This document shows, piece after piece, positions 1-64,000 of a stretch of DNA of 64,000 bases. The first letter of the stretch is position 1; the number at the start of each line of letters is the position of its first letter. The translations under genes and the position numbers were made by a program. A model generated the notes under the pieces. That model ran no database searches. It saw only the letters and a list, made by a program, of their open reading frames with translations, and had not been told where the DNA came from. Origin of the DNA: Euglena gracilis (lineage: Eukaryota); NCBI GenBank assembly GCA_039621445.1, contig CP154954.1:47843847-47907846 (forward strand), written 5' to 3'.

Positions 1-559
1 CCCGTGGGGCAGGGGGGGGGAATATGCAACAGCGCACCTCAAAACATGCAATGCAGAAAAAAGCGAAACAAAAAAGAAAAAATGCAAGTTGCATGAAAAA
101 AAATCCTTCAGGAGCTCCGGGGCTGCACACCTATCTGCTGGAGAGGAATTAAAAAAAATGTCACCTGCCCCAAAGCGCAAACACAAAACACAAAAAGAAT
201 GTGGTGCAAACTTGCAAAGTGACATGGTTGGTTTTTTCTAGTTGTGAAATTGTTGAAATTTGACGTACAGATACCCGAAAAAAACGGGAAACACAAAATG
301 TGGAAAAAATGAAAATATTCGACTTTTCAGAAAAATTCTCATGCAAAAAATGCAAACATATGCTAAAAAATGCAATTTTCAAGATTTTGGATTGTATAAA
401 AAAATGAAAATTATGAAACTTGCATATATCTCCTGCGTGGGGTCCAACCCCCAGGTCGCCGGAACGGTGGTCCCCTGTGGTGAAATCCCGTTTCCTACTT
501 CTTTAATTCTCAGGTCAAAAATTCGGCACCCTTGAGACAATTGCCGACAAATTGCCAAT

Positions 560-872
560 GGGTTCGGGAGCACCCGTGGGGCATCAGTGGCAGCCTGGGG
601 AGGGGGCACACCCAAGGCCTGCGCGGACCGCTGCAGAGTGTCGAGGTCCCGGCAGAACAGCGCCAGCGTCTGCAATGTGGACGTCTGCCCGCCATTGAAA
701 GGAGAGTCGGACCGTATCGGACTGCAGAGGGAAATGGCGATCGTTGGTGAACACTTCTTGAACGTTCTTGAGGACATGTATGTGTACATGTCCACCGCAA
801 ATGAATGGAGACATGTACACCCACATACACAACACACACACACACACACAGACGCGCGCACACTGCCACACA

Positions 873-959
<87 letters not shown>

Positions 960-3700
960 ACACACACACACACGCGCGCGCGCGCACACACACACACAGA
1001 CGACAGACAAATGTGGGTGGGATGGGTGCACGTGCATGACTGACATTGGGTTCATGTCAGACATACACTTAATGTGTTCACAAAGACTTGGTGGACACAA
1101 ATTGTATTTGGAGAACCAAAATGAATACAACAAAACTCTTGTGAACACATGGGAACACACAAAAAAGTTCGTTGAACACAAAAAAATTGATAACATGTAA
1201 AGTGAATAGATTAGATTGCCGCAATGGGTTCTACTCCCCGTGCCGTCTGGTGGTTTTTTTTAAGTCTGGGGCGGGCTAACCAGGCCCCCCCCCACCCCTC
1301 CCCAGGGGAGGGGGATCGAGGAACCAAACTTGAAGAAAAAAAACTTGGTGCCATCCGGGGCGGGAGAAAAGGAAGAAATCGGATCTGCGGAGAGTTAAAA
1401 AAATGTTCATTTGCTTTGACTCAGTAAAATAATTTTTTTATGGTGAACGCATGATACACAGAAAAATTTGGGTGAACACACTAACTGAATGTCTGGTTCA
1501 TGTGTGACGTGCAAAATCAACTGCACATACCTGTTGATGTGGAATTCAGTTTTTCCGGGAGAAGGTAGGAAGGCAGACCTAAAATCCAGGCTGCCCGGGA
1601 TCGCTTCGCTTCGGACGCTGCCCTTCGCCAGGCTGGACTCCGACTTCTGGAGTTCCATCACGGCGTGGGAGTACATTCGGGACAAGGCGGGAGGCTCGCA
1701 GGGAGGGCGGCCTGCCTGGGAGCTGCCCATTTGGTGTCCCTGTGGCCGGGAGGCCCACCTGAACAGAGTGCACCTTGCCGAAAAGCAACCCGGAACGTTT
1801 GTGGCACTTGCTGTGCTTCTGAATTGAAAGAGGGATGATCCACACACCGAGCCACAACAACCCCCACCCAACAAAAACCACCCACCCGCCCACACACCCA
1901 CTCACCCACACCCACACCCACACCCATTCACCCACACCCACACTCGCAACCCGGCCAGCCTAGCAGCTCCAGCCGGGAGGACTGGTTGAGCTGCTCTTTT
2001 TAATGGACATGGTTTGTTCGCAAAGCGGCTTTGAAATGAATGAAACGATTGTTGAAACGCTGCCACTCTCCCACCCCAAGGCAACGTCCCGAGGGCACGG
2101 GGGTGCGGACCGCCCCCGGCAACGGTGACGGACCCCCGGCGGCGGCGGGTGCTGCCGCCGTCCGACGCCCGGCGGGGGACGGAGTCCGTCTCCGACCTGC
2201 AGATCGGTGGGGGACGCATGGGAGAGGAAATGGGTGACACCAATGAAGGCATGGCAGCCACCTTGGGTGGGGGGCTGACCTGATCCCTGTTCGCCTATCA
2301 AGCACGTTAGGCTGGGGCAATGCACAATTTCGTATTGATGATCGTGATCATGATACATTGGTTGCAGGTGTATTCATGATGCTTTCATTTGCACAAAATC
2401 CATCTGTCTCAACAAAGAACTGGTTTAGGGTTTGTTCAGGTTTCTTTGTGTCCTCCATAACCATACTCCTCCACCCCAAATATAACCAACCAGTTGCTGA
2501 TACTTGGGTTTCCGAAAATGGGCCCCAGGGCACTCCTTTATAACATCCAGTCACGGGTTGCTTATATTTGGGGTTGCTTACAGAGGGGGCTTGCTTCTAT
2601 TTTGAGGGAGCTTGCCTCTGTATCTTCCATAAGCGTCGATTTCACAAAGATTAGAAAAAAAACATTGGTGGGATTGAAAATGGAGGTGCCAGAGGGTGAG
2701 AGAAAACTTCATTTTCATAAAGCAAACATGCTAACCAACGTCGAAGCCCACCCCAAAAACCGTGAGAATTCTGGACACCAGAGGATAGACGCTGTTCGAA
2801 TATTCTGATTACCACAACACTAAGAGGGTGGCCTTTCCAGGTGGTTTTGGGATGCCTTATTTTGCTGTCATAGTGCGGGAAGCGTGAGCGCATGCCCCCA
2901 AATTGTGCACCTCGGCCACGATGGACCACACGCACGGCCGGCGCGACCGGGGGACGGGGGCCATCGCACCGGAGGTCCAGAGGGCGGTCCCATGGCGGGG
3001 TCACGCTGGCGTGGTCACTCAGCGCCTGCTGCCACGTCATGCGGGCCCGGGTCAGCCCCGCGCCCAGGGAGGTTCTCAAGGACCCCCGCGGGGGGTGGGT
3101 GGGGGGTCCAGCCGGCTGGGAAGAAGGTGCTGGTTGAACCCCCCCCAGGGGTAGACGTCCAGGGAGGTGGTTTGAACCCGGATGGACCCGACTGGGACCC
3201 AACAACAGGCAAACCAGCCCAATTCCAGCCGGGATGCATTTTCTCAGCTAGATTTTTGAGGTGGAAACCCCCAAAAAAGTACCAAAAAATGGTCGGTTTG
3301 GGCTATTTTTGACCACCTTCTTTTTTCAACATTTTCGGCACTTTGTGCCGAAATTCTTTTTCGGTCCAGCCCGGCTTAAACGGACTGCGAAAACTTTATA
3401 ACCCCTCGACCCTCAGGGGGGGGGACAGCCCAGCTGGGAGGTGCTGGCTTGCCGGCTCACCCTCCCCCCCCCCGGAGGTGGGATGGGGTCCGGCTTAAGA
3501 ATTCCCTGCCCGCGACGCCGCCCGGCGGGGTGAGCGACAGCGGGTGGACCACGTTGCCCTCCCCGGGGCGCCGCGGACGGCGGCCCACCGGGGGGCCGTC
3601 CGGGGGCCCTGCGCCGCCGCCGTCCATCGGGGTGGGAGGGCCCGTGGGGAAGAAGACGGGGCGGCCTGGGAGTGTGGGGGTGAGGGGGGGCGGTTGGGAA
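560..3700 (-). CDS. Multi-exon hypothetical protein (partial; probably continues off the left edge and upstream)
   Basis: GC-rich coding-like blocks: ~3512-3690 (GEGNVVHPLSLTPPGGVA), ~2960-3059 (GLTRARMTWQQALSDHASVTPPWDRPLDLR), ~2090-2260, ~1585-1715 (SRMYSHAVMELQKSESSLAKGSVRSEA), ~590-755 (TIAISLCSPIRSDSPFNGGQTSTLQTLALFCRDLDTLQRSAQALG). Only the 3512/3059 join was checked in frame. No family recognised. Confidence 0.45.
3065..3508. mobile_element. hAT-like MITE (family C) forming a predicted nonconventional intron (3060-3511)
   Basis: Termini CAGGGAGGTTCTCAAG / CTTAAGAATTCCCTG. Flanks CCCGCGCC (3057-3064) and CCCGCGAC (3509-3516), a 7/8 TSD. Internal TTTTTCGGTCCAGCCCGGCTT is shared with copies at ~37484-37916 and ~47342-47583. 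Confidence 0.8.
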
Positions 3701-4269
3701 CAGGACGCTGAGGGCAGCAGAGAAAACTTGAGGCGATGGGTGCTTTGGGGCAATGGGAGTCGTGAACCGGCGGGGAGCTGTTTCGCGACGCCGGGGGACG
3801 TGACACCGCGAGGGGGAAATGGGAAATGAGGCATCGCACACGGCTGGGCTGAAAACTTTTCACAGACGCCCTATAATACCTCCCCGTTTTTGTGCTACAG
3901 TGTGAAACTCCGACTTCGAAGAATCTTAAAGAATTCAATGCCCAAGCTTCACTGGGAGGAATGCACCCAAGAGCACTCCATTCTCCGCATGTTCAATCAG
4001 TGTGCACCCATCGAATGACCCAACCGTTGCGAAACAAAAACCAGCGGAGACGACGAGAGGAACGGGCACCCGGTCCAGGTCCTGTCTGTGAAGAGGTCAG
4101 TCGGTGGGATAGCCGTTTGCCTGAATGAGCATTCTTCAGGGGACGAGAGCGAAGGAAGCGCTTGCAAGGCATCCCAGGGTCAATTTCTGGCAGGTGATTG
4201 CCAGCAGAATGTGCAGGGAGGCCCACTACAGCAGCAGAATACCACACCCATCAACCAGAACACAACGGG

Positions 4270-4314
4270 CACACACACACACAACACACAACACACACAC
4301 ACACACACACAACA

Positions 4315-4395
<81 letters not shown>

Positions 4396-5476
4396 ACACA
4401 CACAACACACACACAAAGCACACAATACACACACACAACACCACACACACAACACAACGCACAAACCCACACACACACGCAAACACACACAACACACACA
4501 CACAACACACAACACCAACACCAACACACCCACACAAAACACACAACACACACACACACACACAACACACACAAAAACACACAACACACACAACACACAC
4601 AACACACACAGAAACAAACCCACAACACCAAAACACACAACACACCCCACACCAAACAAACACACACACACACACACACACCACAAACACAAAAACACAC
4701 AAACACACACACACACAACACGCACAAACACAACACACAACCACAACACCCCAAACCACACCAAAAACAAACACACACAACCCAAACACACAAAAACAAA
4801 AAACACACACACCAAACACAACAACCACACACACACAACACACACACAAAAACACACCACAACACAACACACACAAACACACCCAAACACACACACACAC
4901 ACAACACACACACACACAACACAAACACAACACACACACACACAAACACAACCCCCACAACACACAACACACGCAACACACAGAAACACAACACACACAC
5001 ACACACACACAAAGAGAAAGAGAGAGAGAAAACACAAAACACAACACACACACACAACACAACACACACACACACAAAACACACAAAACACAAAACACAA
5101 CACACACCACACACACACACACAACACACAACACACAAGACACATACAAAACAACACACAACACACACACACAACACACACAAGACACAACACACACACA
5201 CACAACACACAACACACACACACACACACAACACACATACACACACAACACACACACAACACACAGCACACACATCACACACACACACAAAACACACCAC
5301 GCACACACACACACACACACACAACACACACACACACATACAACACATACACACACACGACACACAACACACACACACACACACACACACAACACACACA
5401 ACACACACACACACACAGAGAGAAACACACGCACACACAACACACACACATACACACACAACATACACACACACAG

Positions 5477-5515
<39 letters not shown>

Positions 5516-5560
5516 ACACACACATGCAACACACACACACACACATACAACACAGAGAAA
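4270..5560. repeat. Long degenerate (CA)n / C+A-only low-complexity tract
   Basis: About 1.3 kb of almost only C and A, with irregular interruptions. Confidence 0.95.
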
Positions 5561-6995
5561 CCCACCCACGCCCTTCCACTCACCAACCACCAATCCACCG
5601 ACCACCACGTACGCACCCGTTCACACGCACACACCCTGAGAGACATGTGTGGACTGTAAGTATTGCAGAAAGGGAAAAAAGGTTGCGAATGCGCATCAGA
5701 ATTGTTCCAATGCTGCCAAAAGATGATCCAGTGGCATTCTGAGAGCAATAATATGTGTTATGACGACCGACTTGCAGTGCACCTGCAGAACGAAATGGTC
5801 CTTGGGAAATTAAAAAAAAAATGGAAATGCGCCGTGTCCTGGCCGTCCTTGCAGACCTTGCTACAACTTAATAAAAACTGATGGAACATTTGTAAAAACA
5901 AATTGTAAAAAAAGGAAAAAAAGAGTGCTTGCACTGTTTTAAGATGACGAGAGCCCATTATGCCCACACCGCACACCAATAGACCCCAAAAAAGTTTGTA
6001 CTAAAAACCAAAACACAAAATGGAGGAAAACAAATTTGCTGTGGCACACAGAGGTTGAAAAACCAACCCAAAAGCCAAAAAATGTTCCCCATTTGGTCTG
6101 TTGCAATTGGATGACAATATTGGTTCACATGCTTAAAAATCACAGTCAAAGGAAAACTCAGAACCAGAGCCCCCCTCCAAACATGATCACCTATGGGTGA
6201 AAGACCCCAAAATGAAAACGAGCCTTGTTTGACCAACCTTCGATATTTGGCTGATACTTTGGAGCCACCCTCCCCTCCTTCCAGAGTGATATTGTCCGCC
6301 TGGGAGGGGGGGTATTGGTCGGGTGGCAGTTCCCCGCTTTTGCCATTTCTCTCCCGCCGCCCCGAAAAATGCCCTAAGTTCGGCAAAATCCATCAAACTG
6401 GGGCTTTACGGCTTTGAACTAAACGGGTTAGGGTGAGGATTGGCTCACCAAAACTTGGCCAAATTTAGGTGAAAAGCGAGCCCAAATCAGCAGCCAAATT
6501 AGGCTTCACTCCGATGCATTCCGATAAACTTCTGGAAATACGACATAACTAATACAACATTTTTTTTATAGTTCTTGTAGGTGTCAGAAAACAAATAATT
6601 TTCCATCCGTTCCTTTGCACAAAATGGAATAAATACATATGTTTTTAGATTCAAATCTCAAAAACCAAAAATTTCAAAAGACTTCATTATTACCTGAATT
6701 TTATAAAAATTTCAGGGGGATTTCCCGTCGTCTCGAGCCCTTCGAGCCGTCAGAGAAAAGTCTTGACTTATTTTGGGGTCTTATTTCTGTTCATTTGTTT
6801 GGTCAGCCAGGGGGCTTTTAATCTTATAATTAAACTGTCGGAACAACATCCCCATGGGGCCATTATCCAGGGGGAGGGTTAGCTAGTGCCTTTGGTTTAC
6901 GGCAGATCATGCTTCAAAGAAAAAGACAAATGCCAGGCAGCAGTTACGCCAGAAAGCAAAGCTGTGATCATCAGAAGGCGTACCCCACAGGGGCC

Positions 6996-7838
6996 TCACT
7001 GATTGGCCACGTGGGTGAAAATCCATTCGTCCAACTCCGTGCGGATGGCCTCGTTCATGTTCTGGAGAGCAACCCAGCAGGGGGCAAGGGAGCTGAATTG
7101 ATTCTGATGAGTCAGCAAAGCAAACTACCGAAAAGACCAAAAGGCCCCAAGCACCAACTGGTTGCATTCACCCCAAATGCTGAATGCCAGCGGAGGTTCA
7201 TAGATCAGGGAACCAGTAAAAAAAACACGCTGGTCCCCGGCACAGGTGGAACAGGTCTCGGATAAATGTCGCCACATAGCCCGTCATTGTGAATGCCTTA
7301 CAAGCGAACGGAACGGAACCTATATTCAGGAACCAGCTGGATATCAACGCGGGGTGAGAGGAGGCTGCCTCCCGCGGGGACGGCAGCGCGGCCCAAACAA
7401 CAGCGACCCGGCGGGCAGGCCCGGCACACCCCGGCCTTGTCGCAGATCTCCTTCGCGGTGAACGAGATGTCCACCTCGTTGATGGACAGCTCCACCTTGC
7501 CCTGCAGGGCCTTGTCCTTCTTCCGGTCGATGCACGCGCCGGTGTCTTGCAGCATTTGGAGCAGCCCTGGTCGGGGGGGGATCTGGTGGTGTCGTGGGCA
7601 GGGGGGGGGAGTGTGGGAAGCAGGGGGCACCTAACGGGTGCCCTGTGGGGAGGTTGGGACACCCCACATGGGTTTCCTTTTCTCTCCAACTTTGGAACCG
7701 CAGAAGAATAAGAGAGTGATGCTTTGACCTCTCCATACACATTTGGTTTTATCCATCTTTACACGCAGCTGCAAACCACAACACTACTCACATCCATGCA
7801 TGCGCAAACACAGGCACATGCACGCACCTAGACCCTGG

Positions 7839-7921
<83 letters not shown>

Positions 7922-8234
7922 CGTGCATGAATTTGTGCCTATATGTGCATCCATCCATCCATATTTGCGAACACCGAATGAAAAGCTTCAACCAATTCCT
8001 TTCAACTTTTCAGATTCCCTTTGAACGGAGAAATGGGAATAATTCAAATTGGGAAAGAAATGGGATAATTCAAATTGCAACAATTGTCGGAAAAAAATGC
8101 AATACAAACTGTTATGCAGTGACAAGTCAGGAAACCTTGAATACCACACCGGAACGAATCAGGATGTCGTCCGTCTCCTCAAATGGCGGGCAAATAGTGA
8201 TGGTGATTGTCTTCGGCATTGGGGGAAGAGAAAC
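6996..8234 (-). CDS. Hypothetical protein, last three exons (5' exon(s) probably in 8600-9600, unresolved)
   Basis: Exons 8234-8150, 7566-7430 and 7061-6996 join in frame through GT-AG introns: VSLPPMPKTITITICPPFEETDDILIRSGLLQMLQDTGACIDRKKDKALQGKVELSINEVDISFTAKEICDKAGNMNEAIRTELDEWIFTHVANQ*. Confidence 0.65.
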
Positions 8235-8707
8235 CTGTAGGGGCACCCAACAACTCCGCGTGGAGGCGGGAAGGGGGTCCAGGGGACACACTCTTCTAGG
8301 TCAATTTGGGTCGATTTCGCAGTAAAAATAGAGGTCCTGAGTGGGCACCACCCATTTGGGGGTAACCCCCCCCAAAATATAACCCCCCCCCGGCTTTGTA
8401 TTTGGGGGGTTTATAATTGGGGGGGGGGAAATCAAACTTTTTTGGGGGGGCCTCTTGAAGGCCTTCAGCAGCCTTCAATTGTGGCCAAATACCAACTTTA
8501 TGCCAAAATTTTGTTGAGCACCGTCTATTATTTTGCAGAAATGTGCAACTGTCATCCAGAATGCATCTCTACTAAAAAAATGTGTACCCACCCAAAATTT
8601 TTCTACTTTTCCCTGAATGACACCGGCGTCGGCTCCACCTCAGGCTTGATATTTGGGGGGGGGCAGTCTATTTTGGGAGTTTATCAACTCGGCCTCACAC
8701 CCCCAAC

Positions 8708-8977
8708 CAGGGGTTTTTTAAAGACGGGGGGGGGGATCCCCCCCACCCACCCACCCCCTGGGGGGGGGGCCCCGGGGGGGGGGGGTCCCGGGGGACCCAC
8801 AAAAAAAATGGCCAAAAATCGCGAAAAGTGCTAAAAATAGCATTTTTCGGCGCCTGCGGCGCCGAAAAATATATCCCACCCCCCCTCTGGGGGGACCCCC
8901 CCCCCCCCCCGGGCCTCGGCCCCCCCCCCCTACCCCCCCCCTCCCCCCTCCGGGGTCCACGACTAAAAAAACCCCTG
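8708..8977. mobile_element. hAT-like MITE (family A)
   Basis: Termini CAGGGGTTTTT.. / ..AAAAAACCCCTG. Interior near-identical to 51309-51611 (AAAAATCGCGAAAAGTGCTAAAAATAG...CGGCGCCTGCGGCGCCG). Flanked by C-run+AAC on both sides. Confidence 0.8.
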
Positions 8978-9985
8978 CCCCCCAACCCCAACCCCAAATA
9001 GAAAAACCTTCCCCCTCCGGGAGTCCCTCATTGTGCACTCTGGGAGTTGATCACCAGGTCCGTTTTTGTTTCTACTCTCATCCGTGCATCAGGTTTGTCG
9101 AAACCAAAACTTCAGAAAATTTACCAAAATGTGTCGTCTGATAGGGCGGCGAGTGGTCAAAGAAAAGGGAGGGGTGGATGTGATGCTGAGAAGAAGGCGG
9201 CCAACGGTGTTTCATTTTCAACGTCGGCAAAAAATAATATTCACTAAAAAAATTTGGGTCACAGCAAAAGAGGGGCCTGCCTTTCAGCAGAACGGCAATT
9301 ACGTCTGCAGTGCTGCTGCTCTGCCTCCCGTCTCGATTCAAGCCACACGTGTCGACGCCATTTTCCTGCTGGCAAAGCAGTGCACACGAAGGTGCCATCG
9401 GGGGACAGAACAACCAGCCGGCCAGTGAGAGCGTTGCAGGGCCCCTGGTCCCTGCCAGGCTAGGTCAGCGCTGGGGGCGGCGCGGCGGGCGGACGAGGGC
9501 TGTGCTGGGAAGGGGCGGTGGGGAGAGGCCGGCCAGCCGGCCCGGGTTCGAGATCGGTGCGATCCAGCGGAAGTGGCTGCGCTGTCCTTTCCAGCCAGTT
9601 TTTTCAAATTGACCCCCCGGGGTAGGTGCAGTGAAATACCGAATAGCAGTTTGGGGCAAAAACCAGTCAATCACCCCCTAACCCCCCGGGGGGGGGTGTC
9701 GGCCAGTGACTACATTACCACCAGCCCCCCCCCCAACGCCCTCCCAAACGCGGGGGAAGGGTTATGTGAGAGGTGGGGTTATGTGGATGTCGTTGCATAC
9801 AGGTGGTGAATGAGCAAAGGATGCGACACGTCACACCCATGGGAATGAACATCACAATCCTCTCTCATGCATATAATGCAAGCCACGGAGACTAACTTAC
9901 ATTGGAACCCGTTTGGCACAATGGGTTTTTTATTTTTGCGCAGTAGGCCAGTTGTGCAGGTGGAGTGGACAGCGGCTGATACACC

Positions 9986-10236
9986 TCAATAGCCTTTCCC
10001 GCGGCCACCGAAACCTTTCCCCTTGCCCTTCCCCTTGCCCTTGCCGTCGCCCTTCCCTTTCCCCTTGCCCTTGCCCTTGCCCTTGCCCTTCCCCTTGCCG
10101 CCGCCCTTGCCGGACTGCTGGTTCGTGAAGCGCCACATCGGCAGCAGCTTCTCGGAAGAGATGTGGATGGGGTCGCCCGCCTTGTACGACGCGGCGTGCA
10201 CCCCGGCCTCCGTCTTCACCGTGAACATCTGTGCAG

Positions 10237-10297
<61 letters not shown>

Positions 10298-10510
10298 CGT
10301 GCGCGCGCGTGTGTGTGTGTGTGTGTGTGTGCGTGTGTGTGTGTGCACGCGCATGTACATGTGCTGGTTGTGTGGGTGGTTGTATATGTGGAATTCGGGC
10401 ACGTCACTCATTGGAGACCTGTACTGCAACAGCACGGCACGGCCAATCCACTTTATCAGACCAAAAATGCAGCACTGCCACTGCCAGGTCACTGTCATGC
10501 TTGTGCTTAC

Positions 10511-10550
<40 letters not shown>

Positions 10551-10908
10551 ATAGGGTGCCTGCCCCTAGCAGGCACCCCCCCCCCCGGGGGGGGTAGGGG
10601 TCTGGGCCGGACCCAGAAAATTTTCATTGAAAATGGCCGTTTCCGGGCCCCCGGCGCCTTCGGCGCCGGGGTCGCCAGGGGGGTGCCTGCTAGGGGCAGG
10701 CACCCCCCAAAACCCTACCCCCCTCCGGGGGGGGGGTCGGATCAGGTGCTTTGGGGTGCCTGCCCCTAGCACCCCCCCCCCCCGTGGGGTAGGCACCCGA
10801 CTAAGCACAAGCCTGGTCACTGTGCTGCATTGCATGCGCGCACGGAAATGCACTGCCATTGCACTGCACTGCATTTTGTTGTGCCATGCTGCGCCTGTGA
10901 ATGTGTTT

Positions 10909-10961
<53 letters not shown>

Positions 10962-11038
10962 GTATATGTGCGTGTTTGTGTGTGTGCTTGTGTTCGTGCA
11001 TTTGTTCGTGCGTGCGTGCGTGCAATGTGTGTGTGTGT

Positions 11039-11117
<79 letters not shown>

Positions 11118-11929
11118 TGTGTGTGTGTGCATGCGTGCGAGCGTATGCGCGCATGTGTGTGGGGGTGTGTTGATACAGATGACCATCGCTAGAAAGCTGA
11201 ACAATGTGAACTGGTGGGGGAAACCAATTTTAATATGCTTGAATCAGGAAAAGATCAGAATCCTTCGAATGAACAAAAGGGCATTTGTAGGGGCAACCCT
11301 GACACTGCGCTCATGCTCCTGTACACACCGGGGTGTTGACCCGACCAAATACATCGTCCACCTTGCCAATCTTCACCTTCTCCGGCGTCCAAATACCAGC
11401 GTTAAAATGGGGCACCATCATGGGCGTCATCGTCACCTTGCACACCATCATGTCCTCGCATACATGCACAAACTCTCCGATGGCTGTGATATGGATGAAA
11501 ACAACGATGCCCCAACAGGTTGCAGGGGTGAGATCACACATTGAACACACATTTAAACACCTCCGACCTACTCTCCACCAGCAAGTGGTGCGTGTATGAG
11601 TGAGTGTGAATATGTGTGTGTGTGTGGGTGGGTGGGTGGGTGGGTGGGTGGGTGTGTGGGGGGGGGTGTCAACAGCAACATTTTGCACATCACACGTCAC
11701 ACACATACGCAAAAACACCAAGAGTAAAGCACATCCACGCTATTCGCTGCATCCACGTTCATTCTCTCACGCACTACGCACGCCGCCAGGCCGGAGGCAT
11801 ACTCTTCAGCTCCTCTGGTGGGTCCTCCTGGTAGCCTCCGCCGCCCTTGCCCTTCCCACCCTTCCCCTTGCCCCCTCCCTTCCCCTTGCCGCCGCCCTTC
11901 CCCTTTCCGTCAAAGCTGGGCCGGCCCAT
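9986..11929 (-). CDS. GAR1: H/ACA snoRNP protein Gar1, 174 aa, 3 exons, with Gly-Lys-rich tails
   Basis: Exons 11929-11803, 11483-11329 and 10228-9986; both introns GT-AG and in frame. Core [22 protein letters not shown]...[63 protein letters not shown] matches the Gar1/Naf1 domain pattern. Confidence 0.93.
10552..10800. mobile_element. Dispersed repeat/MITE (family D) in GAR1 intron 2; related copies at ~24245-24498 and ~41666-41880
   Basis: Repeated GTGCCTGCCC..GCAGGCAC palindromic units, GGGGGTCGGAT motifs and a central CCCCGGCGCCTTCGGCGCCGGGG hairpin are shared by the three loci. Confidence 0.65.
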
Positions 11930-13015
11930 GTTGTGTGGTGTACAGCGCCCTGCGAGGAAATGGGCGGGCGAGGGAGGGGGTGAGAGAGAGGGGGCGTGGG
12001 AGTGTTCCGGTTCCCTTGGCCGAGGCAGGTCCCGAACGCCTCAAGGGAAAACACCCCCCCCAGTGTGTCTCAGTGAGGACCGGGAACAAAAGGCCAGAGG
12101 GCCACTTCATTGGGTTATCGGTTTCTGGCTTTCTTTGTGGAGCTCAGGCGCGTTGCCCCACGCCACCGAGGTTGATTGAGGATGAATGTCCATTGAGCAT
12201 TTTAAACTTTCCAGGTTCGGACCACACCCCTCTTTGGTTGTGGATGTCTGGTCCAACTTGAGGTGCCTGGGGAGGCACTCCAGGCTCCCAGTTTCGACCC
12301 CCCCCCCCAAGGGGCGCACATGGCCAAAATAGTCGGACCCCCCTTGGTCTGAAGGGGGGAGGGGCTGACCCCCCCCTCCCTCACCCTCCGGCAAGACCAA
12401 CGCTCACTTAATACCTGGCCCTCCCAGGTCTGGGGGATTGTACCCTCTGATCGAGCATTTCACTGTGTCTTCTTGGTTGAACCTCCAGACCTCCCGATTA
12501 ATAATGATGAGGGCAGAGGTGGGAGGCCCCAATGGACAGCTCAGTGACTCCGAGACAGCGATGGTTTCTTACAAGCAAGTCCAGGTCAGAGGGAAAAGCA
12601 TGTCCAACACACAGTCATCCGGAAAGAATGCCTTTTTTCATGTATGTCTTTCAATTTGAAGCTTGAAAACAACGCTCCCAGGTTTTTTTCCCAACCTTGA
12701 AATGAAAGCGAAACAGAGCACGTGGCACAGCCTTGTCCATCTGGAAACTGCAGAAAGTGGCGGATGCGTCGACGGCGAGCCAGGACCAATGTCAAGCCCT
12801 TCAAACCGCACGGCACCCCGTCGGCGCAAGACAAAACCCCTCGCCCATTCTCTGCGACGGGCGGCGGAGGATCTTCGGCGCCGTTGGGCTGTCCCTCGTC
12901 GGCTGCGTGCGGCCAGCGTCGGGACGTGGGTCCCCCCCCCCTTTGTCCGGCTGCCCGGCGCGGTTTGCAGCGGTGGCAACGGACTCACCGGACACCATGC
13001 GGGTCAGACTGCGGG

Positions 13016-20497
<7,482 letters not shown>

Positions 20498-21379
20498 GAG
20501 CAGAACCTGCAGAGTGATGAGCTTCAAGCACGGTCATATGCAACAAACAAAGCCAGTGTGGCCTTCCCCGGGGATATGAAAGGTTCATTGCAGCCGAGGT
20601 GATGACTGGCAGCGTGAGATGATCACCAACACGTGGGTCACGACCAGGCAATTCTTGACATGAGATGGATTTGTCAGGAGTGTACACCTTCAAAATTAAT
20701 TAGTGTTTGCCTTGAAACCCATTCCCTTCCACTAACTTGAGGTGCACGTTGGCAATTGGTTAGCCACCCCGGCCTCCACAGCGGTGCAATTGGTGGCGTG
20801 TGTTGACTAATTCGTTGCCCAGCACGACCAACTACGAACAAATTATGATTGCAGGTTACAAAGACATCACTTCTTATATCCAATGGTACTCCCTGAGGCG
20901 ACAAGAACGTTATCAGACATGGGGGTTAAACCTGGACAACAATACTCCAGGACTTATCCTCAAGTGTCACCCTGGCGAGATTGGTCCTCAGCCGGCATCC
21001 GGAAAATTAAGCTTCAAAAAGAAGGAAGGGTCCTATCCAACCACCAGCAGGCAACAGACGCCGGACAATTTAAAGCCGGTGACTAGGGCCTGGCAAATGT
21101 GCATGACGGTGGAGGGAAGAGGAGCAAATGTGCCACTTGCACAGAAAAATGCGGGGCGGGGCGGAGAGCGCCGGCGTCAACAACATACTTCAGGCCGTTG
21201 GACTTCATTCAGTGTTACGTGTTTATTGGATGCCCTCCCCCACAAAACTACAAAAGGTCGCACCATGATGCATGCTGATATGCAACTAAAGCAGTTTGAA
21301 ATCAACAGACGAGTGCCAACCGTTACTCAGAATTTTGTGCAGGTTGAATATGACTAGATCCGTGGGGAGGCAATACACA

Positions 21380-21960
21380 TGATATACACATGCATGGATA
21401 CATGCATGCATGCGTGAATGCATACACACATACACACATACATGCATGCGTGAATGCATACACACATACACACACATACATGCATGCATATGTACATGCA
21501 TACATACATACATACATACATACATACATACATACATACATACATACATACATACATACATACATACATACATACATACATACATACATGCATACATACA
21601 TACATACATACATGCATGCATGCATGCATGCATGCATACATACATACAGGCATACATACATGCATACATACATACATGCATGCATACATACATGCATACA
21701 TACATACAGCATACATACATGCATACATACATGCATACATACATACATACATACGTACATACATACATACATACATACATACATACATACATGCATGCCT
21801 ACATGCATACATGCATACATACATACATACATGCATACATACATGCATACAAACATGCATACCTACAAACATAGATACATCGATTCATCCATGCATGCAT
21901 AGATACATCCGTCCATCCATCCATCCATCCGTCCGTCCGTCCGGCCGTCCATCCATCCAT
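21380..21960. repeat. (CATA)n/(CATG)n microsatellite; similar compound array (CATA)n-(CA)n-(CAGA)n at 36770-37140
   Basis: Seen directly. Other simple repeats: (CA)n at ~830-1000, 16540-16860, 27548-27716; (TG)n at 10237-10345, 11025-11130, 50443-50730; (GAGT)n at 18295-18368; (GTGAC)n at 47027-47066. Confidence 0.95.
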
Positions 21961-23531
21961 ACATGCCTGCATGCCAAATAATGCTCCCCCCCTGAGGGTT
22001 GACTTCGACCAAATAACAGTTTTTTGAACTATCAGTTTTGGGGGGATGTTTTTTTGGGGGGGTTATGTAATATTGAGTGTAAAAAAAGCATTGAATCTAT
22101 GTTGAACACCATCAAACCCATCGTAGGAGGAATCTTTGTTTGGTATCTCCCCTCTGTTTCAATCCGAACATGTTAGAATTCATGTGAAATTTTAATAAAA
22201 ATGTGGTTCCAGTTCACAGAAAAACTAATTTTCCTGCTGTGGCGGTCCGTGAAGAATGGGGAGAAATATCACCCCCCCCCCCCAAATAACACCCCCCCGG
22301 TGTGTTATTTGGGCACCCGAGCTGGGGCCCCAGGGGGGGGTGTTATTTGGGGTGTGTGTTATTTTTACATGGAAAACCAAAGGAAAACCGGGGGGGGGTG
22401 TTATTTGGGCGCTCGAAATCGGCCCCCGAGGGGGGGTGAGTTATTTGGGGGGGGGTGTTATTTGGGGGGGTGTTATTTGGGAGGGGGGTTTATTTGGGCG
22501 GGTCCAGGGGGGAATATTATTTTATAATATTATTTTATAATATTATTATATTATTTGGGGGGAATATCATATGGGGGCCGGGACCCATCCCTCCCCAAAA
22601 GGGCAATTTTTTTTCCTTCCGCCGCTTCGCAATTTTGGGTAATTTTAACAAAAATTTGCCCCCAAAAAGTGCCAAAAATGGCATTTTGGCCAATTTTTGG
22701 CCGATTTTAGGCGTAAAATTTTTTGGCCTGGCAAAATGCCGGGCCAAAAACCTGGCCAAACCACCGAAAAGATGTCCTCCGACCGGGGAGGGGGGGGAGT
22801 GGTCAGTGGATATAGGGAGGGGGAAGAAGCAAAGCAAGGACATGAACAACAAAAACCACAAGCAAGAATTAATTACAGTGTCCAATTATAGAAAAATTAG
22901 ACACCATGGCTTTCTGAGGGGGTTACCATCCCTGCCGGACACCACAAGGCCAAAAAAAAAATTCCACCACACACAGGAGTGGGCGTTCACGTGGGGTCAA
23001 CAGAGGAAAAACCACCAGGGAAAAATCTGTTTGTGAAACGCTGGCGGCTGGGGGAGAGCACTGAGGAAGGGGATGTGGAGCGCCGAGGGTTAATCGGCAG
23101 CATATAGAACACGGCCACAGTTCCGGCGGCCAGACATTTACTGGTGGGTCAAGTGACTATCGGCCTGCCGGTCTGACCAAACGCCCCACTGTGCTTCACC
23201 CCCTGCCAATACACCAGAAATATGGGTATCCACCGGTGGGAAATTCATCGGACAAAAGCTGAATGGCCCAGGGTGATTATCGACAAGTGGGGAGACAACG
23301 AGACCAAGAAAACACACGACGAACTTCGAGCAATGCCCTTTCACAATCAAGCTGCAGGATTTTTTGTAGAAACAATCTTTTGAGGAATTTTCCATCAAAA
23401 ATTGATTACACGAAGATGACCCATAAAACGTGCGGGCAACGGGGTCAGCTCTCAGGCAAAAAAAAGATGTAGGTGTGTGTGTGCGTGTGTTTGTGTGTGT
23501 TTGTGTGCGTGTGTGCGTGTGTGTGTCGGTT

Positions 23532-23565
<34 letters not shown>

Positions 23566-25510
23566 GGAAAACCAATGCCAACACGGTGCTTCCCCCATGT
23601 CCCTCGCCTCATCCACTGCCCCCCTCCCCGACAAACGGATGTGTGAGCGGAACCCAAAAACAAAGCCATTTCCGGTGTGGTCTGTGGCAAATGAATTGAA
23701 GCCCGCCCCACAAATTGTCTGCTTTTGCTCATCACCACTGAGATCAAGGGTGGCCGTTTGCAAAAAAAGGTGTGCCAGTGTGTGGCACTCGGCGCAGTGG
23801 AATCAGGTTGCAGGGGGGAGGCCAGTGATCTTCGGCCGAGTGTCATCGCAGGACAACGGGCAAGCCAGGCTTTCAGCTGCAGATTTGAGCACGCCAGTAA
23901 GGGCAAGACACAACACTTGCTTTTGGGACCTCGGCACGTCACGTGCCACGGGCCTGGACCATCCACAATGACCCTGGGGGCCAGGAAATGAAGCCAGTTG
24001 CCATCCACAATTACCCTGGGGGCCAGGAAATGAAGCCAGTTGTCAGTCCGTCAGTCACGCCAGTGAAATGGCGATTCAATCCATTTGAACGGAGAACAGT
24101 TTAACAGCACGCATGCCGTATTGATTCCATTGCATTCGTCCTCAAAATTCTGGTGCCTTGCTCTAAATCCCTTCAAAAAAAAACACCCAATGCACCCAAT
24201 GCCGGCACCCGGTCTACTCTTTTTGGGTTGGAAAACATTGCCTGTGAGTGCCTGCCCAGGCAGGCACTACCCCCCGGGGGGGGGGTCGGATTTCGGCCTG
24301 TGCCCAGGCACATTCCTTTGAAAATAGAACATTTTTGGCTCCCCGGCGCCTTCGGCACCGGGGTTGTGCTGTGGCACTTTTGGCTGTGCGTCCTACCCCC
24401 CGGGGGGGGGGGTCGGATTTGGAGTGCCTTGGAGTGCCTGCCCAGGAAGGCACCCCCCCCGGGGGGGTGGGGTCAGCACCTGACTGAAAAAACAGCCTGG
24501 TCCCTACTCAACAGGTGGTCCACCAAATCGGGACCAACCTCGTGAGTGCCTCTGTTCTCAGCCCGAAGGCACCTCGCGAGGCTGCCCTGCCCCATAAGAC
24601 AAACCCACTCGACACACCCCGGTCAAGCAACCCCCCTCCCCCTGGACAAAGCGAACCTATTTTCAGCTGCCGGGTCCAGTTGTGTGCGATCTTTTTGGGT
24701 ATGCTGCTGTTTCATAAATGAACGAATATGTTTTTTTTGATTCTTTGGAATCAAATCATTATCACACAACTTGCCTGGTAAGCATGGCATATTCGTTGGG
24801 CAAACGTGAGTTCTGCTGCCGTTATCACATACAATGTAAAACAATAAATGAAGGCTCACACAAAGAAATACAGCACTCGATTCAGGCGGCTGAAATCGAT
24901 GTTGTGCACTCAGTGAAACAGCACAGCGACAGAGCGACACGGGTGATACACAGGGATATGGTGGTCAACACTCAATGGTCACCCTCAGCAAACATGAAGG
25001 GCCAGTGGCGCAGAATCCCAGTCCCAGAGGGGGACAGGGGCCCTGAAGCCTCCCCCTTCGGAAGCCACCCTTTGGAGAGCATCACTGGGGCTCAGGCTCA
25101 GAGGAAGGAGGGGATGGGTCAGAAGGGAACACAGCGTCGCGACTCCCACAGACAGAAAGCTGACTTTGGTAAATACATTGGATGTAAACAAAAAACCACC
25201 CTGCGTGAACTCTCCACCTGGAAGGTGTAGTATTTCTGTACTTAGTTCTCAATTGCGGCGTCAAATTCTGTCTTTAGTTCTCAAAATGCGGCCTCCCCCC
25301 CCCCCCGCTGTCGACCGATCTCAAGACCACATGTCCCACCTGCAAGGAGTTGCACCGGGCGGTTTCGCTGAACCAGCTTGAGACAGAGGTAGTGGCATGA
25401 GGTGTGGCCACGGGGGTGGGGCAAAGGTGGGGAGGCTGTTGCAGGGGGAAGGTGATGTAGGCAAGGAGTCATAGAGTTGGAACTATCCATCCATTCATTG
25501 GAGCGCTCAC

Positions 25511-25773
25511 CAGGCTTCTTTTTAAGACCCCGGGGGGGGGTCCCCCCCACCCACCCAGGGTGGCGCGGGCCCCCCCGGGGGGGGGGGGGGGCGCCCCCCC
25601 CCCCCCCAAATCGGGCCCGTTAAAGGCAATCTTCAAAATTTTCGGCGCGAAGGTATACCTGGCGCCTCCGACGCGGGAGCCCCCCCCCCGGGGGGGGGGG
25701 GGGGGGCCGGCGCGGGCGCCCCCCCCCACCCCCCCCCCCCCCCCGGGGGTCTTCTGACTTAAAAAGAAGCCTG
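25511..25773. mobile_element. hAT-like MITE (family B), no TSD retained
   Basis: Perfect 16-bp TIR CAGGCTTCTTTTTAAG / CTTAAAAAGAAGCCTG. Interior AAATCGGGCCCGTTAAAGGCAAT shared with 29132-29440. Confidence 0.85.
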
Positions 25774-27566
25774 TTTGGAAGATTTGGCCAGGCATCCCTT
25801 TAGTGTGTCCACAAGGATGCTGGTGAACACAATTTTTTGGGGGGTGAACACAGGTGAACACAGAAAAAAATTGGTGAACGTATGAAAACACATAGAAAAA
25901 AAGTTTGGTGAACACAAAAAAAATTGATAAAATACGGGGTCCAAATATGACGAGTGGGGGCATGAACAGTCCTACTTACAGTCAGAAATCAGGGTCCGGG
26001 TTTTCCACATGCGGTGTGAGGAAAAAAGGGGGGTTTTCACAGGGATAGGTATAAATATATAGGGTCATAGGGTTTACATACGTATAGGGGTTTGGCGTAG
26101 ACCTCTGTTTCATAAAAAAAACGCTTTTTACTTGCATGCCAGTGATCAGAACCCTCGGAAAATGTGATATTTAAGCAAATTTAATATAACTCAATAAAAA
26201 TACAGGAAATTGGAAGAAGATGGGGGGGAGTGGTTAAAGGTTTGGAGACAAGGTTCCAAAAGAGAAAGTTTATGGGGCGACAATTTCCGGAAGGAGGGTG
26301 TAGGAAATGAGGTGAATGAATATGAAATTAAAGCATGGAAAATGGGATGGATGAGTCGACCAATAGAGATGCTTTCACCCCACTGCCTTGTTGAAAGGAA
26401 AAAAAATACCCCAGGGCGTCAGCAATCTGCCTAAAGAAGTGGTTTGCCGGTTGGCGGCTGGGTCTCCATCCACCCTGTATCGGGACTGCCTTCAGTCTGC
26501 GAGGGAGGAGGTTTGAGCAGCAGGTGAAGTGGAGCAGTGCGGTGGTCCGCGAGGTGGTTCGACGGCGCCGACAGATCTCATTCCCAATCCGTCCCAGCTG
26601 AGTGGGAAGAGCCCAGATGGGGGGGGGGGCGAACCAATTCCGCACAAAGCGGTGGTACATCAAAGTTTCGCTGTTTCGCTTTGTGGTTCAGCACAAAAAA
26701 AGTTTTGCCAAGCCCTGGATAAGCCGTTATGGTGGAAAAAAAAATCCAGCCACTTGCTTTCAAAAGCTCACACACCTGCAAATATGAATACACAATACCG
26801 TATAAGAATATATTATATACATTACAACATATTATTTATATATACAATATGTATACAATATAATATATTATAATATATAATATAAGAATATACATGTGAG
26901 AATCACATACACCAACACCCAAACTCTCCCAAGAAATGGCCAAAATTTTGCTTTATTTTTTCCCCCAGACACCCTGGGCATTAGCTCAACTAAACTGGAC
27001 CACTTGGCACACTCTGGATGGATGCAAAGCAGACTCACACCCATTCAGCTGCCTCCAAAAACCCACCCACCCCCAAACCTATTGGTCAGGCAGGAAGAGA
27101 CGGAGGTCTGGCCCCAATCGAATTGGGACCGGGTGACGGGTGGGGGGAGGAGGCGCAGTGGCGCGCAGGCGCCTTCGTGGCGTGCTCTTGGCCGGCGGAG
27201 CGCCGCGGCTAACCCTGCAGGGGTGGGGCAGGCTTGCGCATATGGGGGCACCCATGGAGCCCCAGCCGTTGGCCTGGGGGGTCTGAGGCTGAGGGGCCCA
27301 GCAGTGGGGCCCAAAATCTGTTTGACGAAAAAAAAAAACACCCCAAGCAACCCCACAACACCCCCAAGTCAGGTGTGGGCATGGTCCTTGATAGTTTGAT
27401 CAGGGGGATCTGATTTGGGGGGGTGTCCTCCCGATCAAGGACCCACTAGCCCCCCTCCCCCAATCGAAGAGGGGGCGGGGTGGGGGGCACCCCTTCCCAT
27501 TTACACTCCAGACACCATCCTCATATCGAACCGTGAGGTGCCCACATGCACACACACACACACATG

Positions 27567-27674
<108 letters not shown>

Positions 27675-28304
27675 CACACACACACATGCACGCACACACA
27701 TACACATACACACACACCAGCATCCCTTTCAGTTTCCTGATACGTGGGATGTTGACCAGGGATCAGCAGGCATCAGCAAAGTTTGCCACCGGGCCAACCA
27801 AGCTCAGGCGACAGCTTCCCAGGGAGCCCTTTTCAAATGTCATGCCCATTGGAAGCGTGACACAGCAGCTGGGATGGGCCCCAAGGAGAGAACTCCCAGG
27901 GGGGGGGGGGTTCGAAAGTCCTGCCGGTTGCCAACGCTTGGCAATGACCTGTCCGGTGGTCAGGGATGGCAATGAATGTATTGTGCGGCACCCTTTCCTT
28001 GTGGGTGCAAAGAATTATTTGTAGTAGGAACACAAATTTCCCATAACAATCCTCAAAGAAGAGCTCTCTGCTCAGGGAGCATTGGTTGGGCGAATGGAAA
28101 CCAGGGAGGGGCACTCAATAGAAAATCGCGCAACCCTGGTTGATCCTTAACCCGAACACCCAAGGGGAGGGGGAATCAATTTTATGAAACACGCAAAGGA
28201 AGGCGGGTTAGCAGACTAATCGGCAGCTGTGGGGAGAGGGAATGCACATTGGGGACACATACGGTCAAAATGAAGGTCCTTCCAACCTTTCGCCTGCAAC
28301 AGAC

Positions 28305-28553
28305 CAGGCTTCTGTTTAAACAACGCCAGGTGGTGTCTTGTGCTGTGGGGTGCCTGCCCATAGCAGGCCCCCTCCCCCCCATTTGGAGGCGGTTCTGGGT
28401 CCCAGTGCCTGCCCATCCCTTGAACCCAATTCTCGGACGTGTGCACTGCAAAACACTCTCCCCCCAAAACCGACCTGGGTTCGAAAGTGCATACCCCCCC
28501 CTGCCTGTCCACAGCATCCCCAGGGGGGGGGGGCTTCCTTAAAAAGAAGCCTG
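28305..28553. mobile_element. Diverged MITE with family-B-type termini
   Basis: CAGGCTTCTGTTTAAA ... CTTAAAAAGAAGCCTG; interior resembles family D (GTGCCTGCCC units). Confidence 0.6.
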
Positions 28554-29131
28554 CAAGGGATGCACAAGGTTGGAGGACTTTCGGTTTGCAATTCATGGAA
28601 GGCAGCTGGCCAAACCTGCGCTTCTTCGGGGCTCCCCCCTGGCACAGGCCCTTTGGGTGGTAAACCACACCAAGCTTGAGGCTGTTGGTTGGGCTGTGTC
28701 CAAAGACTGAGTGACCAGCATCCCCAGGGGGGAGGGGGGCAGTTTTCCCCAAGCCCAAATCCACCCACCCAACTTTTTTCGAAGACACACACAAACGACC
28801 CCCAACACCCACCCACCCATCCAAAATCCACCCAAAGTCGAAGGAAAACCCCTGAAAAAAATTCCCAGGCTGACCAATGGCGAACCCCCCCGGGGGGGGG
28901 GGAGTCCAGGGCGGTCCTCAACGGAAAGGAAACTTCCCGACCCAGCACAGTCACTGAAAAATTCATAAGAAAAATGGATAAAGATGATAATATTTTGGCA
29001 AAAATTGTTCGACTTCGGGGGAAAAAGTGATTTCTGGCATCCTTGGACCACCGCTACCCAAAACGTTAAAAAATGTGTTTTTGGACTTTTTGTTTTTTTG
29101 CCTCCATTCATCCAGGATTGGCCATTGGCTG

Positions 29132-29440
29132 CAGGCTTCTTTTTAAGACCCCCAGGGGGGGGGGAGGGGGGGGTCCTCCCGCCCCCCACCAAGGGTGGCG
29201 GGACCCCACCCACGGGGGGGGGGACCCCCCCAAAATCGGGCCCGTTAAAGGCAATTTTCAAAAAATTTCGGCGCTTCGCGCCGAAAAGGTATACCCAGCG
29301 CCTCCGGCGCGGGACCCCCCCCCCCCGCGGGGTCCGGCGCGGGCCCCCCCCCCCGGGGGGGGGGGGCCCGGTCCGGACCCACCCACCCTCTCCCCCTCCC
29401 CCCCCGGGGGGGGGGGTCAGGTGACTTAAAAAGAAGCCTG
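29132..29440. mobile_element. hAT-like MITE (family B) with perfect 8-bp TSD
   Basis: 16-bp perfect TIR; ATTGGCTG at 29124-29131 and 29441-29448. Confidence 0.92.
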
Positions 29441-29838
29441 ATTGGCTGTCCCTTTGGCCTGAAGGCGGTCCTTAAGGGAACCCACCCCCCACCCCGGTGG
29501 TTGGGTGGCACGCAGCCCCAGTGGGCGGCGGGGGGGGGGGGGCTTAGGCAAGTCTTTCATGAATCTATAGCTGTCTGTTGTTTTGGTTTGGTGCCCAACC
29601 AAAATAACGGAAAAGCTTCAGAAGTCGAAAGGACATGCGGCTTGATTGTGCTGCAGCAAAAAAAAACGATCAGGACACCCAAGAAGAAAAGAAGCTGTGT
29701 TTGCCACGATGGGGCGGGAGCAGGTTTCGCCAGCACCGGGGACAGGGTTCAGGCAGGGCCGGACAGGGACTCGCCCGTCACGACCCTGACACAGCGCCCT
29801 GGGTTGGCAGGAGGGCACAGGGGGAAACCCTCTCACTG

Positions 29839-44597
<14,759 letters not shown>

Positions 44598-45239
44598 GAG
44601 GAGGGCTGCGAGGAATTGAGTAATATTTTGGCAATGCTGTTCCTTTTGTTCCAGTTTGGAATTCATGCAACAAATTTGCACATTGAGGCGTAGCTTCTGC
44701 ACATTTTACACCCTTCCCAATGTGCATTCCCACAATTTTAATGCATTTTTGGGGTCATGTTCACGCATATTTCAACACCTTTCTGTTCATCTGTTCATTG
44801 TCAACTATTTCAAATTGCATTCACATCAAATTGCGTTGATGTGCTCTGCTGTCTGTTTGAACAGTGGCCGTCTGATGTCTGTTGCTTTGGTAAGTAAACA
44901 TCACAACATCCAATTCACTTTGACTTCATCCATCAATCCATCAATCCAAAAAAACCAATACTTTTCAAGCACGTTCAAAAAATCGCCACCATTCAGGGTC
45001 TCCTTAATTTCGAAGGTTTTGTTGCAACTTGCAAATGAGAACTGCAATGGGGGGGCTTGCGAATGCGAACCTTGGGAGTGGGAACTGCACTGGGGGGGAT
45101 CATGTGAAGCCTCGAAGAGCAGCTGGGCTCCTGCACATGTCCAAGCACTTCCAGGCACTTTAATAATGTCGTTGGGATTTGTCGGGTTTTGAATGTCGGA
45201 GTCCCGGCACATGCTTATGGCAGTATTTGATCTGAGGAA

Positions 45240-45955
45240 ATGACGACTTTTGGCGACGTTTGCCACTTTTGCCCACTGTTGGCCAACGTCAGGCCACTTT
45301 TGGCCACTGTTGGAGGCTTTTGACTGCTTTTGGCCACTTTTGGGCACTTTTGCCCACGCTTGGCCTTCTTTTTTTTTGCCTTTTTTAGGCCACTTTTCTG
45401 ACTTTGGAACACTCTTTTCTTTCCACTTTTGCACACTGTGAGCCATTTTTGGCTGGTTTTGGCCCATTCTGTCCACGGTTGCCACCTTCAAACCATTTTG
45501 GCCAATTTTGACCACTTTTTGCTGCCTTTGACTGCTTTTAGCACATTTGGCCAAAATCGCCCACTTTTCGACCACATTTGAAAATTTTGGCCACGGCTAT
45601 GGCTATTTTTGTCACTTTCGGTCACCATCAAAATCACTTCTGGCCACTTTGGGTGAGTTTTGCTGTTTTTGATTGTTGTTTAGGGAGTCTCATTTTCGAA
45701 CAACCTCTGGAGACACAAAAAAAACCTCTTTTTTTATAAACACAGACACCAGAATCAATCATCATAATATTCCTTTTGGGCAAATTTGTCCATCTTTTTG
45801 TCAACAATCTATTCTTCCAAAAAAAATTGCACTGTTGTCGGAATTTGTCGGGATTTGTCGGAACTAACACCTCCAGAGGTCCAAAAAAGTGTTGTCTGGA
45901 TTTGTCAGGATTTGTCAGGGTTCGTCGGAATTTGCAGGGAGTTGTCGGGATTTTT
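45240..45955. repeat. Degenerate ~10-bp arrays (TTTTGGCCAC-like at 45240-45660; GATTTGTCGG-like at 45835-45950)
   Basis: Periodic motifs seen directly; they produce the spurious K/Q/W-periodic ORF 44901-45575. Confidence 0.8.
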
Positions 45956-46378
45956 CGCTGGAGGTGCTTGCATACGTCATGCCTCAGATGTGCAAAACCG
46001 AAATTTAGGGTTTGCGTGCTATCTGATACCGAAAGCATAAACTGAACCAACAAAATCAACTGAAAAATCAATTTTAATTGAATAAAAATTAATAGTGAAT
46101 TCCAGGTCCATCTTCGGACCTTGGGGCTAGGGAGTAAGCAACGCTTCCACCTTGGACACAAGTGTGAATCCCAACCCAGCGCAGGCAAGCGAGCGACATG
46201 CAGGTTGGTGGACGGCCTATTGAACAGTGTCCCGGGGCGACGGGGAGGGACAGGGTTTATGTACAGGTGTACAAGGGTGGGGAGGTGGAGTGGGTAAATG
46301 TTGATCTGACGCAGGGGGCGAAGGAGGCACGACACGACAAGACGGGCGCGAGCGGACGGGGTAGGGGGCAGGGACGGG

Positions 46379-49300
46379 TCACGGCCCCTCTGGGCCGGAG
46401 ATGAAGGGGGCGGTGAGGCACTGGGGGCCGGAGGCCCGCAGGCCGGGGACCTGGCCCAGCCGCTGCCGGCGGAGCAGCTCCCGCACCGCGCGGCAGAGGC
46501 CCTCCGCGGTGACGCGGTACTGCGGCGACGGCCCCACCCGATCCGTTTCCGGGGCGGCCTTTGCAGGGCGGCCAACACACTCATGCCATGCCTTCTTTCC
46601 AAGCACCCATAGTATTCCAGCATCCCAGACCCAGTCACGTCGAGTCACGCCCAAGTCAGGCCCAAGTCAGGCCCAAGTCAGGCCCAAGTCAGGCCCAAGT
46701 CAGGCCCAAGTCAGGCCCAGTTCACAGCCATTCCATAAATATTGGTGCTTGCTCCTTTCCTCGCCAGCCATCAACACTCCACTTCCCAGCCCTGAATCAA
46801 AACCTTCGGCGTGTCAGCTGCAGGTGGTTTGGTACAGCAACCGCAGCAATCCATGCGATGGCGTTTCTGTTTTCACTGCGTCATGACAGGACTCAAGGAG
46901 GGCCGTCTACGGCTCTTCACCAACACCTTTAGCATCGCCCACGTCAAAGCTCCTTGGCTGGCCCCGTCCAGGACGGTGTCCTGAGCCGCCTGGTGCTCCT
47001 GTGGGACAACGCGTACCGAATACGCCGTGACGTGACGTGACGTGACGTGACGTGACGTGACGTGACAGCCACACGGCGGCGGCACGGGTCACACCTGACA
47101 GCCCGTCAACAGCGTGACCACCTTCGCCTCTTGACTACGGTCTGGCTTGGAGCGCCGGCGCGGCGGTTGTTGCGGAGCGACGGTCGCCAGGCGGCCCAGG
47201 ACCGAGGGGGGAGGCGGCAGGTACCGGGCCGCGGTGTGGCACTCCTTAAGCGGGCAAGCGGCCCGTGCCACACCTGAGCGACGAGTGAGAGCGTTTGGAG
47301 TGTGGAGTGCCTCCCAATCTGATGGTATGTGGGGGGGGGGGCAGGGTATTTCTTAAAAACCCCCAGGGGGTCCCGTGGGCCGGCTGGAAAAAGGTGCTGG
47401 CTGGACCCCCACCCGAAAAATTTTTCGGTCCACCCAGCTTCGCCAGGCTGAACCCAGCTTTATTTACCAACTTTTTTTTTCCAGAGAACACTCGGTGGGG
47501 GGGTCCGAAACCCGGCTGGGAGGTGCTGGCTGGACCCCCCCCCCCCTTGGGGGTTGCGCCCCATCCAGCTTAAGAGAACCTCTCGTGGGTTTTTCTGAAT
47601 CGCCGATTTTGAATTTTCTGTTGCATGCAAGGTTAAAAAAAAAAACGTCAGTGGATATTCGTGAGCATCCTCCAACAATTTTTAGGTGTAGACACAATGG
47701 CCCAGGATACTGAAGGAAAGCCACTCCCTCATGACCCATATATTCATGATACACCACACACACACACCTATCACACATACATATACACACACACATACAT
47801 ATGTACACATACATTTACAGTACATGTATAACACATGTACACATACAATACATATATACAGCAATTCTTAGGAAAAGGGATTCACAAAAAGTCTTCCGAA
47901 ACGGGGACCATACTTCTGGCCTAACTGTTGACCCAAAACTGGCCAATTTTCAGCGCGCCGATCCTAACCCCTTTTCCTCAAAATATGGGCACAGACTCCC
48001 CAAACCCGCCAGAAGATGCCAATCAGCGACTCGGGTGGTGATGCCCATCCCCTTTCCCATTGCTTGGCACACCAGCAGCTGGGGAACCGCTGGGGGTGTG
48101 GCCACAGTCTAGGACGCACGTCACCCGCACCCCCGGGGGGCAGTCGTGCACGAGGGCGCGGTCGAGCTCCTCGTCCGTCAGGGCGTTGCCGGCCCAGTCC
48201 ATGTCCGCCGGACAGAGGCAGTCGTGGAGGCAATCCTCCTGCGTGGCGGCGTCCGCCTGGATCACCTGCGGGGGGATGAGAGGTCACGTGCACAAGTGGG
48301 AGGTTGCGGCGAAGCACGTGGAGACATTCTGGGGTTTGGGTGTGTTGTTGGAATTTGTCAGGTTTTGGACACTGGAGGCGGGGTCACATCCACATCATTT
48401 GGAACATGCCATCACAGACAATACCGTGGTGTATGATGTGATATACGCCCAAAATAGAATTCTTTTTTGTTACTTCTTTGTCTGGAATGTGCAAATCTGG
48501 CATTGAAAACTTCACTTGTTCTTTGGAATGCATCCTGCCGACCCCCAGTCAAATTTATAATGATATTTGTCCTCAACTAGGGGGGGGGGGCATGATAGCA
48601 GCCAATATTCATCTCCGACGGGTGCAAGGCTTCCCAAAAGAAGACAAATAGCATTCCTCAGCCAGACAAAACCTTTGCAGAATTATGCAACATGAGAAAC
48701 GTTGCAACGTTGGCTTAGCGAATGAGTGACAGTAACAACAACGACATCCCGCCAACGAGTGACAGGCTACCCAGTCAGCCAGTGGCATGGCCTGCTGGAG
48801 GACGCTTCGGCACAACCTGGCACGTTGGGGGGTGACACACCTGTGACCCGTGCCCGCTGAAGTGGAACACCACCGTGTCGCCCGCCTCGACGCCCGCCAT
48901 CAGCGCCTGCAGCGCGAGGCGGAGGTTGGCGGCGGTGGGGACCGCCCGTTCCTCTGCATCGTCCGTCGGTTCGGAACCCTCGACGGCCTGGGGCCCGTGG
49001 GACAGCGTGGAGGGTGTCATTTGCGGGGGTGACATTGTGCCCTGGGCACATGGTGTGGTGCTTCACTGTTCGACGCTTCGACCGTTCACTGATTTGAGCC
49101 AATGTCGTGCCTGCCCACCCTCTTCTATTGAACTCTTCCGAATTTTTCTGACACGTTTTTGGGAGGGGTATTTCTGTGCAATTTTTCAGTCATGACATGT
49201 GATGCTTGAAATTGCAGGCGTGGGCTTCCCCACCCCACCCTCTACAGCATCTATACCATCAACATCAACCGCGTCGACCTACAACATGTTGGGCGGCCCA

Positions 49301-50441
49301 TGTTGCTGCTGTCATGTTCGCCCCCCTCCGGCCTGCCAGGCGACGCAACACCATCCCGGACTGCAGCATGGCAGGGCGTGAACCACCGGGAGAGAGGCAC
49401 AGCCCCAGACCCAATGCCTGCGTGGGACGATGTGTATCAGCGAGGGGCCCCGGCCAGGACCCGGACGGCATCCGGGGAGAAGTTGTACTGCTGGCAGAGC
49501 ATGTCAGCCACGTGGCGGGCATCATTGATGCAGCCCCACAGCCGGTGGCAGGGGCGCCTCTCCCCTCGGCCAAACCCCTACACGTGTGTGTAGGTGTGTG
49601 TGTTTGTGCGCGCTCGCGCATGTCTGCGTGCGTGCATGCGTGTGTGCGTGCGTATGTGTCTGCGTGTGTGTGTGTGTGTGTGTGTGCGTGCGTGTGTGCG
49701 TGTATGTGTGTGTGCCAGCGTGCAGGCGCGCGTGCTTGGGGGCAGGCGGATGTGTGGGTGTGTGCGGAGACGAACCACAAGAACCACAACCCCTGGCCGG
49801 CCCAGGGTGCACGTGAGGTAGTTGATGCCGACCACCAGCGCCCGGCGGCTGCGGCGCGGCGTGCCCACCTGAGGCGGGATGTGGTGCAGGGCGGCGCCTC
49901 ATCGGGCCGTTGGGGGGGGGTGGAGTGGCACGGGAAGGCCAAGGGGGAGTGGAGTCGATCAGTCGGACCCCCGGCTTAGGCCTGGCTTCGGCCTGGCTTT
50001 AGCCTGGCTTCGGCCTGGCTTTAGCCTGGCATCGGCCTGGCTTCGGCCTGGCTTCGGCCTGGCTTCGGTCCCCCCCCCCGTCTCGGAGACTTCCATTAAG
50101 CCTGGGGAGGGGGAGAGCTGGGTTTGACGGGAGGCCAACGTTGGGGGCGGCTGGTCCGGACCCTCGCCTACGGGGCCAGGCGAGGACCGGGGGGGGGGGG
50201 GGGGGGGCCGCCCTAGTGGTACGGCTTCCCGACGCAGGTGAGCACCGCCGGGTCCTGGAAGCAGAGCCGCACGGCGACGGTCACGAAGCCTGAGGAGGCG
50301 CTGCTGAGGGGCGGGCAGAGCCGGTACTCGTTGACGAGGGAGCCCCGCTGGGCGGTGATGGCCACTGTGGCCTGCCCCACGATTCGGTCCTGCAACGCAA
50401 TGGACGGTGTGGGTCGTCATTGTGCAGTTGCGCGCTAACCC

Positions 50442-50504
<63 letters not shown>

Positions 50505-51900
50505 GTGCGTGTGTGTGTGTGTGTGTGTGCATGTGTATGTGTGTGTGAATGTGTGTGTCTGTGTGTGTGTGTGTGCGTGCGTGTGTGTGGGTGTGTGGGT
50601 GTGTGTGCGTGTGTGCTTGTGTGTATGTGTGTGTATGTGCGCGTATGTGTGTGCGTGTGCGTGTGTATGTGTGTGTGTGTGCGGGCATATGTGTGTGTGT
50701 GTGTATGTGTGTTGTGTGTGTGTGTGTGTGTCCTTGTTGATTGCAGACGTGGTTGCGGGCTCATATCCAGAATGCTGTATGAATGCACATTGGACACTGT
50801 GGGGTACACCTCACTTGTCTTGTCACGGTGCTTTAACACCACCGTTACGGACTTTGGTGATGGTTGACTGGAGAGTATGACAAACTCCAACGTTGGCAAC
50901 AGGCAGGTCGAATAAGGAGGTTGCGAACCGCCAATGATGTCAAACCCACCGAGGACCCAAAAGAGTGAGGATGAGGAGGATGCTCCCGGATGGAGCGCAC
51001 ACCATACCCAGGCTGCCTGGCTGTGTAGTCAAGGGCCACAACCCCCTCCCCCGTGGGAAACAGGTTGGTCCGACCCTTGGGTTTCGGGCAAACATATGCA
51101 ATTTGTTGACCAAAAAATTCAAAAATGACAAAAAAAATTGAGAGAATTTTTCATCTCAGGGAAAGATTGGGGGCAAAAACAAGAATTTTTCATTGTCGAA
51201 AAATTTCTCCAGCAAAAATAAAAAACACTGGGAAAACACACACACACACACACAAACGAGAAAAACGCAAATTTTGTAACATGCAAAAAAACCTGTGTGT
51301 GTTCCCGCCAGGGGTTTTTTTAAGACCGGGGGGGGGAGTGGCGGAGCCCCCCCTACCCACCAACCCCCCTGGGGGGGGCCCCCCGGGGGGGGGGGGGGAG
51401 GGGGTCTCGGGGGACCCACAAAAAAACGGCCGAAAAATCGCGAAAAGTGCTAAAAATAGAATTTTTCGGCGCCTGCGGCGCCGAAAAGTATATCCCACCG
51501 CCCTCCGGGGGGGGACCCCCCCCCCCCGGGGGGGGGGGGGGGTGCGGCGGACCCACCTACCCTACCCCCCCCCTCCCTCCCCCCGGGGGTCCAAACTTAA
51601 AAAAATCCCTGGTTCCCGCCCTGCTAAAGAAACAGCAACTGAATTACCAGGAAACCAAGGCCAGTGCCGCAAATGTTTCACAGAGGGGAGGTGGCTGAAT
51701 CGTCCGGCCTGGGCTCATCCCACTCGGGGCGGCTAGTACAGATCTTGGTCAGCGTGGACTTTTGCCGTCCGTCCACCAGCACCTCTGCGTACACATCGCT
51801 CTCGAGGATGTCGCGCGCACCCATCACCGTGACGGCCACCTGTCGGGGGGGGGGGAGGCAGACACTGTGTGTGTGTGTCTGTGCGTGCGCGCGCGCGCGC

Positions 51901-51945
<45 letters not shown>

Positions 51946-54530
51946 GTATGGGACAGAGCTGGCCGGCAGCAAAAAAAATCGATTTTTCCAAAATATCTCG
52001 ACGATGAAGCAAAATCAAAGAAAATGTCTGGAGAGTAAAAATGAAGCTCTTGGAATGCCCTATCCAACCATGCTTTACTTTTCCCCCAACCCTTTGGGCT
52101 ACACGGCCATTTTTCAGCCAAATTTTGGCGCGGCTCTGCTCCGCTCGGGGAAGTTAAAGGAGCCCAGGAGGCTTCAAGGGTGGGCTGGGCTGGCAGAGTG
52201 GGGGCTCTGCGGCGGGCACGCGGGCCACCCACACCCGGCGGATGAGGCGGGTCTCCGCCACCTCCAGGAGGGCCACCGCACTCTCCGCCACGGCGTAGTG
52301 CGGGTACGCCCGGCCGTACTGCTCCAGCATCGCCGTGAACTGCGCGAAGGTTGGGGTCAGGGGCCCGGCACCCCAGCGCCTGGCTCCCCGTGGCAGGTCA
52401 ACAAGGCCCTCGTAGCACCGCAAAGCATTGCCGTCAGGAACCACATGGGCAACATCACTGCATGGGCGTTTTGCCTCAAACGTTGGCAAGCCCATCTCGT
52501 GCTGCCTTCATATCACCCCCCCCCCCAAAAGGTAACCAACCCCCTGGCTAATGCATCTTGCTCTGGGTCCACAAATAGCCGCCAGTGGAAAATGACGCCC
52601 AGGGCGTTGCCGGATGCGGCCCACCGCTTCCAACAGGCTAAACTGCCAACAACAGGAGAAAGAGCCATTGCTGAACAGGTCCGCCAACACACCCACCCAC
52701 CCACCCACACACACACACACACACATACACACACACACAGACACACAGACACACACACACACACACACACATCACACGAAATGCAGCAGCTTTGCGATGA
52801 TGGCAGGCATTGTGCTGATGGCACAAGGTCACCCTTCAGTCACAATCCGGGTCCGACATGTGGGGGGGTGCAAAACCTGGACCCAAAAATTCGGATCGTA
52901 AAAGAGAGCAATAAGAACAAGAACTCCAAAAAAATGAGGGACCTGAGGGACTAGAACTCGGAAGTGAGGGGCCGCCTCAGTCGCTCCATGACCGCACCGG
53001 AGAGGGCGCCCACGCCACGATGGTCCAGAAGGTCGAAGAGGCGCCGCACGTCGTTGCGCTCGCTGGACGTGGCGGCATAGCGGGCGTCGCACTCCTAGCC
53101 GAAGGGATTGAAAGAATACACGCCGTCCGAGGCAGTTCACCTCAAACTCAGCCATCTGCCCGACGTGAACCCGGTGCGAGGATACACATAGGCCTGCTAA
53201 TACCCCTCCTGTGCTCTTTGGACAGACATTGTGTGCTGTTTGGACAGGCATACTCCCTCCCTCCTGGGTGGGTGGGTGGATGGGTGGGTGAGTGGGTGGG
53301 TGGATGGGCGATTTGGGTGAATAGATTTTTTCTCACACTTCACCAAAAAAAGTTTGTCCCAGAGGGATTGCAATACGCCACCATTTTAAACTGAGGGTGT
53401 CCTTTAAACGAAAGTCGCATCTAGAAGCACAATGTGTACATCCGCAACATGGAAAGCCTGCGATTGGCATCCAGAAAAGCATGGGAGCAAAGAAAGGTTG
53501 GCCCATTTGGACTCATTCCTGCAAGACCTCAAGGATCTCAAGGAGAGTCAGGGTAAAGAGGTGGAGTGGCCAGGTTCTGTGGCGGCCCAACATTCCTGGA
53601 AACAGCTTGCCAAAGGAGTGAGAGAGGCGCGCAATTGGAATCCGACTCGCAATCGGTCAGCAAATGACGAGGCACGGACCTGTTCTGCTGCACCTTCAAC
53701 AAATGCCATGAGTCGCCCTGGCAGATCGCCGTAGGGCAGCTGCAGGCCTGGGGTGCTTACTGCTTTTGTGTACAGCTTTCCAGCTTTCGCACCTTTCAAA
53801 GCTGTAAGGCACCCGAAGCCCAATATCCCTTCTCACAGGTTTCCACGGCATCCTTGGGGGTGAGCGCTTACCGTAAAGAGCTGCCACCCTCCTGGGAGCA
53901 GGGGGGGATCGTACCCCTGTTCCATCATCACCTTGCGTTGGAGGCAGGAGGTTCCCCCCAGCCTGGGCACCTTCTCCCACAGGTGAAGGACAGCCTGCCG
54001 GAAGGCGGGAAACGACAGCTTGGCGGCGGGGGTCGGGGCCGGGGGTGCTGGCCGGCGCTGGCCTGCGTTGCAGCCCGGACAGGGGTTTAAGACCGCGGGG
54101 GGAGGGATCCACTCAATTTTCCCCGAAAATGGTCAAAATCGCTAAAAATAGCACCCTTTTTCAAAAAAATTTCAGCGCCTTCAGCGCCGAAATGTATGTC
54201 CCCCCCCGGGGACCCCGAGGGGGGCTCGGCAGACCCACACCCCGGGTCCAAGACTAAAAAATCCCTGAGCCCGGAGGGGAATGGCCCCAACCTTGCCCAA
54301 CCATGACAGCTCCATCGGGACGCGGGTGGACCGGCGATCTTTTGGCACGGCCGGGCCACACGGCCCAGCCAACCTCCCCCACGGGCCGAGCCAATGCCGG
54401 GGGACGGGGCAGCCCGCGGCCTGCAGCACGACGTGGAGGTCCTGCTCGCTGACCACACCGGCGTGGTCCGGGTCAAAGAAGCGGAACGCCCGCCGCAGCT
54501 GCTGATCGGAGAGCGGCGGGCGGCGGCCCC
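46379..54530 (-). CDS. EF-hand / C2-domain / type I metacaspase-like protein (probably extends upstream through the Pro/Ala-rich exon 54680-55010)
   Basis: EF-like segments [21 protein letters not shown] (~54440-54500) and [17 protein letters not shown] (~53000-53050). C2: [78 protein letters not shown]. Peptidase C14: [81 protein letters not shown]. Joins from 52235 to the stop were checked in frame; joins among the EF exons are not all resolved. Confidence 0.8.
46649..46720. repeat. 11-bp tandem repeat (GCCCAAGTCAG)n inside the last metacaspase intron; another 11-mer array (GGCTTCGGCCT)n at ~49973-50068
   Basis: Seen directly, about 6 and 8 copies. Confidence 0.9.
51309..51611. mobile_element. 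hAT-like MITE (family A) with perfect 8-bp TSD, nested in a nonconventional intron
   Basis: CAGGGGTTTTTTTAAG / CTTAAAAAAATCCCTG; GTTCCCGC at 51301-51308 and 51612-51619. Confidence 0.92.
54080..54267. mobile_element. Short hAT-like MITE (family A-related) with perfect 8-bp TSD
   Basis: CAGGGGTTTAAGAC / GACTAAAAAATCCCTG; AGCCCGGA at 54072-54079 and 54268-54275. Confidence 0.88.
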
Positions 54531-54679
54531 CCTCCACCTTCGCTGTACGCCCCATCCTGCTGTGCCAGGTTGGCCTGGCGGACCGGCCAACCTTTCGGGG
54601 AAGGCCCTCAAGCCGCCTCCATCCCCCCCCCAAACGAGGTGGGCCGCGCTGGGAAGTGGGTGGCCAGCGAGGCGCCAAA

Positions 54680-57600
54680 TCCACACTTGGGGCTGCGCTG
54701 CACGCTGGGGGGAGCGGCGGGGTTGGCCGCGGCGGGGGCGGCGGGCGGGGCCGCCTCCGCGGCCCCCGGGACGGCGGCGGGGGGCTCCGGCGGGGGCGGG
54801 GCGGGAAGTGATGCCGCCGCCGGTGGCGGACGGTCCACCGGTGCGTCGGCGGCGGGCGGCGGCGGGGCCGGCGGGGGCGGCTCGGGTTCCTCACTGGGCG
54901 CCGCCGGCTGGGGGGTGGCTGCGGCCTCGGCTGCAGGGCCGGCGGGCGGGTCGGGCGGGTCGGGCGGATCAGGCGGGCTGGTCAGGGCGGTGGGCGGCGC
55001 CAGTCCCCAGTCTGTGACAATTCGTCGGGGGGGGGGGGTGAGACCGGTTGTCTGGTGATCTGCCTAGCGCCGGTTGGTGAATAATAAAGATTTGAGAGCG
55101 TGGTTTCACAATATAAAAAAATCGAAAAGGCACATCCCGACTGCCCAAGTCGGGTGGGGTTTCCTTGAATGCCTGCTGAGTAGGCGATATTTATTTCGGG
55201 CATATTTTGACCTTAAAAAATGTCCTTCTTTTTGTCCAAAATGACTTAAAATGCATTAAAATGCCTCAAAAACCCTGCAAAACTAAAAATGCCTTACAAA
55301 AACCTCTAAAAAGAACATTCTGGAAGATTGTTCTCCGGATGAATGAAGATGAAGTGACAAAACTCCAGCAAAACAACAACAAGCCAACCCCAGGAAGAAA
55401 AATGATTTGACATCTTTTGAACATTGTCCATCAACCAAGACTTGAAAAGAATGAGCTTTTGCCCTTTTTTATGGTTTCGATACCCACCCCGCCCTGGGGC
55501 CGCCCTTGGAAATATACCTTCAAACCCCTTAAAAATTCCCTTCGGGTGTTTTTTTTGAAATCTTTCCAGCGTTAAGGATGATCTCTGCTGCCGAGACAGG
55601 AACTCGGTCCCCCCAGGGCGCCCGGCAATACAACCGTCAGGAATGGCATCCGCCTCAGGAAAGTCCAGGGGCGGGGTGGCTGGCGGCCAAGGGAAGGGGA
55701 CTGAGAAGGGGACTGGGGGGGCCCGGTTCCCGGAGATCCGTGGCGGGCAGGGGAAAGGCGGGCACGGGGGGAGGGATGAGGGAGGGGGAGCGCTGCGTGG
55801 CCGGGGGCGGCGCCGGGGCGGGTGCCGGCAGCGACCAGCCGGGCTGCCGGTGGGGGGGGGGGGTGGACGTTCACGGGAGGTTGGGTGGCCGTTGGTTTGG
55901 CCGCGGTCGACCGCGACCCAACCTTGGGTAAAATTTTGGTTGGGCCGCGGTCGACCGTCACCCAACCAAAAAAACAGAAATGGTTGGGCCGCGGTCAGCC
56001 GCGGCCCAACCTCCCATGACTGTCCGAGCAGCGTTTCATGGTGACTGACTGACTGGGAGACCATACTAAAACGGAGGAATGCAGAATAACTGAGGCATGC
56101 ACAAACAAGAAATGAGAGGCAACAACTATGGGAGGTGCATCCAGAAGCAGACTGCAGTGCGAAATGGATTGCGTAAACAGAAGCAACAACACGCCAAACC
56201 GCAAGCTAACCCTAAACCTAACTCTATCCCTAACCCTAACCCTATCCCTATCCCTCACCCTAACCTGCATCAGAAAAAATATGTTACTTTTAAAACGCGT
56301 GGAAAATTTCCCCCTACAGGGTACCAGCTACCCCACAGAGTCGCCCAACTAGGGTTAATACACATGGGGGAACCCTCGCTCGGCCCTATTCCTTTTAATA
56401 ACCTCAGAAATTCTCTCGGTACTGGATTATTTTTGAAAAAATTGAAGGATCAGTGCGTTCTGCAAAAGAAAAAATGTGTTTCTCTGACAATGCGTGGAAA
56501 ATATCCCCCTACAGGGTACCAGCTACCCCAAAGAGTCGCCCAACTGGGGTTAATACACATGGGGGGACCCTCGCTCGGCGCCTTCGGCGCCTCGCTCGGG
56601 TCCCCCCATGTTTTTAACCCTAGTTGGGCGACTCTTTGGGTTCGGTGTGCACCCTGTAGAGGGAAACATAGCAACGATGAGCGGGATGGTTGCAACCATG
56701 GGGGATGAAATCTTAACCCTAACCCTATTCCTTCTAATAACCTCAGAAATTCTCCCGGTATGGGAATATTTTTGAATAAAAACATTTATGAATGAGTGCA
56801 TTCCTGCATAAGAAACAACATGTTTCTTTTAAAACGCGTGGAAAATTCCCCCCTACAGGGTACTGGCTACCCCAAAGAGTCGCCCTTCTAGGGTTAATTC
56901 ACATGGGGGGACCATGCCAGTGAAAGATTCATGTCTTCCAGATCGTGCCAATGAAAGAAAAAGAGTTCAAACTGAATTGTCTTCCTCTCTTCCCCTGTTT
57001 GTTCGAGGGCCCCATCACAGTGCATTCTCAGAATAGCGGAGGACGGAGGGAACGGAGTTTGGATCAGTGGCTCGCAGAACAGTGCTCGGACGGTCATGGG
57101 AGGTTGGGTCGCGGTCGGCCGCGGCCAGCTGCGGCCGACCGCGACCCAACCATAAAAATCATTTTGGTTGGGCCGCGGCCCAACCAAACAAAGCTAAATT
57201 TGGCCGTGGTTGGGCCGCGGCCGGCCGCGGCCCAACCAAAATCCTGTTTTGGTTGGGCGACGGTCGGCCGCGGCCGGCCGCGGCACCTACCTCCCACGGA
57301 CCAACCTCCCGTGACATCCCACCCGGTGGGGGGGGGGAGGGCGGCACACGGCACAGACCAGTCCCTCTCCGTGGCCAGAGGGTCGCTGCCTGCGGCGGGG
57401 GCGTCCTCCGGGGCCGGGTCCCCTGTCAGGTCCTCCACCCGGAGGTCCGAATCCTCACTTGGGGCCTCGACCGGCACCCTCCGCTCCGCCACGCTGTCGG
57501 GCGCTGATACCCATGGGCTACCGCCAGCAGGGTCGGTCTGGAGGCGGTGGACACAGCCAGATGCAAAATGATTTTCTTCTGAGAGAATTCAAAAGATAAT

Positions 57601-60600
57601 TTGGTGAATGCATTATGGCATGGCACATAAAATCTGTCTAGCGTAGTGTTGTGGATTTTCAACGCCCTTTGTGGCTTTGTTTTGTTGGTTATATTCGGTC
57701 AGAAGAATCGAACCCGAACATCATATCATGCAATCCGCATATTTAAAATATGAATAACTCCTGTAAATGGCATCTGTCTGTGGATTGTGCAAAGGTTTAG
57801 AGCAGCCAACAAAAAAATTGCACTTTTTACAATTTGCATTTTTGTTATTATTTGCTTCATAATTCTTTGAAATCCCGAAAACCCCCAACAAATTAACAGG
57901 CATATCCGAGATAATTCATCGGTTATGCTTCAACAAAGCGACTGCCCAGGCGGTTCTTGTGGGGCAGCCACGGCTTGGGGGGTGTCATTTGAGGGGCCGG
58001 GTGGGGGGTTGAGGGCCGACTCCAGCTCAGATACATACACCGGCGGTGCGCCGAGAGAGGCGGCGCCTTGCTATGAAGAGACTGCCAGGGAAGGCCTCCA
58101 GATAGATCCGAAGAATTCAAAATTCAAAATGAGTCAACGCGTTGCCTTACTGGAGATTGAGTACTGCAGACCAGAACTGCTGTTCCCACTGCAACTCCCT
58201 TGCACACTCAAAAATTCCTGCCTCACCATTCACACCCCTTCCCACCGGGAGGGAAAGGCAGCTCCTGCCGGCGGTGCGCACTATGGGGCGGCGGCCGTGG
58301 TCCTTCTCGGGGAAGACCGCCAGCCCCGACAGCCCCCGGTGTGGGCCACGGGGCCTCTGTTGCGATGGGAGCTGCATTTTGTGCCTTGACTGATTGGCTG
58401 CCATGGGAAATACAAGCACCGGTGCAGGGGGTCGGACCTGGCGAACCCCAGCTTGTCAGCATAATGCAGGTGCGTGATGGACGTTCTGGGTGGAAACTTG
58501 CTTCTGACTTCTGTGCTGGGGAACACAGGACGAGTCTGGGGGGGACCCGCATAACACAGTGTGCAAACACGCTTGATGCACGCCCAAACATGCGCATGCA
58601 CACGCCGGTTTTCAAAAAAACTAGTGCACACCGACTGACACACTGACCCAAACACGGCGAAGAAGGAACCCCCGGGGTGGGGACTGGTGAAGCGACGACC
58701 GGGCGGTGGACGGCAGAGAGGACAGGGTCGGGGCTTCGGCTGCAGGGGAGGGGGAGGCCGGGGCGGGGGACGCGGGGCCCGAAATGTCGCGTTGGTGGGG
58801 GTCCGCAGAAAGACCGGGGGGGGGGGGGAATCTGCGTGCTTCAAGGCCAGTGGGACGGGAGAGTGGCCAAGCCCAAGCTATGCTGGGCGACTGGCTTTGG
58901 TGGTCGGGGCATTTGGCAAAAAAATAAATGGACCAAAACACATGCTGTTCATCCCCCGTTCGCTTGGAGCAGTTGACGGCAATGTTCTGCCATAAGGGTG
59001 GTCATTCACGGGAGGTGGGGCGACCGTTGGTAGGGCCGCGGCTGGCCGCGGCCAACCGCGGCCCCACCAGAACTTTTTTTAGGTGGGGCTGCGGCCAACC
59101 GCAGCCCCACCAAAATTTTTTATTGGTGGGGCTGCGGCCGGCCGCGGCCCCACCACAGTTACATTTTAAGATGGAGTTTAAAGAAATGGTGGGGCCGCGG
59201 CCGGCCGCGGTCCCACCAAAAAAAAATTTTGGTAGGGCCGCGGCGGGCCGCGGCCCTACCATGCCACAGCACAACGGAATGAGGTGGGGTCGCGGCCGAC
59301 CGCGGTCGACCGCGGTCGGCCGCGACCCCACCCAGAAAAAAGGAAAGGTTGGGTCGCGGTCGGCCGCGGCCGACCGCGACGCAACCTCCCATGACTGTCC
59401 GAGCAGCACTTTCAGGTGAACTGCATGACTCAGTGGGAACAGTAATTGGACATATTGGAGCAGAGGAATGGCATGCACAAACAAGAAATCAAAGGTATTC
59501 CCTGTGGGCAGTGCAGACAGTAGCAGAGCCCACTGCCATGTGGAAGGGAGTGTGGCTTGACGGGGAGGGGGTGGGATGCTGGGAAACAATAATTTGGTAA
59601 CACCACAGAGCCGGAGAAATTTTCAGGCCAACCAAACAGGAATAAAAATACTTTTGAATGAGTGCATTCCTGCATAAGAAAAAATATGTTTCTTTTAAAC
59701 CGGTTGGAAAATTTCCCCCTACAGGGTACCAGCTACCCCAAAGAGTCGCCCAACTAGGGTTAATACACATGGGGGGACCCTCGCTCGGCGCCTTCGGCAC
59801 CTCGCCCGGGTCCCCCCCATGTTTTTCACCCTAGTTGGGCGACTCTTTGGGTTCGCTGTGTACCCTGTAGAGGGAAATATAGCAACGATGAGCGGGATGG
59901 TTGCAACCATTGGGGATGAAATCGTAACCCTAACCCTATTCCTTCTAATAACCTCAGAAATTCTCCCGGTATGGGAATATTTTTAAATAAAATTACTTTT
60001 GAACGAGCGCATTCCTGCGTAAGAAAAAATATTGAACAGTGCTCGGACAGTCATGGGAGGTGGGGTCGCCGACCGCGGCCGGCCGCGGCCGACCGTGGCA
60101 GATGGCGACCCAACCAGAAAATGCATTTTGGTAGGGCCGTGGCCGACCGCGGCCCTAACAAAAAAATGCACTTGGTGGGGCCGCGGCCGACCGTGGCCCC
60201 ACCAAAAAAATTTTTTGGTGGGGCCGCGGTCGGCCGCGGCCCTACCACAGCGAAATTTGGCTGTCAAAATTTTGAATTGGTGGGGCCGCGGTCGGCCGCG
60301 GCCCCACCAAAATATTTTTATGGTGGGGCCGCGGCCGGCCGCAGCCCCACCAATTCAAAATTTTGAGAGCCAAATTTGGCTGTTGTAGGGCCGCGGTCGG
60401 CCGCGGCCCCACCAAAATCCCGTTTTGGTAGGTTGACGGCCGGCCGCGGCCGACCGCGGCACCCACCTCCCACGAACCCACCTCCCGTGACATCCCACCC
60501 CTGCCAGAATGCCTGGTGGAGGGCCACACCCTCAGTCAATCAAATATTTTCCTACTAAATGTGCCGCAGTCCACCTCTCTCCACAAAAACACTGATATTT

Positions 60601-63600
60601 TCAAAAACACGTAGGATAGTGGTGGATGACTTTCTGCCAACCATTCCACCAGAAAATCTGAGCTCGGAGTCAGAAAAGAGCAACCAAAAATGAAGCGATG
60701 CCAAACATTTTGGGGAAACACTGCAAAAAAAAAACACTTGAAATTCCAGGCCATTTTCCATTGAACAGAAAGAAAAGGTGGCAGAATGTTGCTGCCGTCT
60801 TCTTGAAACACCAACGCGGGCTGCGGATCCTCACCTGCAGTCCGTGCGAGGTATGCAAAGCGGCCTTGTGAGGCCATCCCGTAGCCCCGGCGTGCCATGT
60901 CATTCGCAATGGCCTGAGAGGAAATGGGCGGTAGGCCCTCCATCAAGATGATACTTGCAGGACGATATCTTGGCAAACAGGTAACACACGGTGGTACCCA
61001 AGGTGGCATTAACCCCCAAAGAAAGTCACCAGTACCTTATATTTTGGGTTTCAGCTTTAGACTCTCCTCCCAACTTGTTATGACATTTTGTGTGACACAT
61101 ACTGTCCTGATAACTGTGGCCTCCCAAGAGACTCACCTACTCTTTGGAGACCTGTTTGTGGTTGCAGAAAAACTGGTGGTCGCTGGATAAAGAACACAGG
61201 AGGGCTGCCACAAGTTACTTGTTGATTTTGGTGGCACATTGTCCACCTTACAAAAGGAACACGGGATACGCACGCACACCACACACACAACACACACACA
61301 ACCCAGCCACCACGCACATGCTTGCGCAGCAGTGGTCACACACCTGGTCCAGCTCGTCCATCACCTGGCGGTGGAACGCGGACTCCGGGGGGTGTGGGGG
61401 CGTGTCGCTCCCGCTGGGGGAGAAGGGCGGCGGCGTGAGCGGCGACCACGCCCACATCCCCAGCCCGCCGCCGCAGGTCCGGCCGCTGCGTCCCGCAGAC
61501 CCCGCCGGTGGGAGGAGGCCTGCGGGAGGGGGATGGAGGCCTTGCCCGACACCGATGGAGGTATGGAACTTTTCAGGCATTGGGGTGAGCATGTGGCCGT
61601 GTTGATACGGTACATTTCTGGTTGAGCTCGCCCCGGATAAATGGCTGAGTGGGGGTGTGCCCGGGACCAGTTGGTTAACGCCGGCACAGCTGCATGGCCA
61701 CGAACGTGCTGGTTTTTCAAAAGAAAAACTCATAGCACCCAGTCATAACAGTCCCGGACCACAACACCAAAAACACGAGACGGAAATATGCCACGCGCAA
61801 AGATGACTTGCGCTTTTTTTGGACATAAGGTGAACGGTGTACGACATATTTGGCAGCGAATGACGACGACGTGTCTGAGAATTAATGGGGTTCGTAGCTC
61901 GGGGAGAGGGAAAATGCGATTGGAACGACGGGCAGACACGGGGAAAGGTGATGATACAGGTGAAATGGATAAAAGCTGTGCTTCAAAGACCGTCAGAAGC
62001 CACTTCAGGTCCCCGCCAAAACAATCTGCCTTCCGCCTGCCCCATTCTTCGGAGTGAGTTGCAAACTTGGGCCCGATGTTGCCATCAGTCTCCGGAATTT
62101 CAGGGTCACAAAATTTCCTGTGAAGAAAATAAAAACGCCCACAAAACTGGCTAATTCCCCTGCGCGTGGTGGACTTCAGATGTCACTGGGAAGAGGCCGC
62201 GATATATTATCATTTGTGTGGCGATGATCTGTGCAACAACGGTGTCGGCCTCCTTGTAACTCGTCCTCCACCGGCTGGAGGAGTGGGCCGGCAGACTTGG
62301 ACTTCATAGCAGCTGGGGGGCAGGGAGCAGGGGCAGTGGCAGCCGTTAAGAAAAGAAACTTTTTGTTTGGACATGTGTGCGTATGAGTGTGAGAGCATCC
62401 CCCCCCAGGAAACTGTCACCTGTCAGGTACTTAGATGCTTGATGACCTGACAGAGGTATGTGGCAGGCCCCTATAGTGACAGTATCCCAGGGTCCAGATC
62501 AGAGGGAAAAAGGTGGCACTTTCGACCCCCCATTTACCAACAGTCCAGAAAAAAACCGCTTTTCACATTTTGGTTTGGGCATAAAATCTAATTATTTTTC
62601 ACCTTCGAAAAAAATCCATTTTCCGGGAGAAAACGTCAAATTTTCCATTTTCCTATGTGACAGGTCAGCGGGTACTATGGAGTTCAGGTGACAGTTTCCC
62701 AGGGGAGGGGGGCATCAGGCAAACCCCCATTTTCCTCCCGCCCCCATCCTGGCCAGCTGGTTGAAGAAGAACGCCGCCTGGTCGGCCTCCCCGACCACAA
62801 ACACCTCCGCCTTCACCTTGAACTGCTGGCCCGCAGGCCGCCGTCCGGCACGGCCGCCGACACGCCCCGGGACACTCCCGGGGATTCCGGGCCGAGCCAC
62901 GCCACACAGCGCCGCGGGACGCCGGCCTGGCCCCAGCCACTCCTTCACGACGCTCTCCTTGATCTGGCTCTGCAGCACCCGCTCCACCACGGCGCTGGTC
63001 CCGCCGGCAGGGCGGCCCCCGGCGACCCAGCCGAGCCCCGAGGACGCCGAAAAGCCCCAGCGTTTGTTTCAAATGAAAAAAAGAAGTGAATGAATTTATG
63101 CGTATGAATACGAATGATGAAAAATGAGCACAGGAGGGTTTTCCGGCCCTAAATAAACACTCTGCAGACTGGCCAAACCACAAGAAAATCGCCTTCTGAC
63201 GGGGGGGGATAAAGAAAGGTGTGCCAAGCATTTTTTTGCAGAACCAAAAAGCTCAATTAACACCTCGCCCAACACATCCCCCCCGAAATTGCCAAACCCA
63301 GGTTGTGTTGGGTTTGAGCCTGATAAGGTGTCAGGATCCCCAGACTTTTTGAGCCTGTGGCCCTGGAGATTGTCGGCAGCCAACATTGGGAATCAGCCAC
63401 AGGCAACCAGGAAGCACAACAAAGAAAAAAAATAGACTTTGATATAGGCGGTGGGTGGTGAAAAGGGGGTGGCCGGCAGGCAGAAAAAAGGTCCGGCGAC
63501 AGGGGTGGATCTCCCAGATTCACTTTTTCTTGGTGAGCCCCCGGGGCTGGCACCTTTTTTTACCCGCCCATTTTGTTTGAGAACCCAGTCAAACACGAAC

Positions 63601-64000
63601 CCCCTCCCCCGGGGGTCCACCAACACCAACCCATCCATCAAAACCAACCCAAAATCAGCCCTGAATTTTTCCCTCGACTCACAGGTGGGGGGGGGGGTCC
63701 AGCGGCTGAACCTACCCACCAGTCTCAAAAATCACCGGGGGGGGGGAGGGGTTGAACTGGTGTTAAACGGTTCGACCCCTCTGAGTTGAATGAATCTCTA
63801 ATCGAGGACCCCGCAGCGTTGTGGCAGACGGTGAGGGGCATCGCCCCGGGCGCCGTTGTCACAGCCGTCGCAGCCGCACAGCCGGCCCGCCCGCGCCACG
63901 CAGTCCAGGCAGCCCGCCGCCGCATACCCCCGGGCCTCGGCGTAGGCCGCCATCGCGTCCATGTCGACGCGGTCGATGATGGCCAGCATCGCCGCCCCCG
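54680..64000 (-). CDS. Series of unassigned exons (separate gene or N-terminal part of the EF/C2/metacaspase gene); runs off the right edge
   Basis: Coding-like blocks: 63900-64000 (AMLAIIDRVDMDAMAAYAEARGY), 62750-63000 (VVERVLQSQIKESVVKEWL..FKVKAEVFVVGEADQAAFFFNQLA), ~62210-62310, 61345-61500 (..ESAFHRQVMDELDQ|GT), 60830-60965 (ASIILMEGLPPISSQAIANDMARRGY), 58650-58790, 57355-57540, 55600-55730, 54680-55010 (Pro/Ala-rich). Confidence 0.5.
55865..57325. mobile_element. Composite foldback-like element, copy 1
   Basis: Left arm (TCACGGGAGG...GGCCGCGG units...CCTCCCATGACTGTCCGAGCA) and inverted right arm (TGCTCGGACGGTCATGGGAGG...CCTCCCGTGA) enclose a core with CCCCTACAGGGTACCAGCTACCCC..AGAGTCGCCCAACT modules. 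Confidence 0.75.
59003..60500. mobile_element. Composite foldback-like element, copy 2
   Basis: Same arm-core-arm order as 55865-57325, with longer GGCCGCGGCC arrays. Core 59690-59990 is nearly identical to 56495-56780. Confidence 0.75.

Follow-up and report, generated by a model that had tools for sequence, protein, structure and literature searches.

Apparent removal of an exonic MITE, together with one copy of its target-site duplication, as a nonconventional intron of Euglena gracilis

The nonconventional introns of euglenids, whose origin and removal have been unsolved since the 1990s, are the majority class of introns in Euglena, accounting for about 70% in E. agilis, and we know of no enzymes identified for the pathway that splices them. 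The maize element Ds, a member of the hAT superfamily, was reportedly found by Giroux et al. in 1994 to be spliced from transcripts; this removal is performed by the spliceosome via cryptic sites and is usually imprecise. Euglenid nonconventional introns carry CAG at +4 to +6 and CTG at -8 to -6, share the consensus pyrimidine|purine at each of the two junctions, and are stated to leave as full-length circles (PMC11282704, available to us in part), while their splicing depends functionally on spacers of 3 nt at the donor and 5 nt at the acceptor (PMC12501133, likewise in part). Intron 4 of E. agilis gapC, strain-specific and recently gained, has eight-nucleotide direct repeats at its junctions, for which Milanowski et al. 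2016 proposed break repair (PMC4770533, in part), and E. gracilis possesses autonomous Merlin elements with a DDE_Tnp_IS1595 transposase, termini starting GG and 8-bp duplications (PMC8101967, in part). A MITE origin of euglenid nonconventional introns has already been published (2014-2025), in proposals which, among those found, name no element family, duplication length or superfamily. The literature search returned no statement for these introns that the 3 + 5 spacers equal an 8-bp duplication, nor one of a link to hAT elements.

The window analysed here, a stretch of 64,000 nucleotides of E. gracilis nuclear DNA (contig CP154954.1, positions 47,843,847 to 47,907,846), holds a candidate for such a link in intron I1 of a minus-strand gene, which coincides with the small element A and its duplication (Table 1). 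With maize Ds, I1 shares CAGGG-type ends, an 8-bp duplication and removal from RNA, but the removal is exact. I1 resembles other euglenid nonconventional introns (Milanowski et al. 2014, 2016; a genetic dissection in E. agilis and E. gracilis, PNAS 2025) in lacking GT-AG borders, in being removed from mRNA, in the register of its CAG/CTG stem with 3-nt and 5-nt spacers and Y|R junctions, and in the direct repeats that make its junctions 'slidable'; I1 differs in that it can be recognised as belonging to a repeated MITE group, other copies of which lie outside recognisable exons with 8-bp duplications, and in that the stretch skipped is exactly 8 nt longer than the element. Introners of Micromonas, Aureococcus, dinoflagellates and others are likewise non-autonomous DNA transposons that become introns on insertion, have inverted termini and owe their exact removal to a target duplication, but they are spliceosomal and bring or co-opt GT/AG, whereas I1 has non-canonical borders and appears to be recognised by its paired termini (comparison with the available part of PMC11282704). 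The gapC intron 4 is of the same nonconventional type with eight-nucleotide junction repeats, although the available part of its description reports no repeat family or inverted termini and reads it as break repair (PMC4770533). Merlin elements make duplications of the same 8 bp, but their termini begin with GG rather than the CAGG seen here (PMC8101967, in part).

Table 1. Coordinates of element A, its host gene and related elements (positions within the window)
Feature	Coordinates	Strand	Remarks
MITE A	3065..3508	.	444 bp; begins CAG, ends CTG; coding capacity not credible
Left terminal inverted repeat arm of A	3065..3086	+	
Right terminal inverted repeat arm of A	3485..3508	-	pairs with left arm in RNA fold
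Left TSD copy of A	3057..3064	.	CCCGCGCC
Right TSD copy of A	3509..3516	.	CCCGCGAC; its A at 3515 kept in mRNA
Nonconventional intron I1	3060..3511	-	452 nt; drawn with CAG +4..+6, CTG -8..-6
Exon 1	3512..3665	-	first AUG of mRNA at 3627-3625
Exon 2	2970..3059	-	
Conventional GT-AG intron I2	2197..2969	-	773 nt; 4 X21 reads, 3 X24 reads, X15 contig
Exon 3	2120..2196	-	
Nonconventional intron I3	1697..2119	-	423 nt; CC..CG or GC..GC borders; 2 X21 reads, X15 contig
Exon 4	1579..1696	-	
Conventional GT-AG intron I4	722..1578	-	857 nt; holds MITE F and (AC)n array
Exon 5	612..721	-	lower end inferred from homology end + GT
MITE B	29132..29440	.	8/8 duplication ATTGGCTG
MITE C	51309..51611	.	8/8 duplication GTTCCCGC
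MITE D	54080..54267	.	8/8 duplication AGCCCGGA
MITE G	8708..8977	.	78% identical to C, full length; flanks 6/8, 8/8 allowing one extra C
MITE E	25511..25773	.	69% identical to B, full length; flanks 1/8, no visible duplication
MITE F	inside intron I4 (722..1578)		8/8 duplication

That element A has the anatomy of a MITE is supported by direct reading and recomputation, which confirmed the limits, the CAG and CTG ends and the 7/8 identity of the flanking 8-mers proposed by a sequence-only reading of this DNA, and by a gapped terminal score of 11 in a gapped-terminus scan of the window. The same reading had called the element multi-copy, which is invisible within the window, where BLAST finds only five matches to it, all weak and partial, at 37531-37847 and 47379-47554, but is supported by word depth in the DNA run X1, at 171-366 within A against 45-68 in flanking bins. 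This step of 3-6 times the flanks matches the element limits at the 109-nt bin resolution; among the 134 contigs aligned from this run, 101 are 95-99% alike. An empty site, in the sense of a joined form, was not seen in this one DNA run, and an Rfam search of the whole window gave 0 matches.

Removal from RNA of A plus exactly one copy of the duplication is supported by a transcript contig of run X15 (3583 nt, record 9), which covers 1579-1696, 2120-2194, 2968-3056 and 3509-3666 with no differing letter. Its joint 3056->3509 skips exactly 452 nt, the 444 nt of the element and 8 more, and recurs in one raw read of run X21, in agreement with the splice predicted across 3059/3512. Raw-read support for the joint is thin (one read in X21, none in X24, at an exon depth of about 1-3), and X15 was taken as RNA from its record, which is a guess; its contig also lacks the two GT-AG introns. 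RNA depth over 3071-3506 is 0 in X21, X24 and X15, with the flanking exons covered, and DNA run X1 has no contig with the 452-nt joint or either of two further joints examined, while its contigs (records 3 and 5) cross both element junctions.

The location of A within a transcribed minus-strand gene, as had been proposed, is borne out by the spliced X15 contig and the two GT-AG introns of that strand (I2 ends CT..AC on the plus strand at cut +2). The two open reading frames thought to flank the element do mark this gene, but with other limits: the exons span about 3512-3665 and 2970-3059, not 3457-3870 and 2651-3247. The loose end of the contig beyond exon 4 was placed at 701-721, and the borders of I4 were read from the sequence. 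An AG (3667-3666) and a C-rich tract precede the 5' end near 3665, which is probably a spliced-leader acceptor. The orientation of X24 reads is mixed, at low depth, so the strand call relies on the GT-AG introns, together with the open frame and homology. Starting at the first AUG, a single minus-strand frame of 260 codons is open across the five exons, and A is inserted at the second half of codon 39. The predicted in-frame fusion is real, although weak evidence by itself, as 3/6 frames, two of them on the plus strand, are open across the spliced 440 nt of this G+C-rich DNA. Over 29 aa, exon 5 matches the N-terminus of P0001, a 1150-aa HisKA/HATPase_c/response-regulator protein, at 93% identity, and the gene product appears to be a hybrid histidine-kinase-like protein. 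P0001 starts with the portion that exon 5 encodes and has nothing corresponding to exons 1-4, so that the placement of I1 in coding sequence rests on the first-AUG rule and the open frame.

At the joint, six letters fit either side, and the RNA allows every cut from 3057-3508 through 3063-3514, seven positions that yield an identical mRNA. The borders at these cuts are CA..GG, GC..GG, GG..CG, GG..GC, CG..CG, GC..GC and CG..GG; GT-AG, GC-AG or AT-AC occurs at 0/7, and I1 is not spliceosomal, no allowed cut giving conventional borders. One of the seven is the cut 3060-3511 favoured by the sequence-only reading, which gives the published 3-nt and 5-nt spacers with CAG and CTG in their published positions and a C|G step at both junctions. 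The minimum-energy fold of I1 (-232.8 kcal/mol, z = -3.79, with 0/100 shuffles folding as well) pairs CAGGGA with UCCCUG, and this terminal helix is present in both the minimum-energy and the centroid structure.

The three 'free' elements B, C and D each start with CAG, end with CTG and have 8/8 flanking repeats, as claimed, and the termini of A align to a consensus common to B, C, D, G and E, CAGGG..TTTTTAAG, in which CAGG is invariant and the fifth base G or C in 13/13 aligned termini. The window has 23 termini of this type, whereas 50 shuffles gave 4.66 on average and 10 at most. Flanks identical at 7/8 or better are present at four of the six full-length elements with family termini (A at 7/8; B, C and D at 8/8), with G at 6/8 and E at 1/8; perfect 8-bp duplications occur at four small elements, B, C, D and F. 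When 610 CAG..CTG pairs with a terminal match of at least 10/14 were tested ungapped, adjacent flanks agreed at 8/8 in 4, while flanks moved outward (five controls, 3050 comparisons) agreed at 8/8 in 0 and at 7/8 in 5. The gapped-terminus scan is less clean than the ungapped one, since 4 pairs with a score of 8 or more also came out of its six offset controls; of these, the two with high scores, 16 and 12, depend on B's own terminus, used again via a CTG inside B's duplication, and the remaining two score 8. After in-silico excision of each element with 8 nt, a long spanning frame arose only at D (332 codons). D was nevertheless rejected as a second exonic MITE, as two further frames there are likewise long and its flank (54276-54890, minus strand) has no homologue among proteins of 360-2000 aa; B, C and G were rejected as exonic MITEs since their flanks look non-coding.

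The reading that best suits these observations, to which we assign a probability of roughly 0.85, is that the exonic 444-bp MITE is spliced out with one 8-bp copy of its duplication via its paired termini, its hAT-like nature being an inference. In the pre-mRNA, the two inverted termini of A would pair and thereby set CAG at +4 to +6 opposite CTG at -8 to -6, the signal of the euglenid non-GT-AG pathway, and the cuts would lie 3 nt upstream and 5 nt downstream of the stem. As 3 + 5 = 8, both cuts would fall at the same point, between bases 5 and 6, of the two duplication copies, so that the frame from before the insertion would be restored with no scar in either orientation of the element. The sum 3 + 5 = 8 links an experimentally defined splicing code to an insertion scar, and the locus offers concrete support for a transposon origin of these introns: it is a worked example in which a repeated element has defined ends and an 8-bp duplication, has free relatives close by and, on the RNA evidence, is removed exactly.

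Against the general case stands intron I3, the only other confirmed non-GT-AG intron here, at which the proposed rule that such introns have the stem and matching 8-mers does not hold: CAG and CTG are absent from the canonical positions, the flanks are identical at 2/8 with no recognisable duplication, and the minimum-energy fold has no terminal stem (z = +1.81). It is conceivable, at odds that fall a little short of even, that the 3 + 5 rule exists because the splicing pathway serves, or co-evolved with, CAG-ended transposons making 8-bp duplications, and that decayed copies of these make up the greater part of the majority intron class of Euglena. If so, any element of this kind that inserts into a transcribed exon would supply a ready-made scarless intron regardless of its orientation, and the shared pyrimidine|purine step and the prevalence of 'slidable' nonconventional introns would be explained. 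Euglena, if the link is general, would tolerate exonic transposons by means of a second splicing system that erases them from RNA, which would help to explain the abundance of nonconventional introns.

The same RNA would be obtained if the joined molecules came from an insertion-free DNA copy, an allele, paralogue or retrocopy, while A stayed in the RNA of this locus. The joint is carried by only one contig and one read, and DNA contigs can show presence, not absence; yet run X1 has no joined contig for any of three introns and does have contigs over both element junctions, the RNA contig matches the exons of the window with 0 differences, and RNA depth falls to 0 within A between covered exons, which leaves this source of the joint exceedingly improbable. 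The repeat itself could have arisen not by transposition but when repair of a double-strand break captured filler DNA, the interpretation that the available part of PMC4770533 gives to the eight-nucleotide repeats of a recently acquired nonconventional intron. Against break repair, 8/8 repeats recur at B, C, D and F, which have terminal inverted repeats in common and are situated away from recognisable exons, and A is probably multi-copy; constant length and shared termini are not what break repair predicts, and we consider it very unlikely here. Equally little credence is given to the reverse direction, in which A was first an intron whose RNA, through reverse splicing or as an excised circle inserted anew, carried it across the genome, the 'MITEs' being mobile introns: the full-length circles as which nonconventional introns are stated to leave (PMC11282704, in part) would suit it, but copies away from recognisable exons show perfect 8-bp duplications and terminal inverted repeats, which are marks of staggered transposase cleavage and not of reverse splicing.

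Exonic insertion and exact splicing of the MITE, which the preceding observations favour, leave room for the question of which superfamily mobilised it. The terminal motif of hAT elements is YARNG, which the CAGGG ends of the family presumably fit, and their target-site preference is nTnnnnAn, for which the six duplications here are too few to judge the fit. The description of A as hAT-like thus keeps its two sequence marks, the 8-bp duplication and the CAGG termini, from which alone it is inferred, and has gained no transposase: the window has 54 ORFs with 200 aa or more, and in the 20 of them scanned no Pfam transposase domain was found. That A is spliced as described but was mobilised by another superfamily with 8-bp duplications (Merlin, P or other) is somewhat improbable, though well worth keeping in mind: the ORF scan is in keeping with it, the literature search found no publication pairing Euglena with hAT, and two Merlin families with 8-bp duplications are known in E. 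gracilis, although Merlin termini start with GG, whereas the invariant CAGG adjoins the duplication here (PMC8101967, in part). The sole Pfam hit among the 20 scanned ORFs was a sub-threshold Guanylate_cyc match at 30348-31244.

Element A, a MITE in a minus-strand gene, is skipped in RNA when RNA and DNA run data are mapped on 1000-4260. A contig of the transcript-contig run X15 (record 9; 3583 nt, depth 13.6) covers 1579-1696, 2120-2194, 2968-3056 and 3509-3666 with no differing letters, and both this contig and one raw read of the RNA run X21 join 3056 to 3509, six letters fitting either side. The excision that the sequence-only reading had expected across 3059/3512 is therefore found, as a skip of 452 nt which equals 444 + 8 exactly. 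RNA depth in 3071-3506 is zero in all three RNA data sets; in the RNA run X24, with exon depths of only ~1-2, no reads cross the joint. None of the contigs of the DNA run X1 carries any of the three joints, and X1 records 3 and 5 span the left and right junctions of the element. The RNA nature of X15 is a guess in its run record, and we regard the contig as a spliced transcript because it also lacks a 773-nt intron, the removal of which is backed by four X21 and three X24 reads.

Seven cut positions are compatible with the RNA, 3057-3508 to 3063-3514, as cuts beyond the latter are excluded by the A at 3515 retained in the mRNA, and none of the seven has GT-AG, GC-AG or AT-AC borders. The cut 3060-3511, which the sequence-only reading had chosen, is the one among them that gives the published geometry, with CAG at +4..+6, CTG at -8..-6 and C|G at both junctions. 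For nonconventional introns, two papers describe 3-nt donor and 5-nt acceptor spacers that matter, as seen with insertion and deletion mutants (PMC12501133), and a pyrimidine|purine step at both intron ends (PMC11282704); the intron at this cut matches that description. In the RNA fold of element A, CAGGGA pairs with UCCCUG (z = -3.79; 0 of 100 shuffles fold as well).

The ends of element A are imperfect inverted repeats of ~22-24 nt, and its flanking 8-mers, CCCGCGCC (3057-3064) and CCCGCGAC (3509-3516), are identical at seven of eight positions; recomputation confirms what had been read from the sequence, as it does for the three related elements B, C and D, which that reading called free. 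Chance was assessed by an ungapped scan of the window for CAG..CTG pairs whose termini match at 10/14 or better (n = 610), in which adjacent flanks agree at 8/8 in four pairs, while five outward-shifted controls (3050 comparisons) give 8/8 in none and 7/8 in five. A scan with gapped termini recovers elements F, A, B and C; its controls are less clean, with four pairs scoring at least 8 over six offsets, and two strong control pairs reuse element B's own terminus.

Coordinates and properties of features in the window
Feature	Positions	Description	Flanking 8-mers
Element A	3065-3508	444 bp, CAG start, CTG end (sequence reading)	7/8
Element B	29132-29440	CAG start, CTG end	8/8
Element C	51309-51611	CAG start, CTG end	8/8
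Element D	54080-54267	CAG start, CTG end	8/8
Element G	8708-8977	full-length copy of C, 78% identical	6/8; 8/8 allowing one extra C
Element E	25511-25773	copy of B, 69% identical, family termini	1/8 only
Further element	28305-28553	family termini	5/8
Element F	1058-1495	other MITE family, 438 bp, CAGACAT... termini	8/8, GTTCATGT
CAG...CTG pair	57126-59044	1.9 kb, terminal match 10/14	8/8, GCCGCGGC
Intron I3	1697-2119	minus strand, 423 nt, borders CC..CG or GC..GC	2/8

Element A has the anatomy of a transposon, and what is missing from the RNA is this element together with 8 nt. The paired termini would act as the splicing signal, and the splicing machinery would cut 3 nt ahead of the stem and 5 nt past it. 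With the duplication written t1..t8 in the RNA sense, each cut would fall between t5 and t6, one per copy, so that exactly one copy would be left; removal would be scarless and both junctions would carry the identical dinucleotide step. The orientation of insertion would be irrelevant, since the sequence of the element runs from CAG to CTG on either strand.

The termini define a family. Across 13 aligned termini of seven elements the consensus begins with an invariant CAGG followed by G or C, and continues with a T-rich run, AAG, GACCCC and a run of G. The pattern occurs 23 times in the window, whereas 50 shuffles give 4.66 on average and never more than 10. Among six full-length elements with family termini, the flanks of four agree at 7/8 or better and those of a fifth at 6/8, while the sixth shows no duplication; element E and the element at 28305-28553, whose duplications are decayed or absent, probably represent older insertions or copies that were rearranged. 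Relatives of element A within the window are weak and partial only. It is nevertheless multi-copy in the genome, as X1 word depth is 171-366 across 3071-3506 versus 45-68 in flanking bins, and 101 of the 134 X1 contigs on 1000-4260 are 95-99% alike. Element F, which lies within the conventional GT-AG intron 722-1578, is highly repeated, as DNA word depth reaches 1861 (1436-1544); a fragment 71% identical to it (25789-25933) adjoins element E. The pair at 57126-59044, which has a G+C-rich palindrome as flank and two ORFs with no Pfam match, could be a larger element or a chance occurrence.

The 773-nt intron, I2, has GT..AG borders on the minus strand, and the X15 contig's loose end past 1579 matches 701-721, which indicates the second minus-strand GT-AG intron, 722-1578. 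From the first mRNA AUG, at 3627, a single minus-strand frame of 260 codons is open over five exons, with no AUG in another frame ahead of it; the real exons are far shorter than the two ORFs of the sequence-only reading. Over 29 residues, exon 5 shares 93% identity with the N-terminus of P0001. This protein of 1150 aa comes from a transcriptome record of eukprot and contains HisKA, HATPase_c and response-regulator domains. In this frame element A interrupts codon 39 and, if retained, brings a stop 17 codons into the element. By the first-AUG rule we infer that it lies inside the coding sequence, with two caveats: P0001 begins only at the part matching exon 5, and two plus-strand frames are likewise open over the 440 spliced nt. 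The X15 contig runs ~6 nt beyond 3666, and the minus strand at 3665-3720, with AG at 3667-3666 after a C-rich tract, looks like a putative spliced-leader acceptor site. At 2418-3071, the X1 contig over intron I2 shows 11 letter differences from the window and a 9-base insertion after 2693; the exons match the RNA contig exactly, which points to divergence between strains or alleles that is concentrated in introns.

The hAT label given to element A combines the 8-bp duplication with a terminal motif of the hAT type. No transposase domain appears in the 20 scanned of 54 long ORFs in the window, and Merlin elements, also with 8-bp duplications, are present in E. gracilis, though with termini beginning GG (PMC8101967); the hAT assignment is not supported. 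Nor does this one locus support the proposed general MITE origin of nonconventional introns. The only other one confirmed here, I3 (two raw reads and one contig), has no CAG/CTG at +4..6/-8..-6, and its minimum-energy fold has no terminal stem, with ends unpaired (z = +1.81). An exonic position could be shown for none of elements B, C, D and G.

The observation at 3065-3508 is confirmed, and RNA and DNA data support its interpretation at this locus. The underlying idea is already published: the proposal of a MITE origin dates from 2014 (PMC3935182) and was restated in a 2024 review, which uses 'TIR' for the paired CAG/CTG and calls the repeats 'TSD-like' (PMC11282704), and in a 2025 E. agilis study, with junction repeats in 84.4% of introns (PMC12501133), while eight-nucleotide direct repeats at a strain-specific E. 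agilis gapC intron were read in 2016 as double-strand-break repair (PMC4770533). 'hAT' does not occur in the first three, and the consulted portions of all four do not equate the spacer sum 3 + 5 with the length of an 8-bp duplication; full-text searches among the main texts of open papers likewise turned up none that makes this link. What appears to be new is the specific element family, along with the 8-bp rule and this worked example, and together they make the question of intron origin testable.

Elsewhere in the window, exon 4056-4229 is much more strongly expressed (X21 depth 20-32), has a separate 495-nt contig and extends past 4229 across a 1.3-kb (CA)n array; X24 reads over it all have one orientation, and differences in part of the RNA reads at 4141, 4200, 4210 and 4215 may be alleles or paralogues. 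The minus strand at 30348-31244 may hold an exon of a cyclase gene, by a weak match to the catalytic domain of adenylate/guanylate cyclases that stays below threshold (16.8 bits versus a cut-off of 21.9; E = 0.0052).
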